Shown here: piece after piece, positions 1 to 64,000 of the stretch
Position numbering within the stretch: the stretch's first letter is position 1
Layout: every line of letters starts with the position of its first letter
From: Eledone cirrhosa
Lineage: Eukaryota
Direction: 5' to 3'
Assembly (NCBI GenBank): GCA_964016885.1
Contig: OZ024760.1
Span: 17,422,001 to 17,486,000 of the forward strand
DNA length: 64,000 bases
The notes under the pieces: generated by a model
Databases searched by the model: none
What the model saw: only the letters and a program-made list of their open reading frames with translations
Told to the model about the DNA's origin: nothing
Position numbers and translations under genes: made by a program

Positions 1-704
1 AAAAAATTAATACTGAATTAGGTTATTTTTTTAATGCCTCACTGTTGGAGTGTGTGTGTGAGAGATTTTATATAGGTGTATGTGTGTGATATTTGATATA
101 GGTTTGTATGTGTGTGTGTGAGATTTTATATAGGTGTATCTAGATGTATATATGAGTTTTATATAGGTGTATGTGTGATTTTATATAGGTCTGTGTGTGT
201 AAGTGTGAGATTCTATATAGATGTGTGTGTATGATTTTATGTCTGTGTGTATGTGTGATTTTATATAAGTGTGTGCGTGTATGTGAGATTCTATACAGGT
301 GTGTGCACGTGTGTTATTTTATATAGGTGTGTGTGTGTGCGTGTGTGTATGCCATGAATGTACACTGCATGCTTTTCAATTGATAAATAATTAAATAAAT
401 GGACAGGGCAAATTTGGAGGTGAATGAATAATGACCACAGTCAACAATTCCTGTATGGACAGGGCAAAGTTTGGAGAAGAGTGGACACTGACCATAGTCA
501 GAAAACCCTGTATGGACAGGGCAAAGTTTTGTTATTGTTAATGCTTTTTTTTATCCCTCTCGCTCACCACCGTTAAATATCACACCATCTTGTGTAAATG
601 TGTGCATATGTATGTACATATGTGTGCGTGTGTATATATATATATATGAAAATAATATACATAGATATGGATGTATAGAGGTTTATATATTATGTGCATG
701 TGTG

Positions 705-743
<39 letters not shown>

Positions 744-1034
744 TATATACATCTACATGTGTACATAAATATATATATATACATGCACACACACAAATAT
801 ATGTATCAATCTTTTATTTTATATATATATATATATATTAAATATATATATATATATATTATATATATAAATATATGTGTGTGTGTGTGAGAGAGAGACA
901 GAAAAAAGAAAAAGTGAGTTAATGAGAGAAAGTATGTGTGTGAGTGTATGCATATGCATGTTTGTGTGTATGCGTCTGAATTTATGTGTGCGTGAGACTT
1001 GAGGTACAGTAAAAAGTCCTGGGTTATTTTCTTT

Positions 1035-3875
1035 TCACTTGACCAGTCCAGCCTTTTTAGCTTCTGTTTCATATATAAGGAGCCTCCACATTTTTACGAC
1101 AAACACCTCAGCTTCATCGTCCAGTACCATCGCGACATCGTTGAGAATGTTGGCAGGAGTGCTACGACCCACCACCTTCTGACATATAAACTCTGTTAGA
1201 GTCGGTTCTTCTTCTCCGATGTACTCAACAATCTTCTTATTAACCCACGGCTTGATACGTTTGTCCATGAGGACCTGGTCAACAATAGCCCAGTCGAGTG
1301 AGTAGGTGAATAGTTCTTCCTTGCCGGTCGGTATCTGTTCGATGAGTTGTTTGATCTGTTGCCGTTTTTCTTCTATGGAGGTGACCACCTTTTTTTCAGA
1401 CTTCTCCTCCTCGTAATCCAGCGGCACAAGTTTACGTTTACCTGCCGCCGACTCGCTGGAGTAGTCGTCCTGGTTGAAAACATCACCAATCGTGATCTTC
1501 TTCCGTTTGGGATTAGACAGGTCGCTAGGGCTGTCGGATGTGCGTAGCTTCATGGCATTGAAACCAATCTTGGTGGTCACCTCTTCTTTTACGGCTGGAC
1601 TGAAAACTGGTTGAGTGTTCAGATTCCTGCTAGGGACTGTGTTGGTGTTGTTAATGCTGCAGCTGTTGTTGCTGTTGTTGTTGCTGTTGTTGTTGTTGTT
1701 ATTATTACCAGTGTCTGTGTCAGCATCATCTCCGTCACTGCCACTGTCTCTGTCATCACATCTTCCATCCACACCAACTTTTGAGATCTTTCCCTTCCTG
1801 TCAGTCTGTGATAAACTATTTGAATGAGAATTATTTACTTTTGAGGTAACAACTTTCAAAGTGGCCTGCATGCGGGGCAACGTGGACTTAGATTCTTCAG
1901 ATTTCTGTTCCCGTTTATGTGGGGAGCCGCGTCGCAATTTCGGTTCTGGTAATGGGGGCAGTAAGTGTAGACGAGGCTTTAAATGTTCATCTCTTTCTCG
2001 TTCCATTTTGGCAATCTCTGCATCAGGGTCAGCATGTCCTTCTTCCAATAACCTTCTCCTAATTTCCTCCAATTCTTCTTTTTCTCGTTGTCGGTCTCTT
2101 GCGTCAATTTCTTTCTCCTTCTCTCGTTCTTTCAAACGTCTGGACAATGCACTGCCTCTGTAAAACTTGGGGTCATCCCTCAAGTCATCATAATCTTCAA
2201 GGAACTCTTTCAACCGTCGCGCTTCTTTATTTTCCTCACATTTCCGGCCTTCTTCTCGATCCTTCTCTTTTTCATATTCTTTGCTCTTCTTTCGTTCCCT
2301 TGCCTCCCAGTTCCGTAATCTCTCCTGGTAAGCAGCCTCCTTTTCACGCAGTTTCTTTTCTAGTTTTCTCCTCTCGTAAGCTTCCTCTTCGTCCTCGAGA
2401 TCCCAGTCTCTTCCTCGTTTGTCTCCATCCTTTGACCTCTCATGTGATCTGTCACGCGATCGCTCGCGAGAGCTGTCTCTCGACCGGTCCCTGCGTGATC
2501 TTGAGCGTGACCTTGATCGGGAGCAAGACCGCGACGGACTCCTCGACCAGCTGCGCTCCCTGTGTTCTCGTTCGTAAACTTTCCCTTTGCGCATCTTGTC
2601 CCTTCGCATGCGTTCATCATGAGCACGCCTGTCGCGTTCTCGATGCCTGGACTTTTCATTGCTTTCATCTTCCTTATGCAGATCTCGGAAACTCTTTATC
2701 TCACGGTTAATAATTTCCTTCTTTTCCTCTTCTAGTTCCATATCATCCAAACCTTTATCAGCTTGTACTTTCTCCTCTTTGCTCTTCTTCTGCGCTTGTT
2801 TTGCCTCCTTTTCTTGGTCAACGGGTGGTTCTTTTGCAAGTTCCTCAGCATATTCTCGCATGATGGCTTCCAGACCAGCTTTTGTAACACAATCCTCTCG
2901 CATAGTAATTTGATCCAAGTCATTAACCTTCTCGGTTTCCTTGCTTATCGCTTTCTCTTTATTTTGTGTTGTTGTTGCTGCTGTTGCTTTCTCTGTTTCC
3001 GTTGGAGCTTCCTCCACTTTATTCTTTGTATCTTCACCAGCACACTCTTTGCTTGTGTCACCACCATTTTTATCTTTTGTTTCTGTTGTACCTTTTAAAC
3101 TTATATTTTTTGAGGATGTCTCAGTGGAAGCTGTCTCTTTCGTAACAGTTTCCTTTGTAGCTGTCTCCTTTGAAGTTGTTTCATTTGAGGTTGTATTCTT
3201 TGAAGCTGTATTTTTCTGTTTCTGCTGTTGCAGCCATTTTGTGAGCTCGACTTTCTTCTTAGTTTTGTAGTCATCGAGCAATGCTTTAGTTTTCGCATCG
3301 ACTTTGACGACGAGTTTTTTATCGTTGATCTGCCACTCATTTAACAGACGGATACAGCGTAATGTAGATTCAGGTTCCTCATACTCACAGAAGCCGAAAC
3401 CCTGTAGCTTACCCGAGGCACCCTGGACTCTCTTCCAACTGAGTATGGTCCCACATCGTTGTAACATTTCCCTGATCATTGTATCAGGCGATCGCTCGCT
3501 TATGTTTCCCACAAAGACCGTTGTCACAGGAGGTTTCTCTTCTTTCTTAAGCAAGTCTGTTGTTTTGGGAATCTCCTGGGGAATCAGTTTCTTGTGATTC
3601 TGTTGAAGATGTTTATGGCAGGAATTATACATGGAAGTGGTGGCAGAGGTGATGGAGAGATGATGGTTGGACGAAGACGACACTGAGGGGACAGCTGTGG
3701 CGAGGGCAGCTACAGCCGTTGTACTGGACGTGATGATGGGTCTCATGACAGAGGCTGGCGGGATCATACTGACCCCCATGGGGACCATCCCCATAGGAGC
3801 GAATGTATAACCCTGAGCCATCATTCCTGGAGCCATATGAGGCAGTCCTAGGGGTGGACCAGGTGGAAACGACAT
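1035..3875 (-). CDS. RBM25: RNA-binding protein 25 (RBM25/Snu71-like splicing factor), single uninterrupted 946-aa ORF
   Basis: N-terminal MSFPP Pro-rich start; RRM with TVFVGNI and KLQGFGFCEY; RE/RD-rich middle (EFLEDYDDLRDDPKFYRGSAL); C-terminal PWI domain (IKPWVNKKIVEYIGEEEPTL...VFVVKMWRLLIYETEAKKAGLVK). Confidence 0.96.
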   Translation of the reverse strand: MSFPPGPPLGLPHMAPGMMAQGYTFAPMGMVPMGVSMIPPASVMRPIITSSTTAVAALATAVPSVSSSSNHHLSITSATTSMYNSCHKHLQQNHKKLIPQEIPKTTDLLKKEEKPPVTTVFVGNISERSPDTMIREMLQRCGTILSWKRVQGASGKLQGFGFCEYEEPESTLRCIRLLNEWQINDKKLVVKVDAKTKALLDDYKTKKKVELTKWLQQQKQKNTASKNTTSNETTSKETATKETVTKETASTETSSKNISLKGTTETKDKNGGDTSKECAGEDTKNKVEEAPTETEKATAATTTQNKEKAISKETEKVNDLDQITMREDCVTKAGLEAIMREYAEELAKEPPVDQEKEAKQAQKKSKEEKVQADKGLDDMELEEEKKEIINREIKSFRDLHKEDESNEKSRHRERDRRAHDERMRRDKMRKGKVYEREHRERSWSRSPSRSCSRSRSRSRSRRDRSRDSSRERSRDRSHERSKDGDKRGRDWDLEDEEEAYERRKLEKKLREKEAAYQERLRNWEARERKKSKEYEKEKDREEGRKCEENKEARRLKEFLEDYDDLRDDPKFYRGSALSRRLKEREKEKEIDARDRQREKEELEEIRRRLLEEGHADPDAEIAKMERERDEHLKPRLHLLPPLPEPKLRRGSPHKREQKSEESKSTLPRMQATLKVVTSKVNNSHSNSLSQTDRKGKISKVGVDGRCDDRDSGSDGDDADTDTGNNNNNNNSNNNSNNSCSINNTNTVPSRNLNTQPVFSPAVKEEVTTKIGFNAMKLRTSDSPSDLSNPKRKKITIGDVFNQDDYSSESAAGKRKLVPLDYEEEKSEKKVVTSIEEKRQQIKQLIEQIPTGKEELFTYSLDWAIVDQVLMDKRIKPWVNKKIVEYIGEEEPTLTEFICQKVVGRSTPANILNDVAMVLDDEAEVFVVKMWRLLIYETEAKKAGLVK

Positions 3876-4061
3876 GTTAGTTAGTTATATATAGTTATAT
3901 ACATACATATATATATTTGTGTGTGTGTGAAGGGGGATGGGTTTATTAAATTATGAAGAGTGGAGGGCCAGGGTTTGTGAGGAAAGGGAGAGAATGAACA
4001 TCAGAGAGAGCGATAGAGAGGTTTTACCTCACTATGTTTCAACAAAATAACGGAAGAAAGC

Positions 4062-4094
<33 letters not shown>

Positions 4095-5814
4095 TATATA
4101 CACACATATAGACAGAGAGATAGAGATGAGGCTACTATCACTCTACCTCCCCCTCGATATTTATAGCTTCGCCACTGTTTTTATCTTTTAAGCAAGTCTT
4201 TCTATTATCACTACCAGCACCAGCATCACCACCACGATGAAACAGTTTTAAAATTTTCCCAACCCTTGCCCGATAGTTCATCTCTTCGAAAGCAGATCAG
4301 ATATACTCTTCGTTTCCGCTTCTTTTTTCATTTCTATTTTTATATCCAACACCGACACCATCATCATCATCATGATCATAATCATGATCATCAATAACAA
4401 CAAGCAGAAATTACACTGTTCTTGATTGACATCATTATTTCGCTTCACTTTCCAGGAAATAGTTCATGTTCAAACGTTTTATATTGTGTGTGTGTGTGTG
4501 TTTATATGTATATTTGTGTGTGTTTATGTGTATTTGTGTGTATGTGTTTATGTGTGTATCTATGTGTATTTGTGTGTGTATGTGTTTGTGTGTATCTATG
4601 TGTGTTTATGTGTATTTGTGTGTGTATCTATGTGTGTGTGTATGTGTTTATAAGTGTATCTATGTGTGTGTGTTTATGTGTATTTGTGTGTGTATGTGTT
4701 TATAAGTGTATCTATGTGTGTGTGTTTATGTGTGTATCTGTGTGTTTATATGTGTATCTCTGTGTGTGTTTATATGTGTATTTGTGTCAGTTTAACGTGT
4801 TTGTATGTATACGTCTTAGTGTATTTATATGTTTAAATGTGTATGTTTGTGTTTATGTAATTAAATGTGTGTGCTTGTATGTATGTATTTGAGTATACGT
4901 ATGTGGGTATGTCTATATATGTGTATGTATGTTTGTGTGTGTATGTTTATGTATATGTGAATGTATGTGTGTATATATGTGAATGTATGTGTATATATGT
5001 GTTTATGTATATGTATGTGTGTGTATGTACATATGTATGTATGTGTTTGTGTGTACGTATATATGTGTATATTTAGTCAGAAATTGAATGTCAGCCCCCA
5101 TTTCTTCCTTCTTTCTTTCCTTCTCTCTCACTTGCAATGTTTTCTATATTTTTCTTCTTTATATTTTCACATCCGTACATTTGCCGCACTTTAAACAATA
5201 TCAACTATTACATAAATACATAAATACATAAATACATAAATATATATATAAACACTCTCTTCTTCTTTCTATGTAGATAAATAAATATGTATATATATAT
5301 ATATATATATATTATATAAATGCGTGTCTGTGTGAATCCCGGGTTCAATCGGGGGTAACCACAGTAAGTAAGGTACTCAATATATTAGTTGAGTATATAT
5401 ATATGTAAACAGATATATATATTTATTTATATATGTGTGTGTGTGTGTGTGAGTGTATAAATCCTTTAGTAGAAGGGTGGGTTGATGTTTTGTGTGGTGC
5501 GGTCTGTTGTGATATTTCTGTCTCTATACGCTTTCAGTGTGTATATTATTTGTTGTATGTTGAATTTCTGTAAAACATCCGTTGACACAGTAATAATCCA
5601 ATGTTCCGTTTTAAACCTTACTTGTTACAGTACTATATTATATATACATGCATACATACGTGTATATATATATATATACATACACACACACACATATATA
5701 TATATAATAAGGGTTTAGATCGATATCCAATAATGTTCCCAGCTGATACCTTACTAAGTCGCTACGTAAGATCCTCTCCGGTTTGTATAATCCAAAAGAG
5801 TGTGTGTGTGTGTG

Positions 5815-5877
<63 letters not shown>

Positions 5878-6506
5878 ATATATATGTATGTATGTATGTA
5901 TATATATATGTGTGTGTGTGTAGTATATATGTGTGTAAATATAATATTGTTGTTTAAAATCCGTTAGCAGCGTGTTTCAATATAGTCCGTAGTAAAAGCT
6001 GGCCGTGTGTAGGTTTGTTGTTTCTATATATAAAATCTGTGTACATGGGTGACCCAAGTGCGGGCCAACTGTGGCCCCGATTGTGGCCAAAATGTGGCCC
6101 ACGTAAATCTCGTCAGGCCTCCTCCTCCACCTTCTGTCTTACAACAACTCTCGACGTACACAAAACAGTGGAACGGAAGAAGTCAACTTTGGTGTCTTCT
6201 TTCACAGAAGAGCGGAACTGACGCCATCTATTGACTTTTACATACAATTGTCACACTTTCTTCTCCTCTCCCTCTTCTGTTTCTTTGTTTCCCTCACCTC
6301 ACATCCCCTCTTTCTCTCTCTTAATAGCTGATAAAATGACAGTCTTCTTTCGCCGTATCTATCCCGGATTTCAGCGATCCGTGTTCAAATCGCTCCGAGG
6401 TCAACTTTGCTTTTAGTTCTTTCGAGGACGATAATAAAGTACCAGTTCTGTGTTCAGCAGACCTTGATAGAGATCGGCTGCACCAGACCTAAATACCCAA
6501 GACTCG

Positions 6507-6546
<40 letters not shown>

Positions 6547-6826
6547 ATACTGTACCACTACGTTACCATCAGCATCTCACGTCCCAAACTATTTAAATAA
6601 AATCTTGTACTTATTAGAATTATTTTTATTCTCTCTCCACCATCTTCCCTTGTTACAGTTTCACTTGCCCTCCCTCATCACCCCCGCCTCTTCCTTCTTC
6701 CTCTCCTTCATCATCATCATCAACATCAATATCCTCCGCTCTTCTCCCTCCCCCCTCATCCTCCCCGTACCATTTCCATTCATATATTCCTCCCCCACAT
6801 TTCATTCTCACGCCGTCAAAATGATT

Positions 6827-6841
6827 TGACGTCACTTCCGG
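6827..6841. promoter_or_regulatory. Overlapping CRE + ETS composite site, candidate housekeeping promoter element
   Basis: TGACGTCACTTCCGG (reverse CCGGAAGTGACGTCA): a full CRE palindrome overlapping an ETS core, about 2.95 kb upstream of the RBM25 ATG. Confidence 0.5.
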
Positions 6842-6847
6842 TCCGGT

Positions 6848-6946
<99 letters not shown>

Positions 6947-7394
6947 GGAAAAGAACGTCCTTTCACGTTAACGATAGACCACGAGGTTATATATATATAG
7001 TCACTTATATATTATGGAATACTGTTGGCTTCTTGCTGCAATGATTTCTATACTTTTCATTTATATGTATATATATATATATGTGTGTGCGCGCGTGTGT
7101 GTGTGTGTATATATATATATATATGTATATAATTGTTTCTACTTTTGGCACAAGGCCAGCAATTATCCAGTACATGTGGGAGGTGGGGTTGACCAGGGTG
7201 GTGGTGGAGATTTGTGTATGTGTGTGTGTGTGTATGTGTATTGGTGTATGCATGTGGATGTGTTGGTGCATGCATGTGTGTGTGTGTATCTCTATGTCAG
7301 TATCTATATGTATATATGTGTTTGTATATCTATGCCAGCAAATAAAGAAATATCTCTATCTCTATATATATATGTGTATGTATATCTATGTCAG

Positions 7395-7443
<49 letters not shown>

Positions 7444-7449
<6 letters not shown>

Positions 7450-7515
7450 AATGAATAATAACAGGTAGACATCATAAAAAGGTATGATGTCTACCTGTTA
7501 TTATTCATTCTTTAT
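7444..7515. repeat. Perfect 33-bp inverted repeat abutting a (TA)n tract
   Basis: ATAAAGAATGAATAATAACAGGTAGACATCATA, 6-nt loop, then its exact reverse complement. Confidence 0.9.
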
Positions 7516-8009
7516 CTACACTCCGGAATACAGAAGGATCAGGAACTGAGTTTCTTCAACTATTTTTCCATAACTCATATATATATACACCGTACGTCAA
7601 CTCTATCCAGTGTAGTAATTAACCATTACTGCATTCAGGATAATCCTAAGCATTTCTTGCATAATCTAATATATATATATATATACATATATATGAATAA
7701 AGTTAGTCCTTCATCAGTGATCTTCCAACCATCATTGGTATTTCATCGCTTTAAAGACCATATACCTCCGGTTGGTGCGAGGAACAGCTAAAGAAAGTCG
7801 TTGGGACACGTAAATAAGGGGAACGAGCGAGAGTGTAAACAAACAAAGATGGTAAAGCAACGAAAAATGAGGAAGAAAGAGTCAAGTCCCAGATTTCCAT
7901 GAATATAAGTTCGGTGAAAATATATATATATGACCCTCCCAAAGTATAACAATATCGGTTTCAACACACGTTTTCAGATAAAGAATCTTGCTAAACAAAT
8001 TCAGAAACG

Positions 8010-8106
<97 letters not shown>

Positions 8107-8372
8107 CGCGTGTGTGTGTGTGTGTGTCTGTGTGTCTGTGTGTCTGTGTGTGTATGTCTGTGTTCAAGGAGACAGACTTCCACATGCAGTGAGTGTTAAG
8201 ATATTTCATTTTACTGTTGTTATTTTTACTGCCAGGGTGTCCCACTTGGCTCTCTACACCGAGGTGCCTGTCTGTGTGAGTGTGACTACACAGACACAGA
8301 CACACACACACACACATATATATATGTATATATATACATACACATATATATGTGTATGTAAAAGGTAAACAG

Positions 8373-8431
<59 letters not shown>

Positions 8432-8464
8432 AATATAAATATAAATATAAATACAAACATAAAT

Positions 8465-8499
<35 letters not shown>

Positions 8500-8551
8500 A
8501 ATATAAATATAAATATAAATACAAACATAAATACAAATATAAATATATATA

Positions 8552-8582
<31 letters not shown>

Positions 8583-8802
8583 CAAATATAAATATAAATA
8601 TAAATACAAACATAAATACAAATATAAATATATATATTTATATCAGTTATAAAAATATTTACTTGTATCCCAACAATTTTAAATAGAACTTTTGCATATA
8701 TATATATATATATATATGGAAAATGTAAACAAAAATAACAAAACAATTGATACAGTACATGGAAGAAATATATTAGTTTAACGCTTGAAATTGTAGGACG
8801 AG

Positions 8803-8841
8803 AGTTTTAACGTTTCGGACACTAGTCCTTCATCAGAAGAT
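8803..8841 (-). ncRNA. Minimal type I hammerhead ribozyme motif (Penelope-like), weak stem I
   Basis: Minus strand reads CTGATGA-A-GGAC-tagt-GTCC-GAAA-CG-TTA; palindromic stem III AACGTT. Confidence 0.6.
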
Positions 8842-9179
8842 AGTTAGAAAAAGAAGATAAATAGAAAGTAAAGAGTGATGAGAGGAAGGAACGGGGAAAA
8901 ATGAGAAACACACACTCACACACACAGATAATTAAAAAATATCAATTAAAATAGTTAAGACAGGGTTACTCCCCATAATTGTTGCAATGATGGTGAAGTA
9001 GCCCTGTCTTAACTTTCAGTAGATAAATGAATACTCTGTCATTCCTAATCACCAACATTTAGCTGGGATAAACTACTGACGTGGAGTGCTTTTGGATCGC
9101 TAGGACCGGCATATCCTCACAAAGTTACAAAATAACATCCATATATAAGGACCTTATCTTCTGCAATATATATGTTTGG

Positions 9180-9860
9180 TGACATAGAGTTACGGCCCTT
9201 TACGTTCTCATTTTAAATCCTGACGTGGTTAACTTTGCCTTTCATGTTTACCGTGTCGATATAAGAATTGTTTCTTCTTTAGGAACAAGGCCAGCAATTA
9301 CCCCAGTGCATTACTGGTACTTTATTTTATCGACCCCGTAAGGATGAGAGGTAAAGTTAACCTCGGCGGGATTTGAACTCAGAACGTGAAGGGCCATAAC
9401 TCTATGCTGCAAAGCATAGCGTCTGATGCTCTGTATCAGTAACGCACTAGGGTCGATTTATCGACTTTCCCCGCCCCCAAAATTGCTGGCCTTGTGCCTA
9501 TATAGGGTCGGACGCCATGCTTTCCAGCATAGTTACGTCCCTTTATGATCTGAGTTCAAATCCCGCCGAGGTTAACTTTGCCTTTCATCCTTACGGGATC
9601 GATAAAATAAAGTACCAGTAATGCACTGGTTAATTGCTGGCCTTGTGCCTATAGTAGAAACAATTATTAAAGCCGGTGGATTGGCAGTATCGGTAGAGCG
9701 TCAGACACCATGCTTTGCAGTATAGAGTTATGGCCCTTTGCGTTCTAAGTTCAAATCCCGCCGAGGTTAACTTTGCCTTTCATCCTTACGGGATCGATAA
9801 AATAAAGTACCAGTCACGCACTGGGGTAATTGCTGGCCTTGTGCCTATAGTAGAAACACT
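9180..9860. mobile_element. Cluster of 4-5 tRNA-derived SINE copies/fragments in both orientations
   Basis: Repeated body GAGTTCAAATCCCGCCGAGGTTAACTTTGCCTTTCATCCTTACGGGATCGATAAAATAAAGTACCAG. A-box-like TGGCAGTATCGG near 9682 and B-box GTTCAAATCC. One copy (about 9265-9430) is on the minus strand. Confidence 0.85.
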
Positions 9861-10459
9861 TATTACGGTCATTTGTGTTGGACAAAACCACATTTGTCAA
9901 ATGTCAAATGTTCCCATTGCTTCATAAGCCAACCGCTTTGTTTGTGTTATATAGTATTTCTACCACGTGATCGGCCGGAACTATAAGCAACACAATCTGT
10001 CTATAATTAATATATGTGTGTATGTGTCTATAATTAAAATTAATCATATTTCCGGAAATAATTATGTATTTCTCATATTTGGAGGAAAAAAGATAGAGTG
10101 GTAGTGGTGGTGGTGGAGGTGGTAGGATGGTGGTGATGGTGGAGGTGGTAGGGTGGTGGTGGTGGTGGTAGTGGTGATGGAAGCGGTAGGGTGGTAGTGT
10201 TGTTTCGGTTAATACATACATACATACATACATACATACATACATACATACATACATACATACATACATAAAACTTTGTGAAATTATAAAACCAGCAGAA
10301 CATACATACATACATACATACATGCGACATGTTGGCTGTCATTTTTCAAGGGAAACAACTATGATCGTTTATTTTACATAACCTCATATTTCAGGGGAAG
10401 TAATTTACGGGAGGCAACTAGCTTGGCTAAGGTAGACGTAATCATTTCGGGTGACCTGT

Positions 10460-10597
10460 AGATCGGTAGAGGGTCGGACGCCATGCTTTGACGCATAGAG
10501 TTATGGCCCTTTCCAATCTGAGTTCAAATCCCACCGAGGTTATTTAATTTGCCTTTCATCGTTACGAGGTCGATAAAATAAAGTACCAGTAATGCAC
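10460..10597 (+). mobile_element. SINE fragment, same family
   Basis: GGTAGAGGGTCGGACGCCATGC...GAGTTCAAATCCCACCGAGG...GTCGATAAAATAAAGTACCAG. Confidence 0.8.
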
Positions 10598-11287
10598 TCA
10601 ATAGCCTCACCATCATCCGGCCTTACTGAGATGGCAGCTGAGGCCCGTGAGGGTGCCTGGTTGTTTCTGAGCCTTAGCGACACCATCACCCGGCCTTACT
10701 GAAGTGTCAGGTGATACCCGTGAAGGTGCCTGGTTGTACCTCATGTAATTGTAGACACCATGTCCCCCATGTAAAGGTCAACCCCATGTACCTCATGTAA
10801 AGGTCAACCCTATGTACCTCATGTAATGGTGGGTCCCCATGTACCCCATGTACCTCATGTAAGGGTGGATCCCCATGTAGTACCTCATATAAGTGTCAAC
10901 CCCATGTACCCCATGTAAAGGTCAACTCCATGTACCTCATGTAATGGTGGGCCTATGTACCTCATATAACGATGAACCCCATGTGCCCCAGGTAAAGATC
11001 AACCCCCTCCCTCCATGTACCGATAGAAGAGGGTGGTCCCAAAAAGCCGCAAAACATATCGCAAGGAAACACATGGAATGATGTAAAATCCCTGCCAATC
11101 TATCATTTATCGATACTTGATTTATGGACCCACATCTACTCTTTTAACATTTACAGTAACCACAGATCGTTATTAGATCTCTTGTGGCTAAAACAGAAAT
11201 GGAGAGGAGTCGTTAGTCTTGTGTAGTGTCCACAGTTTCATAAATGTGATTTTATTTCTGAGATAAAACAAAAACAAAAACCCCTTA

Positions 11288-12450
11288 AACAACAACAGCA
11301 ACGACGACAACGAGGACGAACATGGCGACTATGACGTCAACAACAGCAACGGCAAGACAACGTCGACAACAACAACAACAACAACAACAGCAACAACAAC
11401 AACAACAACGACTATGACGACAACAGCAACAACGACAACGTCGACAACAACGATGATGACGACAATGGCGACTATAACACAACAACAACAACAATGACGA
11501 CAACAACAACAACAACAACAGCAACAACAACAATAGCAATAACAATAACAACAACAACAACAACAGCGACAACAACAACGACAACGAAAAGAACAAGAAC
11601 AACAACTACGATACCACCACCAACAACAACCACCACAACAACTACAACACCAACAACAACGACAAAAACAACGATAACAACAACGACAACAACCACCACC
11701 ACCACCACAACAACCACAACTACCACCACCACAACAACAACCACCACAACAACTACAACACCAACAACAACCACAACTACCACCACCACAACAACAACCA
11801 CCACAACAACTACAACACCAACAACAACCACAACTACCACCACCACCACAACAACTACAACACCAACAACAACCACAACTACCGCCACCACAACAACAAC
11901 CACCACAACAACTACAACACCAACAACAACCACAACTACAACCACCACCACCACAACAACCACCACAACAACTACAACACCAACAACAACCACAACTACC
12001 ACCACCACCACAACAACCACCACAACAACTACCACACCAACAACAACCACAACAATCACCACCACCACAACAACCACCACAACAACTACCACACCAACAA
12101 CAACCACAACAACCACCACCACATCAACTACGACATCAACAACAACCACAACTACCAGCACCACCACAACAACCACCACCACAACAACCACCACACCAAC
12201 AACCACCACACCAACCACCACCACCACCACAACAACCACCACAAAAACTACAACACCAACAACAACCACAACAACCACCACCACATCAACTACGACATCA
12301 ACAACTACCACCACCACAACCACCACCACAACAACCACCACACCAACCACCACCACCACCACAACAACCACCACAAAAACTACAACACCAACAACAACCA
12401 CAACTACCACCACCACCACCACCACCACAACAACAACAACACCAACAACA
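11288..12450. repeat. (CAA)n/(CCA)n trinucleotide low-complexity tract
   Basis: Nearly continuous ACA/ACC repeats; source of the spurious poly-Thr and poly-Val ORFs. Confidence 0.9.
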
Positions 12451-12677
12451 AAAGCAAGTCTATGTTGCCAGGTGATAGGAAATACACATTAGTCATCCCA
12501 AGAGATAAAATGAGTTTCCTGTTTGTTTCTGTTAAAGAACAAAATTGACTGAAAGCAGACGACATTTTATATTGGGGCAGTTGTTACATATATATAGTTT
12601 CATGGCTAAACAATATCTGTATTGAGAGAGAGAGAGAGACTATCTCATTACTGTATTGAAATACACTAATGAGATAG

Positions 12678-12776
<99 letters not shown>

Positions 12777-13519
12777 CTCCATCTCCATCTCTCTCTCTCT
12801 CCCTCTCTTTCTTTATTTCTTTCCTTCCCTCTATCTGTCTGTCTGTCTCTCTCTTTCTCTCTGTCTCTCTTTGTTTCTCTCTTTCTTTCTCTTTCTGTCT
12901 GCCCCCCCCCCCCTCTCTCTCTTTCTGTTTGCCTGTCTCTGTCTCTCTCTCTTTCTTTCTCTCTGTCTGTCGCTCCCTCTCATTTCTCTCTCTTTCTCTC
13001 TTCCACTCTCAGTGTGTCTCTCTCTCTCTCCCCCTCTCTCTCTATATATATATCTATCTATCTTTTTCTCTCTCTCTCTCTCTGTCTGGACTCCCTCCCT
13101 CTCCTTCTCGCCGTCTATCCACCCACCTATTCACCCGACTACCCACCCCCCACCTATCCATTGAGATACAATCTTACAATCAGCTTTGTTTTTAGAATAA
13201 AGCGTTTTATGAATTATTGACATCTTCTACAGTTGGGACAATACCTTCCTGATGTGTCGAAACAGAAAGCAGATAATTCTGAATAAATGTAGATTAATAA
13301 GAAACGAGAAAAAATAGAAGAAGAGGGGGAAAATTCGAACAAGTCTGAGAAACAATAATCTAAGCCAAAGAAAACGTCGAAGTTAATCCGATTGAAGTAG
13401 ATTATATTAAGTGTAACAGACGGAGTTGTAGCTTAAATTGTTTCAAGTTGAAGTTTTTAGCTCGGAATAACTTCCTACACCACCACACCACACACACTCC
13501 ATGCCCGCTGTCTGTCCCC

Positions 13520-13818
13520 GACTCCTTATAAATGCACGGTCTCGTAGTAACTTGTGAGGGAAGTCGTAAGGAGCACCGTATTGACTGACATACAGCTAAG
13601 ACTCCTTATGAACGCATGGTCCTGTAATAACTTCTGAGGGAAGTCGTAAGGGGCACCGTATTGACTGACATACAGCTAAGACTCCTTATGAACGCATGGT
13701 CCTGTAATAACTTCTGAGGGAAGTCGTAAGGGGCACCGTATTGACTGACATACAGCTAAGACTCCTTATGAATGCATGGTCCTGTAATAACTTCTGAGGG
13801 AAGTCGTAAGGGACGCCA
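13520..13818. repeat. 80-bp tandem repeat, about 3.7 copies, within an interspersed repeat fragment
   Basis: GACTCCTTAT recurs at 13520, 13600, 13680 and 13760; the downstream sequence resembles 55985-56060 and 35770-35830. Confidence 0.85.
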
Positions 13819-14200
13819 TTTTTGACATTTACATACGGCGTTTCTAGGGCTTTTCTTTTGTTGTTTTAAACCTGGTTGAGTCCATCTTCTCTCCAGGTCT
13901 GGGAAATTCTTGGGTTGTTGTGTGGTGCTCTTGAACAAAACACTTCATTTCACGTTACTCCATGTTACTTTCATATGGCTTATGTTTTCATTACATTCAG
14001 TCTTCTACTATAATGTCGAGTTTTACCAAAGGTTATGAGTGAAATTTGATCGACGGAAACTAGGGTTGGCGGCCGAAAACAGGACACGTGACTTCATTAC
14101 ATATTGTTTCGGCCATTTATAGAAAAGAGTGGAGACAAGACCAAAGGTTTGAATGTTTCAAATAGATATAACACCATATATTAACTACTGCAACCACTAC

Positions 14201-14279
<79 letters not shown>

Positions 14280-14336
14280 CATACATATATATATATACAT
14301 ACATATATACATACATACATACATACATATATATAC

Positions 14337-14466
<130 letters not shown>

Positions 14467-14572
14467 TTATTATAGTGGATGTCAACCCACCGTGGGTCAA
14501 TATATACATATGTTTCTATATGTCTCTTGTGTTGAAAAGGAGGTCAAGTATGTAAAAAAGTCCACTGAACAA

Positions 14573-14621
14573 TTGCTCCGAAGACTCCAAACCTCAGTTT
14601 GGAAGAAACAATTGTAAGCAA
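14573..14621 (+). ncRNA. Minimal type I hammerhead-like motif with CCGAAGA core variant
   Basis: TTGCT-CCGAAGA-C-TCCAAAC-ctca-GTTTGGA-A-GAAA-CAATTG-TA-AGCAA: 5-bp stem I, 7-bp stem II, palindromic stem III, GUA triplet. Confidence 0.65.
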
Positions 14622-15653
14622 ATAAATGATTTAAACAGAACTTTGATTCATGTAATTTCTATAATTTCTATATATATATATATATACTTATATAATATAC
14701 AGACAGCCACTTATGCCAGCAACAAAGAAGCCAGTCAAATGTAGATAAAGATTTAAATAAATATTGTAAAATGGAAGTTCCTTGGGAAATCTAAAGACGA
14801 TATTTTAAAAATCAATAAGAGAAGTATCGATAGGGAGACTATGACGATAGATTGGATTAGTAAAACACCTTTCATAGAAATTCATTGGAGTAATGTCAAA
14901 AATAAATTCTACCGACGACATTCTTACATATTTTCATGTTGTGTGAATTGAATGAAAATATACTGTACCCTCCTAACACAGACATACATACAGACAGACA
15001 TACACACAGAGACACAGAGACACATACACAGAGACACATACACACACATACATACATACATACATACATACATACAGAGACACAGGCATACATACATACA
15101 GAGACACACAGACACACAGACATACATACATACAGAGACACAGGCATACACACACAGAGACACAGAGACACATACACACACAGACACACAGACATACATA
15201 CAGAGACACAGGCATACATACACAGAGACATAGAGACACATACACACACAGACACACAGACATACACACATGCAGAGAGACAGACATATATACATACAGA
15301 GACACAGAGACACACAGAGACACACAGAGACACACAGACACAGGCATACATACAGAGAGACACATATACAGAGACACATACACACAGACACACAGACATA
15401 CAGACATACATACACACACAGAGACACAGGCATACATACATGCAGAGAGACAGGCATACATACACAGACACATACATACACACAGAGACACAGACATACA
15501 GACACACACAGAGACACAGACATACACACACAGAGACACAGACATATATGTATGATATATATGAATGTGTATATATGTAAGTATATACATATACACACAC
15601 ACAAACGCACACATATATATATATTTGTAACTAATTATATATACACATGTGTG

Positions 15654-15767
<114 letters not shown>

Positions 15768-16000
15768 ATCTTAAAGATAAGAAAATGTCATTTCGGATTC
15801 ACAACCTAATTAAATGATCTAATTATGATGTCAATTAAATTATAAAATAATGAATTAAAGATGACTTCATTAAGTCAATTCTAATATATTTTATCTTGGA
15901 ATAATTATTATCTAAAAATCTATTAATTGTTTGTTCAGAAGAGAAAGGAGAAATTCTGAACTTTTTCGTCAGCCATTTATATTTCCTGGCCTGTCGCAAG

Positions 16001-16054
16001 GTGGGCAATTGTTGTGGGTCCCCCCACTGAAGGGGACCCACAACAATTGCCCAC
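16001..16054. repeat. 23-bp perfect inverted repeat
   Basis: GTGGGCAATTGTTGTGGGTCCCC ... GGGGACCCACAACAATTGCCCAC. Confidence 0.9.
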
Positions 16055-16466
16055 TATATAATTGTGCTCTCATCTGAGGTTTTGTACTTTTATTATAGCA
16101 TGGTCAGAATTTTTTACTTTAATACCTGTCGTTTATATAACGTTTGAATTCCAATTTCTTGCATCAAGCTAACTTTGATATGTAAAATTGGGTGGATAGG
16201 GGTTGCTGTGTATTCTAATTTTTTGTTTATGAAGGTCCCCCCCCCCCCCCAATCTGAAGTGCCCCGAGCCTTTCAAGGTCTAAACCCAACCATGCCTGTC
16301 GCCCCATCCTAGGCAATGAACCTGTCACCCTCTCTGTTTTCCGCTGCCTAATAGTCGTTGCTCTTTCCCTCCTTTTCTTCACATTTATGAAATTTATAGC
16401 CCTTTCCTCTACTTTCCTCTACTTTCCTCTACTTTCCTATACAGCCAGATCTGCCCTTCTTTAGCC

Positions 16467-16745
16467 TTTCTTCTTCTTCTTCTTCTTCTTCTTCTTCTTC
16501 TTCTTCTTCTTCTTCTTCTTCTTCTTCTTCTTCTTCTTCTCCTTCTTCTTCTTCTTCGCTCACTTACTCCTGAGAGGGTTGGACGAGCAGAGTCCTCAAA
16601 CATTCCTTCCAGCGGGTCCTGTCAGAAGCAACCGTCCCTAACTGATCCGGCTGGATCCCCAAGTGCTCGGGGTGGGGTCTACTCCATATGTCTCCGTCAT
16701 AGTATCGGAGCTGTGATCTCTCAATTTGGAGAAGTAGCAGCTCTA
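16467..16745 (-). mobile_element. RTE-clade LINE 3' end with (AAG)n tail
   Basis: Translation LGIQPDQLGTVASDRTRWKECLRTLL resembles the C-terminus of RTE (Rex3/Expander-like) ORFs and is followed by (AAG)n. Related copies lie at about 27805-27925, 28360-28460 and 34170-34380. Confidence 0.65.
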
Positions 16746-17014
16746 CCGTCACCACCACCACTATAACACCACCACCGCAACCACCGTCACCACCACCACT
16801 ATAACACCACCACCGCAACCACCGTCACCACCACCACTATAACACCACCACCGCAACCACCGTCACCACCACCACTATAACACCACCACCACCATCACCA
16901 CCGTCACCACCACCACCACTATAACAACACCACCACCACTATAACGCCACCACCACCACCACTACACCACGTCTCAGTGCCAGGTGATCAGTCACTAAAA
17001 CGAAGAGGCCATCT

Positions 17015-17108
17015 GTTGTCATGGGAACAATTCGGTCATGGTGATTGCATCGACGTTGTCATAGTAACTGCTCGGTCATGGACATTGCTTCTCCGTTGTC
17101 ATGGAAAT
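17015..17108. promoter_or_regulatory. Three RFX X-box-like motifs at exact 40-bp period
   Basis: GTTGTCATGGGAAC (17015), GTTGTCATAGTAAC (17055) and GTTGTCATGGAAAT (17095), compared with the X-box GTTGCCATGGCAAC. Confidence 0.4.
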
Positions 17109-17756
17109 GGTTGGATCGTTAAAGAAGAATCGACTCTATAATGTTGTGGTGGTGGTGGTGGTGGTGTTATAGTGGTGGTAGTGGTGGTTGTGGTGGTGGT
17201 AGTATAGGTGTTGTGGTGGTGGTAGTGATAGTGGTGGCGGTGGTAGTAGTGGTGTTGGTGTTAGCAGTGGTGGTGTTGGTGTTAGTGTTAGCAGTGGTGG
17301 TGTTATAGTGGTGTTGGTGGTGTTGTAGCGGTGGTAGTGGTGGTGGTGGTGGTGGTGGTGGTGGTAGTGTTGGTAGTGTTGTTGGTGGTGGTAGTGGAGG
17401 TGGTGGTAGTGGTGGTGGCGGTGGTGGTGTTATAGTGGTGGTAGTGATGGTGGAGGTGGTGGTGGTAGTAGTGTTGGTGGTGGGGGTTAAAGAGCCGGTA
17501 GACACCAATACCGTCTCTTTAGAAGTATTTCAAGCTATATCTAGACGTTTAAACTAATTGGTTGACTTAAGAAATATTGGAAAAAATTGGAAATTTGAAA
17601 TGTGTGCCTCCCAACGTAAATGACCATAGTAATAGTCCATAATAAATAATAGTTGAGAAAATCGGGCAATGTACCCACAAGGACGGGGAAAATGTACAGG
17701 GGTGCCTCTACATACATACAGACATACATACATACGCACATACATATATAAATACC

Positions 17757-17802
<46 letters not shown>

Positions 17803-17804
<2 letters not shown>

Positions 17805-17980
17805 TACATGGACACACTAGAAGAGGAAGACCAAGGTTAACATATGTTGATGCCCTAAGGACAGACACTGGTCTGTTGGAGATGCAGGATATGGCAGCGA
17901 TAATGAGGGACAGAGACCGCTGGAGAGAACTCGTCCATGGATCTCGGGAATTTTACCCGCCTTAGATAGATAGATAGATA
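17803..17980 (+). mobile_element. RTE/RTE-X-like LINE 3' end with (TAGA)n tail
   Basis: HGHTRRGRPRLTYVDALRTDTGL...MRDRDRWR matches the RGRP...DR..WR C-terminal pattern of RTE-type ORFs; near-identical to 32700-32870. Confidence 0.75.
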
Positions 17981-18007
17981 TATATCACTTATATATTATG
18001 AAATACT

Positions 18008-18111
18008 TGTTTCTACTTTAGGCACAAGGCCAGCAATTACCCAGTGCATTACTGGTACTTTATTTTATCGACCCCGTAAGGATGAAAGGCAAAGCCAACC
18101 TCGGCGGGATT
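18008..18111 (-). mobile_element. 5'-truncated SINE with 9-bp target-site duplication
   Basis: TGAAATACT at 17999-18007 and 18112-18120 flanks the SINE 3' part. Uninterrupted versions of the host sequence occur at about 7003, 41645 and 42330. Confidence 0.8.
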
Positions 18112-19532
18112 TGAAATACTGTTGGCTTCTTGCTCACATTAATTTCTATATTTTCATTTATATATATATATATATATACAAACATATATATATATATATA
18201 CATATATACATACATAGATATATACATACATACATACACATATATACGTTCATATATACATACATACGTATACAAACATACATACATCCATCCACCCATA
18301 CATACATGCATACATAGACACATGCTTATATACAAACACACACATTCTCTCACTCCTCTCTTTTTGTACCCATCTCACCCCTCTCTCTCTCTGTACCTAT
18401 CTCTCACCCCCTCTCTCTGTACCTATATCTCACTCCTCTCTCTCTGTACCTACCCCCCTGTCTCTCTCTGTACCTATCTCTCCATCTTTCTCTATCTGTA
18501 CCTATCTCCTCCTCTCTCTGTACTTATTTCTCACCCTCTTTTTCTCTCTTGCTCTCTCTCCCTATCTGTAACTATCTCCCCCCTCTCTCTGTACCTACCC
18601 CCTCTCTCTCTACCTATCTCTTTACCTATCTCTCACTCTCTCTACCTATTTCCACCCTCTCTCTCCGTACATATCTCCCCCTCTCTCTGTACCTATACCC
18701 CCTCTCTCTACCTATCTCTCACCCTCTCTCATACAGTCTTACAATACACCTGCCTCTCTGATCCTCGCCATTCATATAAGTCTGTAAACGTCTGTATGTG
18801 TGGCTGGCTGTGCCACACTGACTTAGACTCTCTGTATGTGTGTGTGTGTGCGTGTGTGTATGTGTGGGTATGTGTCTGTGTATGTGTGTGTGTATATGTA
18901 CGTGTGTGGGTATGTGTCTGTGTGTGTATGAGTGCGTATATGTATGTGTGTGCTTGCGTGTTTATTGGACTGAGACGTATGTGTGTGTGTGTGTGTGAGT
19001 GTATATGTATTGTGTATATATATATATATATGTGTGTGTGGTTATGTGTGCGTGTGTGTTTATTGGAATGAGACGTATAGGAAGATAAAGAGAGCATTAC
19101 TACACACACACACATAGATACACATTGACACCACACATACACACTACACACATACATGCATATACACACATACATACACGCCAAGCCACACCACGCACAT
19201 ACACCCCATATTGACACATACACTACATATACACTGACATTAACACCTCACACACCACAGACACACACATATATCACATACACAAACAACACACGTCACA
19301 CACATACACCACACACGTCACACGCACACACACACTCACAGCTGAATAAAAAGATAGAATTCAGCTCTCTCTCTGTCACCTTTTTCTGGAAGAGACAAGG
19401 CGAAGACGGGGAGATAACTCTAGTTGGACTCTGTTAAAAAACACAAAAGAGTGAAAAAAAGAAAGAAACGAGGCAAACATAAACGGCGTTCTTGTTTCGT
19501 TAAGTTAAGTGAGACGTGTTGATGTGACGGTA

Positions 19533-19546
19533 GCGACATCTGGTGG
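19533..19546 (-). promoter_or_regulatory. CTCF-like motif
   Basis: Minus strand CCACCAGATGTCGC resembles the CTCF core and lies in a short unique island between microsatellites. Confidence 0.3.
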
Positions 19547-20181
19547 GCGGAGCATGTTAAAAATGTATGTGTGTATGTGTGGAATTGTGTGTGTGTATGT
19601 GTGGAATTGTGTACGTGTGTGTATGTGGAATTATGTGTGTGTGTGTGTGTGTGTAGTTGTGTGTGTGTGTGTGTTGACTTGTGTGCCTATGTGTGTGGAT
19701 ATGTGTGTCTGTTTGTGTGGGTGCCTGTGAATATATGTGTGTGTGTATGTATGTTTGTGGGTGCGTATGTGTATGTCTGCATGTGTGTATGTTTGTGTCT
19801 GGATGTGTATGTGTACCCGTGTGTGCATGTGTGTGTGTGTCCATGTGTGCCTGTCTGCATGTATGTGTACCCGTGTACATGTGTGTGTGTCTATGTATGC
19901 TTGTGTGGGTATCTGCATATGTGTGTGTATATGTGCCTGTGTCTGCATGTGTGTATGTATGTGTATGTATAAATATGTGTGCCTGTGTCTGCACGAATAT
20001 GTGTATGGTGTTTAGGAAGTGAGGAGGGTGTGGCAATCTAATGTTGGTAGTTAGTGGGGACGGAGGAGAAGCGCCTGTGATTGTAGCCTCGTTGTAGTAG
20101 TAGTAGTAGTAGTAGTAGTACAACTAATACTAGTAACAGCAGTAGTAGTGGTAGTAGTACTAGTAGCAGTAGTAGTAGCAG

Positions 20182-20216
<35 letters not shown>

Positions 20217-20252
20217 GTAGTAACAGTGGTAGTAGTATTGGTGGCAGTAGTG

Positions 20253-20283
<31 letters not shown>

Positions 20284-20316
20284 TAGTAATAGTAATGGTA
20301 GTAGTAGTAGTAGTAA

Positions 20317-20351
<35 letters not shown>

Positions 20352-20352
20352 A

Positions 20353-20385
<33 letters not shown>

Positions 20386-20524
20386 CGGCCAACATGACAT
20401 TTTAGCGATATTTACGACTACATCCATTCTCTAATGTTTTTACGATATTTTGTCAGATTTGGCTGCTATTGCTAACAGATCGAGCGACCACTTAGAGTCT
20501 CACACATTCATTGACTCTCCGTTA

Positions 20525-20582
<58 letters not shown>

Positions 20583-20719
20583 TGTTGTAGTAGTTGTAGT
20601 GGTTGTAGTGGTAGTTGTAGTGGTAGGAAGATGAGTAGGTTGAAGTAGATAATATATAATATATATATTTGTATATATATACACACGTATCTATAACCGT
20701 ATCTATATATCTCTCTCTA

Positions 20720-20808
<89 letters not shown>

Positions 20809-20848
20809 TGAGAGAGAGAGAGAGAAAGAGAGATATATATAGATACGG

Positions 20849-20922
<74 letters not shown>

Positions 20923-21847
20923 GCTCACAAACACGCATACTTACAAGAATATACATACACACTGACAAATTCACACACATATACACACACACATAGAAAC
21001 TCATAAATATACACATACATATATATACCCACATACATATATACACACATACATATATACACACATACATATGCACGCATAAAGAACCGAGTTAGTTTGT
21101 TGTTGTTGTTGGGTGGTGCTGTCGGTTTTGCCAACAACTTATGTGTTATTATTTTAGTTTTCACAACAGAGACGAGAGGAGTTGTGACGGTGTCTGGTCT
21201 CTGGTCATACCAGATCTCACCCAACGGACGGACATGGTTGGACACGGATGGAGCGACGAATTGACACGGACTAGCTGCTACTAATAAACCCATGGATACA
21301 AGTTCGAATCCGGCAGTGTCAATATATTTTTGTTAATCTTACAACTGTAAGTAAATATTTTAGTGATAGAAGCCAAACGGGTGAAGAAGGTATTATACAT
21401 ATCTTACCAACGGTTGGACGGACACGGGTGGACACGGATGAAACGACAAATGGACAGGGATTAGCTGCTATTGATAACTCATCGATACGAGTTCGAACCC
21501 AGCTGTTCAATCGGTAGTTTTCAATGTTGTTTTATTAATCTTATATTTATGATATTCAACAACGATTAAAGTCGTGTGTGAAGTGTAGAAAATGGTTTCA
21601 CATAACAAAACATTACACATAGTACTGCTGCTATTACAACAAACCAACCAGTAATTAACTGTGGTTAGAGGTTTGTTTCTGATTTGTCAACCTATATTCT
21701 GAGAACTGTTACCACCACAACCATTAACCATCTACTTACTACATCTTATTAATATTGTATGTCCGTAAGTATTCATATATTTTCATTGCGTGTTTTCGTG
21801 ACTGCGCAGCGAGGCAACTAACTGTTGCGTGCGACTTAGACACAAAA

Positions 21848-22355
21848 TAATTGTTTCTACTTTTGGTACAAGCCTAGCAATTACCCCAGTGTATTACTGG
21901 TGCTTTATTTTATCGACCCTGTAACGATGAAAGCCAAAACTAACCTCTGCGGGATTAGAACTCTAACCGTAAAATTCAATGATGATTATGGGTATACAAA
22001 ATAATTGTTTCTACTTTAGGCACAAGGTCAGCAATAACCACCAGTGTATTACTGGTACTTTATTTTATCAACCCTGTAAGGATGAAAGTCAAAGTTAACC
22101 GCGGCGGGATTTGAACTCAGACCGTAAAGTTCAACGATGATTAAGGGTATACTTGATAATGGATATATAATTGTTTCTACTATTGGCACAAGGCCAGCAA
22201 ATAACCCAGTACATTACTGGTACTTTATTTTATCGACCCCGTAAGGATGAAAGTCAAAGTTAACCTCGGCGGGATTTGAACTCAGATCGTAAAGGGCCGT
22301 AACTCTTTGCTTGCATAGCATGGCGTCCGACCCTCTACCGATACTGCCAATCCAA
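21848..22355 (-). mobile_element. Three tandem SINE copies
   Basis: ATAATTGTTTCTACT...GGCACAAGG...TTTATCGACCCCGTAAGGATGAAAG...GGGATTTGAACTC starts near 21849, 22001 and 22167. Confidence 0.85.
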
Positions 22356-22827
22356 ATGATGTTATATGTTGTTTCTTAAATTATATTCTTTATCTATACC
22401 AGTGTTCTACTCGGGATTGATATGACCCCCCCCTCCCCTTCACCCCCTCGCCCCACATGCCTATACCTGGCTCCACTCCCTATACAACATGTGTTGTAAT
22501 TCTGGTAGAATCGATAGATGACAAGCAAGTGGTATATATGTTTATTATAGTTGTCTTTTGACAGGACAATGGTGGAATTCCTAACAATAAGTGGTTTTAG
22601 AGGCGAGAAATTTTAGATTCGATTTCGAATCTTCGCCAGGTAAAACATGGTAGGACTCTGTTAGAGATCGATGGGTTTAAAATGTTTTTTGTTAAAATGT
22701 TTCCAGCAATATTTGTTGCGACTCTTTACGCACTGAGTTCAAATCGTGCCGAGGTCAACTTTGCTTTTCATCCTTCCGAGGGTGGTGGGGTCGGGGGGGG
22801 GGGGGGGGGGTCTATAAAATATATAAT

Positions 22828-23014
22828 TGTTTCTACTTCAGGCACAAGGCCAGCAATTATCTCAGTGCATTACTGGTACTTTATTTTATCGACCCCGTAA
22901 GGATGAAAGGCAAAGTCAACCTCGGCGGGATTTGAACTCAGATCGTAAAGGGACGTAACTCTATGGTGGAAAGCATGGCGTCCGACCCTCTACCGATACT
23001 GCCAATCCACCGCC
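22828..23014 (-). mobile_element. Full-length SINE with 16-bp TSD, nested in an older plus-strand SINE (about 22715-23135)
   Basis: CTATAAAATATATAAT at 22812-22827 and 23015-23030; host SINE B-box upstream and tail downstream. Confidence 0.85.
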
Positions 23015-24053
23015 CTATAAAATATATAATACCAGTCAAATACTGGGGTTTATTTGATCGATTTTTCTCTTCCCCGCTCTCCATACACCCCCCCCCCCCC
23101 AAAAAAAAAAATTCTGGCCTTGTGCCTAAATTAGAAACTACTACTACAACCACTATTACCATGACAACCACCACACCGCCACCATCAGCGACATCACCAC
23201 AACTGCCACCACAACCACAACCATCACCACCAGCATCACAACCACTGCCACCACCACAACCACTAACACCACCACCATATATGTATATGCATGTATATGT
23301 ATGTATATATATATGTATGTATATGTATGTATATGCATGTATGTATATGTATGTATGTGTATGTATATGTATGTATGTATATGTATGTATATGTATGTAT
23401 GTATATGTATGTATATGTATATGTATGTATATGTATGTATATGTATATGTATGTATATGTATGTATATGTATGTATGTATATGTATGTATGTATATGTAT
23501 GTATATGTATGTATATGTATATGTGTGTATATGTATATGTATATATATGTATGTATGTGTGTGTATGTTTATGTATGTATATGTATGTATATGTATATGT
23601 ATGTATATGTATGTATATGTATGTATATGTATGTATATGTATATGTATGTATATGTATGTATATGTATGTATATGTATGTATGTATGTGTATGTATATGT
23701 ATGTATATGTATATATATGTATATGTGTGTATATGTATATGTATGTATATGTATGTATGTATATGTATGTATATGTATGTATGTATATGTATGTATGTAT
23801 ATGTATGTATATGTATGTATGTATATGTATGTATATGTATGTATATGTATGTATATGTATGTATATGTATGTATGTATGTGTATGTATATGTATGTATAT
23901 GTATGTATGTATATGTATATATATGTGTGTATATGTATATGTATATATATGTATATGTATATGTGTGTATGTGTGTGTTATCAATTCAATAAATCCGAAG
24001 AGTTATAAACTTCACTTCTCTTGTCACTGACACACCTACAGTAGCGCTTGTGT

Positions 24054-24175
<122 letters not shown>

Positions 24176-24176
24176 G

Positions 24177-24300
<124 letters not shown>

Positions 24301-25395
24301 AACAGATATACTTACATACACACAGATACACCTATACATACACATACGCACATACATAATCCTATACATACACAGATATGCACACTCATACAGACACATA
24401 TACACCCATGCATACACATACAGACATATATACATACCCATACATACACATACAGACATATATACACAACCATACATACACATACAGACATATATACACA
24501 CCCATACATACACATACAGACATATATACACACCCATACATACACATACAGACATATATACACAACCATACATACACATACAGACATATATACACACCCA
24601 TACATACACATACAGACATATATACACACCCATACATACACATACAGACATATATACACAACCATACATACACATACAGACATATATACACACCCATACA
24701 TACACATACAGACATATATACACACCCATACATACACATACAGACATATATACACACCCATACATACACATACAGACATATATACACAACCATACATACA
24801 CATACAGACATATATACACACCCATACATACACATACAGACATATATACACACCCATACATACACATACAGACATATATACACACCCATACATACACATA
24901 CAGACATATATACACACCCATACATACACATACAGACATATATACACACCCATACATACACATACAGACATATATACATACCCATACATACACATACAGA
25001 CATATATACACACCCATACATACATATATACACACCCATACATACACATACAGACATATATACACACCCATACATACATATATACACACCCATACATACA
25101 CATACAGACATATATACACCCATACATACACATACAGACATATATACATACCCATACATACACATATATATATATATACACATACAGACATATATACACA
25201 CCCATACATACACATACAGACATATATACACACCCATACATACACATATATATATATACATCCACTCTACCCCTGCGAGTGTAAGTAAATATTTTGCATG
25301 GCTGACATACTAGGTTGAACAGAGGTATATAGAAGTCAAACGGGTGAAGATTATTTGTTTAAGTATTATATATATACGTATATATACATTCACAT

Positions 25396-25438
<43 letters not shown>

Positions 25439-25441
25439 CAG

Positions 25442-25504
<63 letters not shown>

Positions 25505-25547
25505 CATACACACACACACACACACACACATATATGTATATGTAAAC

Positions 25548-25595
<48 letters not shown>

Positions 25596-25689
25596 ATGTA
25601 TGTATGTATGTATGTATGTATATATATATATAAATATGTGTGTTTATGTAGAATGTATCAGCTGCCATATATATATATATATATACAAT

Positions 25690-25810
<121 letters not shown>

Positions 25811-26295
25811 CTCCCCACATCTTTATTGCGAACTTTAACTGCTCCCTTCTAACAAGAGCCCCTCTCTATGAAGCCCTAACAGTGGGTACCAAGTTTGGCA
25901 ACACTCCAGTAGAACTACCCAACAAGCTAAGTACCTCTCATCACCGTATACCCCTTTTTAAAAAAGAAAACACCCAGCGAATGATGTGAGCGTACTCCAG
26001 GGTCCCCCCCCCCCCAAGGGGGGTGGGGGATTCGGTAATTTTTTTACGATGAATTTTACGATGAAAGGGTCCTCAGAACTTAACTAGCACAGGGCCTTAT
26101 TTGTCCTAAATTTAGCATTGGTCGTAAGACTTTGGAACATAGTTCAAATGCATATTTTAACGACAGCAACAGTTGAGTCAATCATATTGGTGGCCCCGCC
26201 TCACAGCCCCGGCGGACACAATGGAGAAGGTGTTTCCCATACCATCCTCCGGGGAAACGCCTTCTATATATATGTATATATATATATATATATAT

Positions 26296-26505
26296 AACAA
26301 AGGAATTGTGGTAAGGAACCAGATGGACCATAACGCACCAGAGTACTCAATACTTAGAGTAGTAGAGTGGGAAATAGGAAAAAGTATGACCCCGACGGCA
26401 GAGCTCAAGCCGTTTCGACGGCTATTTCTGGACTAAAATTCTGAATTTTAGTCCAGAAATAGCCGTTGAAACGGCTTGAGCTCTGCCGTCGGGGTTATAC
26501 TTTTT

Positions 26506-26509
<4 letters not shown>
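26296..26509. mobile_element. Fold-back non-autonomous element in (TA)n (family A, putative Penelope pLTR remnant)
   Basis: About 80-bp tail (AACAAAGGAATTGTGGTAAGGAACCAGATGGACCATAACGCA...) plus inverted arms of about 65 bp centred near 26441. Homologues at 28039, 29168, 39296 and 46293. Confidence 0.75.
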
Positions 26510-26560
<51 letters not shown>

Positions 26561-26636
26561 ATATTCATATATATGTATATTCATATATATATATATTAAT
26601 AGAATGGTGATGATGAATATATATATATATATGTAT

Positions 26637-26747
<111 letters not shown>

Positions 26748-26801
26748 TCATCACCATTCTATTAATGTCGATATAATTCTTATATCGATATTATTTGGGC
26801 A

Positions 26802-26925
26802 TCCACTGATGAGTTTATAAGATCCCGCTTGTGTATAAAACTATGGATTATATACAAGTTTCTACATAACCTGGACATTATTTATCCCAAATTGTAGAAA
26901 TCTTATAACGAAACGTCCGCCTGGA
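26802..26925 (+). ncRNA. Type I hammerhead-like motif with about 97-nt branched stem II (cleavage-site variant GCC)
   Basis: TCCA-CTGATGA-GTTTATAAGAT...ATCTTATAAC-GAAA-CG-tc-CG-CC-TGGA, with two internal hairpins inside stem II. Confidence 0.6.
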
Positions 26926-27245
26926 AGTTAAGAGATATTTATTTAATAATGTCTCATATAAAATAATACAACCAGCTCTGCACGCAATACTGATTAGTTA
27001 GCAGCCCAAACTCTAAATTGGGATAATACTTAAGTATATCCTAATGTTTGTTGAGTGAGATGGAGTTGGTTGGAGTATCGCTTAAGGCTTTCTCTGTTTA
27101 TGTATTGAGTATAAATATATATGTGTGTATTCATATATATGTATATATTCATATATGTGTATATATTCATATATATGTATATATTCATATATATTTATAT
27201 TCATATATATGTATATATTCATATATATGTATATATTCATATATT

Positions 27246-27278
<33 letters not shown>

Positions 27279-27345
27279 CAATCATGATTCAAATCTGGAT
27301 AGAATCTTCAAATATATTCATATATATATATTCATACACACACAC

Positions 27346-27424
<79 letters not shown>

Positions 27425-27516
27425 AATATATATATATGAATATATATATATATATATATATACAAATATATGAATATATACAATATAAGAATACATACAC
27501 ACAGACACACACACAC

Positions 27517-27570
<54 letters not shown>

Positions 27571-27955
27571 GTGTGTGTGTGTGTGTGCGTGTGTGTGGAA
27601 GTTGAGATAACATTTAATAAAAGTTTATAGGAAATAAAAATAAGAAAATGTGTTATTAGTTGTATGTAATATTGTATTCTAGGAAAAAAATCGATTTCAC
27701 AGAAGATTAGTAAAAAGAGTGATAAAAGATGAGTTAAGGAAGTAAAGGAGCGGGGAGTGAGAGTAAAAGTAGGGTTGTTTGGGGTGGGGTTGACTTTTTT
27801 TTTCTTCTTCTTCGCCCACTTATTAGTGAGATGTTCGTGGCGGACGGAGTCCTCAAACACTCTTTACAGCGGGTCGTCAGAAGCAGCCTTCTCAAACTGA
27901 TCCGGCTGGACCCCAAGCAAGCCCAGCTTGATATATACATATATGTATATATATG

Positions 27956-28038
<83 letters not shown>

Positions 28039-28040
<2 letters not shown>

Positions 28041-28180
28041 CAAAGGAATTGTGGTAAGGAACCAGATGGACCATAACGCATCAGAGTACTCAATACTTAG
28101 GGTAGTAGAGTGGGAAATAGGAAAAAGTATGACCCCGACGGCAGAGCTCAAGCCGTTTCGACGGGGTCATACTTTTTCCT
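28039..28180. mobile_element. Family A fold-back element, short inverted arm
   Basis: Near-identical to 26296-26420, then GACGGGGTCATACTTTTTCCTA inverted; flanked by (TA)n on both sides. Confidence 0.75.
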
Positions 28181-28317
28181 ATATATATATATATATATAT
28201 ATAACATTAAGAAAGATGCTGATGTTATTGTTATACTGAATCTTCATTGTAACTACAAACTACGAATGTAGAGAGCTTTCTCCTGCTTGCTCCTGTTATT
28301 CACCAAAACAACTTTTA

Positions 28318-28355
<38 letters not shown>

Positions 28356-29131
28356 CTTGTCTTCTTCTTCACCCATTTATTCCTGAGAGCGCCGTGGGGA
28401 AGAGTCCTCAAACATTCCTTCCAGTGGGTCCTGTCAGAAGCTACCTTCTCTAACTAGTTCCGGTGACTCATTAAAGACAAAGAATAAAAAAGGAAAAAAC
28501 CTAGTGATGATTGATTGTAGATAATGGATCAGATTAGATAGAATGAAAAAGATCGTGATGGGAAACTAATAAGTAAAAAAACAGCAACCCCAAAACAAAA
28601 CAAAACAAAAACAGTGGAGCTAGCAGAAATGAAATGATAAATAACGAATTTGAACCCAGAGTAAGTAAATACAAGAAATCAATATAAAGTGGAGCGGAAA
28701 GGAATGGAAAAAGTGGTAGATTAATAGCAAAACATAGATAGATCGATACACATGTGATCAATGCTAAAAAATAAATAAATAAACAAAATAAATAAAGCTT
28801 AAATAAAGCTTTAATAAGTAAAAGAGAGAAACAGGGAAAATAAACTTAGATATTGAATAGAAAGAAGATTTACAAAGTATTAAATGGCAGAATTTCGAAG
28901 GACGTATAATTAGTGGTTGGAGGTTTAAGATGTGAGTGGAAAAAAAATTGGGTTAAAATGGCCGAAGAAAGAAGATAGAGAAAAAAGAAATATGGTTTAA
29001 AAGTGATATTGGTAAGTTAATATTGTTTATTTAACTGGGTTAAAAGATAAAAGTAAGATAGGGAGAAAGACACAAAGATATAAGGTGTCAAAATAATCAA
29101 TCAAATTGTGTAAATAGTATATATATATACA

Positions 29132-29167
<36 letters not shown>

Positions 29168-29170
<3 letters not shown>

Positions 29171-29284
29171 AAAATAGTCAGGACCCCGACGGCTGAGATC
29201 CGGCCGTTTCCCACTCTACTACCCTAAGTATTGAGTACTCTGGTGCGTTATGGTCCACCTGGTATCTTACCACACTTTCTTTGT

Positions 29285-29285
<1 letters not shown>
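29168..29285. mobile_element. Family A element, opposite orientation, internally collapsed
   Basis: GGAAAATAGTCAGGACCCCGACGGCTGAG...CCCACTCTACTACCCTAAGTATTGAGTACTCTGGTGCGTTATGGTCCA...TTTGTTA between (TA)n tracts. Confidence 0.7.
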
Positions 29286-29316
<31 letters not shown>

Positions 29317-29547
29317 ATAGATATATAGTATATACAGTACATAGATATATAAATATATAGTACATATATAGTATATATATAGTATATATACAGCACATCT
29401 ATAGTATATATATATGTATGTGTGTGTGTATACTTACATACATACATACAAACATATATTACATACATATAGACATACATCAACATACGAAAACCCAGTT
29501 GATGTCTAAATTTCAATTAAAGATCTTTGCTTCTGGGCTAGAAACTA

Positions 29548-29561
29548 GCTCCCTCTATTGG
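29548..29561 (-). promoter_or_regulatory. CTCF-like motif
   Basis: Minus strand CCAATAGAGGGAGC. Confidence 0.25.
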
Positions 29562-29699
29562 TGAGAAAGTTGAAAAATAAAACCAAAAGAACACCCCACC
29601 ACATACACACACGTAGTCGAGGTCCAATACTAGTCGAAACTTAACGAAGTTTTTCGAACATATGAACCATGTTATGCTTCTCATATTTTTATAAATAAT

Positions 29700-29762
29700 T
29701 TCATTTTCTTTTCATTTCAGGTTTTGGAGCCCGGAAGTTACACAGAACAGATCACGTGACCA
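29700..29762 (+). promoter_or_regulatory. Strong 3' splice-site-like sequence followed by ETS and E-box motifs upstream of the DHHC gene
   Basis: TTCATTTTCTTTTCATTTCAG|G at 29720, then CCGGAAGT and TCACGTGAC; about 1.2 kb before the ATG. Confidence 0.3.
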
Positions 29763-29849
29763 CCAGGAAAGATTTGTTGTTGTTGTTGTATTTCGTCCCA
29801 TTGCAAGGGATCTGCTAGCAAAAAAGAGAAGGTGTATGTGGATATGAGA

Positions 29850-30455
29850 GAGTTAGTCACTTGATCTGCTAGAAGTAACAGCTAAATCTCCGTCAAACCC
29901 TCCTCCGTCGTCTTATAGATGAGCATGACGCATTTGTTAATGTGAGTCGTACATAGCCTTAAAAATACTGGATGGTTATGGCTGGAGCGTCTATGATCGT
30001 ACGTCTGCTAGATCAAGGTTGACTCGGGGCTAAACAGCAACAACAACGACAATCATCCTCAATAACAACAACAACAACAACAGCTACTACAACAATCTAT
30101 TGTCTTAAACAACAAAAGCAAAAGAAAGAACAGGAACGATGTATCCTACATATACAAAAGTACGGGATGGTCACGACTGGAACAGCTTTGATCATGGGTC
30201 CACTCAATGAAGGCTGACATGAGGGCTACACAACAACCGCATAGATCATAAACATGATATCCTTGACCTGTTAGAGATAGCAACCAAATCCCCTTCATAA
30301 CTCGTTCTATTTTATCTTGAACAAAAAACTTTGCTTTGCACAATGTAGACTTTGCTATATATATATATAAAGACTGGAATGTCACGGCTGGAGCGCATTG
30401 GTTCTCAGACTGCTCACTGAGGGCTGACCTGGGGTTAAACAACAACAGCAACAAC
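29850..30455 (+). mobile_element. Three degenerate copies of a retroposon 3' end with (CAA)n tails
   Basis: Repeated GGATGGT(T/C)A(T/C)G(G/A)CTGGA...GACCTGGGG(C/T)TAAACAACAAC at about 29970-30050, 30165-30240 and 30375-30455. Confidence 0.5.
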
Positions 30456-30548
30456 AAATAAAAGAGAACTTAAAACCTCAGATATATAAGCATTAAATAA
30501 CACACTACACTTCACCAACTCACACCATTATATATATATATATATATA

Positions 30549-30858
<310 letters not shown>

Positions 30859-30966
30859 ATATATATATGTACTATATCACACCACACCACACCACACTAC
30901 AAATATAACACTACCCTACGCCATAAATTATAATAAACAACAACAACAACAACATCAACACGAAAA

Positions 30967-32121
30967 ATGATGAAACGTTTCATGCAGTTTTTGTTTCGTC
31001 AGAGAAGAGTTTCTCTCAGTTTTGTGAACTATGCTGGGATGTGTTACACTATTGTACTCTCGGCTGTGGCTGTATTAGTCACTACTCTCATCTATATCCC
31101 TTATTTATACTCCCATCACACCATCACATTCAGAGCACTCACACTATGGACGTGGTTTATTTTCGGCAACCTAGCCGCCAATTACGTGCTGATGTTATTG
31201 TCGTCCCAGAAATCTGTTTACCGGGGTATTAAACTCACAAACCCCATTACGAAGTCATTATCCTCATATTCATCGTTGTCAGTGTCACAACCGACGCCAT
31301 CTTCTCTGTCATCGTCAACGCCATTGAACCGTGGTGAAGGAATTCAGGCGGCGAAAAATGGTTGTTCAAGCGCCGCTTACCACCATTCGAGCAGTGCAAC
31401 GTCACTCTCGTGGCCGGCTTCATCATCTAGCTCGATGTACGTTTCGGCATTTGGTTCGACCGGATCGTCTTTCTCGTCAACGGGGCTTCTACTTCATCCC
31501 CCGCCACCATCACAAACACAACCAGCAGCAGCTCAAACATCACCCAACTGGAAGTTCTGTTCACTGTGCGACCACTACGCACCCCCGCGTTCACGTCACT
31601 GTCCCTTTTGTCAACGGTGTATACTACGACACGACCACCACTGCCTGTTCACCGGATGTTGTATAGGACTGTACAACCAGCGTTACTTCATTGTATTCTG
31701 TGTATACGGTTGGATAGGGTCGTTCAAGGCCGCCTCTCTCACCCTCCTTTACTTGAGCTACATCCGTGGTTCATCTCTTTATACGTATTTACCGCCCAAC
31801 GCTTTTTTCAACCTTATTTTCGGTGATCTCGATCTTGGCGTGTTTTGCATTGCTCTTCTTCTCTATCTGCTCTTCACCACACACCTAGCTTGTACATACT
31901 TCATGTGTTGGCAACTGATGTTGTTGGCCAGGAAACAGACAGCCAACGAGTACGTGAAAGGGGTGGCTCCGTTACAGAAATCATTTCGTCACCATGTGAA
32001 ATCAGTTTTTGGTCCTTACTGGTTACTAAACTTCATCATTCCAATGTTCTGGACAAATCCTTCGGCCGCATGTCCGGGTTCCAGCTTGTTATTAGATGCC
32101 CCGTCTACAAAACGGATTTAA
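30967..32121 (+). CDS. DHHC palmitoyltransferase, ZDHHC22/ZDHHC24-like, 384 aa, CDS without introns
   Basis: Two N-terminal TM segments; Cys-rich domain CSLCDHYAPPRSRHCPFCQRCILRHDHHCLFTGCCIGLYNQRYF; two more TM segments; TTxE-like TANE; VFGPYWL C-terminal motif. Confidence 0.93.
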   Translation: MMKRFMQFLFRQRRVSLSFVNYAGMCYTIVLSAVAVLVTTLIYIPYLYSHHTITFRALTLWTWFIFGNLAANYVLMLLSSQKSVYRGIKLTNPITKSLSSYSSLSVSQPTPSSLSSSTPLNRGEGIQAAKNGCSSAAYHHSSSATSLSWPASSSSSMYVSAFGSTGSSFSSTGLLLHPPPPSQTQPAAAQTSPNWKFCSLCDHYAPPRSRHCPFCQRCILRHDHHCLFTGCCIGLYNQRYFIVFCVYGWIGSFKAASLTLLYLSYIRGSSLYTYLPPNAFFNLIFGDLDLGVFCIALLLYLLFTTHLACTYFMCWQLMLLARKQTANEYVKGVAPLQKSFRHHVKSVFGPYWLLNFIIPMFWTNPSAACPGSSLLLDAPSTKRI

Positions 32122-32208
32122 AAACAAACATGTAACAAAATAAAAAACAACAAGCCATTCGCCTATATGCATACATACACACATATATACATACATACAC
32201 ACACACAC

Positions 32209-32297
<89 letters not shown>

Positions 32298-32606
32298 AGA
32301 AAAATGAGAATCAGTGTTGCGACGAAAGGAATTTATTGGACATATTACAATTGTTTCTCGGGCGACCAGCTCGAGGCACGATCGATGTGGTGATCAAACC
32401 TGACTCTGAAATCGCGCGGTCCTCGGATACGTCTCGATTCTACGAAGCAGATTTTCATATATATATATATACATACGTGATGGTTACCCCCTCGTTATCG
32501 AGTATGGCCATTGCACGATATAACATCAATTAATGCTATCGTGCAATGCCTGTGCGTGAAGATTTTTTTTTTAATGAAGAAAGACTATGCACTGAGCCAA
32601 TCCCAT

Positions 32607-32649
<43 letters not shown>

Positions 32650-32699
32650 TACATACATACATACATACATACATACATACATACATACATACATACATC

Positions 32700-32955
32700 T
32701 CTCTAAGGTGGGTAAAATTCCCGAGATCCATGGACGAGTTCTCGCCAGTGGTCTCTGTCCTTCATCATCACCGCCATGTCCATGCGTCTCCCAGAGACCA
32801 GTGTCTGTCCTTAGGACATCAACATATGTCATCGTCGGTCTTCCTCTTCTAGTGTGTCCATGTAAGGACTCCCACAGGACCACTGGGTGCAGTGTCAACT
32901 CTGAATGTCGGTGAGCATGTCCAGTTAACCTCAATCTCCTCTGTGTTACTTTAGA
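32700..32955 (-). mobile_element. RTE/RTE-X-like LINE 3' fragment
   Basis: RLTGHAHRHSELTLHPVVLWESLHGHTRRGRPTMTYVDVLRTDTGL; same family as 17803. Confidence 0.75.
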
Positions 32956-32974
32956 GCTTTACACATATATATAT

Positions 32975-33033
<59 letters not shown>

Positions 33034-33034
33034 T

Positions 33035-33225
33035 CCACGGTTTTCCTCTTCTAGTGTGTCCGAGTACGAGGCTCTCACAGGACCACTGGGTGCAGTGTCA
33101 ACTCTGAATGTCGGTGAGCATGTCAAGCTAACCTCAGTCTCCCCTGTGTTACTCTCGAGCTGACTTTTGGGAGGCTCCCGTACAGCTCTGAGTTCTTCAT
33201 TCTCAGTGTATACTGATTAATGTTC
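33035..33225 (-). mobile_element. Second overlapping fragment of the same LINE
   Basis: Shares CACAGGACCACTGGGTGCAGTGTCAACTCTGAATGTCGGTGAGCATGTC with 32873-32921; translates NSELYGSLPKVSSRVTQGRLRLA. Confidence 0.7.
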
Positions 33226-33405
33226 AGAGCCATACATACATACATGTATGCATGCATGCATGCATACATACATACATACATACATACATACATACATACA
33301 TACATACATACATACATACAAACATACGTACGTACGTACGTACGTACATACATACAGTTACAATTCATAAGGTGCTTGACAAAGACACACACACATCGAT
33401 ACACC

Positions 33406-33471
<66 letters not shown>

Positions 33472-33477
33472 CACACA

Positions 33478-33524
<47 letters not shown>

Positions 33525-33764
33525 GCACACGCACACTGATATTTACACTGGAAATCAATAATGTCTTCATATTGTTATTTTACGTTGCCGCTGATTAATT
33601 TATTAATTAGTTCGATAATTAGTCATCTATTTATTTATTTATTTATTTGATCGATTAACTGATTGATCGATTCATTGGTTTTGTTGTGTTTATAATACGT
33701 TATCGATTCGGCACCCCACCCCTCTCCTCCGACTGCTATCCCCTTCTTATGTTGTGTTACTACA

Positions 33765-33800
<36 letters not shown>

Positions 33801-33850
33801 GCTACTACTACTGTTACTACTACTACTACTACTACTGTTACTACTACTAC

Positions 33851-33899
<49 letters not shown>

Positions 33900-33945
33900 G
33901 TTACTACTACTACTACTACTACTACTGCTGCTTCTGCTGCTGCTG

Positions 33946-33995
<50 letters not shown>

Positions 33996-34006
33996 GTTAC
34001 TACTGT

Positions 34007-34052
<46 letters not shown>

Positions 34053-34054
34053 GT

Positions 34055-34100
<46 letters not shown>

Positions 34101-34102
34101 GT

Positions 34103-34144
<42 letters not shown>

Positions 34145-34169
34145 CACTACTACCACCAGCACCACTAAA

Positions 34170-34380
34170 ACCGTTTGAGATAGCCAGACTTCGGGTTTCC
34201 CTGTTCCAACCGACTGAAAGATGGTTGGATAACATTCATGAGTCTGGCTGGTCACGCTTGGAGACCCAGCTGGATCAGTTGGAGACGGTTGCTTCTGACA
34301 GGACCCGCTAGAGGGAGTGTTTGAGGACTTTGCTCCCACGATCCTCTCAAGAATAAGTGGGTGGAGAAAATAAGAAGAAG
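34170..34380 (+). mobile_element. RTE-clade LINE 3' end
   Basis: PTERWLDNIHESGWSRLETQLDQLETVASDRTR*RECLRTLLPRSSQE; homologous to 16560-16670. Confidence 0.65.
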
Positions 34381-34409
34381 GGTTTCTTTATTTTCCTGTT
34401 TTCTGCCAT

Positions 34410-34925
34410 ACACAACCCTTCCCGACCATGCACACCCCTTCCCGACCTCACACAACCCTTCCCGACGATGCACACCCCTTCCTGACCTCACGCAACCCTT
34501 CCTGACCTCACGCAACCCTTCCCGACCTCACGCAATCCCTCCTGACCTCACACAACCCTTCCCGACCATGTACACCCCTTCACGGCCTCACGCAACCCTT
34601 CCTGACCTCACGCAACCCTTCCTGACCTCACGCAACCCTTCCCGACCACACACAACCCTTCCCGACCATGCACACCCCTTCCCGACCTCACGCAACCCTT
34701 CCCGACCTCACGCAACCTTTCCCGACCTCACGCAACCTTTCCCGACCTCACGCAACCCTTCCTGACCTCACGCAACCCTTCCCGACCACACACAACCCTT
34801 CCCGACCATGCACACCCCTTCCCGACCATACACACCCCCTTCCCGACCTCACGCAACCCTTCCTGACCTCACGCAACCCTTCCCGACCTCACGCAACCTT
34901 TCCCGACCTCACACAACCTTTCCCC
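34410..34925. repeat. 20-bp minisatellite, about 25 copies
   Basis: Unit CCCGACCTCACGCAACCCTT with variants. Confidence 0.9.
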
Positions 34926-35281
34926 ACCCCTCACACACGCGTATCTCTTCCTATACTGTATTCTACCCATCTACCCAGCACATCTCTCCTTGCCACCCGT
35001 TCCCTGGTATTTTGTTTTTTCTGCTATGTCCCCATCCTTCTAATACCACACCCACCAAACCTTCCATATCCCAGCAGACAATTAAAAAAACGGACAGTTT
35101 ACCCTCCTTGTACTGAAGATATGAAATGATAAAAATATATATATATAAAAGAGAGAACAAAAAAGGATTCTGTATTTAAAATAATAAAAATAAATTATTC
35201 ATAAATATGACTTTATATTATAAATTATAATTGTTGTTATTGTTGTTGTTGTTATTGTTGTTGTTATTATTATTGTTGTTA

Positions 35282-35497
35282 GGGCGGTGGATTGGCAATA
35301 TCGGTAGAGGGTCGGAGGCCATGCATTGCAGCATAGAGTTACGGCCCTTTATGATCTGAGTTGAAATCCCGCCGAGGTTAACTTTGCCTTTCATCCTTAC
35401 AGGGTCGATAAAATAAAGTACCAGTGACGCACTGGGGTCCATTTAATTGACTTTCCTCTCCCACAAAATTGCTGTTCTCGTGCCTATATAAGAAACC
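35282..35497 (+). mobile_element. Full-length tRNA-derived SINE
   Basis: GGGCGGTGGATTGGCAATATCGGTAGAG head, B-box-like GAGTTGAAATCC, body and tail AAATTGCTG...GTGCCTATA. Confidence 0.85.
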
Positions 35498-36062
35498 ATT
35501 GTTGTTGTTGTTGTTGTTATATGAGTCAGAGGACGAAGGGGAACACCCGCATTAATTTCCAGGTCCTCTCAGTCAGGTGGTAAGAAAAAAAGGTCCGGAA
35601 GTTACCCTCAGTCCGAAAAGCAGCTTGTAACATAAATGAACCCAAGACAAATATTATCTCGGCAGCTTTCCACTTGTAACTAATAAAGAAGGGCTTTATA
35701 AGCATCGACCGCAAGGTTTTGTAAGGGCAGGTCAGGGGTTTCAACTGGATCAACCAGGCAACCGTCTAAATACGGCGTTTTGGGGGCATTTTAAACCTGT
35801 CGGAGTCCATCCCTGTATAGGTCTGAACACAGCAGATTTCTTCCAGAGAAAGATAATAATTGTTTCTACTTTGGGCACAAGGCCAGCAATTTGAAGGGAA
35901 AGTCGATTAAATCGACCCCCAGTGCATTACTGGTGCTTTGTTTATCGACCCCGTAACTCTATAATTTCATACATCTTGACTCCCAGACTATATTTCTATT
36001 GTTTGCCTCTACAGATACAATAAGCACAGATCTCCTTTTTAGTGTGTGTGTGTATGTGTGTA

Positions 36063-36165
<103 letters not shown>

Positions 36166-36227
36166 TACACATATATATATATACATATATATATATACAC
36201 ACAAATATATATATATATAAATGTATA

Positions 36228-36383
<156 letters not shown>

Positions 36384-36403
36384 CATACATATATATATAT
36401 AAT

Positions 36404-36485
<82 letters not shown>

Positions 36486-36488
<3 letters not shown>

Positions 36489-36907
36489 AAATATTAAAAA
36501 AATAATGAATAAAACAATGAAACAGTTCCTTATATTAAACAAAAAAAGTTCATTATTTAACGATCGTTTCTAGGATATATATGTGTTAGAATTGGCATGC
36601 ATATTCAACAGATCTATGTACAAAATTATACAAAATTATACAAACTATCAAAATTAAATATACATACCAACACATATATAAGCCGTCTTCAGAAATAATA
36701 ATAAGACGGCTTATATATGTGTTGGTATGTATATTTAATTTTGATAGTTTGTATAATTTTGTATAATTTTATACATAGATCTGTTGAATATGCATGCCAA
36801 TTCTAACACATATATATCCTAGAAACGATCGTTAAATAATGAACTTTTTTTGTTTAAATATAAGGAACTGTTTCATTGTTTTATTCATTATTTTTTTTAT
36901 ATTTTAT
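36486..36907. repeat. Large near-perfect palindrome, arms about 204 bp, 13-nt loop
   Basis: Arms 36486-36689 and 36703-36907 are reverse complements with only a few differences. It is flanked by long (TA)n tracts and a unique tail runs to about 37040. Confidence 0.92.
36550..36701 (-). ncRNA. Complete type I hammerhead motif with about 115-nt rod-like stem II
   Basis: Minus strand: TTATTATTT-CTGAAGA-CGGCT-TATATATGTGTTGG...CTAACACATATATA-TCCTA-GAAA-CGATCG-TT-AAATAATGA. Stem I is 9 bp, stem III is palindromic, triplet GUU. Confidence 0.7.
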
Positions 36908-37038
36908 CTTGACTCTGTATTCCGTTTATCTTTCACCGAAAGTGATTTTTCATTGCATCTCTTCTTTCCATGATATCCGGATTACATTGAGTTCTTCATA
37001 CGGATTGGACACTACCGTAAACTCTTGGTAGATTTATC

Positions 37039-37149
<111 letters not shown>

Positions 37150-37216
37150 ATACATATATATATATATGTATGTATATACATATATATATATATGTATATA
37201 TATATACATACACATA

Positions 37217-37803
<587 letters not shown>

Positions 37804-37843
37804 GCAATCCCGGATTTTGGTCTTCCTATTTATTATTCTATAG

Positions 37844-37891
<48 letters not shown>

Positions 37892-38343
37892 ACCAGCTAC
37901 AACAATTAATCTCTCTGTATAAACACAAATCCATGCATTTCATACATAAAATATTTAGCTAACCTAATCTAAAGCTATTTATTTAGTAACATAAAAGGGA
38001 AGGTAATTTTATATTTCAGCTGCAACTGTATTTACCTTTAGAGTTTTAATGAGATATATGCTGAGTGCCTGGTGTAAGGATATTAACTTCTGAACATCTG
38101 GTTGGAAAAAGAAAGCAACTCAAAGAAGAACTCTACACTTCGTTTTACTTTTGATATCTTGGCTTTTCAAAGAAGCCGGGGCGACTGCACTGATTCTCCC
38201 ACCCTATCTATCTATCTATCTATCTATCTATGATGTTAACAATACATTAAAATACTACCAGGTGAGGTAGCTTGGGTGTGGCTGTTACAGCGGTTGTCGC
38301 TGGCCCTTCTCCGCTGCATTGGCTTTGCCGTCTTGTCTGTCCG

Positions 38344-38486
38344 CGAGGCTGGCTCAGCTGAAACACCGCTCAGAGGCCCGCTCAGCTGAAACACAGCTCA
38401 GAGGCTGGCTCAGTTGAAACAGCGCTCAATGGCTGGCTCAGCTGAAACACCACTCAGAGGCTGGCTCAGATGAAACACCGCTCAGA
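38344..38486. repeat. About 29-bp minisatellite, 5 copies
   Basis: GAGGCTGGCTCAGCTGAAACACCGCTCA with variants. Confidence 0.8.
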
Positions 38487-38503
38487 CTGTAGAGGGTGTA
38501 AAG

Positions 38504-38825
38504 CAGACATGAGCAACCTTTTTTGAGCAGTGGGCCACATAGGATGTGGTACAGCATAGGGCGGGGCCGCATAGGATGTGACTCATCATAAATCGGGCCA
38601 CAAAGGATGTGGCTCATCATAAAGCGGGCCACAAAGGATGTGTATCATCATTGGGTGGGTCACATAGGATGTGGTTCATCATAAGGCAGGCCACATAGGA
38701 TGTGGCTCACCATAAGACGGGCTGCATAGGGTGTGGTTCATCATAAGGCTAAAAAATTTCAAGGCAATTTTGAAATTAGGCGTGCCATTCAGAAAGCGAA
38801 ACGGGCCGCACTTTGCCCATGACTG
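38504..38825. mobile_element. hAT (Charlie/Buster-like) MITE with internal tandem subterminal repeats
   Basis: Imperfect TIRs CAGACATGAGCAA ... TTGCCCATGACTG; repeated GGGCCACATAGGATGTGG units; TSD degraded. Confidence 0.55.
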
Positions 38826-38906
38826 GGTAAACTGAAGAGTTTGCCCTTCCTCCACCCCAATTTCTTTCGTTGCTAAATTATATTTTATTTCTTTTTCTCC
38901 CCCCCC

Positions 38907-38937
<31 letters not shown>

Positions 38938-39216
38938 ACTTTTTTCTGCTTAAATATTTTTTATATTTAAATATTTTTTAATTGTAAATATTATAGATTT
39001 GGTATTTTCTAAAAAAAAAAAATTCAATAAAATTTCTTTTGGTGTTTTTATTGAAGGTGAAAAACAATCTTTTGTGGTATTTAGATTAGTTAGGGTTACG
39101 CATAATTTGTATAATCGATACGGGAATCGATAAATAAAGTATCAGTTAACAGCTATAACAATTACCTGGTAAAAAAAAAAACAACTAAAATTATATAAGT
39201 ATCAATATTTACCTCT

Positions 39217-39295
<79 letters not shown>

Positions 39296-39299
<4 letters not shown>

Positions 39300-39428
39300 A
39301 AAAGAGTCAGGACCCCGACGGCTGAGCTCTGGCCGTTTCGACAGCTAGATCTGAATTGTCGAAATGGCCGGAGCTCAGCCGTCGGGATCCTAACTCTTTT
39401 CCTATTACCCACTCTACTACCCTAAGTT
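39296..39428. mobile_element. Family A fold-back element
   Basis: TAGGAAAAGAGTCAGGACCCCGACGGCTGAGCTCTGGCCGTTTCGACA ... TGTCGAAATGGCCGGAGCTCAGCCGTCGGGATCCTAACTCTTTTCCTA, then a partial tail. Confidence 0.75.
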
Positions 39429-39429
39429 T

Positions 39430-39495
<66 letters not shown>

Positions 39496-39851
39496 CATAG
39501 ATACACACACACACACACACACATATATATTATATATAGATCTGTGTATATATATATATATATATATAAATTAACTGTGTGTGTGATTCTGTATGCCCTT
39601 CAACATATAGACAACACAACACAACACAGACTTAAAAAAATAAAAATGATTTTTACTATAATGACACGTTGTTGTTGATGTTGTTATTGATAGAGAAATA
39701 CAGTGAGAGAGAGAGAGTGTGTGTCCGTATGTGTGAAAGATGAATAGATATGTAGAGAGTGTTGTAACATGAAAAACGCTGGGAATTTTAAGTGCAAGTT
39801 TGTCAACAGGTGTGAAGGTGAAGATAAAAATGAGTGTGTGTGTGTATGCGC

Positions 39852-39909
<58 letters not shown>

Positions 39910-39919
39910 GAGTGTATGT

Positions 39920-40235
39920 CCTGAGGAAAATCCGGGCTACAACTATGATAGTATAAAAATGAATAGTAGAAACATAAACATCTCACGCAGCGTTCCTACG
40001 AAAGACAAAAAGACTTCTTACTTCTGTATATAACAATACACATTAAAAATATTCCTTGTTCTCGGTGTGATGCTGTCGAAGAAGTCTGTAAACGAGAGTT
40101 TGCCACGTGAGTCCCTTGTCATAACTGCTTAGTTTAATGATTTTTGAAGCGAAACACTTAATGTTTTAACAACCAAATATTGCCTGTGGATAACACAATG
40201 GATAGAAAAGCCATTAAGTTCCAGTTCCACATTTT
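39920..40235 (-). pseudogene. Degenerate hAT (Buster/SCAND3/ZBED8-like) transposase fragment
   Basis: FSIHCVIHRQYLVVKTLSVSLQKSL contains the hAT CxxH motif; TEVR (from HTEVRWLS) lies downstream; stops present. Confidence 0.7.
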
Positions 40236-40602
40236 TAAAACATGTTTCACCAGTAAAGTCTTTATGATAACTGTAAATTGATTGAACAACAACAATAAGG
40301 ACAACAATATTAATAATGCGTTCTTGATTAACCACAAGGGTTGACATAAAGTATAACATTAAGGACAGAACAGGACGGTACAGGGTGATACAAGGCGGTA
40401 CAGGACGTTACAGGGGGGGGGGGGGTACAGGACGGTACAGGGTAGTACAAATGGGAGTTACTGCGTGCAAAAACAAAAAAAAAAAACATAAAACAAAAAC
40501 AAAGGATGTAACAAAAAAAAATTGAAACAAAGGAAAATTCTTCAATAGGGAAGGCGTGACTTCCGAGGGTCACTCGTGGGGAAAAACCCATTAAAAAAAG
40601 CC

Positions 40603-40802
40603 NNNNNNNNNNNNNNNNNNNNNNNNNNNNNNNNNNNNNNNNNNNNNNNNNNNNNNNNNNNNNNNNNNNNNNNNNNNNNNNNNNNNNNNNNNNNNNNNNN
40701 NNNNNNNNNNNNNNNNNNNNNNNNNNNNNNNNNNNNNNNNNNNNNNNNNNNNNNNNNNNNNNNNNNNNNNNNNNNNNNNNNNNNNNNNNNNNNNNNNNNN
40801 NN
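40603..40802. other. Assembly gap (200 N)
   Basis: Run of N. Confidence 1.
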
Positions 40803-41223
40803 AATGCCATCACCATCATCAACAACAACAACAACATCAACATATACAACAACAACAACAACAACAACAATTATGACACCACCACCGCCACTATGATAAT
40901 GCCATCACCATCATCAACAACAACAACAACATCAACATATACAACAACAACAACAACAACAACAATTATGACACCACCACCACCACCACTATGATAACGC
41001 CACCACCACCATCATCATCAACAGCATCAACATATATAACTAACAACAACAACTAACACACAACCACAGTCATACACAAACCAAAATGCATACATCTGAC
41101 CCCTGGCCCGCCCCCGAGATGTATATTACCTCCTCCCCTTCCCAAGTCTGCCTAAATAGCAACAACCCCCACTCAGTCACGTGAATCCCTCGATCCCGTT
41201 TATCTACAGAATTGAATTATCCG

Positions 41224-41644
<421 letters not shown>

Positions 41645-41840
41645 ATTATGGAATACTGTTGGCTTCTTGCTACAATAATTTCTATACTTTTCATTTATAT
41701 ATATATATGTATGTATGTATATATGTATATATATCTTTATTTTTAATTTCATTTGCACCGTTTCCTCTCACCCCCTTTTTGATATATGTCTCTCCACCAC
41801 TCCCCTACACACTCTTTGAACTCTCTTCCCACACACTTTT

Positions 41841-41874
41841 CACCTGAAGAAGGGCTTATGCCCGAAACGTCGTT
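41841..41874 (+). ncRNA. Minimal hammerhead motif (Penelope-like), weak stem I
   Basis: CTGAAGA-A-GGGC-ttat-GCCC-GAAA-CG-TC. Confidence 0.6.
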
Positions 41875-41960
41875 CCCCTTACCTCCACCCCACTCTCAAG
41901 AGCGTGAAATTAATAAACCTTTGTTTGTACTGCCTCTCTGTTTCGTTCCCGTTCAATTTT

Positions 41961-42033
<73 letters not shown>

Positions 42034-42049
42034 ATGTATGTATATATGT

Positions 42050-42245
42050 CTGCACTTGTCATCACATGGTACCATGGGCCCAGCACTATGTGTCAGTAAT
42101 TGTCACAAGTGTAGTGTTTGTAGCAGAGTTTTCAAGTCGCTGGCTGGACGAAAAAGTCACACTCGTTCAGCGCAACAGTAGGGTTTTCTCCTACATGGAT
42201 ATAAAGTAGTGGCCGTACTCGAAAACGAGTTGGCAGCCACCATGT
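42050..42245 (+). mobile_element. RTE LINE 3' end with terminal C2H2-like finger
   Basis: CSVCSRVFKSLAGRKSHTR followed by the 3' stem-loop ACTCG-aaaa-CGAGT. Confidence 0.6.
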
Positions 42246-42386
42246 ATATATGTATATATATATATATGTATGTATGTATGTATGTATATATATATACATA
42301 TATATATATATGTATTTTGACGCTATAGTCACTTATATATTATGAAATACTGTTGGCTTCACACTCACAATAATTTCTATACTTTA

Positions 42387-42466
<80 letters not shown>

Positions 42467-42590
42467 AAAAGAAATCAAAAATGCAACTGGAGTCTTTTTA
42501 AGAATATTTATTTATTTCCTTTACCGGTTTCACAGTTCTTATGCTTTTCAAAAGTAGAATTGAGATGGAGGGTTTGTGGTTTGTCTCGCA

Positions 42591-42621
<31 letters not shown>

Positions 42622-42632
42622 ATATATATATA

Positions 42633-42706
<74 letters not shown>

Positions 42707-43007
42707 AGAGAATGGTGGAGAGTTCAAATCTTATTAGAATCCTATTTAATTCCAAAGGGACATAATCTAGTTACTGAATAGAGAAGTTACATTCTGGGAA
42801 TCTACAGGATATCTGTGGTGAGTCCCTGAAGGACACACACACACACACACACATACGCACAGAGGCACACACACACATACACACACAAACACACATACGC
42901 ACCAGAGGCACACACACACACATATTATATATATAAACACTCACACATACACACACACACACACACATACGCACAGAGGCACACACACACATATATATAT
43001 ATATAAC

Positions 43008-43040
<33 letters not shown>

Positions 43041-43556
43041 TACGCACAGAGGCACACACCACACACATATATATATATAAACACTCACACATACACACAG
43101 CTATTTATGATATCAAGAGAATCGAATCTATAATCTATATTCGTCGCCATCATCATCATCATCATCTTCTTCAGAAGGAGCAGCAACAGTTGTGACACTA
43201 AACTACATATATACACAATTATATACATATATGGTTACATACACACACACACACACATATATATATGTGTGTGTGTATATATATATATATTTATATATGT
43301 ATATATATATGTATATATATATATATACATATATATATGTATATATATATATGTATGTATATATATATGTGTATATATATATATATTATAATATATATAA
43401 TATATGTATATATATGTATATATATGTATATATATATATATATATAATATATATATACATCATATTTATATATACATCATATATATATATATATATGATT
43501 TATATACATATATATATATGCATAAATAAATACACACCTAACACAAACACACAGAA

Positions 43557-43587
<31 letters not shown>

Positions 43588-44129
43588 CATGCACACATAC
43601 TGCTTAAAATAAAACGAAACAGCGCCATTTAGAAAGACGAGAATTGACAGGAAGAACAAAACACGTGACCAACACAAAAACAGCCAAACAATAGGAAACA
43701 ACAAAAACAACAAACAAACAACGATACAAGATAAACAAAATAAAAAACAAACAGCAAACAACAAAACAATAGACGTATAAAGTAAACAACAACAACAACA
43801 ACAACATAAATATGAAGTAAATAACAAACAACAACAACAACAACATAAATATGAAGTAAATAATAACAGCAACAACAAAATAAATATGAAGTGAATAACA
43901 AAACAACAACAACAACAGAAATATGATGAAGGACCCAGAGAGTGAAAGTGAAAGTAAAAATGACAGTTATGAAAAATAAAAAAGCGGGAAAAAATGTTTT
44001 TGTGAGATGACAATAAAGATGATTAGAGTGTGTTTGTGGATGGGACATCTAACTAGGATTTCACCTTCTATGAATTGGTGCAATGATTGTAACTAACAAC
44101 AAATATATGTATATATATGTATATATATG

Positions 44130-44228
<99 letters not shown>

Positions 44229-44312
44229 TCTGTGTGCGTGTATATATGTATATATATATATATATATATGTGCTTTCTAGGAGTCTGTGTATGTGGAAAA
44301 CCATGTTTTCTC

Positions 44313-44448
<136 letters not shown>

Positions 44449-44520
44449 TATACATGTATGTATATATATATATATATGCTTTCTAGGAGTCTGTGTATGT
44501 GTAAAACCATGTTTTCTCTC

Positions 44521-44611
<91 letters not shown>

Positions 44612-44753
44612 GCTCTCTAGGGCTGTGCGTGTGTGTGTATAGAAACAGTTATATTTGAGTGTATATATAAATAGATATTCACTGTAACTTCTCGTCTACA
44701 CTGCATAGCCGTATGATTACACCAACACACACACATATATGTGTGTGGGTATG

Positions 44754-44787
<34 letters not shown>

Positions 44788-44803
44788 CATATACATATAT
44801 ATG

Positions 44804-44835
<32 letters not shown>

Positions 44836-44970
44836 CATATATATGTATATATGTATATATATTTATATATATATATTTATATGTATATATATATACATAT
44901 ATATATATACATATATATACATATATAACATGTTATCCATGTGCAACCTGCAGTATTCTTCTCCCCATTT

Positions 44971-45367
<397 letters not shown>

Positions 45368-45630
45368 AAAAAAAAAAAAAATGTTTTTCTTCTCTCAAAA
45401 TGTAAATGTTATTCAGGGGACTAATCAATGATGGAACAGTGAACAGAGAGTGTATATATTACAGTCTTGTGTGTATAGTGTATATATTACGCACCGTGGG
45501 GGAAGAGTGTCGGTATATATTACATTTTCGTGTGGTTCGATGAATAAAATGTTTATATGAATGAAAATTGAAAACTGAAAACTTGTTTATGAAAAGAAGC
45601 TGCGTACGTATGTATATCTGCATATCACCC

Positions 45631-45742
<112 letters not shown>

Positions 45743-45860
45743 GATGAAATATATGGAGAATAGAAATGGCTGTGTAGTTGCTATTTAAGGTAACTTAAAA
45801 TGCAGTGGGAATACGAAAAAAACAAGAACGGGGGAGGGGGGGGGGGGTTTCCTCATCAGT

Positions 45861-45911
<51 letters not shown>

Positions 45912-45946
45912 ATACACACACACACACATATATATATATATATGTA

Positions 45947-46000
<54 letters not shown>

Positions 46001-46012
46001 AATGTATATATG

Positions 46013-46048
<36 letters not shown>

Positions 46049-46170
46049 CATATATATGTATATATATGTGTGTATGTATATGTATATATATATATATATA
46101 TATACAAGTTTATCCCGGGTTCAATCGGGGCTAACCGCAGTAAGGTACTCAATATAAAGCAGAGTATAAA

Positions 46171-46283
46171 TATTTAATATGGAAAGGCTTCTACAGGACT
46201 AGAACTGTTTCATTTGGGAGAAAGCATTGATTTCTCCCGAATGAAACAGTTCTAGTCCTGTAGAAGCCTTTCTATATTAAATA
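46171..46283. repeat. About 53-bp-arm palindrome with GAAAC box near the apex
   Basis: ...CTAGAACTGTTTCATTTGGGAGAAA-gcattga-TTTCTCCCGAATGAAACAGTTCTAG... Confidence 0.85.
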
Positions 46284-46292
46284 TATATATAT

Positions 46293-46434
46293 AACAAAGA
46301 AAGTGTGAAAAGAAATCAGGTGGACCATAACGCATCAGAGTACTCAATACTTAGGGTAATAGAGTGGGTGATAGGAAAAGAGTCAGGATCCCAACGGCCG
46401 GAGCTCAGCCGCCGGGGTCCTGACGCTTTTCCTA
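46293..46434. mobile_element. Family A fold-back element
   Basis: Same tail as 26296; the inverted arm ends TTTTCCTA. Confidence 0.72.
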
Positions 46435-46470
46435 CATATATATATATATGTGTGTGTGTGGTGTGTATAT

Positions 46471-46654
46471 ATAATTGTTTCTACTTTTGGCACAAGGCCA
46501 GCAATTATCCCAGTGTATTACTGGAACTTTATTTTATCGACCCCGTAAGGATGAAAGGCAAAGTTAACCTCGGCGGGATTTGAGCTCACACCGTAAAGGG
46601 CCGTAACTCTTTGCTGCAAAGCATCGCGTGCGACCCTCTACCGATACTGCCAAT
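46471..46654 (-). mobile_element. SINE, near full length
   Basis: Family body plus ACCCTCTACCGATACTGCCAAT (reverse of the A-box region). Confidence 0.85.
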
Positions 46655-46669
46655 GAAGTAGAGTTTTAA

Positions 46670-46795
46670 TATTCATTTTATTAAGGCTAAATAGTGAGTA
46701 TTTTTACCCTGGATTTTTCGCCTGTTTATCTCTGGGATAAACAGGCGAAACTCCAGAGTAACAAGACTCACTATTTAGCCTTAATAAAATGAGTA
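46670..46795. repeat. About 60-bp-arm palindrome containing a hammerhead 3' half
   Basis: Apex GCCTGTTTATC-tctgg-GATAAACAGGC is directly followed by GAAA-CTC-ca-GAG-TA. Confidence 0.8.
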
Positions 46796-46879
46796 TATAT
46801 ATATATATATATAAATGAAGTATTTCCGTAGGAAAGGTAAAGGAAAAGAGAGTGTTCTATGTAGGCTACAGAGCTTTTT

Positions 46880-46996
46880 AGTTGTGTAATAAACAACATA
46901 AATTTTCTTCTGATGAATGAAGACAGACATAAATATCTGTCTTCAAGAAACCACTGGTAAATGAAATAATTATCTGATGTTGTTTATTACATAACT
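46880..46996 (+). ncRNA. Type I hammerhead motif with long distal stem I
   Basis: TTTCTT-CTGATGA-A-TGAAGACAGA-cataaata-TCTGTCTTCA-A-GAAA-CCA-c-TGG-TA-AATGAAA; outer pairing GTTGTGTAATAAACAACAT / ATGTTGTTTATTACATAAC. Confidence 0.7.
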
Positions 46997-49869
46997 ATAT
47001 ATATATATATGGAGTGACTCCCTGTTCTTCGAACTACGCACTCTATCGAGTAACGTTACTCCAAAGACCCTTCGGAAAAAAAACCCATTTAACCAAACAT
47101 GCTAAATCAGATTGGACGATTGAAATCTGTATGTATGTTATAAAGTATATACAGGAGGAGCTCTGTTGCATACAAAACACTGATTCATCAAAAAAATTTG
47201 AATAAAACTATTTAGAAAACAAAAACCAAAAAAATCGGCAGTATCAAAGGTTACTTTGTAGCTAAGAGAAACCAATAAAACTCCAATATTATGTTCAATA
47301 AAGAAACAAAGTTAATATAATTATAGCAGAAGAGACTTAGAATTATTTGGGAAGGAATTAATGAAGTGTACAATACACACAAATAAAAGAAAGAGTTCAC
47401 GAATGATTATTATCAAAGTGTATTAGATTAAAGCTTAAAAGAGAGCTGAATATTAGAATCTATCTAATATGTTCCTAATACACTAGAGGTTCCAGTAATG
47501 AGCTGAAGTTATAAAATATGCTAACAATTAAGGAAAGCTTAGGGAATTAGCAAAAAATAGATAATAGGAAAGTAATGGATGCATTTCAAATATTGAACAG
47601 AGAAACTAATTCACAGAAGCTGAGATATATTACAATAGTTTGAGAGAAATATGGAGACGAAGGATTCATAGAAGCTGGCATATATTACACTAGATGAAGG
47701 GAACTATGGTGTAATATGATCTATAGATAATACTGACATATATGACACCAGATGAAGTGAACTATGGAGTAATGTGATCTACAGATAATACTGACATATA
47801 TTACAATAGACTGAGAGAAACATGGAGCTCAAATGATTCATAGAAGCTGACATATTACACCAGATGAAGGAAGATATAGTGTCATGTGATTTACAGAACT
47901 GACATATATTACACCAGATGAAGTGAACTTTCATTCTATCTGACGTTCTAACGACTCTCTCACTCTATCTGACGTTCTAACGACTCTGCCATTTCGGCGC
48001 CTCTACATTAGTATATATATACACACACAAACAATAAAGAACAAAGTAGAATGTAATTACATGCGAGGAAAAAAATGGTTTCGATAGCGGAATGATTGGA
48101 AGAGGAAAAGCCCAAATAGCGTCTCACACAGACTCGGCTTTCAAAACAAAATATTCCAAATCTATTTTACACAAGTCAATATTTTTTTTCTTTTAGATTA
48201 ATTGCTGTTCACACTAGTGTGAACTTATTATAGCAGTGTTTGTGTGTGTGTATGCGTCTCTATATGTGTGTGCCTGTATGCATGTGTGCACGTGTCTCTG
48301 TATGTGTGTATATATGTATATCTGTGTGTGTGTGTACGTCTCTGTATGTCTACGTGCGTGTCTCTGTATGTGCCTGTTTGTGTGTCCCTCGCTCTCTCTC
48401 TCTCTATATATATATAGAGAGAGACACATGTATGTATGTATATATATATATACATAAGTATGTGTATGCACGTCTCTCTCTCTATATATATATATATATA
48501 TCTCAAGCTGTTTGTGTGTGTGTATATATATGTGTACGTGTCTCTATATGTATTTGTATATATATATATATATATATATGTGTGTAGGTGTATGTCTGCA
48601 TATATGTATCTGTATGTATATATATGTGTATGTACGTCTCTCGCTCTCTGCGAAATCTCAGGAAATTCTTTAATTATCCTTTTAACTGTAATGTCACGAT
48701 TCGGAAAAGAATCACAAATGAACTTTTACATGTTACGTTAGTGTTGACATAACATTGTAGTGTTGATGATGGTGGTGGTGGTGGTTATGGCGGTGGTATG
48801 TGGTGGTGGTGGTGGTATGTGGTGGTGGTAGTATGGTGGTGGTGGTGGTGGTTATGGCGGTGGTATGTGGTGGTGGTAGTGGTATGGTGGTGGTGGTATG
48901 TGGTGGTGGTGGCGGTATGGTGGTGGTGGTATGTGGTGGTGGTATGTGGTGGTGGTAAGTTGGTGGTGGTGGTGGTATGTGGTGGTGGTAGTATGGTGGT
49001 GGTGGTAGTAAGTTGGTGGTGGTGGTTGTATGTGATGGTGATAGTATGCTGGTGGTGGTAGTATGGTGGTGGTAGTATGGTGGTGGTGGTGGTGGTGGTG
49101 GTAGTATAGTGGTGGTGGTAGTAAGTTGGTGGTGGTGGTGGTATGGTGGTGGTGGTGGTATGGTATGGTATGGTGGTGGTATAGAATGGTGGGTGGTGGT
49201 TATGGTGTTGGTATAGTGGTATGGTGGTGGAGGTTGTATTGCTGGTGGTATGTTGTTGTTGTAGTGGCGGTGGTTGTGATGCAACAATTAATAGGTTATT
49301 TTTAGTGGTATTGATGGTGCTAGATTTGTGCGTGCATGGGCGTGTATTCACGCACGCACACACACACATATATATATATATATATACACACATATATACA
49401 CACACACACACATTATATATATATACACACACACGTTATATTCGATGTGTGCGTGCTTGTTTATAAATTTTTTAATTTAGAAAGTTATCAAAAATATTTT
49501 CCTCCAGAATTTTCCACCACCACCTTCACCCCCCCCCCCACACACACACTCAGACATATAGACACGAACACCAGACACACACGTACACGTACATACACAC
49601 TTAGAAGCACACGAAATAATTATCAATAAATGGTGTCGCTCGATAGCAAGATAAGAAGACTCAGTGAACATTATTGAACAGTTATTAAGTAGATGAAATC
49701 TTCTTAATATTTACAGCAATTCCCTGTAAATCCTCAACATAAACACACAATGTCTTCCACAGTCTCCTTATTTTTGGTATTAACTACACATTTATTTCTG
49801 ACAGTCACGTCTCTCCAGAGAAAATAAAGTAAAGCATTCTGAAACTAACGAAAAAAGAAGAAAAAAGCT

Positions 49870-50730
49870 GAGTGTTTGTAACTCCACCCATCACCAGTGT
49901 AGTGTGCATTGCTCCACCCACCACTAGTGTTTATAGCTTCACCTTAGTGTTCATAGCTCCACCCATCACCAGTGTAGTGTGCATTGCTCCACCCACTACA
50001 AGTGTTCACAGCTCCACCCACCACTAGTGTTCATAGCTCCACCCATCACCAGTGTACTGTGCATTGCTCCACCCACTACAAGTGTTCACAGCTCCACCCA
50101 CCACTAGTGTTCATAGCTCCACCCATCACCAGTGTAGCGTGCATTGCTCCACCCACCACTAGTGTTTATAGCTTCACCTTAGTGTTCATAGCTCCACCCA
50201 TCACCAGTGTAGTGTGCATTGCTCCACCCACCACGAGTGTTTATAGCTTCACCTTAGTGTTCATAGCTCCACCCACCACCAGTATTCTTAACTCCACCTA
50301 CCACTAGTGTTCACAGCTCCACCCACCACCAGTATTCTTAACTTCACCCACCACTAGTGTCCATAGCTCCACCCACCACCAGTATTCTTAACTCCACCTA
50401 CCACTAGTGTTCATAGCTCCACCCATCACCAGTGTAGTGTGCATTGCTCCACCCACTACAAGTGTTCACAGCTCCACCCACCACCAGTATTCTTAACTCC
50501 ACCTACCACTAGTGTTCACAGCTCCACCCACTAGTGTTTATAGCTTCACCCACTACCAGTGTGCATAGCTCCACCCACCACAAGTGATCCAGCTTCACTC
50601 ACAACTGTTTATAGTTTCACCCAACAGTGTACATAGCTTCACCTGTGTTCATCACTCCGCCCACCTGTGTTCATCACTCCGCCCACCAGTGTTCATCACT
50701 CCGCCCACCCCCAATGCTCATAGCTTCACC
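49870..50730. repeat. Complex minisatellite, about 25-30-bp units
   Basis: GCTCCACCCA(C/T)CAC(T/C)AGTGT recurs with higher-order variants. Confidence 0.9.
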
Positions 50731-52672
50731 TAAGAATTTGAAAAAGTACTGGCTTTATGGGAGCCATACAAAAATAATTTCCTCAGAGTCTAACGAGTCC
50801 TAGTTACGTCACAAAATGACCAAATGAGGTTCATTTTTCAACATAGTTCCAGGAAAGAAACAATGCAGTTATTTAATAAGAAGAGTTGAAATTAAGGTAC
50901 GCAAGATTCCACAGCTCTAACATCACTCCTTCGTAGTCAGTTTATGCAAACTCTGATAGAACTAAATTAATCTGTTCAAACTTCTTAAGAGTGCAAACGT
51001 TGGCAATGTGTAAGAATTAATAAAAGTACAATACAGATAGAATGGAGGTTAAATTTCTACTTAACCCTTATGTATATTGAAATCTTTTGTGTTTGTCTAT
51101 GTATAATATATGTTAATTTATGCATGCAGCATCCGCCTTCATATATCTATATGTATATATATGCATATATAACTATGTGTATGTTGTAATTTACTATATT
51201 GGGATTCATAGAGGACGCGTGGAAATTAATCACACGCACACACTAAAAGACATACAAACACATATGCTAAAAGAAAAAAAGCACACGCATAATATATACA
51301 TATCTATTACTACACACATACATTCATAAACACACACACACACACACACATCGCAATTCCAAGGAGGTTGAAGAAAGGTTGCACTTAAAAGGTCAAACAG
51401 GAAAGGTTATGGCCAGCCACACTAATAGATCTAGACAGCTATATATAAATATATACATACTAACACACTCATTCTTAAGTAAATATCTTGGCATGCACAC
51501 ATGCATGCGCGTGTGTGTAATTGCGATGAAACAAATTGAAGATTAAAAAAATATCACACACACACATTATATATATATATATATATTATATATATATATA
51601 TATATATACATACATACATACTGCATGTGTGACTATTCTCTCTAGTTGAAGTGTTTTTTTAAGTTTATCTTACTAAATAAAATACCAATATGATATAATG
51701 TCAATTTCTTTTCATCAAAAGGTTTGTTCTAATGTTACTTCAGGTTTCACACAAGTATCGTTATATATATATCATTATGTATACCTGTTGTAGGGCAATG
51801 GATTGGTAGTATTGGTAGAGCATTGATCAACATGCTTAGCAACATAGCATGACGGTCCTTTATGTTCTGCCTTCAAATTCTGATAAGATTAGCTTTGGCT
51901 TTCATCCTTAATGTTACCCAAAGTGTTTGTACACACATTACCCTAAGTGCCTGTATATTGACTACCAAGGATTTTCTGTACAATACCCAAACCAATGTCT
52001 CTACACACTGGTCACCCAAAGTCTGTTTACCCCCCATATCTTTCATGCAGATACATGTTGGATGAAGGTTGGAGCTTATGTTTTCAGAGAACATTACAAG
52101 ACAGAATACAAGAGCATCCAATAAAATTTCTAGCAAGATATTTTTCTGGATCTTCATTCGGAGTTCAAATCTCCTCTAGTCTGTTGGGTGGCAAACTCTC
52201 AATCTGTCATCCATAACCCATTACCTGTTTAACAGAACTAGTTGGTCGCTAGAGTGGTAAACTTAACCCATTGTCTGTTTAACACCAGCATCTGGCCTAG
52301 GATTTGGTAGACTTCTGTTGCCTACTTAACACCACCACTTGGCTCATAGACACTTTTAGGAGAGTCCATTTTGTTGTAAGCTTTCAGAGAAGGTTTCCTA
52401 GGAATATCTTCAACTTAATAAGCAGGGTGGTGTGGGGGCAGACGATTATTCGAGATCCATGAGTGAACAAAGAAAAGAAAGAAAGTAAACCAGGAAGTCA
52501 ACAAAGGCTTCTAACCCTACATATATTTTGATATCCCGGTTTTATTATCAAATTCCATTGGTATTTATTTCAAAATTACAAATTAAAAATAATGATAAAA
52601 TAATGATATATGTGTATATATATATATATATATATACACATGTATATATGCATATATATATATACATGTATA

Positions 52673-52713
<41 letters not shown>

Positions 52714-52777
52714 ACACATATATATATATATACATACACATTTATATATATGCATATATATATATATAATGTACACT

Positions 52778-52815
<38 letters not shown>

Positions 52816-53656
52816 TTATATTTGTGATAAATCATAAAAAAATAATTCATTTGAATTGAGTAGATCAAAATTTTGGTAAGCAGAGAGAGGGGGGGGGGGA
52901 GAAAGGTGAGAGAGAGGGGTAGGGGAGAAAGGTGAGAGATAGAGGGAAGGAGGAAGAGAAAGAGAGAGATGTGTTGTGTAGTTAATAATTGCCTTTAATC
53001 TAGACACAAAGCTGACAGTTTTGGGAAGAAAAGAAAGCTGATTACTTTGACCACTTTCTGCCCCAAGTAGGTAACTGGTACTTTATTTTATCGAACACCA
53101 GAAGGAAGGAAGAAAGGTAAAGTTCAACCTCTGTGGAATTTGAAACCATAGAAAGTTATAATGAAATGCTGTGAAGCTCTACCGATTCTGCCAACCCACT
53201 GCACTAAGTAATAATTAGCAAGATAAATGTCTATTAAAAAACAAATTAACTAAAAACAATCTTTAGAAGTGACGGGTTTATTGTTAAAAGATAAGGCAAC
53301 AATACAGATCAGTGAAATGATAGAATTCTTTTACATAGCTAGACTTTGGAGATAAATTTATTGCTAAGTAGTTGACACTTGCCATTTCATACCAGCTTTT
53401 CTCTATTCTATTTTCATTTCCCCTCAGAGGTTTAAACGATAAGGTCGCCAGTCCTGTTATGAAAAGCACCACGGAATGAAGTGTCTTGCTCAATCAAGAA
53501 GAACACAATATACTGTCCACTTAAGGAATTGAACTTACATACTGACCATATGATTTGGGGAGTTTAACACCGTAACCACTAGGCCACACACCTTCACAGA
53601 TAGATAGATTGATAGACAGAGAGAGAAAGATAGAAAAACCAAGAGGACAATGTTAA

Positions 53657-53915
53657 CCTTTTAGCATTTAAATTGGTCATATCCGGCCAGAATTCTCTCA
53701 CCGCTTTCTGTTCAAACTGGTCATAACTGGCTGCTCATACTTATGTTAAGGTATTATTCTCAAAATATATAATATCAAAGGCTGCTCATACTTATGTTAA
53801 GGTATTATTCTCAAAATATATAATATCAAAATCTCATAGATTCGATATTATGTGAGGTAAAACCTTTACCATGAAAATACAATAGTAAATATAGAGTTAT
53901 GTAAATGCTAAAGGG
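53657..53915. mobile_element. piggyBac-type MITE
   Basis: TTAA|CCTTTTAGCATTTA ... TAAATGCTAAAGGG|TTAA; internal tandem duplication of about 50 bp. Confidence 0.8.
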
Positions 53916-54144
53916 TTAACATATTGTCAATAGTTGACTGTAGTGAGTGAAACAGTGTAGTAGATTACAGAGACACAAGAAGGTGAGAAATGGATGTTAG
54001 CCACCACTGCAGCCATACACATACACACAACAAATAACCTGCCTTTAATTGAATTATAATATTTAGGGGAGATGGTCAGTGGAATGAATCTTGGCATTGA
54101 AGACATGTGTGTGTGGAGAGAGAAAGATGCACTACACCAGCACA

Positions 54145-54196
<52 letters not shown>

Positions 54197-54220
54197 TACA
54201 CACAGAGTGGCATACACTAC

Positions 54221-54248
<28 letters not shown>

Positions 54249-54255
<7 letters not shown>

Positions 54256-54373
54256 TATCAAATCTTAGTTTAATACATTTAATTGCTGACAATTGACGAT
54301 GATTCCAGACATCCGTCTGGAAGAAACAATTGTCAGCAATTAAATGTATTAAACTAAGATTTGATTGTTTTAT
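54249..54373. repeat. About 47-bp-arm palindrome enclosing a 5'-truncated hammerhead
   Basis: Loop reads ACGATGA-TTCCAGAC-atcc-GTCTGGAA-GAAA, then CAATTG-TC-AGCAATT in the right arm; homologous to 14573-14621. Confidence 0.8.
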
Positions 54374-54970
54374 ATTTTGTATCTCGGCTCTGTAATACAT
54401 TTGATAATTTACATTGAGCCTTTTCTCTTACCGGTAACTGGCTAGTACTTAGTACTACCATCCATATTTATAATTGTATATAAACCATATATAAGTATAA
54501 ATATTATTATTATTACTATATATATATATATATATACATACATACACACATGTATATACACATATACATATATATACACACACACGTATTACACATACAC
54601 ATATATATATGTATACATAGATATATACTTACATACATACACAGAAGCATATATATAATGTGCGTGTGTGTGTGTGTTTGTATTTTGTTCAGATAAAACA
54701 AGTAGAAAACCTGCTAAGCAGGATGACTTCAGATGAATTATACCCGACATAAACACAAACTGTGGGTAAATGAGGTTAACTTTTCAGGTAAACTAAAGGT
54801 AAGGAGTAGTACCGAGAATAGTTAGGAGTTGTGAAGGATGTTTCACATTCTAAAGTGTCTTAAGCCATCAAAGGATCGTTAGGCCAGTGCCAAAACTTGG
54901 AAAGCCATTTTGGTAAACTATTTTAATCTGAAGGGAGACAACCTAGTTCGAGGCGGAATATTTTCAGGAT

Positions 54971-55347
54971 ATAATTGTTTCTACTTTTGGCACAAGGCCA
55001 GCAATTACCCAGTATATTACTGGTACTTTATTTTATTGACCCCGTAAGGATGACAGGCAAAGTTAACCTCGGCGGGATTTGAACTCAGAATGGGAAAGGC
55101 CGTAACTCTATGCGTCAAAGCATGGCGTCCGACCTTCTACCGATACTGCCAATCCACCCTAGGTTTCTGATTTAGAGGCCATCAATTTTAGGGTGGAGAA
55201 GGAAGTCGATTAAATTGACCCCAGTGCATTACTGGTACTTTATTTTATCGATCTCTGTAAAGATGAAAGGCAAAGCTAACCTTGGCGTACCGTAACTAAT
55301 GCCACAAACCATGTTGCCCGACACTCTACTGATTCTCCTGCCAATCC
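54971..55347 (-). mobile_element. Two tandem SINEs (one intact, one degenerate)
   Basis: Family body twice, each ending in CTGCCAATCCA. Confidence 0.8.
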
Positions 55348-55756
55348 ATCATGGTTTCTGATTTAGTTAACCTGCTATATATATTAAATACTTTAACACT
55401 AACCTAGTCGCCACTTATTAACCAGCTACATATATTAAATATTTAAACATTAACTTAGTATTAGTTAACCTGTTACATATATTAAATACCTTAACATCAA
55501 CTTAGTTGCTACTAGTTAACCTGCTTCTTTTTGCTCTTGCTCAACAGGGCTGCGGTCATCCTAAGCCAGTGACCCCAAAGCATTGTTGTGTGTAGAGTCG
55601 ACTAGGTCTACCAGCGCCCTGCCCTCTATATTTTAACATTAACCTAGTTGCTATTGTTTCACTGAGGTTAATTTCTAATGCAGGCTTCTGTGTCTAAAAT
55701 AATTACACAACACATACTATATACACACACACATACATGCATGCATGCACAATTAA

Positions 55757-56312
55757 CCCTTTAGCATTTAAACCGGTCATGTGGCCAGAATTCTCTCACC
55801 TCTTTCTGTTCAAACTGGCTATAACCAGCCCCTTATACTGATGTTAAGGTATTATTCTCAAAATAAATATCAAAATTTCATAGATTTGATACTATGTGAG
55901 ATAAAGCCTTTACCACAGAAATATAATAGTATATATTCTAATTTTTTACTTTCTTTTTTTTTAGTCCCGCAACACCTGATAGAGTCGTATAGGGATGCCA
56001 TATTGACATACAGCGTTTCTTGGGCATTTTAAGCCTGTGGAGCTCATCCCTCTCCAGGGGCCCCGAGTACAGTAGATTTCTTCCAGAGAAAGATAGAAAG
56101 TGAGAGAGAGGAAATGAGAAAGAGACATAGAGGAAGAATCGACCCCAGTACTAGACTGGTATTTTTTTTTTTATCGACTTCGAAAGGATGAAAGGCAAAG
56201 TTGACCTTGGCGGGTTTGAACTCAGAGAGCCAGAACGAATACCATAAAGCATTCTAATGACTGCCAACTGGCCACCTAATAGTATATATAGAGTAATGTA
56301 AATGTTAAAGGG
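55757..56312. mobile_element. piggyBac-type MITE interrupted by a 340-bp retroposon (55937-56276)
   Basis: TTAA|CCCTTTAGCATTTA ... TAAATGTTAAAGGG; the insert is flanked by a 13-bp TSD TAATAGTATATAT (55924-55936, 56277-56289). Confidence 0.75.
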
Positions 56313-56726
56313 TTAGTATTTTTAGAGGGAGAGAGAGAGATATTAACATCTGTCCAATGATGCTAAAGGGTTAAGGGTCTTTAGAAGAGAGGGAGGGAGA
56401 GAAAGGATAGAAAGATCTTAACAGCTGTCCAATGATGAAAGTATTTGTGAATGAAACAACAAGAAATATTATGAACGAGAGGGAGTTGCAGTCATTCGAC
56501 TGCTTCTGTCTCCCCCATTGGCAGTAGAAGAAAAAAACACAGGAAAGGAAAGTAAAAAAAAATATATAAGATAAAAAATTGTATATATGTATATGTATGC
56601 ATGTGTGTTATGTATGTGTATGTACGTATATCAGTATGTCTGTGTGTATATTTAAGTGTGTATGTGTATATTTATGTGTATATGTATGTATATATGTTAT
56701 GTTATGTATGTGTATGTACGCGGTAA

Positions 56727-56867
56727 TTAATATTCCTTGATATCATCTAGAAACTTTCCAACTTCATCCGATTCCCTGGCTAGCCAGATGGTATTCAGTC
56801 TGATATTTTCACACGACTGTTGAATATTACGGGTTGCAGAAGCAGCTGGATGGGATGCAAAGAATTC
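56727..56867 (-). CDS. NPEPPS: Puromycin-sensitive aminopeptidase, terminal coding exon
   Basis: TTTCAG acceptor; EFFASHPAASATRNIQQSCENIRLNTIWLARES...stop resembles the NPEPPS C-terminus (FFESHPAPSAERTIQQCCENILLN). Confidence 0.92.
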   Translation of the reverse strand, partial: EFFASHPAASATRNIQQSCENIRLNTIWLARESDEVGKFLDDIKEY

Positions 56868-56950
56868 CTGAAAGAACAAAAATAAATAAATGATAAAAGA
56901 CTCTTTCCATACCAAACCACACTTCTTTCTATCTTGCAAAACTGTTTTAA

Positions 56951-57363
56951 CCCCTTAGCATTTAAACCGGCTGTATCCGGTCAGAATTCTTTCCCCTTTT
57001 TTCAAACTGGCTGTAACTAACAGCTCACATTGATGTTAAGATATTGTTCTTACAATAAATAATTGTTTCTACTTTTGGCACAAGGCCAGCAATTACCCAG
57101 TGCATTACCAGTACTTTATTTTATCGACCCCGTAAGGATGAAAGGCAAAGTTAACCTCGGCGGGATTTGAACTCAGAATGGCAAGGGCCGTAACTCTATG
57201 CGTCAAAGCATGGCGTCCGACCCTCTACCGATACTGCCAATCCACGGTTCCATTCTTAAAATAAATAATAACATCAAAATCTTGTAGACTTGAGATTATG
57301 TGACATAAAGCCTTTACCATGAATATACAATAATAAATATAGAGTGATGTAAATGCTAAAGGG
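56951..57363. mobile_element. piggyBac-type MITE interrupted by a SINE (about 57064-57252)
   Basis: TTAA|CCCCTTAGCATTTA ... TAAATGCTAAAGGG|TTAA; the SINE is flanked by TTCTTA(C/A)AATAAATAAT at 57047-57063 and 57253-57269. Confidence 0.8.
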
Positions 57364-58036
57364 TTAATCTGTCGACTGCTGCGTATATTTTACACAGCTA
57401 GTTGCTGGGCTGGGTTTTTTCCTCAGTAAAATGACTATTTTGATTGACAAACGTCACATCAATAAACTATTAACTTCATCTAGTTTTGAAGTTATGAACT
57501 GTTGGAAACAAGTTCATAACTTTGATGTTATGAACTGTTAGAAAAAATTTCAAAATGTTAGGATGAGTTATCTCGTCCGTGGAACTGGAATGCATACATG
57601 TTAGGAGTTATCTCGTCTTTGGCACTGAAGAGATTTTACAGCTGGATGCCCTTCCCAATACCAACCACATTTACAGTATGGATGTGGATGGCTCTGTTAT
57701 GAGGAAGGACAGGCCAGATGGCCACGCTGAACCCGTCTCACAACGGAACCCTAGTTTTTGAGCCAGATCCATCTCACAGCAGAACCATAGTTTTAGAGCC
57801 CAGTACTGGATGGCACCAATATGAGGAGCCTAACCCATCTCATAGAGTAGCCATAGTTTGGGGGCCAGTACTGGATGGCACTGCTATAAGGAAGGATATA
57901 AAAGGCAAACCTAACTTTGGTGGGATTTGAACTCAGAACGTAAAGGACAGAACTCTATGCTGCAAAGCATGGTGTCTGACGCTCTACCAACCTGGTTTTA
58001 TAATAATAATAATAATAAAAATAATAGATTACTTAC

Positions 58037-58084
58037 TTCAACGTCTTTTGCTCGTTTTTCAGATGCGAAATTCTCAGTAGTGAA
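58037..58084 (-). CDS. NPEPPS: NPEPPS exon (48 nt)
   Basis: TTTTTCAG|FTTENFASEKRAKDVE|GTAAGT, phase 0-0; fills the gap between neighbouring exons. Confidence 0.88.
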
Positions 58085-58245
58085 CTGAAAAATGAGAGAA
58101 ATAAGTTGTAATGTTTGTGACCCCAGATCACTGACTACAATAACCCCCTGCCCTTGGTCTCAATATACTAACTACATAACAACATCCAATTAGAATATAA
58201 TGGTGGGGAAAAAAAAAAAAGAGCTGGAAAAAGTGTAAAGCTTAC

Positions 58246-58398
58246 CTTAAGAAGTCTGGCAATGAGAGCCCCACCTTGGTACCTCTCATAGAAAAACTCC
58301 CAGCGATCCTTCACAAATTGCCATGCCATGTGCCTACCTAACGCAGATCCTGTTACACCGGCAATTACAAAAACTGTGTCTTGGCTACGAACTTTGTC
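58246..58398 (-). CDS. NPEPPS: NPEPPS exon (153 nt)
   Basis: CAG|DKVRSQDTVFVIAGVTGSALGRHMAWQFVKDRWEFFYERYQGGALIARLLK|GTAAG. Confidence 0.93.
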
Positions 58399-58813
58399 CT
58401 GAAGAAAGGAAGAAAAAGAAGACATTAACAAGATATTTTTGGGAAGTAGAAAACAGTATTATGACTGCATCACATTAAATATTTCAAGTCTTTCATCATC
58501 ACCGTTTAACGTCCATTTTTCCACACTTACATGGATTAGACGCGTCTTCCACGCTGGGAGGTAAGTCTAGCCAGGGTTGGCCATGTGTCGTACTTTGCTC
58601 CATAAATCTGGCTGTATATTTTACAGCTGGATGCCTTTCCTAACACCAACCATGTCTACACTTTAGTTTAGTACATAAGGATAAACAATAACAGGACAGT
58701 ATCCCTAAGTCACATTTAGCCTGACACCTTAAAATACTGACAAATTATCCAGCTATGGAGATGAGGTGTAGGAGGAGAGAGAAAGGGAAAGCTAAAAAGA
58801 GAAATAAAGAAAG

Positions 58814-58846
<33 letters not shown>

Positions 58847-58878
58847 TAAAGACCACCAGCATGACCATCACTACTTAC

Positions 58879-58986
58879 AGAAATGGCAAATTCGAGGACT
58901 TGAGTGATGAGTTCACTGTCAGTAACTGCTCCAATAGTTCGGCTGATTCGGACCATTTCTTCCTGCATCTGGGCTTTTTCATACAA
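58879..58986 (-). CDS. NPEPPS: NPEPPS exon (108 nt)
   Basis: CAG|LYEKAQMQEEMVRISRTIGAVTDSELITQVLEFAIS|GTAAGT. Confidence 0.92.
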
Positions 58987-59444
58987 CTGAAAAGATGAAG
59001 AAGATGAGCTATTTAACCCTTTAGCATCTACATTACTCTATATTTACAGTAAACAGTTTATCTTAACCCTTTAGCATTTACATTACTCTATATTTACTAT
59101 TGTATATTCACAGTATCTCATATAATATCGAATCTATGAGATGTTGATATCATTTATTTTGAGAACAATACCTTAATGTTGGATGAGCAGCCAGTTATGG
59201 CCGGTTTGAATGCGTCAGTGTGTTGAAAACAATTCTAGTGATATAATAACTTTAGAATGTGTTTTATTAGAAATGTGAGCAGGAAAAGCTTAGTAGTCAG
59301 GTATATTGTGAAAATTTATAAAATTAATTTCAACAACTGTGTTCAGATAAGAAAGAAGGGAGGGAAGGTTTATGCCAGGGACTTGATATACATAGAATAT
59401 AGAAATAAACTGTGTTGCTAGTAATATATATTATATATACTTAC

Positions 59445-59501
59445 CTCCAGCATGGATTTTAATACTTTCTCATCTCCATGGCAGACAACTGTCAGGTAAA
59501 C
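59445..59501 (-). CDS. NPEPPS: NPEPPS exon (57 nt)
   Basis: CAG|VYLTVVCHGDEKVLKSMLE|GTAAGT; compare VYLTVLKHGD in vertebrate NPEPPS. Confidence 0.9.
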
Positions 59502-60391
59502 CTGGTAGAAAAGGAAAATAAATCATTATCACCATCACCACAACCATTGTCATCACATCATCACCATCACTACACCATTGTCATCATCATAACTACCACC
59601 AAATCTTTTCAAATGCGGAACCCTTTTTGGTTCAGAAACTTTTGGAGGAACCCCAAAGTCTAATACTGTTATATGGTCGTAATATAAATATAATCCTCTA
59701 CCGTTTTTCACGGGACCCTAGACACTTCTTTGTGGAAGCCACTTTATCATCATCAACATCATAATAAATAAATGAATAAATCTTTATAAAATTGTCAGCA
59801 GTTGAGAGGCTTACTTATTAGTTATTACATGACTTAAAACCAACCATAGGTATCTTGGAGGTTTTAATGATAAGGACCCCAGTCCTATCATGTTGTTGTT
59901 ACAGTTCACACATATATAGGTTTAACTGACCTACAAGGTTACATCTTACAGTAGGTTTCTCAGGTGTTTTAATGATGAGGGGGGGGGGGCAGTCCTATCG
60001 TGTTGTAGATCAGTTAAAACTATATAGGTGTGAGCTGTTAATAACAACAACATAAGACTTTCATTCTATCATTAGAGCATCTGAGAAACCTCTAGTGAGA
60101 TGTAGCCAATTAGGTCAGAGCTGTAACAACAAGGTTACATCTTACAGATTTCTCAGGTGTTTTAATGATAGGGCCCCCGATCCTATCATAAAAGACAACA
60201 GGAAATGAAGTGTCTTGCTTAGGAACAATGTGCTGTCTGGTCCAGAAATTGAATCCATGACAGTGTGATCCTGAATCAAAAACCCTAACTTCAGGGAAAG
60301 CTCTTTAAATCCCTAACTAACATGAGAATAAAGCAAAGAAGCTATCCTTGACTAACTAGAAAATATGGCAAAGATGTTATCCATGACTTAC

Positions 60392-60534
60392 CGGAGATTT
60401 CAGATCAGCAGGAAGGAGTTTCTCTCCAGAAATATGACCCTGGAATCTTTTACGAGCCTCTTCCAACACAGCTGCATCACCATAACGACCCATACGACAC
60501 AGTACCAGGTCCCTTAATAATGTTGTCAAGTGAT
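60392..60534 (-). CDS. NPEPPS: NPEPPS exon (143 nt)
   Basis: TTTCAG|(D)HLTTLLRDLVLCRMGRYGDAAVLEEARKRFQGHISGEKLLPADLKSP|GTAAGT, phase 1-0. Confidence 0.93.
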
Positions 60535-60637
60535 CTGAAATAAGGAACAATATTTTCAAACTTTAGAAACCCCTGGCCTTTGACTACAGTAGACAGAAAG
60601 ATCTTAAGTAAAGTGTTTAGAAACAATCGACACTAAC

Positions 60638-60857
60638 CCTCTTCCTTGCTGGCTTCCCAGCCGACCTTTCCAGCTATCTTCTTGAACAAGTTCCGTACAA
60701 ACACCTTGTACTGGTCATAGTACTCAGTGTACTGAAGCAGGAGAGCAATGTTTGCCAAGTTCTGTGCCAGGTCATTCCAGACTGTATAGTTGTCTTCATT
60801 CTTGTACGACTGAACAAACTTCAGTACTTCTACAGTGGACACCATACCAGCACGAGA
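60638..60857 (-). CDS. NPEPPS: NPEPPS exon (220 nt); upstream exons lie beyond the window
   Basis: TTTACAG|SRAGMVSTVEVLKFVQSYKNEDNYTVWNDL...GWEASKEE|GTTAGT, phase 0-1; ERAP1-like C-terminal domain. Confidence 0.93.
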
Positions 60858-61045
60858 CTGTAAACAGAGTACAACAAATATTGGAAGGATTTGTGTATGT
60901 ATGTCTGTGTGCATCTGTATGTTTGTGTATGCGTGTGTCTATGTCTGTGTGTGCATATGTGTGTGTTTGTATGCGTGTATATGTCTGTGTGAAACTACTA
61001 CAAATGTCTGGAAACACATCGATCAGTTGACAAGTACTGTTTGCT

Positions 61046-62623
61046 CACTGGTCTATCCAGAGAACACTGGTCTATCCAGTGAACACTGGTCTATCCAGAG
61101 AACACTGGTCTATCTAGTGAACACTGGTCTATCTAGTGAACACTGGTCTATCTAGTGAACACTGGTCTATCTAGTGAACACTGGTCTATCCAGAGAACAC
61201 TGGTCTATCTAGTGAACACTAGTCTATCCAGTAAACACTGACCTATCTAGTGAACACTGGTCTATCTAGTGAACACTAGTCTATCCAGAGAACACTGGTC
61301 TATCTAGTGAACACTAGTCTATCCAGAGAACACTGGTCTATCTAGTGAACACTGGTCTATCTAGTGAACACTAGTCTATCCAGTAAACACTGGTCTATCC
61401 AGAGAACACTGACCTATCCAGTAAACACTGGTCTATCTAGTGAACACTGGTCTATCCAGTAAACACTAGTCTATCCAGAGAACACTGGTCTATCCAGAGA
61501 ACACTGGTCTATCTAGTGAACACTGGTCTATCTAGTGAACACTGGTCTATCTAGTGAACACTAGTCTATCCAGTAAACACTGGTCTATCCAGAGAACACT
61601 GACCTATCCAGTAAACACTGGTCTATCTAGTGAACACTGGTCTATCCAGTAAACACTAGTCTATCCAGAGAACACTGGTCTATCTAGTGAACACTGGTCT
61701 ATCCAGTAAACACTGGTCTATCTAGTGAACACTGGTCTATCTAGTGAACACTAGTCTATCCAGTAAACACTGACCTATCTAGTGAACACTGACCTATCTA
61801 GTGAACACTGGTCTATCCAGTAAACACTGGTCTATCCAGAGAACACTGGTCTATCCAGAGAACACTGGTCTATCCAGAGAACACTGGTCTATCCAGAGAA
61901 CACTGACCTATCTAGTGAACACTGGTCTATCCAGTAAACACTGGTCTATCTAGAGAACACTGGTCTATCTAGTGAACACTGGTCTATCTAGTGAACACTG
62001 GTCTATCTAGTGAACACTAGTCTATCCAGTAAACACTGGTCTATCCAGTAAACACTGACCTATCCAGTAAACACTGGTCTATCTAGTGAACACTGGTCTA
62101 TCCAGAGAACACTGACCTATCCAGTAAACACTGACCTACTAGTGAACACTGGTCTATCCAGAGAACACTGACCTATCCAGTAAACACTGGTCTATCTAGT
62201 GAACACTAGTCTATCCAGAGAACACTGACCTATCCAGAGAACACTGACCTATCCAGTAAACACTGGTCTATCTAGTGAACACTAGTCTATCCAGAGAACA
62301 CTGACCTATCCAGTAAACACTGACCTATCCAGAGAACACTGACCTATCCAGTAAACACTGGTCTATCTAGTGAACACTAGTCTATCCAGTAAACACTGGT
62401 CTATCTAGTGAACACTAGTCTATCCAATAAACACTAGTCTATCTAGTGAACACTGGTCTATCCAGTGAACACTGGTCTATCCAGTGAACACTGGTCTATC
62501 CAGTGAACACTGGTCTATCCAGTGAACACTGGTCTATCTAGTGAACACTGGTCTATCTAGTGAACACTAGTCTATCTAGTGAACACTAGTCTATCTAGTG
62601 AACACTAGTCTATCTAGTGAACA
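61046..62623. repeat. 19-bp intronic minisatellite, about 83 copies
   Basis: Unit CACT(G/A)GTCTATC(C/T)AG(T/A)GAA; no spacers. Confidence 0.95.
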
Positions 62624-62825
62624 TTACTACTGGCCTAACCTATAAATATATCTCCAAACCAGTTAAGTGAAAATATCCAGTGACCATTTTTACATCTAAT
62701 TTAATCTGACTAATTCTCTTCTCATTACATCATTATTCCCACTTCCCATGCCCCCAAAATTGTTGTCTTTGTGCCTAAATCAGAAACAATTGTCATTATA
62801 CTCCTATATTTTTGTCAGTTTCCTC

Positions 62826-64000
62826 TGAGAAAGACATATCTAACTTACCAAGGCAAAGAGATCACACTGTAGGGCCCTTCCCCTGCCCCCATGAGAAAGA
62901 CATATCTAACTTACCAAAGCAAAGAGATCACTCTGTAGGGCCCTTCCCCTGCCCCCATGAGAAAGACATATCTAACTTACCAAAGCAAAGAGATCACTCT
63001 GTAGGGCCCTTCCCCTGCCCCCATGAGAAAGACATATCTAACTTACCAAAGCAAAGAGATCGCTCTGTAGGGCCCTTCCCCTGCCCCCATGAGAAAGACA
63101 TATCTAACTTACCAAAGCAAAGAGATCACTCTGTAGGGCCCTTCCCCTGCCCCCATGAGAAAGACATATCTAACTTACCAAGGCAAAGAGATCACTCTGT
63201 AGGGCCCTTCCCCTGCCCCCATGAGAAAGACATATCTAACTTACCAAAGCAAAGAGATCGCTCTGTAGGGCCCTTCCCCTGCCCCCATGAGAAAGACATA
63301 TCTAACTTACCAAAGCAAAGAGATCACTCTGTAGGGCCCTTCCCCTGCCCCCATGAGAAAGACATATCTAACTTACCAAAGCAAAGAGATCACTCTGTAG
63401 GGCCCTTCCCCTGCCCCCATGAGAAAGACATATCTAACTTACCAAGGCAAAGAGATCACTCTGTAGGGCCCTTCCCCTGCCCCCATGAGAAAGACATATC
63501 TAACTTACCAAAGCAAAGAGATCACTCTGTAGGGCCCTTCCCCTGCCCCCATGAGAAAGACATATCTAACTTACCAAAGCAAAGAGATCACTCTGTAGGG
63601 CCCTTCCCCTGCCCCCATGAGAAAGACATATCTAACTTACCAAGGCAAAGAGATCACTCTGTAGGGCCCTTCCCCTGCCCCCATGAGAAAGACATATCTA
63701 ACTTACCAAAGCAAAGAGATCACTCTGTAGGGCCCTTCCCCTGCCCCCATGAGAAAGACATATCTAACTTACCAAAGCAAAGAGATCACTCTGTAGGGCC
63801 CTCCCCCTGCCCCCATGAGAAAGACATATCTAACTTACCAAAGCAAAGAGATCACTCTGTAGGGCCCTTCCCCTGCCCCCATGAGAAAGACATATCTAAC
63901 TTACCAAAGCAAAGAGATCACTCTGTAGGGCCCTTCCTTGTCCCCATGAGAAAGACATATCTAACTTACCAAGGCAAAGAGATCACTCTGTAGGGCCCTT
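62826..64000 (-). repeat. 66-bp tandem array derived from an NPEPPS exon 3' end plus 5' splice site; 18 visible copies, continues past the window
   Basis: Minus-strand unit TGGGGGCAGGGGAAGGGCC-CTA CAG AGT GAT CTC TTT GCT TTG|GTAAGTTAGATATGTCTTTCTCA. Confidence 0.92.

What the first reader, a model, noticed from the sequence alone, without database searches (positions are those of the whole stretch)
36486..36907. Complete hammerhead with about 115-nt stem II hidden in a 420-bp palindrome
Seen on the minus strand: 9-bp stem I (TTATTATTT/AAATAATGA), CTGAAGA (36692-36686), a stem II with a 14-bp helix (TATATATGTGTTGG/CTAACACATATATA) and further rod-like pairing, GAAA (36570-36567), palindromic stem III (ACGATCGT) and a GUU triplet. 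The opposite arm is the same sequence truncated inside the core (only AAGA remains). Known: Penelope-like elements carry minimal type I hammerheads with short palindromic stem III, normally with a small stem II hairpin. Inference: a stem II this long would be missed by standard descriptors and may mark an overlooked hammerhead subclass. The base of stem II is mismatched (C.A), so activity is uncertain.
Basis: partly seen in the sequence, partly recalled or inferred. Interest (0 to 1): 0.75.

Follow-up and report, generated by a model that had tools for sequence, protein, structure and literature searches.

The report
Long-armed hammerhead in Penelope-type insertion
The palindrome is likely the ordinary head-to-head footprint of a Penelope-type jumping element, and the element's family carries a hammerhead self-cutting-RNA motif with an arm about four times longer than a published search pattern allows; cutting is untested and predicted to be blocked in this copy.

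Summary
All hammerhead core nucleotides, a 9-bp stem I, a palindromic stem III and a 115-nt stem II region (42 predicted pairs) lie at the stated places, in a 422-bp palindrome between (TA)n tracts of an octopod genome. The palindrome is ordinary: two 5'-truncated copies of one repeat end joined head to head, one 133 nt longer. Both ends recur in public runs, which is the published Penelope 'tail' footprint. The long stem II is a family trait: contigs from three organism labels carry it, including a second subfamily with GUA at the cut site. Rfam and the published minimal descriptor (26 nt at most) miss it. The C·A at the base has published precedent, but the basal helix is weak, covariation is not shown, and no reverse transcriptase or RNA was found. 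This copy is predicted to be dead: the inverted arm and a downstream hairpin both sequester stem I. The scan noted long stem II hammerheads before, in other repeat families of this genome. Verdict: a new variant of a known kind, of modest interest.

The parts
36486..36699 (-). Arm A: 5'-truncated copy of the repeat end with the complete hammerhead core; its 3' end abuts (TA)n
36693..36701 (-). Stem I 5' strand (36701-36700 come from the junction; three contigs of run X4 give a perfect 10-bp stem I)
   Evidence: table 7
36686..36692 (-). Core CUGAAGA
36571..36685 (-). 115-nt stem II region: weak 2-bp base, 11-bp helix (36680-36670 with 36576-36586), 6-nt bulge, 17-bp helix (36669-36653 with 36593-36609), variable apex; 42 predicted pairs, 5 of them U·G
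36559..36570 (-). Core GAAA, palindromic stem III and GUU triplet; predicted cut 3' of 36559
   Evidence: GUA variant
36550..36558 (-). Stem I 3' strand
36500..36521 (-). Two downstream complements of the stem I 3' strand (36521-36512 and 36509-36500); a predicted hairpin here displaces stem I
36700..36702 (.). Three extra junction bases between the two head-to-head arms
   Evidence: comparison with X4 loose ends
36703..36907 (+). Arm B: inverted copy starting inside the core (no CUG, no stem I 5' strand)
36908..37040 (+). 133-nt tail present on arm B only; structured; its last ~60 nt appear shared with another repeat family; abuts (TA)n
36104..36485 (.). (TA)n-rich target tract, left
37041..37802 (.). 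(TA)n-rich target tract, right

Best explanation
The locus holds two 5'-truncated copies of one high-copy repeat end joined head to head in a (TA)n tract, likely written by a Penelope-like reverse transcriptase/endonuclease, and the family carries a type I hammerhead motif with a 115-nt rod as stem II that is predicted to cut slowly, as a dimer or with protein help, and only briefly during transcription. Shown: the layout, two recurrent 3' ends 133 nt apart, the intact core, and the long stem II in other copies. Inferred insertion: the enzyme cut (TA)n; each DNA end primed on the element RNA at one of two fixed internal sites; both cDNAs ran through the uncut ribozyme, stopped at its 5' edge 10 nt apart and were joined. 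Inferred ribozyme: the rod stacks on stem III and its apex is dispensable; the 2-bp palindromic stem III is stabilised by pairing of two molecules; stem I is available only until about 20 nt more are transcribed, after which a downstream hairpin captures it, so most RNA stays uncut and can be copied. This genomic copy is predicted to be inert, because read-through makes a 205-bp hairpin. My odds by step: Penelope-type footprint 0.9; true hammerhead homologue 0.9; measurable cleavage by the family consensus 0.55.
For: Layout matches the published inverted 5'-truncated copy plus optional tail in (TA)n, and tails correspond to two internal priming sites in the anole element. Both ends recur: 8 contigs of X1 run into (TA)n at the 36907-equivalent, and clusters of 15 and 9 contigs that diverge at 37016/37019 end in a similar terminal motif followed by TA or CA repeats; an X4 contig carries the tail behind the short end. 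An X6 contig has an independent head-to-head junction at the 36699-equivalent. 1,283, 33 and 18 contigs of X1, X4 and X6 lie on arm A, one 210-nt contig at about 87% identity spans 36485-36695, and no joint skipping stem II was listed. The rod folds on the ribozyme strand only (-39.2 against -17.4 kcal/mol). The two-copy minimum-energy fold forms stems I and II and an intermolecular stem III. Stem I probability is 0.55 for the isolated motif, 0.13 or less once 36530 is passed, and 0.0 with the inverted arm. C·A and U·U at the base of stem II occur in published Penelope hammerheads, and the descriptor allows extra N10/N11.
Against: No reverse transcriptase or endonuclease gene was found, and the upstream sequence is known only from 30-letter loose ends. 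The core showed no variant at 4% or more, but only 14 of 214 positions varied in the three contig runs, so about 0.7 were expected among 11 core positions; this is not evidence of selection. Of 13 substitutions within the ribozyme, 5 are unpaired, 3 keep a pair and 5 break one (four near the apex, all in X6, one at the helix junction); partner strands could not be phased, so no compensatory change is shown. The base of stem II has only 2 pairs in either register, and the preferred register leaves two extra bases before GAAA. The tail is 133 nt against the usual 30-40. G/U-rich strands fold better in general, which weakens the strand asymmetry. Both arms cross the predicted cut site, so their template was uncut or religated.
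Confidence: 0.55

Rival explanations
1. Same Penelope-type insertion, but the hammerhead is a dead relic: a fold-back or microsatellite-derived insert enlarged loop II and broke the junction, and the core looks conserved only because the family spread recently from a few masters.
For: Weak base of stem II in both registers; few variants anywhere; the basal helix is TA/TG-repeat-like; hammerhead mutants did not impair insertion of the anole element in vitro; both arms were copied through the cut site.
Against: Two subfamilies and an ~87% copy keep the core and the rod, and the cut-site change stays within NUH; mismatched bases at this position are common in published elements and in the second hammerhead of this window.
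Confidence: 0.3
2. The family is a non-coding retrozyme whose tandem units are cut by the hammerhead into RNA circles, which a Penelope enzyme copies in trans; this locus is a sub-monomer stub.
For: No coding link found; copies passing through the cut site fit a circular template; retrozymes are proposed Penelope derivatives; other notes describe such arrays in this genome (unchecked).
Against: No tandem unit here and no joint from tail to head listed; sequence search of the scan's notes found no look-alike array.
Confidence: 0.25
3. A DNA fold-back element (MITE-like) with long terminal inverted repeats inserted at TA; the hammerhead is incidental.
For: Long inverted repeat in a TA target.
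Against: Ends are asymmetric (133-nt tail on one arm), the centre differs between insertions (X6), the rod is strand-specific, and the motif is beyond chance.
Confidence: 0.04
4. The palindrome is a host hairpin-RNA gene selected to make small RNAs.
For: Read-through would form a 205-bp duplex; microRNA-precursor models match the hairpin centre, all below their gathering scores.
Against: Arms are near-identical copies of a high-copy repeat with private changes on each arm, as expected of a neutral insertion; a second repeat family makes the same layout four times in this window.
Confidence: 0.03

Closest known systems
Minimal and palindromic-stem III type I hammerheads of metazoan Penelope-like elements (Cervera and de la Pena 2014, PMC4209133; Lunse et al. 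2017, not held, known through PMC6765202)
   Same: Type I order, intact core, short palindromic stem III implying dimers, extra base after A9, position near the 3' end of the element.
   Different: 115 nt between the core halves against at most 26 in the descriptor; no G10.1-C11.1 pair next to the core; 9-10 bp stem I; downstream competitor of stem I.
Hammerheads listed for Hydra-clade and Chlamys/PLE-X elements (Craig et al. 2021, PMC8557442, File S2)
   Same: (TA)n targets (Hydra); mismatched base of stem II (U·U in many Hydra elements, C·A in PLE-X1_cBra); enlarged stem II regions of about 50 nt in the two Selaginella elements.
   Different: More than twice the longest region in that table; three motifs of this family were not found in the supplement, and Hydra-1_Obim has a different hammerhead.
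Inverted 5'-truncated pLTR plus tail insertions of EN+ Penelope-like elements (PMC3846280; PMC8557442; PMC11167929)
   Same: Head-to-head arms, one with an extension, AT-rich target, template copied through the hammerhead.
   Different: Tail 133 nt rather than 30-40; no ORF recovered.
Split hammerheads of mammalian lectin mRNAs (reviewed in PMC2920678)
   Same: Natural hammerhead tolerating a long insert between its parts.
   Different: There the insert separates enzyme and substrate strands and tertiary contacts are kept; here it is a rod in stem II of a mobile element.
Animal non-LTR retrozymes (PMC7229834; bioRxiv 10.64898/2026.07.22.740005)
   Same: Type I hammerhead in a possibly non-coding repeat; a U·U base of helix II is reported in axolotl.
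   Different: No tandem units at this locus; circular RNA not shown.

Membership tests
Type I hammerhead ribozyme | CUGANGA and GAAA core, A15.1-U16.1 pair, NUH triplet, in type I order | tested here: met
   GUU here, GUA in a second subfamily
Type I hammerhead ribozyme | Stem I flanking the cut site | tested here: met
   9 bp here, 10 bp in X4 contigs; predicted only for the isolated motif
Type I hammerhead ribozyme | Stem II helix adjoining the core (usually G10.1-C11.1) | tested here: inconclusive
   C·A then G·U, G-C in one register; two G-C pairs with 1+2 extra bases in the other, 0.9 kcal apart. Mismatch has precedent
Type I hammerhead ribozyme | Covariation supporting the helices | tested here: inconclusive
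   one-sided changes only, unphased
Type I hammerhead ribozyme | Site-specific self-cleavage | not testable with these tools
   needs in vitro transcription
Minimal Penelope hammerhead (2014 descriptor) | Stem II 3-7 bp, loop 3-10 nt, GAAANNUH with no loop III | tested here: not met
   115-nt stem II region and a 4-nt loop III
EN+ Penelope-like element | ORF with reverse transcriptase and GIY-YIG endonuclease | tested here: inconclusive
EN+ Penelope-like element | Inverted 5'-truncated copy, head to head | tested here: met
   independent junction in X6
EN+ Penelope-like element | Optional tail (two fixed 3' ends) | tested here: met
   longer than published
EN+ Penelope-like element | AT-rich or (TA)n target | tested here: met
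EN+ Penelope-like element | Target-site duplication | tested here: inconclusive
   cannot be read inside (TA)n
Non-LTR retrozyme | Two or more tandem units each with a hammerhead | tested here: not met
   one complete motif at this locus; other loci not testable, no genome held
Non-LTR retrozyme | Circular RNA | not testable with these tools
   no RNA holder listed
Non-circularly permuted (type-SGC) hammerhead | Permuted order of core blocks | tested here: not met
   order is C, G, S as in type I (blocks as defined)

The most novel reading that the evidence does not exclude
Octopod Penelope-type elements carry an overlooked, active group of hammerheads whose stem II has grown into a rod of over 100 nt. 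The rod is a double-stranded RNA domain under selection (a binding site for the element's protein or an A-to-I editing substrate whose edits are copied back into DNA), and a downstream copy of the stem I strand makes the ribozyme a co-transcriptional switch that leaves most RNA uncut for reverse transcription.
Probability: 0.2. Interest if true: 0.6.

Novelty: new variant of a known kind. Interest (0 to 1): 0.33.

Why it matters
If the family cleaves, ribozyme counts in animal genomes are biased by length limits in search patterns, and statements that an element 'lacks a hammerhead' need rechecking. It would also give a natural test of how long and how weakly closed stem II can be, and of how Penelope-type elements keep their RNA uncut while copying it. 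The palindrome itself adds nothing new.

Tried and rejected
No genome is held for this window, so no genome-wide copy count or alignment was possible. Pattern scans found no relative: metagenome contigs 0 and 2 matches without stems I or III, judged chance; viral contigs 0 and 0; prokaryote genomes 0 and 0. No RNA holder was listed; this says nothing on expression. Summed contig depth was not used as copy number, and its fall at 36700 only marks where this junction departs from the family. A coding reading of 36839-37039 (67 codons, one in-frame TGA that is family consensus) was rejected: the two arms differ by a 1-nt indel in it, there was no Pfam match, and the one protein hit was a 24%-identical tandem repeat. 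A 13-mer shared with another repeat in the window is about what chance gives (0.004 per 13-mer times some 350 13-mers). An antisense hammerhead was looked for by eye and lacks the CUGANGA and stem I partner. Rfam microRNA matches are generic hairpin matches below threshold. Literature: a search for long, extended or elongated stem or helix II gave 6 papers; in the one read for it, long means 6-8 bp. Hammerhead with Octopus and Penelope gave 5 papers, 4 listed. None showed a stem II of this size, but Lunse 2017 is not held, Repbase could not be searched and one supplement file of PMC4209133 was not searched.

Full report
Observation. The palindrome has arms 36486-36689 and 36703-36907 (2 mismatches and 1 gap in 205 columns) and a 13-nt spacer. 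It was the only hit of a relaxed scan over both strands; 1 of 60 block-shuffled windows gave a comparable stem I, and 0 of 40 passed a scan that also needs a closed stem II. The 115 nt fold as one rod of 42 pairs (-39.2 kcal/mol, 0 of 300 shuffles; opposite strand -17.4, 4 of 300).

Context. The window is microsatellite-rich animal DNA. Its DHHC palmitoyltransferase is 79% identical to a protein clustered with an Octopus bimaculoides sequence, so the host is likely an octopod. No genome is held. The element sits between two long (TA)n tracts, and the plus-strand arm continues 133 nt past the palindrome, to 37040.

The family. Of 24 listed runs, 20 hold the stretch or part of it, 4 with half its words or more; I laid 7 runs. 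On arm A lay 1,283 contigs of X1, 33 of X4 and 18 of X6 (three organism labels). One 210-nt contig at about 87% identity spans almost the whole arm, and no joint skipping stem II was listed. A second subfamily, seen in all three, has GUA at the cut site, U·G for one U-A in stem I, and a 6-nt deletion downstream. By my hand alignment of the 30-letter loose ends behind 36586 (8 contigs in X1, 1 in X6), it also has U-A where the window has U·G at 36596 and 36600, assuming the same 5' arm. Three X4 contigs continue upstream of 36699 with bases that make a perfect 10-bp stem I, so the window's first two stem I bases belong to the junction. One X6 contig has its own head-to-head junction at the 36699-equivalent. 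Both 3' ends recur: 8 X1 contigs pass into (TA)n at 36907, and clusters of 15 and 9 contigs diverging at 37016 and 37019 end in a similar terminal motif before TA or CA repeats. Seven contigs share 36978 onward but differ upstream, which suggests a second family using the same terminus.

What the variants do not show. Fourteen of 214 positions varied at 4% or more in the contig runs and none was in the 11 core positions, where about 0.7 would be expected; that is no test of selection. Of 13 substitutions inside the ribozyme, 5 are unpaired, 3 keep a pair and 5 break one, four of them near the apex in X6. Partners could not be phased, so covariation is not shown.

The palindrome. An inverted 5'-truncated copy next to the element end, an optional tail on one arm and (TA)n targets are described for EN+ Penelope-like elements (PMC8557442, passages; PMC3846280, passages). 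In the anole element the tail is the stretch between two internal reverse-transcription start sites, and uncut RNA is the main template (PMC11167929, parts 1-2 of 4). I infer the same route here: two DNA ends primed at sites 133 nt apart, both copies ran through the ribozyme and stopped at its 5' edge. An unrelated repeat family shows the same layout four times in this window. No RT or endonuclease gene was found, so I call this a Penelope-type footprint, not a classified element.

The ribozyme. Short palindromic stems III imply dimers and low activity (PMC4209133, parts 1-2 of 4; PMC6765202, passages). The two-copy minimum-energy fold gives stems I and II and an intermolecular stem III; for the monomer the hammerhead-like fold is 2.1 kcal/mol above the minimum. 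The base of stem II is the weak point: either C·A, G·U, G-C and a 2x2 loop, or two G-C pairs with one and two extra bases, 0.9 kcal/mol apart. The published descriptor allows an extra base on each side (supplement passages). File S2 of PMC8557442 lists C·A in PLE-X1_cBra and U·U in many Hydra elements (part 2 of 59), U·U is tolerated elsewhere (PMC3088659 and PMC7229834, passages), and a second hammerhead in this window has A·A there. So the mismatch does not exclude activity. Stem I is predicted at probability 0.55 in the isolated motif, 0.38 with 8 more bases and 0.13 or less from 36530 on, because two downstream complements capture its 3' strand; 9 bases of the inverted arm abolish it. This copy is therefore predicted to be inert, and in the family cleavage would be confined to a short window or need protein, as reported for the anole element.

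Comparison and novelty. The descriptor spans at most 26 nt between the core halves, the longest entries in File S2 about 50 nt, and 'long' viral helices II are 6-8 bp (PMC13725137, passages). Rfam misses the motif. Long inserts in natural hammerheads are known from the split mammalian ribozymes (PMC2920678, part 1 of 2). The order of parts is plain type I, not permuted (PMC10085705, passages). Retrozymes were considered (bioRxiv 10.64898/2026.07.22.740005, part 1 of 5), but there is no tandem unit here. My searches showed no stem II of this size; Lunse 2017 and Repbase could not be read. Earlier notes of this scan report long stem II hammerheads in other families of the same genome (unchecked, no sequence match to this one), so this is one more and longer case, not a lone discovery.

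Verdict. Real feature, ordinary insertion, unusual ribozyme variant of unproven activity. New variant of a known kind; interest 0.33.

Noticed in passing
window 46902-46967 (+): Second type I hammerhead motif: CUGAUGA at 46910, 30-nt stem II region with a 10-bp helix and A·A at its base, stem III like the Hydra-clade type, one mismatch in stem I; flanked by TA tracts; not found by Rfam at gathering score.
   Followed up: partly
window 26297-26510, 28040-28182, 29169-29284, 46294-46432: Four insertions of another repeat family in (TA)n, each with a fold-back end and a ~77-nt extension on one side: the same Penelope-type layout.
   Followed up: partly
window 46165-46289 and 30580-30850: A 125-bp palindrome that seems to turn at a hairpin just before a GAAAC/GU half-core, and three ~37-nt stubs of the same end between TA and TC repeats.
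   Followed up: partly
window 36571-36685 (-): All five U·G pairs of the rod have U on the 5' arm and G on the 3' arm, and another subfamily has A at two of them; this could be fixed A-to-I editing, but direction of change is unknown.
   Followed up: partly
window 36978-37040 (+): The last ~60 nt of the tail are shared with contigs that differ upstream and include a predicted terminal hairpin; a candidate recognition site for the reverse transcriptase.
   Followed up: partly
window 1035-3884 (-): Uninterrupted 949-codon frame with RRM and PWI domains (RBM25-like; name recalled), without introns: a retrocopy or an intronless gene.
   Followed up: partly
window 30937-32121 (+): Intronless DHHC palmitoyltransferase gene.
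   Followed up: yes
window 61046-62623 and 62826-64000: A 19-bp tandem array of 83 copies next to a 66-bp array of about 18 copies at 98% identity that keeps an open frame.
   Followed up: no
window 9262-9865, 21842-22354, 22815-23040, 46464-46654, 54971-55287, 57051-57278: A ~190-bp interspersed repeat in many copies at about 90% identity, probably a SINE; at 9262-9865 in inverted arrangement.
   Followed up: no
window 46669-46796: A further ~125-bp imperfect palindrome next to a TA tract.
   Followed up: no

Follow-up and report, generated by a model that had tools for sequence, protein, structure and literature searches.

A 66-bp minisatellite spanning an exon/intron boundary repeats a splice donor of the PSA/NPEPPS gene in the octopod Eledone cirrhosa

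In the human genes F7, CBS, 6-16, lamin B2 and PDGF, minisatellites are known that begin with a unit lying across an exon/intron boundary (Borensztajn et al. 2006, PMC1557585). According to that paper, only the first donor is spliced in F7, lamin B2 and PDGF, two more are used in CBS and 6-16, and the choice of donor in F7 constructs was changed neither by the number of repeats nor by the G triplets. A catalogue of human repeats whose length tracks splicing, cited for that general point, indicates that length effects exist in general (PMC10078293).

Here, an array of this kind is described in the gene for puromycin-sensitive aminopeptidase (PSA/NPEPPS) of the octopod Eledone cirrhosa, a locus for which a search of the open-access literature found no paper. 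The window is the whole stretch of DNA that was analysed (64,000 nt, G000:C21:17422001-17486000); the sequence was also followed beyond its edge, to 182 kb read in total, and positions past 64000 are given as window-equivalents. The array and the coding sequence around it are as follows.

62826..64000 in the window and on to window-equivalent 64326, minus strand: 66-bp minisatellite, from donor-word positions and TRF
window-equivalent 64434-64300 (G000:C21:17486300-17486434), minus strand: 135-nt open coding exon with a TTCCAG acceptor ahead of it, from homology and contiguity
60637..60857, minus strand: next coding exon, acceptor at 60858/60857, phase 0, from homology and contig X4
60392..60533, minus strand: the coding exon after that, beyond a 103-nt intron that is skipped in contig X4
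56733..64000, minus strand: the part of the PSA/NPEPPS gene inside the window, from protein mapping

The host gene was recognized by mapping an Octopus sinensis protein, which aligned as 20 blocks from 82624 to 56733; the gene thus comprises 20 or more coding blocks, and its start lies past the window edge, near window-equivalent 82624. It carries the M1 aminopeptidase hallmarks (GAMEN and HELAH...E blocks), and its best matches are to PSA. The 135-nt exon matches residues 539-583 of PSA chain 9o5k_G (E 7.2e-11), a stretch that ends LGLQNDLFSL, and ERAP1_C at E 3.6e-08, which is under the whole-protein cut-off, as expected of a fragment. The exon starting at 60857 matches residues 585-652 of the same chain (E 1.9e-17) and is 92% identical to the O. 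sinensis protein and 90% identical to an Argonauta hians protein. Since the two exons match adjoining stretches of PSA, the junction into 60857 is in phase 0, as had been proposed in a preliminary description of the window. The assembly holds one PSA copy: in a stricter first pass, every strong match lay at this locus and the rest were distant M1 peptidases.

Eighteen copies of the donor word lie on the minus strand inside the window, spaced by 66 nt with one spacing of 65, and five more past its edge bring the total to 23, a number that comes from the assembly alone. The earlier count of at least 18 was therefore exact for the window and short of the whole array, which TRF reports with a period of 66, 22.8 copies and 98% matches over 62826-64326. 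Copy 1 is the true end of the 135-nt exon, contiguous with the array, and the real exon expected beyond position 64000 was thus found in place. The locus is a tandem array of minisatellite-sized, near-identical units, the first of which lies over a real exon/intron boundary. Comparison of the end copies with the inner copies showed that a unit is composed of the exon's final 27 nt, the intron's first 23 nt and, in all but the final copy, a G-rich insert of 16 nt. The description of the repeat as an amplified exon/intron junction consequently holds for its origin and for 50 of the 66 nt per unit; the other 16 nt are the insert, found in neither flank. The same donor is present in 23 of 23 copies, identical from -3 to +8, and a search of the array for the canonical four-tract G-quadruplex motif found none.

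This layout places the octopod PSA array in the known donor-reiterating class of F7 and CBS. The 37-bp VNTR of human F7 intron 7 is alike in its boundary-spanning first unit, its identical intronic donors, splicing at the most upstream one and its G runs, and unlike in its dimensions (37 bp in 5-9 copies with 4 exonic nt, versus 66 bp in 23 copies with 27); the octopod array further differs in its 16-nt foreign insert per unit and its mollusc host (PMC1557585). The 31-bp VNTR of human CBS intron 13, c.1444_1467+7(16_21), also has a unit consisting mostly of a coding exon end with its donor, in a comparable number of copies (16-21), and its unit name, unlike the octopod unit, shows no foreign insert (PMC2630376); the two further donors used in CBS (PMC1557585) have no counterpart in the octopod contig discussed below. 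Lamin B2 (100 bp in 10-15 copies), PDGF intron 4 (81 bp in 16-18 copies) and 6-16, all human, are likewise boundary-spanning and comparable in unit size and copy number; the authentic donor alone serves in lamin B2 and PDGF, as in the octopod contig, whereas 6-16 also splices at the two pseudo-donors closest to it (PMC1557585). Internal tandem repeats of human duplicated genes resemble the array in placing minisatellite-sized units at exon-intron boundaries and can create new introns or alternative forms, whereas octopod PSA is single-copy and showed no alternative form (PMC2812944).

Seven sites vary among the 23 copies, four in the exon part, three in the insert and none in the 23-nt intron part. 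The exon variants are those previously reported, with AGC in two copies, GCC in five and TGT in the last, together with a further synonymous change, which lies beyond the window in copy 4. Their distribution is patterned, with one variant in copies 6, 11, 14, 18 and 23 and another in copies 1, 2 and 6. An array made by the assembly, or inflated by it over most of its length, would be compatible with a copy number known from that source; it is extremely improbable given copies that differ in a patterned way, one unit of 65 bp, unique and N-free flanks on both sides, and a local source for the insert. The variants also bear on constraint. Zero hits among the six donor bases are expected by chance at p=0.50, so within the array the donors are no more conserved than chance predicts; the absence of variable sites from the 23-nt intron part has p=0.04, calculated post hoc. 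Three of the four exon-part variants fall in third positions (p=0.11), and a synonymous bias is not significant.

The local source of the insert is a single short match close to the array.

62741..62756, minus strand: G-rich 16-mer, identical to the insert at 14 of 16 positions, 69 nt into the 3' flank

Across the 182 kb read, none of 2,400 other 150-nt bins reached a 14/16 match to the insert, and by sequence similarity this 16-mer is its likely template. It lies in a decayed copy of an interspersed repeat that is common here, over 20 partial copies being present across the 182 kb read; for that reason a copy elsewhere in the genome could also have been the source. In the founding event, a single local duplication of the 50-nt junction may have picked up the 16-nt G-rich piece from 69 nt downstream, either by a template switch or through a 135-bp duplication followed by loss of the middle 69 nt. 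The resulting 66-bp unit would then have multiplied through slippage or unequal exchange. Elsewhere in the window, 21842-22293 holds three tandem copies of a 155-bp segment of this interspersed repeat, the probable supplier of the insert.

The surroundings are rich in repeats, with tandem repeats making up 54% of the 182 kb read. Besides the 66-bp array, the PSA/NPEPPS gene holds two complex minisatellites.

61046..62623, no strand assigned: second, unrelated minisatellite in the same intron, TRF period 19, 83 copies
window-equivalent 77978-79232 (L012): 121-bp minisatellite in the first PSA/NPEPPS intron, 10 copies, 97% matches, touching no exon

The intron that begins at copy 1 is 3,442 nt long, of which the 66-bp array fills 1,474 and the 19-bp array 1,578, together about 89%. 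Upstream of the gene, at about window-equivalent 120300-182000 (L016-L022), a complex satellite of 25-28-bp units extends over more than 60 kb and continues past the DNA read. The window also contains an assembly gap of 200 N at 40603-40802.

The use of the donors was considered from the sequence and from one transcript. Reading through donor 1 gives V-S-stop, and any donor after the first brings an in-frame stop upstream of several later junctions, both as the preliminary description had stated. An RNA with a stop upstream of later junctions is a substrate of nonsense-mediated decay (NMD). Amongst 23 sequencing runs found, none was recorded as RNA; four were compared with 60380-60885, and one (X4) gave a contig, while X1, X2 and X20 gave nothing, a result that carries no weight. 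This single contig of 3,248 nt (depth 121.5, with no other letters over 366 nt) is taken as spliced RNA, as it skips the 103-nt intron. In it, donor 1 is spliced to the acceptor at 60857, with neither insert nor microexon. At the acceptor the contig has 30 loose letters, which finish with GGGCTAGT and match donor 1 alone of the 23. The most upstream donor was thus used in the one contig seen, from a sample that is distinct from the best DNA-matching runs and may or may not carry the array; rare forms are lost from contigs, and NMD would thin out later-donor transcripts further.

Altogether, these observations make it very probable that the locus is a boundary-spanning minisatellite of 23 head-to-tail junction copies that is probably neutral to selection and whose first donor is the one used in the spliced contig. 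The repeat-prone setting, a known class with first-donor use and another exon-end array, found in an unrelated gene (described below), all favor this reading. Under it, exon definition would run from the acceptor to the closest good donor, as in human F7, leaving the later donors silent, and the remaining 22 would likely be spliced out with the intron. Any rare leak would run into a stop after two intronic codons, and NMD would probably remove the transcript. Weighing against it are the single contig from a single run, the intact state of all 23 donors, the invariant 23-nt intron part with its post hoc p value, the two additional donors that CBS and 6-16 each employ in human, and the fact that first-donor preference has been shown in mammalian cells, not in molluscs.

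Some of these same points suit a variant in which donors 2 and 3 are used passively at a low rate, the stop-bearing transcripts being degraded at a small cost and with no regulatory role. Identity of all 23 donors from -3 to +8 and the precedent of CBS and 6-16, for which PMC1557585 gives two further donors each, argue for such a leak, and its minor forms would be hidden by contigs. The X4 junction is a single form at depth 121.5, which limits minor forms without excluding them, and we regard a leak of this kind as possible, if on balance rather unlikely.

Far less credit can be given to the proposal, made in the preliminary description, that the array acts as a bank of decoy U1 sites tuning productive versus NMD-targeted splicing by copy number, or provides an 18-nt SDLFAL microexon. 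That every later donor brings a stop ahead of several downstream junctions, that the donors are intact and that the intron part is invariant (on the post hoc p=0.04 given above) would agree with it. The X4 contig shows the donor-1 junction only, and its loose letters do not match the microexon form; conservation of the donor hexamer is no more than chance predicts (p=0.50); F7 splicing was unaffected by repeat number or loss of G triplets (PMC1557585); and the same arrangement occurs in an unrelated gene where the donors are decaying. A regulatory role of this sort is very doubtful, though later donors may be used at a low level.

The unrelated gene came from a scan of the genome for other repeats straddling such boundaries, as had been suggested for this locus, which yielded one further case.

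G000:C1, about 776250-776990 (L099:3750-4486), plus strand: exon-end donor array, 17 copies of 38 bp

The array follows a 108-nt open exon, whose final 17 nt recur with the donor in every unit; 7 of the 17 donors are changed. This exon, fourth in a collinear set of four blocks, shares 84-86% identity with an ADAMTS7-like protein of O. sinensis. Searches for three donor words set at repeat spacing gave hundreds to thousands of matches each, and arrays were taken from the first 100 matches listed per pattern; 35 were examined, leaving out a satellite on C2 and one array on C11. Only the ADAMTS-like array started at a homology-supported coding exon (1 of 32, three others of the 35 starting outside the DNA read), a lower bound, since exons that are untranslated or weakly conserved would escape notice. 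When 16 open frames lying upstream of 15 arrays were scanned against Pfam, none matched, the true ADAMTS-like exon included, which marks the scan as insensitive. A simple exon rule was set aside: it missed the ADAMTS-like exon and flagged four others, none with homology support. In 30 kinase loci taken as a base-rate sample, no complex minisatellite overlapped the match, a weak comparison given the many long single-exon matches.

A genome-wide enrichment of triple donors was also discarded as a signal. The 11,392 matches exceed the 4,508 of the reversed control, and 6,751 matches to a narrower pattern can explain the excess; all 100 of the matches listed for that pattern belong to one 60-bp satellite on C2. 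This satellite runs on the minus strand of G000:C2 from about 26.00 Mb, has a donor-like word in its unit and is very large, probably with thousands of copies.

On its own, the octopod array has little significance, as its class has already been described and dissected in human genes. It would matter more if leak to later donors grew with array length, so that a length-variable repeat set PSA dosage through NMD and repeat-rich octopod genomes held a panel of donor ladders, the ADAMTS-like case included, acting as cis-regulatory dials; we consider this a long shot. At this exon, gene models and read mapping can be led astray by arrays of this sort. With its source nearby, the 16-nt insert offers a record of the founding event of a minisatellite, and the locus as a whole provides a natural test of whether the preference for the first amongst identical donors holds in molluscs.
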